Assembly (NCBI GenBank): GCA_007131125.1
Contig: SLRE01000107.1
Coordinates: 1 to 38,609, forward strand
Reading direction: 5' to 3'
Origin: Bacteroidales bacterium
GTDB lineage: Bacteria; Bacteroidota; Bacteroidia; Bacteroidales; UBA7960
Length of the DNA: 38,609 nt
Of the stretch, positions 1 to 38,609 are shown in pieces. A program made the translations under genes and the position numbers. The notes under the pieces are model-generated. The model was not told the origin of the DNA, ran no database searches, and saw only the letters and a program-made list of their open reading frames with translations. The stretch's first letter is position 1; every line of letters starts with the position of its first letter.

Positions 1-531
1 CACATAACCACCGTATATTCCAACACCCATAGCATTCCAGGTGGCCTGGGTAAATACCCCTGCATTGATGATGGTATTGTTGTGTCCGGGGCTTAACTGC
101 CAGGCTTCCAATGCTTCTTTTGCCAGGGGCACGGATGAAGACACGGGCCAGTAACTGTAAACAATTTCATACCCACGGCCCGGATAGTTTGATACCTCAC
201 CGGGTTTGTCCCACATGCAATGGGGGTTGCTGTGGTCGGAAGTGTAACAGCATTGGCTCCATGGCCCGTTATCCGACCAACTGTGCATGTTGCAATGGTC
301 ATCATAGGGTTTGTTTTCGAAAAGGTCTATGGCATGGGCCTGCGCCACAATGGTCAGGTTGAATGAGAGGGGAATGGGGTCTTTTCCCTTTTGCTCCCGG
401 TAGGCATTAATTTTTTCATAAAGCTTTACCTCTTCTTCAATCAGGCAAAGTTCTTCAACTCCAACCGGGAACTCTCCCGACAGTGCCGGCCATGGGAAAA
501 ACAGCATCAGTAAAAACGATAATTTTTTCAT
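1..531 (-). CDS. Secreted CAP/SCP (PR-1/YkwD-like) domain protein; C-terminus cut by the window edge
   Basis: Absent from the ORF track because it runs off the edge. My own minus-strand translation from the ATG at 531..529 stays open in frame to base 1 (177 codons). It reads MKKLSFLLMLFFPWPALSGEF (signal peptide) ...INAYREQKGKDPIPLSFNLTIVAQAHAIDL...AWQLSPGHNNTIINAGVFTQATWNAMGVGIYGGYV. The W..SPGH.N and GVG blocks are typical of bacterial CAP-domain proteins. Confidence 0.7.
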   Translation of the reverse strand, partial: MKKLSFLLMLFFPWPALSGEFPVGVEELCLIEEEVKLYEKINAYREQKGKDPIPLSFNLTIVAQAHAIDLFENKPYDDHCNMHSWSDNGPWSQCCYTSDHSNPHCMWDKPGEVSNYPGRGYEIVYSYWPVSSSVPLAKEALEAWQLSPGHNNTIINAGVFTQATWNAMGVGIYGGYV

Positions 532-581
532 GTGGGCAGAATTATATTTCTTTAACGGGAAAAATTCATTTTTCTTTTCCC

Positions 582-617
582 AAAAAAAAAGAGGCTTTCG
601 TTTGGTCCGAAAGCCTC
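582..617 (-). terminator. Rho-independent terminator downstream of fba
   Basis: Perfect 10-bp stem GAGGCTTTCG (591-600) / CGAAAGCCTC (608-617) with a 7-nt loop. On the minus strand it is followed by a T9 run (plus-strand A9 at 582-590). It lies 22 nt after the fba stop. Confidence 0.85.
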
Positions 618-638
618 CCAAAAGAATGCCGCAAATGC

Positions 639-1718
639 TTAATTTCTGTCCAAAGCATTGAGGTCTTCAAAAGCAAGTTTCAGGCGCTCTTTCATGGTTT
701 CTTCACCTGCCCTGAGCCAGGCCCTTGGGTCGTAAAACTTTTTGTTGGGCTTTTCTTCCCCTTCGGGGTTTCCGATCTGCCCCTGCAGGTAGCCTTCATT
801 TTTCTTGTAATAGTTTTTTATTCCTTCCCAGAAAGCCCATTGGGTATCGGTATCAATATTCATTTTGATTACTCCGTAGTCAATGGATTCCCGGATCTCC
901 TCCCTTGAAGAGCCGCTTCCTCCGTGAAAAACAAAATTAACGGGATTGGGTGCGGTGTTAAATTTTTCCTGAATATGCTTTTGTGAGTTTTTTAGGATCA
1001 CCGGCTGGAGTTTTACGTTTCCGGGCTTATAAACACCGTGAACATTGCCAAAAGCAGCGGCGATGGTAAACTGGTCGGAGACTTCCATTAAAGATTCATA
1101 CATGGCGGCAACCTCTTCGGGCTGTGTGTAAAGCTTGGAGCTGTCAATATCGGAATGGTCTACACCATCCTCTTCACCACCGGTAACACCTAGCTCCACC
1201 TCCAGGGACATCCCCATGCGGCTCATTCGCTCATGATATTTTTTGCTGATGGCAATGTTGTCCTCAAGGGTTTCTTCCGAGAGGTCAAGCATATGGGAAC
1301 TGAACAAGGGTTTTCCATGGGTTTTGAAGTTTTCTTCACTGGCATTTATTAACCCATCTATCCAGGGGAGCAATTTTTTGGCGGCATGGTCGGTATGTAG
1401 AATAACCCTTACCCCATATTCTTTGGCCATCATTGCCACGTGATGGGCACCTGAAACAGCCCCTGCAATGGCGGCTTTCTGGTTTTCGTTGGAAAGGGAT
1501 TTTCCGGCAAAGAACTGGGCACCCCCGTTGGAGAATTGAATGATCACCGGGGAGTTTACCTCCCGGGCTGCCTCAAGAACGGCATTTACTGAATTGGTTC
1601 CGACAACATTTACGGCAGGCAGGGCAAACTTATGCTCCCTTGCTATGCGGTAAAGTTCATTTACGTCTTTTCCAGTCAATACCCCAGGCTCAATATGCTT
1701 CAAAAGTTTTTCTGACAT
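639..1718 (-). CDS. fbaA: Fructose-1,6-bisphosphate aldolase, class II
   Basis: Full-length match in character to class II FBA (LPAVNVVGTNSVNAVLEAA..., IIQFSNGGA, HTDHAAK, GNVHGVYKPGNVKL, FVFHGGSGS). The track ORF begins at a TTG at 1724; the ATG at 1718 (MSEKLLKH...) is the more likely start. Confidence 0.95.
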   Translation of the reverse strand: MSEKLLKHIEPGVLTGKDVNELYRIAREHKFALPAVNVVGTNSVNAVLEAAREVNSPVIIQFSNGGAQFFAGKSLSNENQKAAIAGAVSGAHHVAMMAKEYGVRVILHTDHAAKKLLPWIDGLINASEENFKTHGKPLFSSHMLDLSEETLEDNIAISKKYHERMSRMGMSLEVELGVTGGEEDGVDHSDIDSSKLYTQPEEVAAMYESLMEVSDQFTIAAAFGNVHGVYKPGNVKLQPVILKNSQKHIQEKFNTAPNPVNFVFHGGSGSSREEIRESIDYGVIKMNIDTDTQWAFWEGIKNYYKKNEGYLQGQIGNPEGEEKPNKKFYDPRAWLRAGEETMKERLKLAFEDLNALDRN

Positions 1719-1761
1719 CTTCAATTTTTCTTTAAGTTTAACTTTTCGGATTTGAGAATTT

Positions 1762-1778
1762 CAAAATTAGCAAAATTA
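1762..1778 (-). promoter_or_regulatory. Tandem Bacteroidota -7 promoter boxes (TAATTTTG x2) for fba
   Basis: Plus-strand CAAAATTA at 1762-1769 and 1771-1778 is TAATTTTG on the minus strand, matching TAnnTTTG. The boxes lie 44 and 53 nt upstream of the ATG at 1718. Confidence 0.4.
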
Positions 1779-1877
1779 ATACTACGACTGATAAACCCTT
1801 TGCCAACATTTTTCTGTCAGGTGAAAAAGGTTTTTTTTAAGTTCAATAATTTTTTGGGGTTTTATGTATCATTTCCC

Positions 1878-1885
1878 TATTTTTG
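1878..1885 (+). promoter_or_regulatory. Candidate -7 promoter box for the glycosyltransferase gene
   Basis: TATTTTTG matches TAnnTTTG, 67 nt upstream of the start at 1952. Confidence 0.35.
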
Positions 1886-1951
1886 CCTCATTACCCAGGT
1901 GAGGTTGCTTTAATAAAGCATGAGATCACATATTTTTAAAGAATAAAGGTT

Positions 1952-3076
1952 TTGAAGATTGCGGTTAATACCCGGCTTTTATTGTCCGGTAAGCTTGAAG
2001 GGATAGGATGGTTTACCTGTCAGACATTCAAAAAGATGGTAAAAAATCATCCTGAATGTGAATTTCATTTTATTTTTGATCGAAAGTACAATCCGGAGTT
2101 TATTTTTTTTTTTTTTATTAAGCCGGTGGTTCTTTTTCCCCAGGCCCGTCATCCCCTGCTTTATTATTGGTTTTTTGAGCATTCCCTTCCCCGTTACCTG
2201 AAAAGGACCCGGCCCGATCTGTTCGTATCGCCCGATGGACTTTTGTCCCTTGCCTATCCCGGAAAACAGGTCCCGGTTTTTCACGACCTGAACTTTATGC
2301 ATCATCCGCATTACCTGCCATTTTTATCCAGGAAATATTACACCAGTTTTTTTCCAAGATATGCCAGGGTTTCAAGTCGGATTGCCACGGTTTCCGAATA
2401 TTCCAAAAAAGACATCGTGGAAACTTTCGGCTATCCTGCTGAAAAAATTGATGTGGTATACAACGGGGTGAATGAAGTTTTCAGGCCGGTTGAAAAAGGA
2501 CGCATGGGTGAAATCAGGGAAAAGTATGCAAGAGGCTTTCCTTATTTTGTTTATGTGGGTTCTTTGCACAAGCGAAAAAACATTGACCGCATGCTTCAGG
2601 CTTTTGAGCAATTCAAGAAATCTGACAATGGCGGGCATAAGCTGGTGATCGTGGGCGAACCCATGTTTGGGTCTCTTCTTTCCAAAAAGATTTACACTTC
2701 CATGAACAGCAAGGATGATTTGATTTTTGTTGGCAGGTTGTATGAAGAAGAGTTGAGAGATGTGATCGGGGGGTCTACGGCCTTGCTTCTGGTTTCGCAT
2801 TTTGAAGGCTTCGGTATTCCTATTCTGGAAGCAATGAACTGCGATGTTCCGGTAATTACCTCCAATGTTACCAGCATGCCCGAGGTTGCCGGTGATGCCG
2901 CTTTGCTGGTTGACCCAGGTTCTGTCAGGTCCATTGCAGATGCAATGTTGAAAATCACTGCTGATGCCAATTTGAGAAACACTCTTGTAGAGCGTGGCAG
3001 AACCCAGAGAGAAAATTTTTCCTGGGAAAAAACTGCAGAACGCATGTGGGATTGTATAATAAAAGCTATTGAATAA
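1952..3076 (+). CDS. Glycosyltransferase, family 4 (GT-B, group 1)
   Basis: The N-terminus MKIAVNTRLLLSGKLEGIGWF is typical of Bacteroidota GT4 enzymes. The C-terminal half carries the EGFGIPILEAM ... PEVAGDAALLVDP nucleotide-sugar binding signature. The start is a TTG. The gene contains an in-frame T14 run at 2103-2116. Confidence 0.9.
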   Translation: MKIAVNTRLLLSGKLEGIGWFTCQTFKKMVKNHPECEFHFIFDRKYNPEFIFFFFIKPVVLFPQARHPLLYYWFFEHSLPRYLKRTRPDLFVSPDGLLSLAYPGKQVPVFHDLNFMHHPHYLPFLSRKYYTSFFPRYARVSSRIATVSEYSKKDIVETFGYPAEKIDVVYNGVNEVFRPVEKGRMGEIREKYARGFPYFVYVGSLHKRKNIDRMLQAFEQFKKSDNGGHKLVIVGEPMFGSLLSKKIYTSMNSKDDLIFVGRLYEEELRDVIGGSTALLLVSHFEGFGIPILEAMNCDVPVITSNVTSMPEVAGDAALLVDPGSVRSIADAMLKITADANLRNTLVERGRTQRENFSWEKTAERMWDCIIKAIE

Positions 3077-3152
3077 CTTTTTTCTGTTTTCTTTTTCTTG
3101 TATAAAAACACCGACTTGTTGTATTAATATTGGTTTTTAATCCATAAAAACG

Positions 3153-3160
3153 TATATTTG
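3153..3160 (+). promoter_or_regulatory. Candidate -7 promoter box for the T9SS cargo gene
   Basis: TATATTTG matches TAnnTTTG, 32 nt upstream of the ATG at 3192. Confidence 0.4.
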
Positions 3161-3191
3161 TCCAAATTTGATCAACCCAAAATTTTCCAAT

Positions 3192-5324
3192 ATGAGCTCT
3201 CATCTGTTCAACCTCCGTTATTTTGCTTTTTTCCTGCTGTTTTTTGGTGTTTTCATCACAGTTAATGCACAGGAAAAAGAAAAGCTAAACACTGCAGGTT
3301 TTAAAGAAGCAATTTTTGAGGAACCTGTGATCTTTTCCAAATCTGCTCCTGAAAGCAGGGAAGATGCGATCTGGTATGAAAGTTTTTCGGAAACTTCATC
3401 TCAGGAATGGGAGTTTGTGGATTTGGCCGGAAATGGGGGATGGGAACATACTTTTTCCGGATCGCAGGGGCAGTTTGCCGGAGAAGGGCTTCCGATCAAT
3501 TCACCTTCTTCCGAAGACGGTTTTATGATCCTGGATGCCGATCTGATCAACACCCCTTATGACCCGGGAAACCCCATTATTCCCGATGCATATATTCAAA
3601 GCCCTGCAATTGATCTTGGCGATCACTCTTATGTGATCCTGGAATTTTATCACTACTTCAGGTATTTCAGCGGGGCGGAGCTTTTGGTTGGCGTCAGTAC
3701 CGACGGTGAAAACTGGACCGAATGGAATGTGAAAGGAAATGTGGGGGTTAACCAGTTTTCGCCCAACCCTTTAGTGGAGCAAATCAATATTTCTGAAGTT
3801 GCCGGGGGCGCCAATGAGGTTTATATCCGGTTTCATTTCCGGGGAAGCCACTGGTATTTCTGGCAGGTTGACGATGTTTCCATCAAACCCATGACGGCAA
3901 ACGACCTTTCTGTTGAAAGGGTAAAAACCGGGTTGTATCATCGCATGCCTGAATTTCAGGCTTTGCCCTTCCGTTTTAAAGGGATCATCGAAAACCTTGG
4001 ATCGGCCACCCAAACCAACGCCTACCTGGAAGTGGATATTAACGAAGGTTTGTTTACCGCCCAAAGTGAAGTTTTTGATGCTCCTTATCAGTTTTATGAT
4101 ACGGTGATCGTTCCTGAAACCTTTCTTCCCCAGGAAAAAGGTCAATACGATGTGGTCTTTACTGTCAACCAGGATCAGGAAGATGACCATCCTGAGAACA
4201 ACGTTTATGAGCAGTCTTTTTTTATTACCGATACGGTATATGCCCGCGATAATGACGTGCTTACCGGCGGGGCCCATGCCGGAACAGGAGAACCCTATAT
4301 TATGGCCCTGATGTATGAGGTGCCGCAGCCTGCACAACCCACTTCCGTATCTTTTGTGCTTTCTTCTCTGAACCAGCCCGGAGTTGTGGGCCGTGAGGTA
4401 AGGGTGGTGCTTTATGAGATTACTGAAGAACTGGACGCTATTACTCTGGGTGCATCGGAGCTTTATACCATTACATCAGATGACATCCCCCAGGATGTCG
4501 GAGAGGGCCCGGTTTCGGTCACCCTGCCTCTGCATCCTGCCGATGGAAAAGGAGATGAGATCATCAATCTAAAAAAAGACCGGGAGCTGCCCGAAATTGG
4601 CGGATATTACCTTGACGGCCCCCTTAAAGGAATGCCTAAGCAGTACCTTGCCGCTTTCCAGCAGTTCGGAGGGACTCCCACCATTTTTATAGGCACAGGT
4701 CCGGCCTCTTATCAACCTTCTGACATCTGGTATATGTTCACCGATCAGTGGTATGCAATTTATCCGGATACGCGCTGGCCTATGGTTCGCTTTAATGTGA
4801 AGGAGGGAGAATGCCCGTGGCTTTTTGTTGATGCCGAAATCACCGATGCAACCGGTATGGATAAAAACGACGGTAGCATTGTTTTAACCGACCTTGATGG
4901 GGGAGAACCACCCTACACTTTTTTATGGGATGATCCGGATGCCTCCACCACACAGAATATTCATGGGCTTTATCCCGGCGATTACACTGTATTGATTACA
5001 GATGCCAATGACTGTGAATGGGAACGGGTATTTACCGTTTCTGTAACCACGGGTATATTCGAACCCGATGCCATCAGCAGCCTGGAGGTGTTTCCCAACC
5101 CTGTAAAAGACCGGCTGCAGGTTCGCTTTTTTATGGAAAAACCCGGAAGTTTGGATGTCGGCCTCTATAGCCTGACCGGTAATAAGCTCTTTTCAAAATC
5201 CCGGGAAGATTTTACCGGAGATTTTGAAACAGACTTTTCTATGGGCAACCTTCCATCAGGGGTTTACCTTCTGAAGATTGAAGCCAATGGGCAGGCAGTT
5301 ACCAGAAAGATCCTCAAAAACTAG
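3192..5324 (+). CDS. T9SS-secreted multidomain protein (N-terminal jelly-roll/MAM-like domain, SprB repeat, Por secretion C-terminal domain)
   Basis: Signal peptide MSSHLFNLRYFAFFLLFFGVFITVNAQ from the ATG at 3192 (the track ORF starts at an upstream TTG at 3168). A SprB-type repeat is present: NDGSIVLTDLDGGEPPYTFLWDDPDASTTQNIHGLYPGDYTVLITDANDCE. The C-terminus LEVFPNPVKDRLQVRF...GVYLLKIEANGQAVTRKILKN is a type A T9SS sorting domain. Confidence 0.85.
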   Translation: MSSHLFNLRYFAFFLLFFGVFITVNAQEKEKLNTAGFKEAIFEEPVIFSKSAPESREDAIWYESFSETSSQEWEFVDLAGNGGWEHTFSGSQGQFAGEGLPINSPSSEDGFMILDADLINTPYDPGNPIIPDAYIQSPAIDLGDHSYVILEFYHYFRYFSGAELLVGVSTDGENWTEWNVKGNVGVNQFSPNPLVEQINISEVAGGANEVYIRFHFRGSHWYFWQVDDVSIKPMTANDLSVERVKTGLYHRMPEFQALPFRFKGIIENLGSATQTNAYLEVDINEGLFTAQSEVFDAPYQFYDTVIVPETFLPQEKGQYDVVFTVNQDQEDDHPENNVYEQSFFITDTVYARDNDVLTGGAHAGTGEPYIMALMYEVPQPAQPTSVSFVLSSLNQPGVVGREVRVVLYEITEELDAITLGASELYTITSDDIPQDVGEGPVSVTLPLHPADGKGDEIINLKKDRELPEIGGYYLDGPLKGMPKQYLAAFQQFGGTPTIFIGTGPASYQPSDIWYMFTDQWYAIYPDTRWPMVRFNVKEGECPWLFVDAEITDATGMDKNDGSIVLTDLDGGEPPYTFLWDDPDASTTQNIHGLYPGDYTVLITDANDCEWERVFTVSVTTGIFEPDAISSLEVFPNPVKDRLQVRFFMEKPGSLDVGLYSLTGNKLFSKSREDFTGDFETDFSMGNLPSGVYLLKIEANGQAVTRKILKN

Positions 5325-5447
5325 CTTTATTTTTCCGGGTTGATATTTGCAGGAATGAATTAATTGCCATAACTTGCAATCTGCTAAAAACTTTTTTCCG
5401 GGGCAATGCCCAGGATACTACCATTTTGTAATCAATCCCCGGCCAAC

Positions 5448-6305
5448 ATGAGATCGTTATTCCCGGTAACCATTGCCCTGATACTGCTGGCTTCCTGCGG
5501 GCAAAATAATGAAGAGGCGGAGCGCCTCCGTCAGGAAAAGGCTCTATTGCAACAGCAGCTCGAAGAAAAAGAAAAAACCCTGAATCAGTTCATTGGCACC
5601 CTCAATGAGATTGAAGAAAACCTGCAGTCCATCAGGCAAAAGGAAGATGCCATTTCTCTGGAAGCGGGTAAGGAACTGGAAGTAAACCAGGAGCTTGTCG
5701 GAAACATAAACGAAAACATTCGTAAGATTGGTGAATTAATGGAGAGGAACCGCCGGTTGATGAACTCCCTTCACGCAGAGCTGAGTCAGTCCAACCTCCA
5801 GATTAAAGAATTTGAGCGGATGGTGCGCAGGCTTCATTATCAGCTTGAGGATAAAGAAACGGAGATATTAATTTTGCGTGATGATCTGGGGCATCTGAAC
5901 CTGAGGGTTGAGTCTCTCACCGCCGTTGTTGACACCCTTCAAATCCTATCCCGCCAGAAAGACCGGGTAATTGATGAAAAAACCCTGGAACTCAACACCG
6001 CTTTTTTTGCCATGGGTTCAAGGAGGGCCCTCCGCGATCAGGGCATCATTAAACCCGAGGGGGGATTTTTAGGAATAGGGAGAGTTCACCGTTTAAAGCC
6101 GGACTTTAAACCTGACTTCTTTACCCGTATTGACATGGAGCTCACCAGAGAAATCATCATCCGGGGCAAAAATCCCGAATTCATTACGGTTCATCCGGCA
6201 GGAAGCTGGAGGTGGCAGCAGGACGGAGAAACCTTGCAATTGCAGATCCTGCAGCCTGATAAATTCTGGAGTACATCCCGCTACCTGGTATTGGAAACCG
6301 AATAG
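5448..6305 (+). CDS. Coiled-coil lipoprotein of unknown function
   Basis: MRSLFPVTIALILLASCGQ has a lipobox with Cys. About 150 aa of heptad-like E/L/Q/K-rich sequence follow, then a globular C-terminal domain. The ATG at 5448 is preferred over the track start at 5406 because it places the signal peptide at the N-terminus. Confidence 0.65.
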   Translation: MRSLFPVTIALILLASCGQNNEEAERLRQEKALLQQQLEEKEKTLNQFIGTLNEIEENLQSIRQKEDAISLEAGKELEVNQELVGNINENIRKIGELMERNRRLMNSLHAELSQSNLQIKEFERMVRRLHYQLEDKETEILILRDDLGHLNLRVESLTAVVDTLQILSRQKDRVIDEKTLELNTAFFAMGSRRALRDQGIIKPEGGFLGIGRVHRLKPDFKPDFFTRIDMELTREIIIRGKNPEFITVHPAGSWRWQQDGETLQLQILQPDKFWSTSRYLVLETE

Positions 6306-6316
6306 TCTTGTTTTGA

Positions 6317-7936
6317 TCAGAACCCGCTCAGGTCCATGGTTACTGTTGGAATCAATAACAGAAAACCCAGCAGGATCATGATCACGATCAAAGGCCATAC
6401 CCATTTAACCCATTTGTGATAGGGGATGCGTGCCACACCCAGCACTGCAATAAGTACCCCGGAAGTTGGGGTGATCATGTTGGTAAATCCGTCTCCAAAC
6501 TGGAAGGCCATAACTGTTGCCTGCCGGGAAATTCCGATCAGGTCGCTGAAAGGAGCCATTATGGGCATGGTAATGGCTGCTTTGGCCGACCCTGATGGGA
6601 TTACAATATTTACAATGGTTTGAATAACGTACATGACACCAACGGAGGCAACATTGCCAAACTGCCCAAGGGTCCTTGACAGGCCATAAAGGATGGTGTC
6701 GATTATGCCGCCGTCTTCCAGCACCACAATAATCCCTCCGGCCAGGCCTACGATAATGGCTGCAGACATGATGTCTTTTACTCCGTCAAGAAAAGAGTTA
6801 GCAATGTCGTTGGCCGATTTGTTGATGGAAAGCCCTGCGGCAATGCCCATTCCGAGGAAAAGGGTGGCAATTTCCATTACATACCATCCATAACCCATTA
6901 CCCCTACAATCAGGAAAAGAATAGTGTAGGCCAGCAACAGCAATACAAAAAAGTGTACCGACTTTTTTAGTGTGAAATATCCTGCCAGGGCAAAAATTAC
7001 CGTTACCACCGGTAAAATGGTCATGGTTACTGATGAGTTTCCAATTGTTAGTGTGGTGATGGGGTAAAGAAACGAAAAGATTGCCAGGATAAGGGTAACA
7101 AACCCATAAACGATCCACGCCATTTTTGGGGTGTAATAAGTTACATCTTCGGGGTCGTCAGATTTGCGGTTGCGCCAGTAGCTGTCTTCCTCATACATGA
7201 TGGAGGATTTGGGGTTTTTCCTTACTTTGGCCACATACCTGAGCACAAAGGTAATCCCAACCAGGTTGATTACCATCCAGGCAAACAGCCGGTATTCGAT
7301 CCCTGAAAAAAGAGGCAGGTCTGCAAGCCCCTGTGCAATGCCTATGGTAAAGGGGTTTAAAATGGCCCCGGCAAAACCAAGGTGGGCAGCGATATATACC
7401 ATACACACCCCGGTAATGGAGTCATAGCCCATAGAAATAGCAAGCGGGATCAGGATGATAATAAATGCAATGGTTTCTTCACTCATTCCGAAAATGGCCC
7501 CAAAAGCACTGAACAGCAGCATGATCATTACAATAATGATATTGTCCACACCTAGTTTTTTCAGGAAGCGGTTTCTTTCAAGCTTTCGGGCGTATTTAAG
7601 AAAGGAAAGTATCCCAACATCTATTGCCTTGGTTTGATTCATGATCCAGAAAGCTCCCCCGATCATCAAAATAAAAACGATGATGTTTGACTGGCGGACA
7701 AATCCGTTGAAAAGGGCCGACAGCACCTGCCAGGTTTGAATCTGGCTGTCAACGGTGGTTTGGTAGGGTTCGGGAAGATCTTCCTCAAAATAGAACACCA
7801 TGCTGGTGCGCTCCTTACCGTCAATTACTACTGTTTCTTCTATGTATTGCCCCGGGGGTATAAACCAGGTTAAGATGGCGGCAATAACAATGATACCAAA
7901 AACGATAACGTAGGTGTGCGGAACTTTTTTTAACAT
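6317..7936 (-). CDS. yfcC: YfcC-family (DcuC/ArcD-like fold) inner-membrane transporter
   Basis: A 539-aa polytopic membrane protein. The N-terminus MLKKVPHTYVIVFGIIVIAAILTWFIP and the overall pattern are typical of YfcC family proteins. The start lies 21 nt after the stop of the cyanophycinase gene on the same strand. Confidence 0.8.
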   Translation of the reverse strand: MLKKVPHTYVIVFGIIVIAAILTWFIPPGQYIEETVVIDGKERTSMVFYFEEDLPEPYQTTVDSQIQTWQVLSALFNGFVRQSNIIVFILMIGGAFWIMNQTKAIDVGILSFLKYARKLERNRFLKKLGVDNIIIVMIMLLFSAFGAIFGMSEETIAFIIILIPLAISMGYDSITGVCMVYIAAHLGFAGAILNPFTIGIAQGLADLPLFSGIEYRLFAWMVINLVGITFVLRYVAKVRKNPKSSIMYEEDSYWRNRKSDDPEDVTYYTPKMAWIVYGFVTLILAIFSFLYPITTLTIGNSSVTMTILPVVTVIFALAGYFTLKKSVHFFVLLLLAYTILFLIVGVMGYGWYVMEIATLFLGMGIAAGLSINKSANDIANSFLDGVKDIMSAAIIVGLAGGIIVVLEDGGIIDTILYGLSRTLGQFGNVASVGVMYVIQTIVNIVIPSGSAKAAITMPIMAPFSDLIGISRQATVMAFQFGDGFTNMITPTSGVLIAVLGVARIPYHKWVKWVWPLIVIMILLGFLLLIPTVTMDLSGF

Positions 7937-7957
7937 TTAGCAAAGAATTTTTCGGTA

Positions 7958-8827
7958 TTATTTTATTGAGAACTTTTCTCCGGGCAAATAAATATCCAGC
8001 TTCAGGTTTTTTGCCCCCAGCTTATGCTCATAATGATGGGCAGAGTGCTCCGGATTACTGTAAACCAACACCTGGGAAACGCCAACCACTTCTGCCGAAT
8101 CTCCTCTTACCAGTATTGCCGTGGACTCATCAATTCCGATGCCCGGCAGGTGCGGATACTCGATAACGGCGCTGATAAGCCGGTTGTGCCGGCTTCTCCA
8201 GACAAAATGCTGGTCGATGATGGCGGTTTTCAGCAGGCCAAGTCCATCGGCTATTTCAATGTTTTCAGACTCTATGGTGCGGAAAGTGGAGCGATAATCT
8301 TCGTAACGGAGTTCATCTCCTGTGATCATTTTTTCGCTCATTACGGCGGCACCGGCACTGGTGCCTGCAATCAAGGCTCCCTGCTGATAGGCATGATGAA
8401 TGGCGTCAAAAATTGGAGTTTCCCTTACAATTTCCATAAAACGGTTCTGGTCCCCTCCGCTGATGTAAATCAGTTTGGCTTCCCTCATCACTTCAATCCA
8501 TTCCTCTTTTGGGTCCTTTTCGAGCTCAAAGTTGTAGCCTTTGATGCGCCCGGGTTCTATGCCCAGTTCCAGGAAAGATTCGGAAGACCAGATAATGGCC
8601 GAGTCCGGCACAGCGCTCGACATGGGCAGGATCACTATGTCGCCACCCTCATAAATTCCTGCTTCCTGAGAAAGCCGGTCCATTAACTCAAGAGAACGGT
8701 GGCCTCCGCCAATAATAAACAATGACCCTTTGGGCTGGTCCTGTTCACGGTTATTTTGTTGATTGGGCTGCTGGCAGGAAAGAAAAACCAGGCATGCGAA
8801 AAAAAAGACAAATACTTTCCGAATCAT
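7958..8827 (-). CDS. Cyanophycinase-like S51 serine peptidase, lipoprotein-anchored
   Basis: Lipobox FLSC (Cys18). S51/cyanophycinase blocks are present: LFIIGGG, ISGGDQNRF, GTSAGAAVM (Ser157), IDQHF (His207), GIDESTA (Glu234). The His-to-Glu spacing of 27 residues is the same as the CphB catalytic triad as I recall it. Confidence 0.85.
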   Translation of the reverse strand: MIRKVFVFFFACLVFLSCQQPNQQNNREQDQPKGSLFIIGGGHRSLELMDRLSQEAGIYEGGDIVILPMSSAVPDSAIIWSSESFLELGIEPGRIKGYNFELEKDPKEEWIEVMREAKLIYISGGDQNRFMEIVRETPIFDAIHHAYQQGALIAGTSAGAAVMSEKMITGDELRYEDYRSTFRTIESENIEIADGLGLLKTAIIDQHFVWRSRHNRLISAVIEYPHLPGIGIDESTAILVRGDSAEVVGVSQVLVYSNPEHSAHHYEHKLGAKNLKLDIYLPGEKFSIK

Positions 8828-8845
8828 TTTTTTGTATGTGGTTTA

Positions 8846-8878
8846 ACGCAGGAGCCAGGTCTGGCCTGGCTCCTGCGT
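8846..8878 (-). other. Perfect 14-bp GC-rich stem-loop between the PKD lipoprotein gene and the cyanophycinase gene
   Basis: ACGCAGGAGCCAGG (8846-8859), loop TCTGG, CCTGGCTCCTGCGT (8865-8878). There is no U-tract on the minus strand (followed by TAAACCACATAC). It is therefore either an attenuator/mRNA-processing hairpin or a U-tract-independent terminator. Confidence 0.6.
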
Positions 8879-8891
8879 ATTGGTTTTAAGC

Positions 8892-9785
8892 TTACTCCGC
8901 AAATACTTCTATATCGGTAATAAAGATCTGGAACATGTCGGTTACATCATAATGCCTGACGGCAATATAGATCTGCTCGCCTTTATAATCGGATATGTCA
9001 ATTACCCTCTCAAATGCGGTCCAGTTTGGGGTATCCTCAGTAAATCTTTCATCAAAGACCTTTTCAAAATCATCTACCTCCATTTCTGCATTGGAAATAA
9101 AGATACCATAGTTTTCCTGTCGAAACTCTTCGCCCGAAGCTGTCACCCCGACATGATACCTCAGCATGAGGGTTTCCCCTTCGCCTACTGCGGAGGCATC
9201 TATTAATGGTGTGATCAACCAGTTATCCGGGGTAAGGGCTCCGTCCTGGGAATCCCATGAGGCACTTCTTACGATTGGGCCGTATTCTTCCTCATCGGGC
9301 TGGTAAAACCAGGTGTGTCCGTCACCATCAAGGTCCCATACCGTAAATTGTGGAGGAATATCTTCTACAGAAGAAAAGTCTTCCAGGAAAGGAACCGGCA
9401 CTGCACCCACTACAAGGGTAAGGGTTGTGGTGTGCTGCAACTTATTGTAGTGCAGGTCTTTTTCACTTTCCGCAGTCAGGGTAACCCTATACTGACCGTA
9501 TTCTTCATAAATGACATAGGGATTTTCTTCGGTGGATTCCTCTCCGTTGCCAAAATCCCAATGATAGCCTACGGCATTGATGGATTCGTTGATAAACTGC
9601 ACCCCGAAAATGATTTCCCCGGTTTGATCGTGGGTAAGGGTGTCTACTTCATAAGTAAAGTATGCCTGTGTGCTGGCCTCCGGCACAGGGAAGTCGTCGT
9701 CGTTACATGAGACTACCGCCACGGTTATTGCCAGCAGCAGGGACAGCAGTCCTAAATTGACTTTTATTTTTTTCATTGATTTCAT
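8892..9785 (-). CDS. Surface lipoprotein with PKD domain and choice-of-anchor-J domain (SusE/F position)
   Basis: Lipobox AVVSC. A PKD-like block is present (FINESINAVGYHWDFGNGEESTEENPYVIYEEYGQYRVTLTAES). The choice-of-anchor-J hallmarks follow (WDLDGDGHTW..., SASW, PDNWLITP, YIAVRHYDV...ITDIEV). The start lies 19 nt after the SusD stop. Confidence 0.8.
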   Translation of the reverse strand: MKSMKKIKVNLGLLSLLLAITVAVVSCNDDDFPVPEASTQAYFTYEVDTLTHDQTGEIIFGVQFINESINAVGYHWDFGNGEESTEENPYVIYEEYGQYRVTLTAESEKDLHYNKLQHTTTLTLVVGAVPVPFLEDFSSVEDIPPQFTVWDLDGDGHTWFYQPDEEEYGPIVRSASWDSQDGALTPDNWLITPLIDASAVGEGETLMLRYHVGVTASGEEFRQENYGIFISNAEMEVDDFEKVFDERFTEDTPNWTAFERVIDISDYKGEQIYIAVRHYDVTDMFQIFITDIEVFAE

Positions 9786-9804
9786 TGTTTTCTGAGTTTA
9801 CAGA

Positions 9805-11163
9805 TTAATAACCTTCATTCTGATACATTCCCTCGTGATCATTGGCAAGGATTTCTGATAAAGGAATGGGAAATAGCAACTGATGCTCGCTTGTAACATT
9901 TTCAAGGACTTCCATGGCACGATTGGTGCGCACCAGGTCGAACCAGCGGTGCCCTTCAAAAGCAAATTCTTTCTGGCGCTGAATTTCCACTTCCTGGAGC
10001 AAAGCCGGATAATTGGAGGTGGTAACCGGCAATAGTCCAGCCCTTTCCCTGATCGCATTGATATCTTCACGGATCAGGTCAAGGTTGGCATCTTCTTTCA
10101 GGATCATGGCTTCTGCACGGATCAGGTGCATTTCGGCCAGGCGGAAGATGTAAACATTATCGGTTCCGGTTTGTATGTCGGTATATTTATTGCCATAGGG
10201 GTCAGCACCTTCAAAACTTATTGAAGTTTCCATTCTAAGGTCGTCTTCCGAGAAGGAATCAATAAATTCCTGCGGAGGGGCTACCTCGTATCTTCCTGAC
10301 AAAGCGGTAGGGAAGAAATAGAAGCCTAAGCGGTTGTCTTCCTGCTCATTGAAGGCAAGTTCAAAAACAGATTCCATACTGCCTCCGTTAATGAAAAGGT
10401 TGGCATAGTCCGGCTCCAGGTTCAGGCCGTAGTCTTCGATAACATGGGTAGCAAATGCAATGGCGTCATCCAGATGGGCTTCGTTATCACGGATAAAATA
10501 GTCGTGAAGCTTAACGCGGGCCATCAGGGCCTGTGCGGCGGGTTTTGAGGCTCTTCCCATGCTTATTTGTTCGGTTATATGCTCCATGGCAAATTCCAGG
10601 TCATCATAAATGAGCTCCAGGACAGTTTCCATACTTTGTCTTGGAATGTTGAGGTCTGCATCTCCTGCGGTTGCCGGTTCGGTTCTGACAGGAATCGGGC
10701 CAAACAACCTCATCAGGTTGTAATGATGTAAAGCCCGCAAAAACCTTAATTCGGCCATTGCCCGGTTTTTACTGGCGTCATTCATCAGGTCCGGGTCAAC
10801 ATCCGGTATTGCTGCCAATGTATTGTTTACCCGGTTCAGGGCAATGTAGATGCTTGACCATATGCTTTCTACATATACGTTATCGGCAAGGATGTTATTG
10901 CTGTTAACCTGGTCGTAACCGTCGTGTGTTCCGGTCCACCTCAGGTTGTCAGCGGCCAGATCTCCAAAAATGAGGTAATGGCGAGCATAATATCCGTTGC
11001 TTTGCATGGCTGAATAACAGCCGTTAATGGCCCGTTCTACATCCTGGGCGGTGTTGATGGCTTCATCGGAGGGGATGCTGTGATACGGATCGGTGTCCAG
11101 TAAATCCTCACAACCGGTCAACCCCCAGATAAGCAGTGCAAATAATATGATTGATTTTTTCAT
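9805..11163 (-). CDS. SusD/RagB-family outer-membrane nutrient-binding lipoprotein
   Basis: MKKSIILFALLIWGLTGCEDLLD lipoprotein signal from the ATG at 11163 (the track ORF is extended to 11202). A TPR-like helical body follows, with a conserved C-terminal RWFDLVR and a ...NEGY end. It lies 16 nt downstream of SusC. Confidence 0.9.
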   Translation of the reverse strand: MKKSIILFALLIWGLTGCEDLLDTDPYHSIPSDEAINTAQDVERAINGCYSAMQSNGYYARHYLIFGDLAADNLRWTGTHDGYDQVNSNNILADNVYVESIWSSIYIALNRVNNTLAAIPDVDPDLMNDASKNRAMAELRFLRALHHYNLMRLFGPIPVRTEPATAGDADLNIPRQSMETVLELIYDDLEFAMEHITEQISMGRASKPAAQALMARVKLHDYFIRDNEAHLDDAIAFATHVIEDYGLNLEPDYANLFINGGSMESVFELAFNEQEDNRLGFYFFPTALSGRYEVAPPQEFIDSFSEDDLRMETSISFEGADPYGNKYTDIQTGTDNVYIFRLAEMHLIRAEAMILKEDANLDLIREDINAIRERAGLLPVTTSNYPALLQEVEIQRQKEFAFEGHRWFDLVRTNRAMEVLENVTSEHQLLFPIPLSEILANDHEGMYQNEGY

Positions 11164-11179
11164 TTTTCTGGGTTTTTTT

Positions 11180-14086
11180 TTAAAGTCCAACATTAATTCC
11201 AACAGAAACCGACCGGGTCTGGGGGTAGGTAAAAAAGTCAGTACCCCTGATCAGGTCGGCATCCCCTGCATAGTTTACTTCGGGGTCCATCCCGGTATAA
11301 TTGGTGAAGGTCAAGAGGTTTTGCCCCGATATGAATACCCTGGCATTTCTGATTCCGATTCTTTCAACTGTCCCGGGGCTCAGGTTATAGCCCAGGGTCA
11401 GGTTTTTAATCCTGAGGTATGAGCCGTCTTCAATAAATCTTGAGGAAATGCGGTTATTCAGATTGGGGTCTGTGGTGGTTGCTCTTGGCATATAGGTAAT
11501 GTCGCCAGGTTGGCGCCAGCGGTCCAGAATACGGGTGGTTTGATTGTCTTCTCCTTTCATGCTTTCAATAAACATCAGGCTGCCGTTATAAATATCGTTT
11601 CCGTATGAAAACTGGAGGAAAACATTCAACTCAAAGGGTCCGTAAAAAAAGTTGTTGGTAAACCCTCCGGTAAAGTCCGGGTTGGGGTCGCCGATTTTCA
11701 TTCTTTCTTCCGAAAAAACGATGTCACCTGTGGAGGGGTCTACCCCATAGCTTTTGTAACCATAGAAAATCCCGATGGGTTCCCCAACCCTTACACTGTT
11801 GCTGGCCCTTCCCAGGTTATCCAGCGGCTGGTCCTTGTAAAGTGCCAGTACCTTGTTGCGGTTCCGGCTGATGTTGAAGTTGGACGTCCATTGAAATTCA
11901 GAAGTTTCAATGTTTACGGTTTTTAAAGTAACTTCAATTCCTCTATTTTCAAGCTCCCCGATATTGGAGGTAATGCTGGAAAACCCAGAGGTAAGGGAAA
12001 CCGGGCGACTGAACAGCAGGTCTTTGGTGTGATTGTTATAATAATCAAAGGTAACATCAATCCTTTCTCCCAACAATGCGAAATTCAAGCCGGCATTGAA
12101 TTGTGTGGTGGTTTCCCATTTCAGGTCGGGGTTGGGCAACTGGGCCGGCGCAATACCGGCTTGTCCCATATAATTGAGTCCGCCCCGGAATAAAGACATG
12201 AAAGCATAGTCGGGAATTCCGTCGTTTCCGGTTAAACCATAGCTGACCCTGAGCCTGAACTCATCAAAAAAGTCAAAAGTTTGGCGGAAAAACTCTTCTT
12301 CGTGCATCCGCCAGGCAACCGATGCGGCCGGGAAAAACCCGTAGCGGTTATCCTGGCTGAATTTTGAAGAACCATCCATCCTGGCACTCAGCGAAAGGAT
12401 GTAACGGTAATCGTAGTTGTATCTGACCTGTCCGAAGTAAGAGTTGATGCTGCGGTCCAGGGCATTGGCATACGCTTCGGTAATGGTGGCGGCATCGCTT
12501 ACATACTGGAAGTTTTCATTCGGAAAATCCACAGCCCTGATGAAGCTGTTCCTTCTCTGGAAAACCTCAAATGAATAACCCAGCAATGCATTTACATTGT
12601 GGGATTCCCCAAAGGTATTGATGTATTGAAGCAGGTTGTTGGAAACCAGGTTCATTACATTGTTCTGGGCTTCCAGTCCAATGCCGTTTGAACGGGCACC
12701 CTGCCTGGTGGTAATGGGGTCGTAACTATGCTCTCTCAAACTCATGTAGTCAACGCTCCATTTTGTATTGAAGGTAAAGTTTTCAAGAAAACGATAATCC
12801 AGGAAAACATTTCCCTGGGTGCGGTAAGAGTGGGCTTCATTGATGGCTTCTTTTCCGATGGCAACCGGGTTGGCATAAAACCCGTCTTCATTATAGGTTC
12901 CATCCTCATTGTAAATGGGGTAAATGGGGGGACGGCTGATGGCCAGGGGCAAAGGGGCATTAATGGAAGCATCACCTTCTACCCTTTTGTTTAGTGAATA
13001 GCTCATCCCAAAACCGGCCCCGATTTCCAGGTTGTCGTTTACCCGGTGGTCCAGATTCATGCGGGTATTGAGCCTTTCATATGAAGTTCCAAGTACAATT
13101 CCTTCCTGGTCGAAATAGCTTCCCGAAACAAAAAACCGGGTTTCGCCAACCCCGCCTCTTGCCGACAATTCATAGTTGGCAATGGGTGCAGTACTCAGCA
13201 CCTCATCCAGCCAGTCGGTGTCAATGGGTGGGTCATGAGCAGGGTCGGTTCCCCGGTATTCGTGCCATTGTTCTGCATTAAGCATCTCCAGTCGGTTCTC
13301 CAGCTGCTGAATACCTATAGAAGAACTGAAGTTGATTTCGGTAACATCTTTGGCTCCTCTTTTGGTTGTGATAAGCACCACCCCATTGGTAGCCCTGGCC
13401 CCATAAATGGCTGCGGCCGAAGCATCCTTCAATATGGTGATGGATTCAATATCCGCAGGGTTAAGATCCGACAAGGCATTGATGCCCTGCCCTGAAAAGC
13501 CAACCTGTCCGTAGTCACCGGTAATCATCGGAACCCCGTCAATAACATAAAGGGGTTCATTTCCTGCGCTGATGGAGCTGCTGCCCCTGATGCGCACAGT
13601 GGTTCCGGCACCGGGTGTTCCTGAATTCTGGGATATCTGCACCCCGGCCGACCGTCCCTGCAGCACTCCATCCACAGTCCTCAGCGGGTTGTCGCGGATG
13701 GCTTCTTCACCCACCACACCAAGGGAGCCGGATATGAGCCGGCTGGATTCGGTTCCGTATCCAACCACTACCACCTCTCCAAGGCGGGCAACATCCATCT
13801 CCATGCCTACATTGATGGTGGTGCGCCCCTCAACAGGAACGTTCTTGGTGACCATCCCCACGTATGAGAAGGTCAGGGTGTCCTTGGGGTTCACATTTAT
13901 GTTGTAGCGCCCGTCCATATCGGTAATGGTACCCCGGGAGGTTCCCTTTACCATCACGGTAACCCCCGGAAGCGAGATATTGTCTTCCATTACGGAGGTA
14001 ACGGTGCCTTCAACGGTTATTTCCTGGCCCATAAGCCCAAGGCCTGAAAATAAAAAGGCAATAAATAAAATAATTTTGTTTTTCAT
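11180..14086 (-). CDS. SusC/RagA-family TonB-dependent outer-membrane transporter
   Basis: The signal peptide is followed by a carboxypeptidase-D-regulatory-like domain (ITVEGTVTS...GVTVMVKGTSRGTITDMDGRYNINV), a plug (GVQISQNSGTPGAG...IRIRG, PLYVIDGVP, DIESITILKDASAAAIYGARATNGVVLITTKRG) and a 22-strand-type barrel. There is no STN/N-terminal signalling extension. Confidence 0.95.
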   Translation of the reverse strand: MKNKIILFIAFLFSGLGLMGQEITVEGTVTSVMEDNISLPGVTVMVKGTSRGTITDMDGRYNINVNPKDTLTFSYVGMVTKNVPVEGRTTINVGMEMDVARLGEVVVVGYGTESSRLISGSLGVVGEEAIRDNPLRTVDGVLQGRSAGVQISQNSGTPGAGTTVRIRGSSSISAGNEPLYVIDGVPMITGDYGQVGFSGQGINALSDLNPADIESITILKDASAAAIYGARATNGVVLITTKRGAKDVTEINFSSSIGIQQLENRLEMLNAEQWHEYRGTDPAHDPPIDTDWLDEVLSTAPIANYELSARGGVGETRFFVSGSYFDQEGIVLGTSYERLNTRMNLDHRVNDNLEIGAGFGMSYSLNKRVEGDASINAPLPLAISRPPIYPIYNEDGTYNEDGFYANPVAIGKEAINEAHSYRTQGNVFLDYRFLENFTFNTKWSVDYMSLREHSYDPITTRQGARSNGIGLEAQNNVMNLVSNNLLQYINTFGESHNVNALLGYSFEVFQRRNSFIRAVDFPNENFQYVSDAATITEAYANALDRSINSYFGQVRYNYDYRYILSLSARMDGSSKFSQDNRYGFFPAASVAWRMHEEEFFRQTFDFFDEFRLRVSYGLTGNDGIPDYAFMSLFRGGLNYMGQAGIAPAQLPNPDLKWETTTQFNAGLNFALLGERIDVTFDYYNNHTKDLLFSRPVSLTSGFSSITSNIGELENRGIEVTLKTVNIETSEFQWTSNFNISRNRNKVLALYKDQPLDNLGRASNSVRVGEPIGIFYGYKSYGVDPSTGDIVFSEERMKIGDPNPDFTGGFTNNFFYGPFELNVFLQFSYGNDIYNGSLMFIESMKGEDNQTTRILDRWRQPGDITYMPRATTTDPNLNNRISSRFIEDGSYLRIKNLTLGYNLSPGTVERIGIRNARVFISGQNLLTFTNYTGMDPEVNYAGDADLIRGTDFFTYPQTRSVSVGINVGL

Positions 14087-14435
14087 TGATTGTTGTTTTG
14101 GTTGTTAGAGAAACAGTTATAAAAAATTACATGAAGCAATACAATCGGTTTTTCCCCAGCAAAAATCAAAAACACCCCGGGAGGGAATACCCTTCAGACG
14201 ACTGCCCGGGCTATCCGTTTTGATTCTGCAGGAAAAACTATGGCTCAGCACCAATGGGGAAGAAACAAATGGAGGTATTTACCATCATAAATAACCGATT
14301 AACCACGCAATAATACTAATTTTTCAGGTTATTTTTTTGAGAATGATAAAGTTTTTTCTTTTTGAAAAGTGAAATAAAATGACGGGAAGCTGTTTTCGGC
14401 CTTAAACCCGGAGAGAGAAAAACATAAAATTGTAT

Positions 14436-14443
14436 TAATTTTG
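14436..14443 (+). promoter_or_regulatory. Candidate -7 promoter box for asnS
   Basis: TAATTTTG matches TAnnTTTG, 60 nt upstream of the ATG at 14503. Confidence 0.4.
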
Positions 14444-14502
14444 TGCCCTGACCAACAAAGAAAAAGTTTTACACGAGACAAATATTGTAAAAGGTTGATT
14501 TC

Positions 14503-15912
14503 ATGAAAGAATTAAAAAGAAGCCGGGTTGCGGATTTGCTGAAAAAGGATTGTAGTGAGCTTATTGGCAGTGAAATTAATGTAAAAGGATGGGTGCGCAC
14601 CAAACGGGGCAACAAAAAGGTGGCCTTTATCGCCCTGAATGATGGTTCAATTATTCACAACATTCAGGTGGTTGTGGATGTGCCGGCCTTTGAGAATGAT
14701 GAATTGCTGAGGAACATCACCACCGGCTCCTGCATTTCTGTTAACGGGCAGTTGGTTGAATCCAAAGGCAAAGGGCAGCAGGTCGAGATACTTGCTTCAG
14801 AAATAGTTTTATATGGAACAGCTGATCCTGAAAAATATCCCTTACAGAAAAAAGGGCATACCCTCGAGTTTTTAAGGGAAATAGCCCACCTTCGGCCGCG
14901 CACCAATACCTTTGGTGCCATTTTCAGGCTCAGGCATGCTTTGTCTTTTGCTATTCACAAGTTTTTTAACGACCATGGGTTTTACTACCTTCACTCACCC
15001 ATCATAACAGGCTCTGATGCCGAAGGAGCCGGGGCCATGTTCAGGGTTACCACTCTTGACCCGAAAAACCCTCCGGTGGATGAAAGCGGAAAAATTGATT
15101 ATTCCAAAGACTTTTTTGGCAAAGAGACCAACCTTACGGTATCCGGACAGCTTGAAGGAGAGCTTGGCGCCCTGGCGTTAAGCAACATTTATACTTTTGG
15201 CCCCACCTTTCGGGCCGAAAACTCCAACACCGCCCGGCACCTTGCAGAATTCTGGATGATAGAGCCGGAAATGTCCTTTTATGACATCCATGACAACATG
15301 GACCTTGCGGAGGAATTTTTGAAATACCTGGTCGGCTATATCATGGAGCATTGCGAAGACGACCTTCTTTTTCTTGAAAAGATGTATGATAAGGAACTGA
15401 TGAGCCGGTTGAAACTTGTTGTGAACAGTAAGTTTGAGCGGCTTACCTACACAGAGGCAATAAATATCCTGGCAGCATCAGGGCAGTCCTTTGAATTTCC
15501 GGTAAAATGGGGGGTTGACCTTCAATCGGAGCATGAGCGGTATCTTGTGGAGAAACACTTCAAAAAACCGGTGATCCTCACCGATTATCCGCGCGACATA
15601 AAAGCGTTTTACATGAAGCAAAATGACGATGGAAAAACCGTCAGGGCCATGGATGTTTTGTTTCCGCGTATTGGGGAGATTATTGGAGGGTCGCAGCGTG
15701 AGGAAGACCATGATAAGCTTCTGGCCCGCATCAAAGAAATGGACATTCATATTGAAGACGTGTGGTGGTATCTGGAAACCAGGAAGTTTGGCACTGCCCC
15801 CCACAGTGGTTTCGGACTGGGGTTTGAGCGCCTGATGCTCTTCATTTCGGGAATGGGCAACATCAGGGATGTGATTCCGTTTCCCCGCACCCCGCAGAAT
15901 GCAGAATTTTAA
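14503..15912 (+). CDS. asnS: Asparagine--tRNA ligase
   Basis: Class IIb aaRS. It has an N-terminal OB fold ([11 protein letters not shown]), motif 2 ([21 protein letters not shown]) and motif 3 ([15 protein letters not shown]), at a length typical of AsnRS. Confidence 0.97.
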
Positions 15913-15977
15913 CCGGGAAGTTGGAGCCTATTAATTTTTTTTATAAATTGTATCCGGATTGGAACCCTGCGGCAATG

Positions 15978-15985
15978 TAGGTTTG
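15978..15985 (+). promoter_or_regulatory. Candidate -7 promoter box for rpoN
   Basis: TAGGTTTG matches TAnnTTTG, 34 nt upstream of the ATG at 16019. Confidence 0.4.
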
Positions 15986-16018
15986 GTTGCAAAGAAGAAA
16001 CTGTAAAATAACGGGTTT

Positions 16019-17515
16019 ATGTTAAAACAGAGATTACAGCAAAAGCTTTTACAAAAATTGTCACCCCAGCAGATTCAGCTCATGAAACTGCTGCAGGTTC
16101 CTACCGTGATGCTCGAACAACGGATTAAACAGGAAATAGAAGAAAACCCGGCCCTGGAGGAAGGCCTTGACGAACAGGATGAGGTCGAAGCCTCCAATGA
16201 AGAGGATTACGAAGATGCTTATGATGATACCGGGGAAGATGAGATTTCAGAAGAACCCGAGGTGAATCCCGAAGACGAGTTTGACCTTTCCGACTACATT
16301 GAAGATGACGAAATACCTACCTACCGCTTAAGTGCAAACAATACCAGTGCCGATGATGAGCAAAAGGATATCCCTTATTCTTCGGGAATGAGTTTTCAGG
16401 AACTTCTTCTTTCCCAGCTTGGGATGAGAAAGCTCGATGACAGGGAATACCTTATTGCTTCGCATATTATCGGCAACATTGATGAAGCCGGTTATTTGCA
16501 GCGCGACATCCACGCTTTAATTGATGACCTGGCTTTTAATCAAAACATACAGACCGACTTTAAAGAAGTGCTGCGTTTGTTGCGTCTGATACAGGAGTTT
16601 GACCCGGCTGGGGTGGGTGCCAGGGACCTGCAGGAGTGCCTGTTATTGCAGATTCGTCGCAAAACCCCCAAAACCCAGGCCATTGAAAATGCAACCCTGC
16701 TGCTGGAAAAAAACTTTAACGACTTTACCCGCAAGCATTACGAAAAAATAAAAAAGAAACACAACCTGAGCGACCAGGAATTGAAACAGGCCATTGACGA
16801 AGTTTTGAAACTGAACCCGAAGCCTGGCAATTCTGTGCACGACTCCGGCAAAGGATCCCATTTTATTGTTCCCGACTTTATTGTATCCATAAATGAAGGA
16901 GAACTGGAGCTGACTCTGAATTCTCGCAATGCCCCGGATTTGCGTATTAACCGTACCTATTCCGAAATGCTGCAGACCATGGCTGAGAGCAAGGGAAAAG
17001 TTGATAAGCGGCAGAAAGAGGCCCTCAGCTTTGTGAAGCAAAAACTCGACAGTGCCAAATGGTTTATTGACGCCATCCGCCAAAGGCAAAACACCCTTTT
17101 GGTTACCATGGAAGCCATTTTGAATTACCAAAAGGATTATTTCCTTACAGGTGATGAAACCAAATTAAAACCCATGATCCTGAAGGACATTGCCGATATT
17201 GTTAATCTTGACATTTCAACCATTTCCAGGGTTGCCAACAGCAAATACGTGCAAACTCCCTATGGCACTTTCCTGCTGAAAACCTTTTTCTCAGAATCTC
17301 TTCAAACCGAAAAAGGGGAGGAGGTCTCTACCCGGGAAGTGAAAAAAATACTGCAGGATTGTATTGAAGCTGAGGACAAAAAGAAACCCCTCACCGACGA
17401 TGAGCTTGCCGCTATTCTAAAAGAAAAAGGGTACAATATTGCCCGCCGAACTGTGGCAAAATACCGTGAGCAGCTTGATATTCCTGTTGCCCGACTCAGA
17501 AAGGAGCTGCTTTAA
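16019..17515 (+). CDS. rpoN: RNA polymerase sigma-54 factor
   Basis: Region I is MLKQRLQQKLLQKLSPQQIQLMKLLQ. An acidic region II, the core-binding domain, an HTH and the RpoN box ARRTVAKYRE follow. Confidence 0.97.
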   Translation: MLKQRLQQKLLQKLSPQQIQLMKLLQVPTVMLEQRIKQEIEENPALEEGLDEQDEVEASNEEDYEDAYDDTGEDEISEEPEVNPEDEFDLSDYIEDDEIPTYRLSANNTSADDEQKDIPYSSGMSFQELLLSQLGMRKLDDREYLIASHIIGNIDEAGYLQRDIHALIDDLAFNQNIQTDFKEVLRLLRLIQEFDPAGVGARDLQECLLLQIRRKTPKTQAIENATLLLEKNFNDFTRKHYEKIKKKHNLSDQELKQAIDEVLKLNPKPGNSVHDSGKGSHFIVPDFIVSINEGELELTLNSRNAPDLRINRTYSEMLQTMAESKGKVDKRQKEALSFVKQKLDSAKWFIDAIRQRQNTLLVTMEAILNYQKDYFLTGDETKLKPMILKDIADIVNLDISTISRVANSKYVQTPYGTFLLKTFFSESLQTEKGEEVSTREVKKILQDCIEAEDKKKPLTDDELAAILKEKGYNIARRTVAKYREQLDIPVARLRKELL

Positions 17516-17516
17516 G

Positions 17517-18140
17517 ATGAAATTGGAGCAAACCATTTCCCGACTTTTTTCCTCGGTGTTTCATCCCCTTGTTATTCCTACCCTCGGGTTAATTATACTT
17601 TTTAACCTTCCTACTTTTGTTGCCTTTTCCATTCCCGATCAGGCCAAAAGGTTTATTTTGCTGATGGTTTTCATCAATACAGCATTGCTGCCGGTATTGA
17701 GTATTTTTTTACTGAAACGAACCGGGATAATTAAGGATGTTTTGCTGGATGACCGAAGCGACAGGATCATTCCTTTGTTAATGGCCTCCATATTTCTTTT
17801 TATTACCTATTATCTTTTGCGGCGGGTGAACCTTCCTTCCATCATTTATTTTTACCTGATGGGCGCCACATTAATGGTGCTGGCGAGTCTTGTCATCACT
17901 TTCTGGTGGAAAATAAGCATCCATATGGTTTCGCTGGGAGGCATTACCGGTTTTTTGATCTCCACGGCTTTGTTGCTCAATGTCAACATTTCCCTTTTGA
18001 TCATACTGGTGTTTTTGATTTCCGGGATGGTAGGAACCTCCCGGGTAATATTAAACTCCCATAATCTATCCCAGGTTTTTGCGGGATACCTTATGGGAGT
18101 CGGGATAATGCTGGCTTTGTTCTTTTTCCTGAGGGCTTAG
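17517..18140 (+). CDS. PAP2-superfamily-like integral membrane protein
   Basis: The ATG at 17517 lies 1 nt after the rpoN stop (the track ORF start at 17439 overlaps rpoN). About six TM segments are present. Degenerate acid-phosphatase motifs are visible (KISIHM resembling PSGH; SRVILNSHNLSQ resembling SRx5Hx3D). Confidence 0.55.
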   Translation: MKLEQTISRLFSSVFHPLVIPTLGLIILFNLPTFVAFSIPDQAKRFILLMVFINTALLPVLSIFLLKRTGIIKDVLLDDRSDRIIPLLMASIFLFITYYLLRRVNLPSIIYFYLMGATLMVLASLVITFWWKISIHMVSLGGITGFLISTALLLNVNISLLIILVFLISGMVGTSRVILNSHNLSQVFAGYLMGVGIMLALFFFLRA

Positions 18141-18808
18141 AACAATATAAAGGTCAGCCCCACCGAAAACGGGTTCATTTCTTCGGCATTATTTCCTGAA
18201 AACACATCGGTAAGGGGCATATAGGCATTCAGGGTAACCCTGCCGTATCCTATTCTTCCGGTAATTCCAAAGCGAAATTTTTCAATTTGCTCAAGCCTGT
18301 GTTCCTTGAATTTGATATCATGGCCGAATACCTCATCTTCTCCCACAAACTTGGTGTGGGCATTTATCAGGTATCCGCCTTTAATGCCGGCATGGATGCG
18401 GAATGTATGGGGCAGGGTACGGGTTCTGAAGCGCAACTCAACCGGGACATCAAGATAGTTAAGGCTTATTTTGTTTTTGTCGTAATCTGCCTCAATCGGC
18501 TCGAAATTGTAAGTATCGGTATCCGGGTCATAAATATAGTAATGGTCGCTATAGAGGTTGTGGCTGGCAAAACCCAGACCGGTAGCGACGCTGAAATTGG
18601 AAGTTCCTAAAACAAAATCCTGGAGAATGTATATTCCCACCCCACGGTTGATGGTATTCATATCCATGTTGGCAGGTTCATTCTGCCAAACGTCGGTAAA
18701 CAGGTCCAGCAAAAAGCGTTCGGATGGGCGCATCCGAACCGGATTGCTGGCAAAGGCCGTATTGCCCAACAAAATTAAGGCAACAAATACAATCAATGTC
18801 CTTTTCAT
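18137..18808 (-). CDS. Small outer-membrane beta-barrel protein (porin-family/PorT-like)
   Basis: The signal peptide is MKRTLIVFVALILLGNTAFA. The body shows an alternating amphipathic strand pattern, and the C-terminus is ...VGLTFILF. Confidence 0.65.
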   Translation of the reverse strand: MKRTLIVFVALILLGNTAFASNPVRMRPSERFLLDLFTDVWQNEPANMDMNTINRGVGIYILQDFVLGTSNFSVATGLGFASHNLYSDHYYIYDPDTDTYNFEPIEADYDKNKISLNYLDVPVELRFRTRTLPHTFRIHAGIKGGYLINAHTKFVGEDEVFGHDIKFKEHRLEQIEKFRFGITGRIGYGRVTLNAYMPLTDVFSGNNAEEMNPFSVGLTFILF

Positions 18809-18935
18809 TTTGGATTCTTTTGGTTAAAAAATGTTTCAAAAACCTGAAAACGGTGATGGTATTAAAATTACAAAAAAACGCAAACACCGCGATAAAACTT
18901 CCTTAGCTCTAAAACAGTGCCAAAGGGAAAAAGTT

Positions 18936-19898
18936 TTATTGGTTATTTTTATCTGCCTTGTTAATATGGGGCTGAAACGATTTCCAGTAGGTCATATCTA
19001 CTGAGGCTTTTTCGCCGTCTGCAAGGATATGGGAATATAAACTTTTAAACTCTTCGAACCCATGTCGGAAATGTGCTTCCATTACTTCCACCATTTCGGG
19101 GGTATAGGATTTTTTTAACATGCCGGTGATTAAAAACCCCGGCAGGTAAAACAGGTTAAAGGGAAAAACTCCGAATGGACTCCAGCCCTTGCTGAGGCAA
19201 ACCTTAAAGCCTTCTTTTATGGCCCTGCCAGAGTGGCTTACCAGCTTTTTATTTTCTGCAAAACTTCTTACACTTCCTGCTTTAGTGGCGGCCCCGAAGG
19301 TTGCCGTTTGCCAGACTACCTGTGATTTGATCCATGAATTGATCCTGTGGGTGGATGCCGGACGCAAACCGGCGGCCTCCATTATTTTCATGACCTCTTT
19401 CAGGCGGGGAGTGGATTGACCGTTTGGCTCACCGATCATTGTATTTCCCCTGCCGAAAAGGTAAGTGTTTACGGAGTTTTCCGTGCGCCCCCCTCCGGTC
19501 ATGCCCGGATAACCAAGCAGGTACCTGCCTTTTGGAAAATGTTTTTTGATGTAACCGGTTTCATTCCACATATTACCTAAAAACAACACGTGGGCATCCC
19601 CTGAATATTTGGAGATGTATGGTACGGCATCTTTAAGCTGAAAATTTTTTATGGCAACAATGATCAAATCAAACGGACGTCTTGGATCAAGACGGTCAAT
19701 GGTTTGAGGCCGGAAAACGGTTTGCTCATATTCCTTTTTCTTATCCCTCATATCGGTGCAGGCAATGGTAATGCCCGAATGGCTGTATCTTACCAGGCGT
19801 TGCTTTCGCACCAGCAGGCTCACATCATACCCGGCTTCTGACAACTGCCATGCAAAGGTGGTGCCAATCACCCCGGCTCCAAATACCAATATTTTCAT
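18936..19898 (-). CDS. NAD(P)-binding oxidoreductase, ketopantoate reductase (ApbA/PanE) family
   Basis: The N-terminal Rossmann motif is MKILVFGAGVIGTTFAWQLSEAGYDVSLLVR. The length and central region are consistent with the ApbA family. The substrate is unknown. Confidence 0.65.
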   Translation of the reverse strand: MKILVFGAGVIGTTFAWQLSEAGYDVSLLVRKQRLVRYSHSGITIACTDMRDKKKEYEQTVFRPQTIDRLDPRRPFDLIIVAIKNFQLKDAVPYISKYSGDAHVLFLGNMWNETGYIKKHFPKGRYLLGYPGMTGGGRTENSVNTYLFGRGNTMIGEPNGQSTPRLKEVMKIMEAAGLRPASTHRINSWIKSQVVWQTATFGAATKAGSVRSFAENKKLVSHSGRAIKEGFKVCLSKGWSPFGVFPFNLFYLPGFLITGMLKKSYTPEMVEVMEAHFRHGFEEFKSLYSHILADGEKASVDMTYWKSFQPHINKADKNNQ

Positions 19899-20031
19899 AA
19901 ATAATTGGTTTAATTTTTATCTATGACAAAAATATAAACACTAATCCATTAAATGACATTTTTTTTGGGAAATACCCTTTTGCAGGAAGGTTTTATTAAT
20001 TTTACATGGTTCGAGGAACCTTTGCAATACC

Positions 20032-22137
20032 ATGAACCAGGATTACCTGAGTACATCCATAGAGTTTTTAAAAGGAGTAGGTCCCCAGAGGGGAGATCAA
20101 CTGAAGCAGGAAGCCGGGATTTACACTTTCGGGGACTTGCTTGAGTTTTTTCCTTTCCGCTATATCGACCGGAGCAAGTTTTACAAGATCCGCGAAACAA
20201 CCCCGGATATGCCTTATGTTCAGATCAGGGGTTATATTTCAGACATTCAGCTTCACGGGCACAGGCGCACTACACGCATGACAGCCACTTTGAGCGATGA
20301 GACCGGAAGCATGGAGCTGGTATGGTTCAGGGGTTTTAAATGGTTAAAGAACAGCTTTAAAAAAGAGGTGGAATATATCGTTTTTGGCAAACCCACCCTT
20401 TTTGGCAGGAAATATAATATTGCCCATCCTGAGGTTGAGCCGGTTACACCTGGTGCCATTAACCAGGAATCGGCCATGCAGCCTGTATACAACTCTTCTG
20501 AGAAGTTGCGGGCAAAAGGGCTGGACAGCAAAGGGTTAGGGCGGCTTTTGAAAACCCTTTTGCCACAGGCACGGCCCCATATCAGGGAAACCCTTCCTGA
20601 AGAGGTTTTGCGCCCCCTGAGGTTACCCGGGCGCAAAGAAGCCCTTACCAATGTGCATTTTCCATCTGACCCCCAGTCCCTGCGCAAGGCAAGGGCCCGG
20701 CTGAAGTTTGAAGAGCTTTTTTACATTCAGCTCAACCTGCTGCGGCACAAGCAGATCAGGCTGCAAAAAACCGGGGGACACATCTTTAAGAAAATCGGAG
20801 AAAACTTCAACACCTTTTATCACCAGGGGTTTTCTTTTGAGCTGACCGGTGCCCAGAAAAGAGTGCTGAAGGAGATCCGCCAGGACACCCTCTCAGGCAA
20901 GCAGATGAACCGGCTGCTTCAGGGTGATGTGGGAAGCGGCAAGACAGTTGTTGCGGTAATGGCTCTGCTGATGGCTTTGGACAATGGTTTCCAGGGTTGC
21001 CTGATGGCTCCTACTGAAATATTGGCTTTCCAGCATTTTGAATCGGTATCCAACATGCTGAAAAACCAGGGTGTAAAAGTGGGCCTGCTGACCGGGTCAA
21101 CCAAAACAGCCCAAAGAAAGGAGTTGTTGAAAGCCCTGAAGGAGGGGGAACTGAAAATCCTGATTGGCACCCATGCCCTTATTGAAGATGTAGTGCAGTT
21201 TGAGCGTCTTGGCATGGTGGTGGTAGATGAACAACACCGGTTTGGTGTAGCCCAGAGGGCCAAATTATGGGCCAAAGGCAAAGTGCCACCCCATGTTTTG
21301 GTAATGACCGCTACACCCATTCCGCGTACTCTGGCCATGACCCTTTATGGTGACCTGGATGTTTCGGTAATTGACGAGCTGCCCCCCGGACGAAAGCCCA
21401 TTAAAACCGTTCATCAATACGATGCCAACCGCTTAAAGGTTTTTGGATTCATGCGTGAACAGATCAGGCAGGGGAGGCAGATTTACGTTGTATATCCGTT
21501 GATCAATGAGTCTGAAAAACTGGACCTGAAAGACCTTCAGGATGGATACGAAAGCATTGTGCGGGAGTTTCCCCTGCCGGATTATGCGGTAAGCATTGTG
21601 CACGGCAAAATGAAACATACGGAGAAGGACTATGAGATGCAGCGGTTTGTAAAGGGAAAAACCCATATAATGGTAGCCACTACAGTAATAGAGGTGGGGA
21701 TTGATGTGCCCAATGCTTCGGTAATGGTTATCGAAAGCGCCGAGCGTTTTGGTTTGTCGCAGCTGCATCAGCTGAGGGGCCGGGTAGGGCGCGGGGCCGA
21801 TCAGTCTTATTGTATCCTGATGTCAAAAACCGAATTGAGCAATGATGCCCGTAAACGGTTGCAAACCATGGTAAGATCAACCGACGGGTTTGAAATTGCC
21901 GAAACGGACCTTCAGCTCAGGGGGCCTGGCGATATACAGGGTACCCAGCAGAGCGGCATCCTGGATTTAAAAATTGCCGACCTTGCAAAAGATGAACCGA
22001 TTTTAAAACATGCCCGCCAACAGGCTATTGAAATTCTTACCCAGGACCCTTCTCTCTCCCTACCTTCCAACAAGGTTATACTGCGCAGGTTAAAAGAGCT
22101 TTACCACGATAAGCTTTTTTGGAGCAGGATAAGTTGA
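20032..22137 (+). CDS. recG: ATP-dependent DNA helicase RecG
   Basis: A wedge domain is followed by SF2 helicase motifs (LLQGDVGSGKT, VVDEQHRFG, MTATPIPRT, HGKMK, TTVIEVGIDVPNA, QLHQLRGRVGRG). Confidence 0.97.
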   Translation: MNQDYLSTSIEFLKGVGPQRGDQLKQEAGIYTFGDLLEFFPFRYIDRSKFYKIRETTPDMPYVQIRGYISDIQLHGHRRTTRMTATLSDETGSMELVWFRGFKWLKNSFKKEVEYIVFGKPTLFGRKYNIAHPEVEPVTPGAINQESAMQPVYNSSEKLRAKGLDSKGLGRLLKTLLPQARPHIRETLPEEVLRPLRLPGRKEALTNVHFPSDPQSLRKARARLKFEELFYIQLNLLRHKQIRLQKTGGHIFKKIGENFNTFYHQGFSFELTGAQKRVLKEIRQDTLSGKQMNRLLQGDVGSGKTVVAVMALLMALDNGFQGCLMAPTEILAFQHFESVSNMLKNQGVKVGLLTGSTKTAQRKELLKALKEGELKILIGTHALIEDVVQFERLGMVVVDEQHRFGVAQRAKLWAKGKVPPHVLVMTATPIPRTLAMTLYGDLDVSVIDELPPGRKPIKTVHQYDANRLKVFGFMREQIRQGRQIYVVYPLINESEKLDLKDLQDGYESIVREFPLPDYAVSIVHGKMKHTEKDYEMQRFVKGKTHIMVATTVIEVGIDVPNASVMVIESAERFGLSQLHQLRGRVGRGADQSYCILMSKTELSNDARKRLQTMVRSTDGFEIAETDLQLRGPGDIQGTQQSGILDLKIADLAKDEPILKHARQQAIEILTQDPSLSLPSNKVILRRLKELYHDKLFWSRIS

Positions 22138-22144
22138 AAAATCC

Positions 22145-22178
22145 AAAAAAAACCGCTGCAGAATTTTTCCTGCAGCGG
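22145..22178 (-). terminator. Rho-independent terminator for tonB (in the convergent recG/tonB gap)
   Basis: 9-bp stem CCGCTGCAG (22153-22161) / CTGCAGCGG (22170-22178). On the minus strand it is followed by T8 (plus-strand A8 at 22145-22152). Confidence 0.75.
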
Positions 22179-22205
22179 CTAAAACAAGTGTTTTGGTGGT
22201 ATTTG

Positions 22206-22880
22206 TTAGTTCAGTATAAACCTTACGGGCATGTTAAACTGTACCCTTACAGGCTGGCCCCTCTGGCGTCCGGGCTCCCATCTTGGCATATTTTCAACGG
22301 CACGGACAGCAGCTTCGTCACAGCCACCGCCAATACCGCGAAGAACACGCACATTGGTAATGGACCCATCGGGTTCAACTACGAAGGTTAAGAACACAGT
22401 ACCCTGAATACCAGCTTCGCGTGCCATGGTAGGATACCTGAGGTTTTCCTCCAGATACCTTCTGCGGGCTTCTTCCCCTCCGGGGAATGAAGGCTGGTCC
22501 TCCACAACGGTAAAGATTACATCTTCATCTACTTCCTCTTCTTCAACCACAACAGGGGTAAATTCCCGGATTTCTGTGGTTGCAGTTGCTTCCACGTCAA
22601 TGGTAAACTCTTCTTCAATGTCCACATCGTCATCAACGATGATCAACTCCTGTGAAGGCTCCGGAGGTGGGGGTGGTGGGGGCTGCTCCGGCCGGGTGAT
22701 CGGGATATCCTCTTCCTCGATAAAGTCCAGGTCGAGCGTACCCAGATCGAACTCTGGCCGTTCGTATTGTCTCCATTCAAAAGCGACCAGGGCCCCAACA
22801 AGCGCAAGAGCAATTCCTATCTGGAGGAAAATGCGCCTTTTGTTTTCAAGGTCCGCTTTTGGTGATTTTTTTGCTTCCAT
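22206..22880 (-). CDS. tonB: Energy transducer TonB
   Basis: An N-terminal TM anchor is followed by the proline-rich spacer PEQPPPPPPPEP, an acidic linker and a C-terminal TonB domain (PSFPGG...YPTMAREAGIQGTVFLTFVVEPDGSITNVRVLRG). Confidence 0.9.
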   Translation of the reverse strand: MEAKKSPKADLENKRRIFLQIGIALALVGALVAFEWRQYERPEFDLGTLDLDFIEEEDIPITRPEQPPPPPPPEPSQELIIVDDDVDIEEEFTIDVEATATTEIREFTPVVVEEEEVDEDVIFTVVEDQPSFPGGEEARRRYLEENLRYPTMAREAGIQGTVFLTFVVEPDGSITNVRVLRGIGGGCDEAAVRAVENMPRWEPGRQRGQPVRVQFNMPVRFILN

Positions 22881-22963
22881 AATTATCTGATGTTGTTGGT
22901 TTTTGACTTAGGCCTTTTATGTTGGTTGACCGGCTAAAAGTTTGCTAAGTTACAAATTAATTT

Positions 22964-22989
22964 AAAAAATGGACCCCTTTTCCCGGGGT
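22964..22989 (-). terminator. Weak terminator-like hairpin after the VanZ-family gene
   Basis: On the minus strand ACCCC-GGGAAAA-GGGGT is followed by CCATTTTTT. It starts 2 nt after the stop codon. Confidence 0.35.
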
Positions 22990-22991
22990 AA

Positions 22992-23390
22992 TTAATTTGG
23001 CAAAGGTTTTTTAATCCTTGGTTTTAATGCCCTTGCGAATAAAATTACACCAAAAACTGTTCCAAAGGCATTGGCAATAAAGTCATAAAAATTTCCATGC
23101 CTGCTGCTAAACCAGAAATACTGGAACACTTCGGTGGTAGCCCCGTAAAAAATTCCTATCAGCAAAGCCAGCAGAAAATAGTTTTTTTGAAGGCTGCTCA
23201 GGGGCGATTGTTTAAAAAACCCAAATGACAAAAAAACCGCCAGAACAAAAAACATGATAACATGAATTATTTTGTCAAAATGCGGGATTTTTAGCAATCC
23301 GGCTTTAGGAATGGCACCTGCCGGCAGGCTGATGGCCAGAAAAATCACCACAGACCAAACCAGGGCAGGAATAAAAAACTTCAGGGACAT
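22992..23390 (-). CDS. VanZ-family membrane protein
   Basis: A 132-aa protein with four TM segments. The PHFDKIIHVIMFFVL motif and overall layout are typical of VanZ-like proteins. Confidence 0.7.
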   Translation of the reverse strand: MSLKFFIPALVWSVVIFLAISLPAGAIPKAGLLKIPHFDKIIHVIMFFVLAVFLSFGFFKQSPLSSLQKNYFLLALLIGIFYGATTEVFQYFWFSSRHGNFYDFIANAFGTVFGVILFARALKPRIKKPLPN

Positions 23391-23426
23391 TTATTCAGGG
23401 CATTGGGCAAACCTTATCAAAAAAGG

Positions 23427-23807
23427 TTATTCACCAATTAATTCTTTGTATTTTTCTGCTGTGAGCAATTCATCAGCTTCCGAAGGGTCGGAAAGTTTGA
23501 TCTTGATAATCCAGCCTTTCCCGTATGGGTCGTTGTTGACGATGTCGGGGGAAGACTCAAGTTCTTCGTTGAATTCCAGCACTTCACCACTCATGGGCAT
23601 AAAAAGGTCCGAAACGGTTTTTACTGCTTCAATGGTTCCGAAGGTTTCTTCTTTATCAAGGGTTTCTCCTTCAGTGCCAACTTCAATATAAACGATATCG
23701 CCCAGTTCGTTTTGTGCAAAATCGGTTATGCCAATAGTGGCTTCTTCACCTTCTATTTTAACCCATTCATGGTCTTTTGTGTACTTCAGATCGTCTGGAA
23801 TCTTCAT
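23427..23807 (-). CDS. gcvH: Glycine cleavage system protein H
   Basis: YTKDHEWVK...[20 protein letters not shown]...[19 protein letters not shown], with the lipoyl-lysine in the EAVK motif. Confidence 0.97.
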
Positions 23808-23854
23808 TTTTTTAATGCTTTTAAAGTGAGAGAATTGTTTGGTTATTCAGGTGC

Positions 23855-23862
23855 CAAAAATA
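23855..23862 (-). promoter_or_regulatory. Candidate -7 promoter box for gcvH
   Basis: Plus-strand CAAAAATA is TATTTTTG on the minus strand, 48 nt upstream of the ATG at 23807. Confidence 0.4.
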
Positions 23863-23903
23863 CAATTTTTTTCAAAGAAAACAGAAATAAGCAGGCAGGG
23901 CAA

Positions 23904-23925
23904 AGGGTTAATTTTTCTTAACCCT
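23904..23925 (-). terminator. Stem-loop at the 3' end of the suf cluster
   Basis: 8-bp stem AGGGTTAA / TTAACCCT with a 6-nt loop, overlapping the TAG stop of the DUF59 gene. No strong U-tract follows. Confidence 0.35.
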
Positions 23926-24247
23926 AAAGCAGGCCGAGTTCAAGCATTGCAGCATCCGACATCATGTCCTTGGTCCATTCGGGGTCAAACACCAGGCGGA
24001 CCTCAGCCTTTTTCACGCCGGGAACTTCCAGAACGGCTTTTTCCACTTCCCGGGGCATGCTGTCAGCCACCGGGCAGTTGGGGTTGGTCAGGGTCATGGT
24101 AATGTTTACCTCGCCCTTCTCCTGCACCTTTATTTCATAGATCAGGCCCAGATCGTAAATGTTAACGGGTATTTCGGGATCGAAAACCGTTTTCAGGGCA
24201 TCCACGATTTTGGATTCCATTTCCAGGTAGTTTTCTTGGGTTGTCAT
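23924..24247 (-). CDS. DUF59/MIP18-family Fe-S assembly protein (SufT-like)
   Basis: The 107-aa protein carries the family signature VFDPEIPVNIYDLGLIYEI ... TLTNPNCPVADSMP. Confidence 0.85.
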   Translation of the reverse strand: MTTQENYLEMESKIVDALKTVFDPEIPVNIYDLGLIYEIKVQEKGEVNITMTLTNPNCPVADSMPREVEKAVLEVPGVKKAEVRLVFDPEWTKDMMSDAAMLELGLL

Positions 24248-24267
24248 AATTATTTTTTATTGCAGGT

Positions 24268-24693
24268 TTATTTTTGCTGTTTTGCTTTAAAGGCCAGGGC
24301 ATACAATTTCATTTGCTTGATCATATTTAACAGTCCATTGGACCGGGTCTGCGACAAATGTTCTTTTAGCCCGATGCGGTCGATGAACTCAAGATCAGCA
24401 TTGACAATATCTTCGGGAGGTTGCCTGGACAAAACCCGGATCAGCAGTGCCACAATGCCTTTGGTGATCAGGGCATCGCTGTCGGCCGAAAACACCACCT
24501 CCCCATTTTTGAATTCAGGCACAAGCCAAACCCTGGCCTGGCAACCCTTGATAAGGTATTTTTCCTGTTTGTTTTCTTCATCCAAACCCGGGAGGGACTT
24601 GCCAATTTCAATAATGTAATTGTATTTGTCCATCCAATCGTCAAACATTTCAAATTCCGAAATGATCTCTTCTTCTTTTTCTTTGATTTTCAT
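24268..24693 (-). CDS. sufE: SufE-family cysteine desulfuration (sulfur acceptor) protein
   Basis: The 141-aa protein has the conserved KGCQARVWL active-site cysteine block and a SufE-like C-terminal half. Confidence 0.9.
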   Translation of the reverse strand: MKIKEKEEEIISEFEMFDDWMDKYNYIIEIGKSLPGLDEENKQEKYLIKGCQARVWLVPEFKNGEVVFSADSDALITKGIVALLIRVLSRQPPEDIVNADLEFIDRIGLKEHLSQTRSNGLLNMIKQMKLYALAFKAKQQK

Positions 24694-24845
24694 AGTGCCA
24701 AAAGGGTGTATTAAGGAAAACTATTAACAAAAAAATTGAACATCCTCAGGAGTAGCATTGCTTAAAAGCAAATTGGTAATTTTTTTATTCTGTTACTTCT
24801 CACTAAAAAATTCAACAAATTTAGCCAAAGGATGTTGAAACGGGT

Positions 24846-25322
24846 CTATTGCATCAGCTCAAGTTTTTCCTGGTCGGACAAACCCAGATCAGTAGCTATC
24901 TTAAAAGGGGTGGGCCGGCTCAGCACCAGGAAAAGCAAAACTATGGCCAGTACCATGATAAGGTTGGTATCGCCTATGAGCATAAAAACCAGGGATACCG
25001 CAATTGCTGTTATCAGTATCATGTACAGCCTTATGGTTAAGGCTTTGCGGTAGTCGGTCATTTTTTCCTCCAGGGATTCGGACTCCCCGATGGCTTTTAT
25101 CTTTTTTTGCGGCCAGCCATAGGCCACCGGAATTAAAATAATGGCAATGCCAATGGCAATGGATTTGAGCACGGTAAACAGTTCCGGGTCTTTTTGCAGG
25201 AGCGATTCTGCATTGCTTACAACCAGGGAAGCCAAAATCAGAATGATGATAAAAGAGAAAAAAACAATGCTGTAGAGCCGGTTAAGGAACTTTAGCTGGT
25301 TGGCAGGTTTTTGGTTTTGCAT
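24846..25322 (-). CDS. Hypothetical integral membrane protein (about four TM helices)
   Basis: The 158-aa product has hydrophobic segments IVFFSFIIILILASLVV, IAIGIAIILIPVAYGW, LYMILITAIAVSLVFMLIG and IMVLAIVLLFLVL. The start lies 12 nt after the stop of the upstream OMP gene. Confidence 0.55.
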   Translation of the reverse strand: MQNQKPANQLKFLNRLYSIVFFSFIIILILASLVVSNAESLLQKDPELFTVLKSIAIGIAIILIPVAYGWPQKKIKAIGESESLEEKMTDYRKALTIRLYMILITAIAVSLVFMLIGDTNLIMVLAIVLLFLVLSRPTPFKIATDLGLSDQEKLELMQ

Positions 25323-25334
25323 GTAAAAGTTCTT

Positions 25335-26108
25335 TTAAAAAGAATAGGTGATTCCATTTCGCAAGGTATAAAAAAGTTTTGGAATGTCTTCCAGGGGGTG
25401 GGAATCATATGCCAGGTCGAAAACTGCTTCGAAGGAAAAATTCTCAGAAATTTTGAAGTTCAGGGAGGTTTCGCTGGCAAGGCGAAACTCGCTGAAAGCA
25501 GCAAGGTCGGGCTGGTAGTATGTGGTGTGCGAAAAGTTGAGCTGCTCATTCAGGTCAATGCCGGCAGAAAGGTAAAGGTTACCTTTTAATTTGCTTGTAC
25601 GGGTTTGTTCCTCATCACTGAAAAGCTCATTCTCATATATGGCAAGCGGGGCGAGGAAAAGCCTGAAGTTTTCATTTTCAAACACCTTGAAGCGGGGCCC
25701 TCCCCCAAGTAAAAATCTTCTTTGGAGCAGACGTATGGAGTTGTATTGATGCTGTGTTAGGGCTTCAAGGGTAAGCAGATCAGGGATAAGGTCGTAATTG
25801 TATCGCAGGTGCTGAAAACCGTTGTTGATGAGGTTGTCTCCTTCCACCCTCATATAGCCGATATTATTTATTGCCAAAATGGTATGCGCATTTTTATGGT
25901 ATTGCAAGTGGGTCTGGTTGTTGGCCTGAAAGATTTGTTTGGTATTCTGTGTCAGAGAAAGAGTAACCCCGACAGCACCCTGGAATCCTTCTTTTTTGTC
26001 CTTGCGCACCTTTTCGATATTCACCAGCTGGGCCTGTGAGGAGAAACACAACAATACCAGCAAGGCCAGTGTGGAAAACGCAGATTTTACGGAAAAAAGA
26101 AAAAACAT
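25335..26108 (-). CDS. Outer-membrane beta-barrel protein (possibly DUF481-like)
   Basis: A signal peptide ends in SSQAQ. Alternating aromatic/polar strands follow, and the C-terminus is ...NGITYSF. The start lies 11 nt after the sufS stop. The family assignment is from memory of the sequence style only. Confidence 0.6.
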   Translation of the reverse strand: MFFLFSVKSAFSTLALLVLLCFSSQAQLVNIEKVRKDKKEGFQGAVGVTLSLTQNTKQIFQANNQTHLQYHKNAHTILAINNIGYMRVEGDNLINNGFQHLRYNYDLIPDLLTLEALTQHQYNSIRLLQRRFLLGGGPRFKVFENENFRLFLAPLAIYENELFSDEEQTRTSKLKGNLYLSAGIDLNEQLNFSHTTYYQPDLAAFSEFRLASETSLNFKISENFSFEAVFDLAYDSHPLEDIPKLFYTLRNGITYSF

Positions 26109-26119
26109 ATCAAAGTAGT

Positions 26120-27340
26120 TTAAGCGAACATTTCCCTGACCTTTTCCAGTGCTTCCACCAGGGTGTCGATCTCTTCTTTGGTATTATAAACGGCCAGTGA
26201 TGCCCTTACAGTACCGGGGATGTTGAAAAAGTCCATAACGGGCTGGGCACAATGGTGTCCGGTTCTCACGGCGATGCCCAGTTTGTCGAGTATGGTTCCG
26301 GTATCGTAGGGGTGGATGTCCTCAAAAAGGAAAGAAACCACGCTGGTGCGGTGGCCGGCATTTCCAACAAACCGTATCTTTTCGAATTTCCCTAATTTAT
26401 CAAGGGCATAGTTCAGCAGTTCCTTTTCATGGGCAGCAATGTTTTCGTGCCTCAGGTAAGATATAAATTTTACTGCTGCTTCCATTCCAAGCACATCGCC
26501 AACATTGGGAGTGCCGGCTTCAAACTTAAAAGGCAGTTCGTTGTAGGTGGTTTTTTCGAAGGTTACCTCCTTTATCATTTCTCCACCGCCCTGGTAGGGA
26601 GGCATTTTTTCGAGCCACTCTTCTTTTCCGTAAAGCACACCCACGCCCATGGGGCCATACATTTTGTGACCGGAGAAACAATAAAAATCGCAATTCAGTT
26701 CCTGCACGTCAACCTTCATATGGGGGATGGCCTGCGCTCCGTCTATGAGTACCGGGATGTCCTTGCTGTGGGCTGCTTCAATCATTTCCTTTACCGGGTT
26801 TACCGTACCCAGCGAATTGCTCACATGGGTGATAGCTACCAGGCGGGTTTTTTCATTGAGCATTTTTTGGTATTCTTCCAGGATAAGTTCCCCTTTTTCG
26901 TTGATGGGTATTACTTTAAGTGTGGCATCCCGCTCTTCGCAGGCAATTTGCCAGGGAACGATGTTGGAGTGGTGCTCCAGGGCCGAAATGATGACCTCAT
27001 CTCCCGGACGGATAAATTTTTTGCCAAAAGAAGAGGCCACCAGGTTAATGGCTTCGGTGGTACCCCTTGTAAAAATAATTTCATGCTGATGGGGCGCATT
27101 GATAAAGCTGGCTACCGTTTTGCGGGCATCCTCGTAAGCTTCGGTGGCTTTTTGGCTCAGATAATGCGCACCCCGGTGTATATTGCTGTTTTCGTTGTAA
27201 TAATATTCGGTCAGCCGGTCAACCACCGATTTGGGTTTGTGTGTGGTGGCGGCATTGTCGAAATAAATGAGTTGCCGGCCATTGACGGTCTGATTCAGTA
27301 TGGGAAATTCTTTGCGAAGCTGTTTTATATTAAGGGCCAT
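26120..27340 (-). CDS. sufS: Cysteine desulfurase SufS (group II, PLP-dependent)
   Basis: IYFDNAATT, TRGTTEAINLV, ALEHHSNIVPW, FSGHKMYGP (PLP lysine) and RTGHHCAQP (active-site Cys). Confidence 0.97.
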   Translation of the reverse strand: MALNIKQLRKEFPILNQTVNGRQLIYFDNAATTHKPKSVVDRLTEYYYNENSNIHRGAHYLSQKATEAYEDARKTVASFINAPHQHEIIFTRGTTEAINLVASSFGKKFIRPGDEVIISALEHHSNIVPWQIACEERDATLKVIPINEKGELILEEYQKMLNEKTRLVAITHVSNSLGTVNPVKEMIEAAHSKDIPVLIDGAQAIPHMKVDVQELNCDFYCFSGHKMYGPMGVGVLYGKEEWLEKMPPYQGGGEMIKEVTFEKTTYNELPFKFEAGTPNVGDVLGMEAAVKFISYLRHENIAAHEKELLNYALDKLGKFEKIRFVGNAGHRTSVVSFLFEDIHPYDTGTILDKLGIAVRTGHHCAQPVMDFFNIPGTVRASLAVYNTKEEIDTLVEALEKVREMFA

Positions 27341-27349
27341 AATTACCTT

Positions 27350-28759
27350 TTAAATTTTGCTCAGGTCAATGTTAAATGTTGTAGGTTCTTTACTGTTGCA
27401 ATGCAGCATGCACTGGTCACAAATAGAAAGCTCTCCTTTTAGGCGTTTTTCCACCAGGTGGTCCATACGGTCCCTGAGGGCTTCAATGGAAATTTTCTGC
27501 ACCACTTCCATGGCAAAAGCATACATCATAAGCTGACGGGCCGACCTTTCGGAAATTCCCCTGGAACGCATGTAAAACATGGCCTGGGGGTCGAGCTGCC
27601 CAACAGTAGCACCATGGCTGCACTTTACATCATCGGCATAAATTTCGAGATGGGGCTGGGTATTGGCTTTGGCCTCATCGGTGAGCAAAATGTTTTTGTT
27701 GTTCTGGTGGGCAATGGTTTTCTGGGCTTCTCTCCTCACCAGTACTTTCCCGCTGAAAACCGCCCGGGCCTCATCATCCAGTATGCCTTTAAACAGCTGG
27801 TCGCTGTAGGAGCCGGGTGCTTCATGATCAATAAACAAATGATTGTCAACATGCTGGTTGCTGTCGACCAGGTACAGCCCGTTGTGTTCCGAATGGCAAT
27901 TGCTTTCCTTGATGGAAGCATCCATGATGTTCCTGGTAAACCCACCGTTAAGGGTGATGGCATGGGTGGTAAGACGGGAGTCCTTTTTTTGCTGAAAATA
28001 GGAGGATGTAATCAGTGCGGAGTTCCTTCCTTTGTTTTGTATCATGTAGTGCTCAACATCTGCATTATCTTCCGCAAAAAGCTCTACTACCGAGTTGGTA
28101 AAACTGATATTATGGGTAAGGGAATGGTCGCACTGAACAATGGTAACCCCGGCGTTTTTCCCGGCTACAATCAGGTGGCGTGGCTGCAGAAAGACCGGAT
28201 GTTCCGAATCTACAATATTGATAAGCTGAATAGGCTTTTCAACTTTTATGCCTTCCGGAACGTAGATAAACAATCCGTCCTGCATAAAGGCAGTATTTAA
28301 AGCGGTAAGTCCTGCCTGTTCCGGCTTGGCGGCCTTCCCAATGTACTGGTCCACCAGGTCGGGATAAACTTCCATGGCTTTTGCCAGGCTGCCAATGATG
28401 GTTCCGTTCGAAAGCCTTGTAAGGGCGGCATTCTGGTAAACAAACCAGCCGTTATAAAGTGTAACGCTAAAGGTATCAAGGTCGTAAACATCACAGGTGA
28501 ATATTTTTTCAATATCCATGCTGCGGCTCTGGTTGCTGAAGTCAAACTCAAATTCGGTTTTCAGCAGGGGGGTGAGGTCAGTAAACCTCCATGATTCAAG
28601 CCCGGTTGTTGGGAAGCCCAGCTTTCTGAACATGGAAAGTGCATTTTTTCGCATGCGGTTCACCAAAGGGGTGGACGGGCCTTTAATGGCTTCCTGGTTT
28701 TCTTCAAACAAGGCCAGCAGCCTTTCTTTCAGGGGCAATGTATTGGTACTGGTATCCAT
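27350..28759 (-). CDS. sufD: Fe-S cluster assembly protein SufD
   Basis: A beta-helix core with the conserved block NQHVDNHLFIDHEAPGSYSDQLFKGIL...KTIAHQNNKNILL...PHLEIYADDVKCSHGATVGQLD. The ATG at 28759 is preferred over the TTG at 28774. The C-terminal tail carries CDQCMLHC. Confidence 0.92.
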   Translation of the reverse strand: MDTSTNTLPLKERLLALFEENQEAIKGPSTPLVNRMRKNALSMFRKLGFPTTGLESWRFTDLTPLLKTEFEFDFSNQSRSMDIEKIFTCDVYDLDTFSVTLYNGWFVYQNAALTRLSNGTIIGSLAKAMEVYPDLVDQYIGKAAKPEQAGLTALNTAFMQDGLFIYVPEGIKVEKPIQLINIVDSEHPVFLQPRHLIVAGKNAGVTIVQCDHSLTHNISFTNSVVELFAEDNADVEHYMIQNKGRNSALITSSYFQQKKDSRLTTHAITLNGGFTRNIMDASIKESNCHSEHNGLYLVDSNQHVDNHLFIDHEAPGSYSDQLFKGILDDEARAVFSGKVLVRREAQKTIAHQNNKNILLTDEAKANTQPHLEIYADDVKCSHGATVGQLDPQAMFYMRSRGISERSARQLMMYAFAMEVVQKISIEALRDRMDHLVEKRLKGELSICDQCMLHCNSKEPTTFNIDLSKI

Positions 28760-28808
28760 AATTCTTTCGCTCAAAAAAAATATGAGTAAAATGATGGGAA
28801 AAAAAGGA

Positions 28809-29573
28809 TTAGCCCTGGATCTGCGCCCCGGCTTCCTTTTTTACCCAATCGTAACCTTTGCTTTCCAGCTCAAGGGCTAATTCTTTTCCGCCGCTTTTTA
28901 CGATGCGACCTTCGTACAGCACATGCACATAATCGGGGATGATGTAATCGAGCAGGCGCTGGTAGTGGGTAATGACAATGGTTGCATTGTCTTTACGGCG
29001 AAGCTTGTTCACTCCGTTGGCAACCACCTTCAGGGCATCAATATCCAGCCCTGAATCGGTTTCGTCAAGGATGGCCAAACGTGGTTCCAGCAGGGCCATT
29101 TGGAAAATTTCGTTCTTTTTTTTCTCTCCCCCCGAAAAACCTTCATTAACGGAACGGTTGGTGAGCTTGGACTGAATGTCCACCAGCTTTTTCTTTTCCT
29201 CCATGAGTTTAAGAAACTCAGCCCCGGACAAAGGCTCCAGCCCCAGGTGTTTGCGTTTTTCGTTGATGGCGGTACGCATGAAGTTGGCAATGCTTACCCC
29301 CGGGATTTCCACAGGATATTGAAATCCCATAAAAATGCCTTCCCTGGCCCGGGTTTCAGGGTTCATATCCATAAGGTTCTGGTCGCGATAAAGGATCTCT
29401 CCCTTGTCAATATCAAAAGTATCGCGACCCGCGACTACAGAAGCCAGGGTGCTTTTTCCCGACCCGTTGGGTCCCATAATGGCGTGCACTTCGCCTTCTT
29501 TTACCTCAAGGTCAAGGTCTTTGAGGATCAATTTTCCGTTAATAGATACCTGAAGATTTTTTATGCTTAACAT
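28809..29573 (-). CDS. sufC: Fe-S cluster assembly ATPase SufC
   Basis: Walker A GPNGSGKST, ABC signature FSGGEKK, Walker B LAILDETDSGLD. Confidence 0.97.
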   Translation of the reverse strand: MLSIKNLQVSINGKLILKDLDLEVKEGEVHAIMGPNGSGKSTLASVVAGRDTFDIDKGEILYRDQNLMDMNPETRAREGIFMGFQYPVEIPGVSIANFMRTAINEKRKHLGLEPLSGAEFLKLMEEKKKLVDIQSKLTNRSVNEGFSGGEKKKNEIFQMALLEPRLAILDETDSGLDIDALKVVANGVNKLRRKDNATIVITHYQRLLDYIIPDYVHVLYEGRIVKSGGKELALELESKGYDWVKKEAGAQIQG

Positions 29574-29605
29574 GAATTATAAAATTTGTTTTTCTTGAAT
29601 ACTGA

Positions 29606-31060
29606 TTAACCTACACTGCCTTCCAGGCTGATGGAAAGGAGTTTCTGTGCTTCAACGGCAAACTCCATGGGAAGCTTGCTGAGCACTTCCTTGGCATATC
29701 CGTTTACAATAAGCCCGATAGCACTTTCCATATCAATGCCCCGCTGAAGGCAATAAAACAACTGGTCTTCTGATATTTTGGAGGTGGTGGCCTCATGCTC
29801 AACCACAGAGGATCTGTTGCCCACCTCCAGGTAAGGGAAGGTATGTGCCCCGCATTGATCGCCCAGCAGCAGGGAGTCGCACTGTGAAAAATTCCTTGCA
29901 TTTTCTGCATTGCGGGTGGTTTTTACCAGGCCCCTGTAACTGTTGTTGCTTCGGCCTGCAGAAATACCCTTGCTGATGATGGTGCTGCGGGTGTTTTTTC
30001 CAAGGTGGATCATTTTGGTACCCGTGTCGGCCTGCTGCATGTTGTTGGTAACGGCTACCGAATAAAATTCCCCGGTGGTGTTGTTTCCTTTGAGGATGAG
30101 GCTTGGATACTTCCAGGTAATGGCCGAGCCGGTTTCCACCTGGGTCCAGGAAATTTTGGAGTTGTCTCCTTCGCATATTCCCCTTTTGGTAACAAAGTTG
30201 TAAACGCCACCTTTTCCATGTTTGTCGCCGGGCCACCAGTTCTGCACGGTAGAGTATTTTACTTCTGCATCTTTATGGGCAATGATTTCCACAATGGCTG
30301 CATGCAGTTGGTTTTCGTCACGCATTGGAGCTGTACAGCCTTCCATGTAGCTCACATAGCTGCCTTCTTCGGCCACAATCAGGGTGCGTTCAAACTGCCC
30401 GGTATTGGCTGCATTGATGCGGAAATAGGTGGAGAGTTCAAGGGGGCATTTCACCCCTTTGGGAATATAAACGAAAGAGCCGTCGCTAAAGACCGCGCAG
30501 TTCAATGCGGCAAAAAAATTATCAGTGTAAGGAACCACCGTTCCCAGGTATTTTTTTACCAGGTCGGGATGTTTTTGCACGGCTTCACTGAATGAGCAAA
30601 AAATGATGCCTTTTTCGGCAAGGGTTTCCCTGAAAGTGGTGGCCACCGAAACACTATCCATTACGGCATCAACGGCTACTCCGGCGAGCATTTTTTGCTC
30701 TTCCAGTGGGATGCCGAGTTTGTCGAAGGTCTCCAGCAGTTCAGGGTCCACTTCGTCCAGGCTTTCGTACTGGGGTTTTTTACGGGGAGCAGAAAAGTAG
30801 ATGATGTCCTGGTAATCGATAGGGGGGTAATCCACATGCGCCCAGTCCGGTTCCTTGAGGGTTTTCCAGTGGCGGAAAGCCTTCAGGCGAAACTCCAGCA
30901 TGAACTCCGGTTCGTTTTTCTTTGCAGAGATAAACCTCACCGTGTCCTCGTTAAGCCCTTTGGGTGCCTGGTCTGCCTCAATGTCGGTATAAAACCCGTA
31001 TTTATATTCCGACCCGGTTACTTCATCCAGTATGTGATTATTTTTATTTTTTTCTTCCAT
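29606..31060 (-). CDS. sufB: Fe-S cluster assembly scaffold protein SufB
   Basis: The 484-aa product has highly conserved SufB blocks ([54 protein letters not shown]). Confidence 0.97.
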
Positions 31061-31170
31061 TCAAAAAAGAAGTGGTTTCCGGTTAATGAATTAGTTATTA
31101 AGCATTTGTATTGTTTTTGACAGAATCAAAAAAACCCAAAACTTATTTAGATTAAATTTAAATTAATTTG

Positions 31171-31178
31171 CAAATATA
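31171..31178 (-). promoter_or_regulatory. Candidate -7 promoter box for the suf operon
   Basis: Plus-strand CAAATATA is TATATTTG on the minus strand, about 110 nt upstream of the sufB ATG. A TTTG lies 20 nt further upstream. The box is embedded in the repeated decamer TTGCAAATAT. Confidence 0.35.
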
Positions 31179-31279
31179 GTAAACATGCCCTTCTTATTCA
31201 AATCATTGCAAATATTTAAGTTTTTCCGAAAGCAGCTATAAATGCTGCTCTCAGGCGGCATTTCCCGGGTTCTTGTAAT

Positions 31280-32308
31280 CTAAACCGGCAAAAGGGTGGA
31301 GGCATCACCCACAACTTCCAGGCCTGCATTTTTTCCCTGTCCTTTATAGATGATTTCCCCATTGGCATTGGTTAACTCAACATCAATCAGGGAGTCGAGG
31401 CTTTCGTGTATCACCCTTCCCATGTTGCCAAGCATGGGGGCTTTCAGGCTTCCTTTGGCTCCTTTTTTCCCCTGGATGTTAAGTGAAAACCCCTTCCCGT
31501 TCAGGCTCAGTTCAAGGTAGTTGTCATTGTGTTCAATTCGGTTAATCCTTGCATGGTTGTAGGTTGCAAAGTGGTATATTTTTCCTTTATGCAGGAAAAA
31601 CCCTAGGAAACCTGTGAACTTTTTCCCAACCCATGGGATGGAAGCAACCGATAGCATCAGGGAAGTTTTCGGGGTTTCGAAATGGTTGGTTTGCATCCAT
31701 ATCCATGATTTGGGCATTGAAGCTCCCCAGTCCTTTTCGATGTAGCCTTTTCCCTGCGAAAAATCACATTCCGTTTCGTTAATCATCAGGCCGCCATTTA
31801 TCATATGGTCCATACTTACCACCCCGTGGTAACACTCCATAAAAGGCACATACCGGTACCAGCCCATGATGCCGGGTGTTTTAAGCGATACGGGGAAATA
31901 CACCTGCTCATCAAATTTTAGTTCTCCTTTAAAACTGCCCTTATCAGAGTAAAGGTCGAGCTTAATTCCTTTATCAGAAAAATAATTGTTGCCGATGGCT
32001 GCTTCAAAACTGTTCCTGGAAAATGAAAAGTCCTCAAGCGGATACCTGAAATACCATGTTTTACCAGTTTTGCCGTTGATGGCCTGAACGAAAGCATGCC
32101 GGTCTCCTTTGTGCAGGGAAACACCCGGAATAAAAGCCCATGAGTGGTCTCCCTTTTGGCTGACAACTTTGATATACCAGCCCTCAAAATAATTTTTTCT
32201 CTTCAGGTTTCCCTGAAACCATGGAGGGTTCCAGACTTTTTTAAGGTCATAAACTCCCGGTAAAGCCGGAGCGCCTGATTGCTTGTATTTTCCGGAAAAT
32301 TTATTCAT
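31280..32308 (-). CDS. Tocopherol cyclase (VTE1) family protein
   Basis: KNYFEGWYIKVVS matches plant VTE1 FFEGWYFKVS. GWYRYVPFMECYHGVVS matches the VTE1 P.FEPHWQI region. YIEKDWGASMPKSWIWMQTNHFE matches VTE1 [23 protein letters not shown]. The ATG at 32308 (MNKFSGKY...) is preferred over the TTG at 32389. Confidence 0.8.
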   Translation of the reverse strand: MNKFSGKYKQSGAPALPGVYDLKKVWNPPWFQGNLKRKNYFEGWYIKVVSQKGDHSWAFIPGVSLHKGDRHAFVQAINGKTGKTWYFRYPLEDFSFSRNSFEAAIGNNYFSDKGIKLDLYSDKGSFKGELKFDEQVYFPVSLKTPGIMGWYRYVPFMECYHGVVSMDHMINGGLMINETECDFSQGKGYIEKDWGASMPKSWIWMQTNHFETPKTSLMLSVASIPWVGKKFTGFLGFFLHKGKIYHFATYNHARINRIEHNDNYLELSLNGKGFSLNIQGKKGAKGSLKAPMLGNMGRVIHESLDSLIDVELTNANGEIIYKGQGKNAGLEVVGDASTLLPV

Positions 32309-32727
32309 AACTTTTCTGGTATCGCGTAAAAAGGACTCAACAAGAGAACAAGTAATTTCATCAGAATGTTTTATGCCGGGAGGGAACAATCCCTTCCATG
32401 CAGGTTTTTCTCTTTTGCCGGTTTTCTGCCTTTTGCCGAAGCTTTCAAAACAGGAAAAGGGATGGAAAACAAAATTATTACATATTTAGCAAAATTGGTT
32501 TTTAATGGGCATGGATTTTTCCCTGCTTTTTCTGTTGGCGCTTTTTTGGCTCAAGCAATGTCAAAGCCCTGAAAGAAGGTAGTATCCGGATAGGAACCGC
32601 GGGGTCAGTTGGCTGGAAGTGGTTGACTTCAGAAAGGTTTTGACAAAGTTAACCTCATCCGGAAAATGTGTATTTGTCCAGGGTCCATCCAGCGATTGGC
32701 CCGTTAATCAATAAAAAAATGCCCGGG

Positions 32728-32949
32728 TCAGGGTTTTTCCTTTTTGTTCTCTTCCCGGTTAAGGTCTTCCAGGATATTTTTTACCTCCTGTTCGGTAATA
32801 TGGAGGGCCGTTTTGCAAATGCTGATAAGCTCAGAGGCCCGTTTAACCTTTCTGGAAAGTTCTTCCACTGAAACATTTTCATTTTCCAGCTCGCTGACGA
32901 TGTTTTCCAGTTCTTCTATGGCCTGGGAATAATTGGGGTTTTTACTCAT
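32728..32949 (-). CDS. xseB: Exodeoxyribonuclease VII small subunit
   Basis: The 73-aa helical protein YSQAIEELENIVSELENENVSVEEL... is typical XseB. It overlaps the xseA stop by 8 nt. Confidence 0.9.
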   Translation of the reverse strand: MSKNPNYSQAIEELENIVSELENENVSVEELSRKVKRASELISICKTALHITEQEVKNILEDLNREENKKEKP

Positions 32950-34198
32950 GGGTTTGGTTTTTTTTTACAATACTTTCCAGTTGGCCTTCGTGCAGGCGTG
33001 TGGTGATAAGGTCCCCATCCTTAACTTCATTGGGCTTCCTCAAAGGTTTTCCGTTGAGAGAAGTGATGGAGTAACCCCTTTTAAGAATTTCTTCGGGATT
33101 GAGCAGCCTCAGCTGATGGGTGCGGTGCAAAAGGTTTGCCGAAGCTTTTTCAAGCAGTGCCCTGCTGCCGACACCGAGCATAATTTGAAGATTCTTCACC
33201 CGGTAATGGTCCTTTTCAAGTGTTTGAGCGGCAATTGACTTCATCTGGGCAGCGGTGGCATGCAGGTGATGTTTTTCGTAATCCAGCACCTGGTTTGCTT
33301 TTTCAAAAATCCTGTCGCGGGCTTTTGATGTGCGCAGGTCAAACTCCTGGAAGCGTCCCAGCAGAAAATACGCCACATCGGTGGGGGTTACCTTATTTTC
33401 CCAGGCCACCATTTCGGCGATGGTTTCGTTGGTGGCGTGTCCGATTCCTGTTATAACCGGAATGGGGAAAGTGGCGATTTCCCGGGCCAGGGTATAGTTG
33501 TCGTAGCAGTTTAATCCGACATCTCCGCCCCCACCGCGGATAAGCGCTACCAGGTCAAACAGCCCGTGCTTTTTACGGATACGGCGCAGCCCGCCCATGA
33601 TGCTTTCCACGGCCTTGTCGCCCTGGAGAACAGCCGGGAAGAGGTGATGCCACAGCCCGAAAGATTGTTTGTAGCCGTCAAGAATTTTCAGGAAGTCATG
33701 ATACCCTTTGCTGGTTTCCACCGAAACCACGGCCACCCTTCTGGGCAGCAGGGGCATGGGGAGGGATTTGTTCCTGTCAAAAATGCCTTCTTCCCTGAGT
33801 CTTTCCAGGTTTTTCATTTTCTCATGGGCCATCTGCCCCAGGGTAAAAGAGGGTTCTACCTGATGTATTTGCAGGGACAGGCCGTAAACCGGGTGAAAGG
33901 TAACGCTGGTTTGAAAAAGTATGGCCATCCCTTCCCTTAGGGGTTCTCCGGTTACTTCGAGAAATTGGCGGTTTATCTGCCGGAAGTCTCCTGCCCATAT
34001 CAAAGCCCGCATCTGGGCCATAATCTGGTCGCCGGTTTTTTCCACAAGGTCGGGATAGCAGTGGCCGCTGCGGGGGTAATGGTTTAGTTTGGCCACCTCG
34101 GCTTTTACCCAGTAAGTTGATGCATAAGCCCTTTCAATAACAGACCTCAGGCTTTTGGCCAGGTCGGTAAGAGAATAAATCTTACGTGGCTCCTCCAT
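32942..34198 (-). CDS. xseA: Exodeoxyribonuclease VII large subunit
   Basis: An N-terminal OB fold (VKAEVAKLNHYPRSGHCYPDLVE) is followed by the catalytic core (RVAVVSVETSKGYHDF, LIRGGGG, PVITGIGHATNETIAEMVA). Confidence 0.95.
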   Translation of the reverse strand: MEEPRKIYSLTDLAKSLRSVIERAYASTYWVKAEVAKLNHYPRSGHCYPDLVEKTGDQIMAQMRALIWAGDFRQINRQFLEVTGEPLREGMAILFQTSVTFHPVYGLSLQIHQVEPSFTLGQMAHEKMKNLERLREEGIFDRNKSLPMPLLPRRVAVVSVETSKGYHDFLKILDGYKQSFGLWHHLFPAVLQGDKAVESIMGGLRRIRKKHGLFDLVALIRGGGGDVGLNCYDNYTLAREIATFPIPVITGIGHATNETIAEMVAWENKVTPTDVAYFLLGRFQEFDLRTSKARDRIFEKANQVLDYEKHHLHATAAQMKSIAAQTLEKDHYRVKNLQIMLGVGSRALLEKASANLLHRTHQLRLLNPEEILKRGYSITSLNGKPLRKPNEVKDGDLITTRLHEGQLESIVKKNQTHE

Positions 34199-34227
34199 AG
34201 CAGTAGGGAAAAAAGACTTTGAGAACG

Positions 34228-34258
34228 AAAAAATGCCGGAAACCTTACCGGCATTTTT
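34228..34258 (-). terminator. Rho-independent terminator after the response-regulator gene
   Basis: 7-bp stem ATGCCGG (34233-34239) / CCGGCAT (34248-34254) with an 8-nt loop. An A6 run flanks one side and a T5 run the other. On the minus strand the hairpin is followed by T6. Confidence 0.6.
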
Positions 34259-34320
34259 ATTGCTAAGATAGGAAAATTATTTTTTGGGATTAAAAAGAAA
34301 AATCGTGTTCAGTAAAAAAA

Positions 34321-35034
34321 TCAGGCTTCCTCTTCCTGTATGATAAGCAGTTTAAATCCTTTGCCATGTACATTGAGCAGTTCTACGTTGGGGTCGTCTT
34401 TGAGGTATTTGCGCAGTTTTGCAATGTACACGTCCATGCTACGTGCATTAAAATAATTGTCGTCCAGCCAGATTTTTTTCAGGGCTTCTGAGCGGTCAAG
34501 AACATCGTTGGTTCGGTCGCAAAGCATTTTAAGCAACTGGGCTTCCTTTGAGGTAAGTTTTTGCTCTTCATCACCCAGCTTCAGTATCTGGCGGGCAAAG
34601 TCGAAAGTATATTTCCCGATATGGAAAAAAGTTTTTTCGGAATCCATGCTTTGGTCCGGATAGGTCCTTCGGTATATGGCGTTGATGCGCAGCAGCAGCT
34701 CTTCCATGCTGAAAGGTTTGGTAAGGTAGTCGTCTGCGCCGATTTTGAGCCCTTCCAGGATATCTTCCTGCATGGTTTTGGCGGTGAGAAAAAGAATGGG
34801 GATTTTTTTGTCCACCTTGCGAATTTCCCGGGCTACGGTAAATCCGTCTTTTTTGGGCATCATCACATCCAGTATCACGAAGTTAAAACTTTCCTTCATG
34901 TAGGTGTTGTAAGCATCCTCCCCGTTAATGCACAGATGTGTGGGAAACCCTTTGGCTTCAAGGTATGCTTTTAAAATGGTACCCAGGTTGGGGTCGTCTT
35001 CTGCCAGTAAAATCTTGATCTTCGGTTTATCCAT
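34321..35034 (-). CDS. OmpR/PhoB-family response regulator (RprY-like)
   Basis: The receiver domain is KILLAEDDPNLG...ILDVMMPKKDGF...LTAK. The winged-helix output domain is LTSKEAQLLKML...RSMDVYIAKLRKYL. Confidence 0.95.
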   Translation of the reverse strand: MDKPKIKILLAEDDPNLGTILKAYLEAKGFPTHLCINGEDAYNTYMKESFNFVILDVMMPKKDGFTVAREIRKVDKKIPILFLTAKTMQEDILEGLKIGADDYLTKPFSMEELLLRINAIYRRTYPDQSMDSEKTFFHIGKYTFDFARQILKLGDEEQKLTSKEAQLLKMLCDRTNDVLDRSEALKKIWLDDNYFNARSMDVYIAKLRKYLKDDPNVELLNVHGKGFKLLIIQEEEA

Positions 35035-35054
35035 AAGTTCTCCTCCTTCTTTTT

Positions 35055-36677
35055 CTATTTCTTAGGGTTTTCTTCATGCCCATTAAAGCCAAAGGGGATA
35101 AAAATGCTGAAACGGGATCCTTTATTGGGTTCGCTTTCAAGGGTAACATATCCACCGTGCTGCTCAGAAATGGCCTTAACGTAGCTCAAACCCAGCCCAA
35201 ATCCTTTCACATTATGAATATTTCCTGTAGAAACCCGGTACAAGTTATCAAAAATTTTCTTTTGATCGGCACGATTTATTCCAATTCCATTATCCTGCAC
35301 ATGTACCATTATTCCTTTGCTGGTATTTTCGGTACTTACCACAATTCTTGGACTGTTGGGGGTGTATTTGTTGGCGTTGTCCAGCAGATTGAATATTACA
35401 TTGGTTAGATGCACTCTGTCGGCCTCAATAAAGCTGTATTCAGCATCAAGTTTTTCAATGATCTCTCCATGATTGGCTTTCACCTGCAACCCGATTTTCG
35501 AAATGGCGTTCCTGATTATTTCATGCAGGTCCAGGCCGGTAATGTTCAGCCTTATCCTTCCTTTATCAATCAGTGCGGTTTGCAATACTTTTTCAGTCAT
35601 ATTGCCCAGCCGTTTGTTTTCTTCATTTATCACATTGATATAGCTTTGATAAAGGGTTTCAGACTTTTGTACATCATGGTCGCTCAATGCCTGGCAGGCC
35701 AGGGATATGGTTGATATGGGTGTTTTGAGCTCATGGGTCATGTTGTTGATAAAGTCATTTTTCATCACCGAGAGTTTCTTTTGCCGGATAATGGTCATGA
35801 TGGTAAAGGCAAAAGAAGTAATGATAACCAGAATAAGGATGGTTGATGTGCCCACCATGGCATTCATCTGGGAAAAAATAAACCTTTTCTGCTGCGGGAA
35901 ATACATCAGCAGGTATTCGGGGTTCAGAAAAATATCATTGGGAAACAGGCTGAAAACATACTGGCTTTCAAGGAGCTTTTCGGGATAGTTTCCGGTTTTC
36001 TGATTAACCAGGGCGCCGAAGGCCGGGTTGTAAACCCCGAACTCGTATGTGGTGTTAATGCCTTGTCTTTGCAACTCCGCTCCGATCAGGGAATCCAGGG
36101 TTTGAGCGCCTTTTTCACCGGTTACCTGGAAGGAAAACCGGTTGGAAAACAGGTCGTCGAACAGGTCGTTGATGATCTTACTTCTCTCAAAGAACAGGCT
36201 GAAAGGGTCATCCTGTCTACTTTGGTCGGGCCCGGGGAGATAACCTCCCGGGTTTCTGTTTGTGAAATCTGCAGCCGTGAAGCTGGTGTCAAAAACTTCA
36301 GGAACCGGGTTGCCTCCCTGGAAGCGGATATTTAATTCAAATTCCTGTTGAGAAAAGAAACCACTGGTGTCATCATCCTGGATTTCGGAAAAACTGCCGC
36401 TGATCAGTTGGTTGTAGTAGGCGCTGTGCAGGGAGTCAAGCATATTGAAGAACTGGGTCATTTGATGGTTTTTCTCCTGTTCCATCATCAGCTTTCGGGC
36501 CAGTTCTATTTTGTTGAATTTGTAAACTGCCCTGGAAACGGCTTCCCCAACACCCCTGTCGAAGTTCACCTCTTTTACCGCAACGGCGTTACGGATCCAG
36601 TATAATTGTATGCCAACCAACCCAAGCAGGGAAACGGTGATGGCAATAACAATCATTATGATGAATTTCTTTTTCAT
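35055..36677 (-). CDS. Sensor histidine kinase (RprX-like), two TM segments with a large periplasmic domain
   Basis: H-box FINNMTHELKTPISTI, N-box NLLDNANKYT, G1 DNGIGI, G2 GFGLGLSYV. The stop lies 20 nt upstream of the response-regulator start. Confidence 0.93.
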   Translation of the reverse strand: MKKKFIIMIVIAITVSLLGLVGIQLYWIRNAVAVKEVNFDRGVGEAVSRAVYKFNKIELARKLMMEQEKNHQMTQFFNMLDSLHSAYYNQLISGSFSEIQDDDTSGFFSQQEFELNIRFQGGNPVPEVFDTSFTAADFTNRNPGGYLPGPDQSRQDDPFSLFFERSKIINDLFDDLFSNRFSFQVTGEKGAQTLDSLIGAELQRQGINTTYEFGVYNPAFGALVNQKTGNYPEKLLESQYVFSLFPNDIFLNPEYLLMYFPQQKRFIFSQMNAMVGTSTILILVIITSFAFTIMTIIRQKKLSVMKNDFINNMTHELKTPISTISLACQALSDHDVQKSETLYQSYINVINEENKRLGNMTEKVLQTALIDKGRIRLNITGLDLHEIIRNAISKIGLQVKANHGEIIEKLDAEYSFIEADRVHLTNVIFNLLDNANKYTPNSPRIVVSTENTSKGIMVHVQDNGIGINRADQKKIFDNLYRVSTGNIHNVKGFGLGLSYVKAISEQHGGYVTLESEPNKGSRFSIFIPFGFNGHEENPKK

Positions 36678-36745
36678 GTAAAATCAGGCTAAGGTTTTTC
36701 TGTTCAGGCCATGCAGGCGTATTGGCCGGGGCTGAAACAATATTA

Positions 36746-36753
36746 CAAAAGTA
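36746..36753 (-). promoter_or_regulatory. Candidate -7 promoter box for the histidine kinase/response regulator operon
   Basis: Plus-strand CAAAAGTA is TACTTTTG on the minus strand, 69 nt upstream of the ATG at 36677. Confidence 0.4.
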
Positions 36754-36764
36754 ACCCTCAAATG

Positions 36765-36817
36765 TTTAATCAAGAGATGTTTAACACATTTTTAACACCC
36801 TTTAACTTTTTTTAAAC
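36765..36817. repeat. Five phased TTTAA(C/T) direct repeats upstream of the two-component operon
   Basis: TTTAAT starts at 36765; TTTAAC at 36780, 36791 and 36801; TTTAAAC at 36811. The spacings are 15, 11, 10 and 10 nt. Confidence 0.6.
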
Positions 36818-36927
36818 CAGCGGGAAAGCCTTTATTGCATACTTTTGTAATCAGGCAAACAAAGCTAAATACCAACAATTTTTCATTGGTTTTTTAGTGC
36901 ATTAGTTTTGTGGTTATAAATTGTGGG

Positions 36928-36957
36928 AAAAAGGGGTCCGAAAGGACCCCTTTTTTT
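36928..36957. terminator. Bidirectional rho-independent terminator (sod on the minus strand; also functional-looking on the plus strand)
   Basis: The structure is A5, then GGGGTCC-GAAA-GGACCCC (36933-36950), then T7. The sod stop codon (36959-36961) follows 1 nt after the T-run. On the minus strand the stem is followed by T5. Confidence 0.85.
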
Positions 36958-36958
36958 G

Positions 36959-37534
36959 TTATATCCTGGTGGCTACCTTATTCCAGTCAACCAGTTTCCA
37001 GAATGATTCAATGTAATCCGGCCGGCGGTTTTGATAATCCAGGTAGTAGGCGTGCTCCCATACATCGCAGGTAAGCAGTGGTTTTTTTCCTGAGCGCATG
37101 GGGTTGCCTGCATTGCTTTCTTTAACAATCTCCAGTTCGCCATTCTGATTAATAACCAGCCAGGCCCATCCGGAGCCAAACAAGGTAGCAGCCGCTTCAG
37201 AAAAAGCTTTTTTGAACTCTTCAAAAGAGCCGAATTTTTTTTCGATAGCTTTCAGCAGGTTTCCTTCAGGTTTTCCGCCTCCATTGGGCGAAAAACTCTC
37301 CCAGTAAAAGGTATGATTCCATACCTGTGCTCCGTTGTTAAAAATGCCGCCTTCGGCTTTTGTCACGATCTCTTCCAGGGTGGCATCTTCAAATTCTGTT
37401 CCGGGGATCAGACCATTAAGCTTATCCACGTAGGTTTTGTGGTGCTTTCCATAATGAAACTCCAGGGTTTTGGCAGAAATATGCGGCTCCAGAGCTTCTT
37501 TTCCATAGGGTAATTCGGGCAGTTGATGAGTCAT
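36959..37534 (-). CDS. sodB: Superoxide dismutase, Fe/Mn family (Fe-type-like)
   Basis: [51 protein letters not shown]. Confidence 0.95.
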
Positions 37535-37567
37535 GAGTTTTTAGGTTTTTAGGGTTTACATATTTAA

Positions 37568-37575
37568 CAAATTTA
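37568..37575 (-). promoter_or_regulatory. Candidate -7 promoter box for sod
   Basis: Plus-strand CAAATTTA is TAAATTTG on the minus strand, 34 nt upstream of the ATG at 37534. Confidence 0.45.
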
Positions 37576-37621
37576 GCTTAATTTGCTTTTTTTTTCAAGC
37601 CCTCGGCGCATTTTATTTTAT

Positions 37622-37629
37622 TATTTTTG
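37622..37629 (+). promoter_or_regulatory. Candidate -7 promoter box for the small lipoprotein gene
   Basis: TATTTTTG, 32 nt upstream of the ATG at 37661. Confidence 0.4.
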
Positions 37630-37660
37630 GACCAACTGAATAAGCTAAACTTTTAAAAAA

Positions 37661-37888
37661 ATGAATCGATTTGCTCATTATATAATCTCCTTTATCCTAT
37701 TCTTATTTCTGGCTCCCGCTTTGATCCTTTCCGGCTGCGGCCCTTCTTCCGAAGAGCGGGAGCGGCAGAGAGTCGAAGACTCCCTTCAGCTGGAGGCCGA
37801 CCGCAGGGAGTTGCTTGAACGTGCCAACAGGATGTTTGAAAGCTCTGATCCGGAGGATGATGAAGCACCTAATGATAATGAAGATTAA
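37661..37888 (+). CDS. Small acidic lipoprotein of unknown function
   Basis: The 75-aa product has the lipobox LILSGC. A charged helical segment follows, ending in ...DPEDDEAPNDNED. A promoter box sits at the expected distance. Confidence 0.5.
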   Translation: MNRFAHYIISFILFLFLAPALILSGCGPSSEERERQRVEDSLQLEADRRELLERANRMFESSDPEDDEAPNDNED

Positions 37889-38230
37889 TATTTAGTTTTT
37901 TCGAATTTAGAGGGTTTCCCAGCCGATTGCGGAGGCCTTTTTTTTGTACGCTGGCGTACAGCATTGTCCGCTTTTTAACACTTTCCCGAATATTTTCTTA
38001 CCTTGGATGTTTTTATAAAACTCTGATAAATAGCACCTTGTTTGTTGTTGTATGTTTTTTGCTGCTATTAACCACAACACTTTTGTTTTCGGAAGTACCT
38101 TTTTCTGTGAACAATAAAATTTCGGTATTCAATGACCAGGGAACTATCATGCCCTGAAATCTTCAGGAGCCAATCCGGTGGAAGCCCTGATATACGAGTA
38201 AGGTTATAATTAACCAAAAAACCAAAAAAA

Positions 38231-38609
38231 ATGGTATTACAATTACTCAAACATTCTCTTCGCAGCCTGCTGAGGCAAAAAGGATACACTTTGGTCAATG
38301 TAGCCGGGCTGGGACTAGGCATGGCGCTTTTTCTGCTGATCGCTGTATATGTTTACAAAGAATTTCAAACCGACAAGTTTCATGAAAACTATCATGAGAT
38401 TTACCGGCTTGAGACGAACACCGCAGTAACCCCTAGCCTCGGTTCTGAATTTCTTAGAACCGTTTTGCCTGAAGCCCGCGAAATCTGTCGCCTTAATCAT
38501 GGTTACCGCAATATTCTGGTTAATGTTGATGGCAACCGATCCCGGATTGGAGAGCTGCTTTATGCTGACAGCAGTTTTTTTAACATTTTCAGTTTCCGCC
38601 TGATTCATG
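38231..38609 (+). CDS. ABC transporter permease, FtsX/MacB-like; N-terminal part only
   Basis: Not in the ORF track. My own translation from the ATG at 38231 reads MVLQLLKHSLRSLLRQKGYTLVNVAGLGLGMALFLLIAVYVYKEFQTDKFHENYHEIYRL...LYADSSFFNIFSFRLIH. This is the canonical N-terminus of Bacteroidota FtsX-family permeases: a TM1 segment followed by the MacB periplasmic domain. It is open to the window end. Confidence 0.8.
   Translation, partial: MVLQLLKHSLRSLLRQKGYTLVNVAGLGLGMALFLLIAVYVYKEFQTDKFHENYHEIYRLETNTAVTPSLGSEFLRTVLPEAREICRLNHGYRNILVNVDGNRSRIGELLYADSSFFNIFSFRLIH

Follow-up and report, generated by a model that had tools for sequence, protein, structure and literature searches.

What is a SusC/SusD pair for when the only hydrolase encoded beside it is, by prediction, a peptidase? 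The question is raised by a cassette of five co-directional genes on the minus strand of a 38.6-kb stretch of DNA (38,609 nucleotides, hereafter the window) from an uncultured Bacteroidales bacterium whose sample origin is soda-lake sediment, a habitat rich in cyanobacteria. The genes follow one another in the order susC-susD-PKD-S51-yfcC, with gaps of 16, 19, 64 and 21 nt; the ORF list and the domain matches reproduce exactly the coordinates and gaps given in a preliminary description of the locus. The features of the cassette are as follows:

14087..14502, minus strand: 416-nt region upstream of susC, divergent from asnS; presumed promoter and long 5' leader
11180..14086, minus strand: SusC/RagA-type TonB-dependent outer-membrane transporter, 968 aa (TIGR04056, TIGR04057, Plug, barrel, CarboxypepD_reg)
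9805..11163, minus strand: SusD/RagB-family surface lipoprotein, 452 aa (SusD-like_3, SusD_RagB, lipobox)
8892..9785, minus strand: PKD and Cleaved_Adhesin/choice-of-anchor J surface lipoprotein in the SusE/F position (PKD_4, Cleaved_Adhesin, NF038128, lipobox)
8846..8878, minus strand: stem-loop between the PKD gene and the S51 gene, with a 15-bp stem (RNA dG -29.6 kcal/mol)
7958..8827, minus strand: predicted S51 cyanophycinase-type serine peptidase, a lipoprotein of 289 aa (TIGR02069, CphB pocket, lipobox)
6317..7936, minus strand: DcuC/YfcC-family inner-membrane permease, 539 aa (PF03606; NF008611 below cutoff)

Housekeeping genes (asnS, rpoN, recG, the suf operon and others) surround the cassette. 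Pfam scans found no glycoside hydrolase, lyase or esterase in the cassette, as had been stated before, and none among the other 25 large ORFs of the window, where the sole CAZyme is a biosynthetic GT4 glycosyltransferase. Over the same 38.6 kb the scans also agree with the earlier statement that cphA and an isoaspartyl dipeptidase are missing, no cphA, IadA, IaaA or CphZ-type dipeptidase being found among those 25 ORFs. No regulator gene (hybrid two-component, SusR or ECF/anti-sigma) adjoins the cassette, no Rfam family matches the window in an Rfam scan, and the exact Bacteroidetes promoter box TAnnTTTG is absent from the intergenic regions upstream of susC and S51. An upstream block, CCTGAAAAATTA(G/C)TATTATTGC, is common to the window and to the closest related locus, L083 (87% identity), the aligned part being this short block only.

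Classical PULs, such as the Sus, levan and dextran utilisomes of Bacteroides thetaiotaomicron, share the same layout, in which susC-susD is followed by a SusE/F-position surface lipoprotein, an enzyme for degradation and a permease of the inner membrane, but the cassette of the window has no CAZyme and its sole hydrolase is predicted to be a poly-amino-acid peptidase. In the strict sense a PUL joins susC/susD to at least one carbohydrate-active enzyme; as none is encoded in the cassette, it follows PUL-like logic without being a PUL. Here, I argue that the cassette is likely to be a compact cyanophycin utilization locus, an operon of PUL-like design that would serve to scavenge poly(Asp-Arg), a storage polymer. 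The functional core of the preliminary description, a SusCD system coupled to a cyanophycinase, is thereby retained on the strength of family models, pocket residues and synteny, whereas its claims of novelty and of a dedicated role for YfcC are not.

The S51 protein passes the cutoff of TIGR02069, the cyanophycinase equivalog model for the family of CphB, CphE and CphI (158.2 bits; cutoff, 126.6), and matches Pfam Peptidase_S51 at 87 bits, whereas it stays far below the cutoff of the PepE model NF003642 (39.4 bits; cutoff, 156). Its best relatives in the PDB are the cyanophycinases 7uqv (1.3e-29) and 3en0 (3e-21), an alpha-aspartyl dipeptidase reaching only 8e-5. The profile search thus bears out the family assignment made earlier, and the grouping with dipeptidase E-like enzymes that was said to be fatal to it is disfavoured by profile and PDB scores alike. 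Similarity to CphB of Synechocystis (3en0) is only moderate (79 bits). In the alignment to 3en0_A the catalytic S157, H207 and E234 of the window protein correspond to S132, H174 and E201 of CphB (chain positions 152, 194 and 221 before subtraction of a presumed 20-residue tag), the serine lying in a G-x-S-A-G motif that the window protein possesses. The substrate pocket of CphB is reportedly, after Law et al. in 2009, made of Gln101, Asp172, Gln173, Arg178, Arg180 and Arg183, and these align, in the same order, with Q127, D205, Q206, R211, R213 and R216. Triad and pocket are invariant across an alignment of 34 homologues, and the pocket residues are so also in the five short orthologues of an alignment of S51 paralogues. 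Two of the CphB residues, His174 and Arg178, have been described as required for binding beta-(Asp-Arg)2 (PMC12661447). Identification of the protein as a cyanophycinase-type serine peptidase, predicted to hydrolyse cyanophycin, is therefore well supported.

As to where this enzyme would act, its N-terminus (...FLSC-QQPNQQ) carries a lipobox, positions +2 to +5 being free of acidic residues, and all S51 orthologues of about 290 aa bear either a signal peptide or a lipobox; being exported, they have their substrate beyond the cytoplasm rather than in granules that the cell itself has made. A surface-export motif of lipoproteins consists of acidic residues that follow the lipid-modified cysteine, and both SusD (...LTGC-EDLLDTD) and the PKD protein (...VVSC-NDDDFP) display it. 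Because this motif is missing from S51, the peptidase probably faces the periplasm; the missing acidic residues are the one feature from which this orientation is read, and D or E at +3 to +5 in some of its orthologues weighs against it. CphE of Pseudomonas anguilliseptica and CphB share with the window enzyme the S51 family, the Ser/His/Glu triad and the pocket, and CphE is likewise exported from the cytoplasm; CphE, however, is a freely secreted proteobacterial protein and CphB a cytoplasmic one, whereas the window enzyme is a lipoprotein, probably periplasmic, encoded in a SusCD operon. A role as an MccG-type microcin-C immunity peptidase was considered and rejected, given the export of the protein, the cyanophycinase pocket that it keeps and the SusCD context.

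The partners of the peptidase are typical of their families. SusC scores 845.5 bits against TIGR04056 (cutoff, 368.25) and 65.6 bits against the SusC signature TIGR04057 (cutoff, 46.2), with Plug, barrel and CarboxypepD_reg domains matched in Pfam and no STN signalling domain found in the protein. SusD, encoded immediately downstream, matches SusD-like_3 and SusD_RagB (86.6 and 94.4 bits, respectively); gene callers place its start at the ATG at 11163, a longer ORF (9805..11202) beginning with TTG. The PKD lipoprotein, with matches to PKD_4 (38 bits), Cleaved_Adhesin (75.6 bits) and choice-of-anchor J NF038128 (67.9 bits; cutoff, 30), is a candidate substrate-binding protein. Full-length homologues of it occur in eight related loci (L001, L002, L085-L089 and L092), and in more distant loci one or two PKD and beta-propeller lipoproteins take the same position instead.

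Among the species-representative genomes of GTDB, at least 590 sequence stretches encode relatives of the window S51, and 80 S51 loci from such representatives, 53 of them well flanked, were sampled for synteny. SusC and SusD are both found near S51 in 41 of the 80 loci and in 35 of the 53 well-flanked ones, and homologues of the window SusC (33-69% identity) adjoin S51 genes in 44 of the 80. The usual order is SusC-SusD-PKD(-PKD)-S51, and SusC-SusD-PKD-S51 is kept, at those SusC identities, from Bacteroidales to Cytophagales, Flavobacteriales and Balneolales. The reciprocal test gave the same picture: four out of four SusD homologues (54-58% identity), whose selection took no account of S51, each belong to a five-gene cassette of this kind. 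The linkage of susC, susD and lipoprotein genes with S51 and yfcC, which the preliminary description had proposed to look for across Bacteroidota, thus recurs.

Other recurrent neighbours of S51 include IadA (TIGR01975, 494 bits; cutoff, 331), ornithine aminotransferase (672 bits; cutoff, 378), an arginase-family protein (TIGR01229, 216 bits, just under the 227.6 cutoff), IaaA-type Asparaginase_2 and an AsnC regulator; together they complete a route from cyanophycin to beta-Asp-Arg, to Asp and Arg, and to ornithine. The iadA gene is present in 20 of the 80 loci, and directly upstream of susC in the close relatives L085 and L089. A second S51 occurs as a form of 575-745 aa in 13 loci, most of them with a T9SS tail where checked, and another 15 loci encode an S51 of 340-440 aa with either a T9SS tail or the acidic lipoprotein motif; with the second S51 gene lying upstream of susC in many loci, the transporter is bracketed by cyanophycinase paralogues. 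An ECF sigma gene is found in 14 of the 80 loci and a FecR gene in eight, and Flavobacterium variants add M28, M20, penicillin-amidase and dienelactone-hydrolase genes. Within its 38.6 kb the window offers neither a second surface-type S51 (T9SS-tailed or with the acidic motif) nor iadA/iaaA. An adjoining 718-aa T9SS protein (3168..5324) was considered as a hidden surface cyanophycinase and rejected for having no S51 similarity; apart from its C-terminal sorting domain it has no match in related loci, and its absence from L087 and L088 places it outside the conserved cassette.

The last gene of the cassette encodes a permease that matches DcuC PF03606 at 349.6 bits (cutoff, 23.1) and the model NF008611, 'putative basic amino acid antiporter YfcC', at 380.9 bits, below the cutoff of 500; judged by these scores, it is a member of the YfcC/DcuC family and not an equivalog of E. 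coli YfcC. IadA lacks a signal peptide, so that the dipeptides released by S51 must be imported before IadA can act on them, and yfcC adjoins S51 in 18 of the 80 loci, plus L086-L090 and L092. Beta-Asp-Arg is one candidate for the cargo of this permease, a basic amino acid another. The earlier proposal of YfcC as the beta-Asp-Arg importer is weakened, as far as a role dedicated to this dipeptide is concerned, by paralogues 74% identical to the window protein which lie beside the histidine-utilisation genes hutI/FTCD with no S51 nearby.

Between the PKD and S51 genes, the stem-loop (z = -8.0; no U-run in the window) divides susC-susD-PKD from S51-yfcC. It recurs at the same position, with unrelated sequence, in relatives, being found at this boundary in seven of the ten cassette members examined; in six of them (L083, L085, L001, L086, L087 and L092) the stem is joined to a run of six to eight T, which one G interrupts in L001, and it is missing from L002, L088 and L089. 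The distance from the stem to the ATG of S51 is only some 20 nt, too short to hold a promoter. The element is probably an intra-operon attenuator, a partial terminator or a stabiliser of RNA 3' ends. In L090, S51-yfcC is found without SusCD at the same asnS/rpoN...aldolase chromosomal site; this, along with the terminator-like hairpin of the relatives, indicates that the halves of the cassette are separable modules, though usually linked. The hairpin that the preliminary description had singled out as a possible stop to transcription is thus real, and terminator-like in relatives, but the two halves are still found linked as a rule.

It may then be asked whether the cassette is one system at all. 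Two adjacent modules could be at work: an autonomous S51-yfcC that processes small beta-aspartyl peptides arriving via porins, and a susC-susD-PKD that imports a ligand, not necessarily cyanophycin, and is often its neighbour without being its partner. Such a division would account for a terminator-like hairpin placed exactly at the boundary (with its T-run in six members), for the solitary S51-yfcC of L090, for the IadA-S51-YfcC trios found without SusCD in L003, L027, L046 and L065, and for the absence of SusCD within 10 kb of about a third of the well-flanked S51 loci. I regard it as unlikely, for the order of SusC, SusD, PKD and S51 holds across four orders, the independently sampled SusD homologues all adjoin S51, the hairpin leaves no promoter space ahead of S51, and many loci bracket the transporter with a second S51 upstream of susC.

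If the cassette is taken as one system, its substrate might be something other than cyanophycin. RagAB of Porphyromonas gingivalis (6sli) is likewise a SusCD-type machine for a peptide-bonded substrate and not for a glycan, and the cassette might serve a general scavenging of peptides or isoaspartyl peptides, S51 being a broad aspartyl peptidase and the substrates Asp-rich or aged (isoAsp) peptides. The promiscuity of the isoaspartyl dipeptidases IadA and IaaA of cyanophycin clusters (PMC10206079), the additional hydrolase genes of the Flavobacterium variants and the histidine-utilisation contexts of the YfcC subfamily would all suit this reading. RagAB itself comes with no peptidase or permease of its own, and its substrates are ribosomal oligopeptides made by gingipains; the window SusC is nearer to glycan-type structures (best PDB relative 8aa4_A, 'SusC homolog', 508 bits) than to the peptide importer RagA (6sli_B, 279 bits), a point against the cyanophycin reading, and RagB is not among the PDB matches of SusD at E < 0.001. 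With the complete CphB pocket kept in the window S51 and its orthologues, the cyanophycinase cutoff passed and PepE far from its own, and with a linkage to arginase-family and ornithine aminotransferase genes that points to an Arg-rich substrate, general peptide scavenging appears rather unlikely. The same structural comparison, in which the closest solved relatives of both SusC and SusD are glycan-type pairs (8aa4/9sje), could instead suggest an ordinary glycan PUL that has its CAZyme genes at other sites and beside which the peptidase and permease genes lie with no part in its work, and PKD surface lipoproteins are indeed common in PULs. This is very improbable: the biosynthetic GT4 is the only CAZyme of the 38.6-kb window, the 14 families scanned as recurrent neighbours in the 80 loci include no glycoside hydrolase, and members of the SusD clade are consistently found with S51.

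Scavenging of cyanophycin, the reading preferred here, is not without precedent. In the 2017 work of Ben Hania et al. (Environ Microbiol 19:1134), the transport complex is said to be homologous to that of typical polysaccharide utilization loci. The name "cyanophycin utilization locus" was coined in that study for Salinivirga, as cited in PMC10206079 and PMC6243061, and the locus, in the description given by these citing papers, comprises a pair of S51 paralogues, of which one carries a Por secretion domain, together with iadA and a transporter. Uptake of cyanophycin via a TonB-dependent transporter had been proposed from gene context by Tang et al. 2012 (PMC3400609) for Citromicrobium sp. JLT1363, where such a transporter lies beside a cyanophycinase; the inference is the same as that drawn here, but the transporter is a classical alphaproteobacterial one with no SusD partner and no surface lipoproteins. 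The claim that no SusCD-coupled cyanophycin scavenging system had been described therefore does not hold: the concept is already published, and the window cassette is another member of a predicted type that is widespread in Bacteroidota. Going by its cited description, the locus of Salinivirga cyanobacteriivorans L21-Spi-D4 is likewise from Bacteroidetes and has cyanophycinase gene(s) and a transporter for environmental cyanophycin; the related loci retrieved here (T9SS-tailed S51, SusC, SusD, PKD lipoproteins, short S51, DcuC/YfcC, IadA/IaaA) fit that description, whereas the window cassette is minimal by comparison, with a cyanophycinase and a transporter but a single S51 and no Por/T9SS cyanophycinase, iadA or adjoining regulator. 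Full-text literature searches found no experimental study of SusC/SusD/PUL/TonB-type cyanophycin uptake, and the matches in the Flavobacterium psychrophilum and mutant-fitness literature concern cphA, not uptake.

How might such a cassette work? Cyanophycin is an insoluble polymer of 25-100 kDa. Surface-exposed SusD and the PKD/Cleaved_Adhesin lipoprotein would capture it, or soluble (beta-Asp-Arg)n fragments of it, and SusC would move the fragments through the outer membrane with TonB energy. The lipid-anchored S51, probably at the periplasmic face of the outer membrane, would cut them into beta-Asp-Arg dipeptides, which the YfcC/DcuC permease may bring into the cytoplasm; there, an isoaspartyl dipeptidase encoded elsewhere (iadA in close relatives) would free Asp and Arg. 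If S51 is periplasmic, SusCD must import oligomeric (beta-Asp-Arg)n and not dipeptides. The five genes are presumably co-transcribed, with the stem-loop after the PKD gene probably reducing expression of S51-yfcC relative to susC-susD-PKD. Having no second surface S51 and no iadA/iaaA, the cassette alone cannot explain surface depolymerisation or the last hydrolytic step, and a surface depolymerase would have to be encoded elsewhere in the genome. The more specific proposal, in which S51 is periplasmic, SusCD imports oligomers, YfcC is the beta-Asp-Arg importer of Bacteroidota and the stem-loop sets the ratio of capture to processing, is put forward tentatively, as possible but open to doubt. 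If true, no SusCD system before this one would have been shown to import a poly-amino-acid of non-ribosomal origin.

With cyanophycin, lysing cyanobacteria release a large reserve that is rich in nitrogen, and which organisms consume it, and by what means, bears on how nitrogen is recycled in mats, blooms and soda lakes. The cassette and its relatives indicate that Bacteroidota apply the SusCD machinery to a polyamide besides glycans, and supply candidates both for a beta-Asp-Arg importer and for the physiological substrate of a YfcC-family transporter. As the carriers of related loci include culturable organisms, namely Gelidibacter algens, several Flavobacterium species, Pedobacter, Dawidia, Roseivirga and Elizabethkingia, the cyanophycin prediction is directly testable.

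The five-gene cassette quite probably serves the uptake and degradation of cyanophycin or of its oligomers. The preliminary description had proposed just such a SusCD-coupled system, and its reading is supported in substance by family models of the S51 peptidase, by a pocket like that of the cyanophycinase CphB, by synteny, and by neighbouring isoaspartyl dipeptidase and arginine genes. The minus-strand genes and spacings it had listed were reproduced by the ORF list and the profile identities:

11180..14086, minus strand: SusC/RagA transporter (TIGR04056, 845.5 bits, cutoff 368; SusC signature, Plug, CarboxypepD_reg)
9805..11163, minus strand: SusD (SusD-like_3 and SusD_RagB)
8892..9785, minus strand: third cassette gene (PKD_4 and Cleaved_Adhesin, i.e. 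choice-of-anchor J)
7958..8827, minus strand: S51 gene (Peptidase_S51)
6317..7936, minus strand: DcuC/YfcC permease (profile search)

From susC onwards the intergenic gaps are 16, 19, 64 and 21 nt. The longest susD ORF starts from a TTG at 11202; the ATG at 11163 yields 452 aa, as in the gene-caller product. Profile searches detected no STN domain in the window SusC and, as previously stated, scans of the window ORFs found no CAZyme in the cassette. The other 25 large ORFs are housekeeping or unrelated genes only (among them a class II aldolase, a GT4 glycosyltransferase, a T9SS-tailed protein, a Cbp1-family lipoprotein, asnS, rpoN, recG, TonB, gcvH, the suf operon, xseA and a two-component pair), so that the absence of both cphA and an isoaspartyl dipeptidase from the window, also claimed earlier, is correct. 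Two plus-strand genes converge on the yfcC 3' end, one (3168-5324) for a 718-aa T9SS-tailed protein with a SprB repeat, a Por_Secre_tail and an N-terminal 550 aa lacking a Pfam match, the other (5406-6305) for the Cbp1-family lipoprotein. Among the loci from other genomes compared with the window (L-numbers), L001 too has a Cbp1-like gene adjoining yfcC (238 bits), and L083, L084, L087 and L092 carry unnamed ORFs of similar size at that position; the 718-aa protein is retained in the closest relatives only.

Profile models, the first check that the preliminary description had called for, place the S51 product with the cyanophycinases so far as such models can decide: it scores 158.2 bits with TIGR02069, the NCBI cyanophycinase equivalog (cutoff 126.6), and 39.4 bits with the dipeptidase PepE model (cutoff 156). 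Its top solved-structure matches are three cyanophycinases (7uqv, 1.3e-29; 3en0, 3e-21; 7uqw, 8.5e-21), an alpha-aspartyl dipeptidase following at 8e-5. Residues Q127, S157, D205, Q206 and H207 align to 3en0 chain positions 121, 152, 192, 193 and 194, and R211, R213, R216 and E234 to positions 198, 200, 203 and 221. Allowing for an assumed 20-residue tag on the 3en0 chain, these are CphB Q101, S132, D172, Q173 and H174, and R178, R180, R183 and E201, which comprise the catalytic serine and the pocket residues reported by Law et al. 2009. An alignment of 34 homologues of 55-87% identity shows no variation at any of the nine positions, and CphB His174 and Arg178 are required for beta-(Asp-Arg)2 binding (PMC12661447). 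The N-terminus, MIRKVFVFFFACLVFLSC followed by QQPNQ, is a lipoprotein signal whose lipobox Cys is conserved in at least 90% of close homologues; the enzyme is therefore predicted to work outside the cytoplasm, with no role in the turnover of the cell's own granules.

Synteny was surveyed in one genome per GTDB species, scanned with two S51 motifs. At least 600 stretches matched and at least 590 encode a relative; in the best 80 of these at least 590 (Bacteroidales, Cytophagales, Flavobacteriales, Chitinophagales, Sphingobacteriales and Balneolales), ORFs were called and matched to the five window proteins, and the rest were clustered. S51 has both SusC and SusD within 10 kb in 41 of these best 80 loci, and in 35 of the 53 that extend at least 7 kb upstream and at least 3 kb downstream. 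Almost without exception the genes run SusC-SusD-(one or two PKD lipoproteins)-S51, with the exact five-gene layout in L001 and L002. The window SusC shares 33-69% identity with the SusC partners, against about 27-28% with unrelated SusC in the same loci. Reciprocally, four SusD homologues (54-58% identity), taken from long contigs outside the S51 match list, all belong to SusC-SusD-PKD/Cleaved_Adhesin-S51-DcuC cassettes. A lack of conserved synteny had been named as a reason to abandon the cyanophycin reading; the synteny is in fact retained in related genomes, and the cassettes of L087, L088 and L092 even sit at the window's chromosomal site, with asnS/rpoN on one side and the aldolase gene on the other.

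Recurrent neighbours in the best 80 loci are IadA (TIGR01975 beta-aspartyl-peptidase, 494 bits, cutoff 331), an IaaA-type Asparaginase_2 (365 bits), ornithine aminotransferase (672 bits, cutoff 378), an arginase-family protein (TIGR01229, 216 bits, slightly below the 227.6 cutoff), an AsnC regulator and ECF sigma/FecR pairs; the 14 recurrent families scanned included no glycoside hydrolase. IadA or IaaA occurs in 20 of the 80, and either of them or an arginine-catabolic gene in 36; in L085 and L089 iadA immediately precedes susC, and both genes share one strand. This linkage points to a complete pathway from cyanophycin through beta-Asp-Arg to Asp and Arg, and on to ornithine.

Several loci have further peculiarities. 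Those of Flavobacterium (L036, L041, L042, L044, L047, L048, L051, L053, L061, L067) share a fixed extended set of SusC, SusD, ornithine aminotransferase, AsnC regulator, S51, penicillin-amidase-family protein, dienelactone hydrolase, DUF3667 and M28 peptidase, which an arginase-family gene joins only in the related L049, L073-L075, L077 and L078. T9SS-tailed Cleaved_Adhesin (+ CBM_X2) proteins, related to the cassette PKD/Cleaved_Adhesin lipoprotein, flank the cassette at L085:756-4503, L089:13925-16924 and L002:9565-12336; they, and a 497-aa M14 carboxypeptidase between one of them and iadA in L085, may be further surface components. L018 (CAZPTG010000092.1), binned as 'uncultured Spirochaetaceae', has SusC, FecR, ECF sigma, IadA, S51 and YfcC (65% identical to the window YfcC) in a typical Bacteroidota arrangement, and its label is probably a binning error.

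As to topology, acidic residues straight after the lipid-modified Cys are a surface-export signal of Bacteroidetes lipoproteins, known from work on Capnocytophaga and Bacteroides. SusD (C-EDLLD) and the PKD protein (C-NDDD) have them; the S51 enzyme (C-QQPNQQ) does not, and its orthologues either resemble it in this non-acidic stretch or start with a plain type-I signal peptide. A periplasmic location is suggested for the window S51 with modest confidence only, because D or E does occur at +3 to +5 in a few orthologues. A second S51 paralogue occurs in 28 of the best 80 of at least 590 loci (e.g. L004:688-2685, L012:534-2771, L005:12171-13451, L049:8853-9944), either long (575-745 aa or 426-436 aa, with a T9SS sorting domain in those checked) or as lipoproteins of about 360 aa, most with the acidic motif after Cys. 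These paralogues are divergent (51-98 bits, under the cyanophycinase cutoff) and retain Ser, His and Arg213/Arg216, two of the three pocket arginines. With a surface-type second S51 in many loci, the common design would mirror a PUL: surface enzyme, SusCD import, periplasmic enzyme. No surface S51 paralogue lies within the cassette of the window or its closest relatives, and the 718-aa T9SS neighbour was rejected as a surface cyanophycinase, not being S51-like. The window organism might encode one at another place, as L089 does with a 436-aa S51 three genes downstream, or take up fragments made by others.

IadA has no signal peptide, and a dipeptide importer is therefore needed. That YfcC imports beta-Asp-Arg, as earlier proposed, is supported by gene context in the best 80 of at least 590 loci: IadA-S51-YfcC trios without SusCD (L003, L027, L046, L065) occur, and YfcC is absent from all three loci whose IaaA has a signal peptide and is predicted to be periplasmic (L034, L070, L080); where IaaA or IadA lacks one (e.g. 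L004, L012, L028, L031) YfcC is usually present (11 of 17, small numbers). Four YfcC homologues of 74-78% identity, however, qualify the proposal. One sits in a full cassette (L092) and one in an S51-YfcC pair without SusCD at the same chromosomal site (L090), but the two at 74% identity adjoin hutI (imidazolonepropionase, 425-435 bits, cutoff 298) and FTCD (formiminotransferase-cyclodeaminase) with no S51 nearby (L091:9001-17677, L093:5221-10617). The subfamily serves histidine-utilisation contexts as well. The NCBIfam name of the family is 'putative basic amino acid antiporter', and candidate cargoes are beta-Asp-Arg, Arg and basic amino-acid derivatives in general.

The assumption of a single operon needs a caveat at the PKD/S51 junction. 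There, a stem-loop (8846..8878, dG -29.6 kcal/mol, z = -8) has no U-run after it in the window; stems of unrelated sequence at the same position in six relatives (L083:9938-10000, L085:9925-10000, L001:9875-9943, L086:11259-11338, L087:11270-11342, L092:8054-8127) are followed by six to eight T, one G interrupting in L001, and L002, L088 and L089 have no stem in this intergenic region. Since only about 20 nt separate the stem from the S51 start codon, expression of S51-yfcC most likely depends on read-through. The stem looks like an attenuator or intra-operon partial terminator, which would keep SusCD-PKD well in excess of enzyme and permease. In L090:8122-10620, the interval from asnS/rpoN to the aldolase gene holds S51-YfcC alone; SusC, SusD and PKD genes are missing. 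Hairpin and L090 together suggest a cassette built from two modules, by gain or loss of the outer-membrane part. The 416-nt susC leader (14087-14502, minus strand) shares with L083, the 87%-identity relative, the block CCTGAAAAATTA(G/C)TATTATTGC and has a CCCGGG...CCCGGGG inverted repeat nearer the start codon; an exact TAnnTTTG box is missing from it, and Rfam gave no match.

The 2017 abstract of Ben Hania and colleagues on Salinivirga cyanobacteriivorans reportedly describes a transport complex homologous to typical Bacteroidetes PULs. With this 'cyanophycin utilization locus' (CUL) published, and TonB-dependent uptake proposed in 2012, the earlier belief that SusCD-coupled cyanophycin scavenging was undescribed is out of date. 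From a gene neighbourhood in Citromicrobium, Tang et al. 2012 (PMC3400609) deduced that cyanophycin is a substrate of a TonB-dependent transporter; Sharon et al. (PMC10206079) mention similar clusters in Flammeovirga pacifica, and of the two S51 proteins of Salinivirga cyanobacteriivorans one bears a Por secretion domain (PMC6243061). The window shares with the CUL a transporter plus cyanophycinase but lacks iadA and a Por-tailed S51 paralogue, and is hence a minimal member; having no CAZyme, the cassette is not a strict PUL, and its SusCD is no closer to RagAB than to glycan-type SusCD. Full-text literature searches found no biochemical or genetic validation of such loci, a kind already known as a genomic prediction only.

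The source is an uncultured member of the Bacteroidales, and its habitat, soda-lake sediment (JGI sample SL_3KL_010_SED; NCBI assemblies GCA_003551345.1 and GCA_003566495.1), fits the proposed function. Sharon et al. (PMC10206079) remark that in many Bacteroidota the isoaspartyl dipeptidase has yet to be identified. The cassette is clean, very widespread and amenable to testing, has culturable carriers, and offers candidate answers as to the beta-Asp-Arg importer and a substrate of YfcC.
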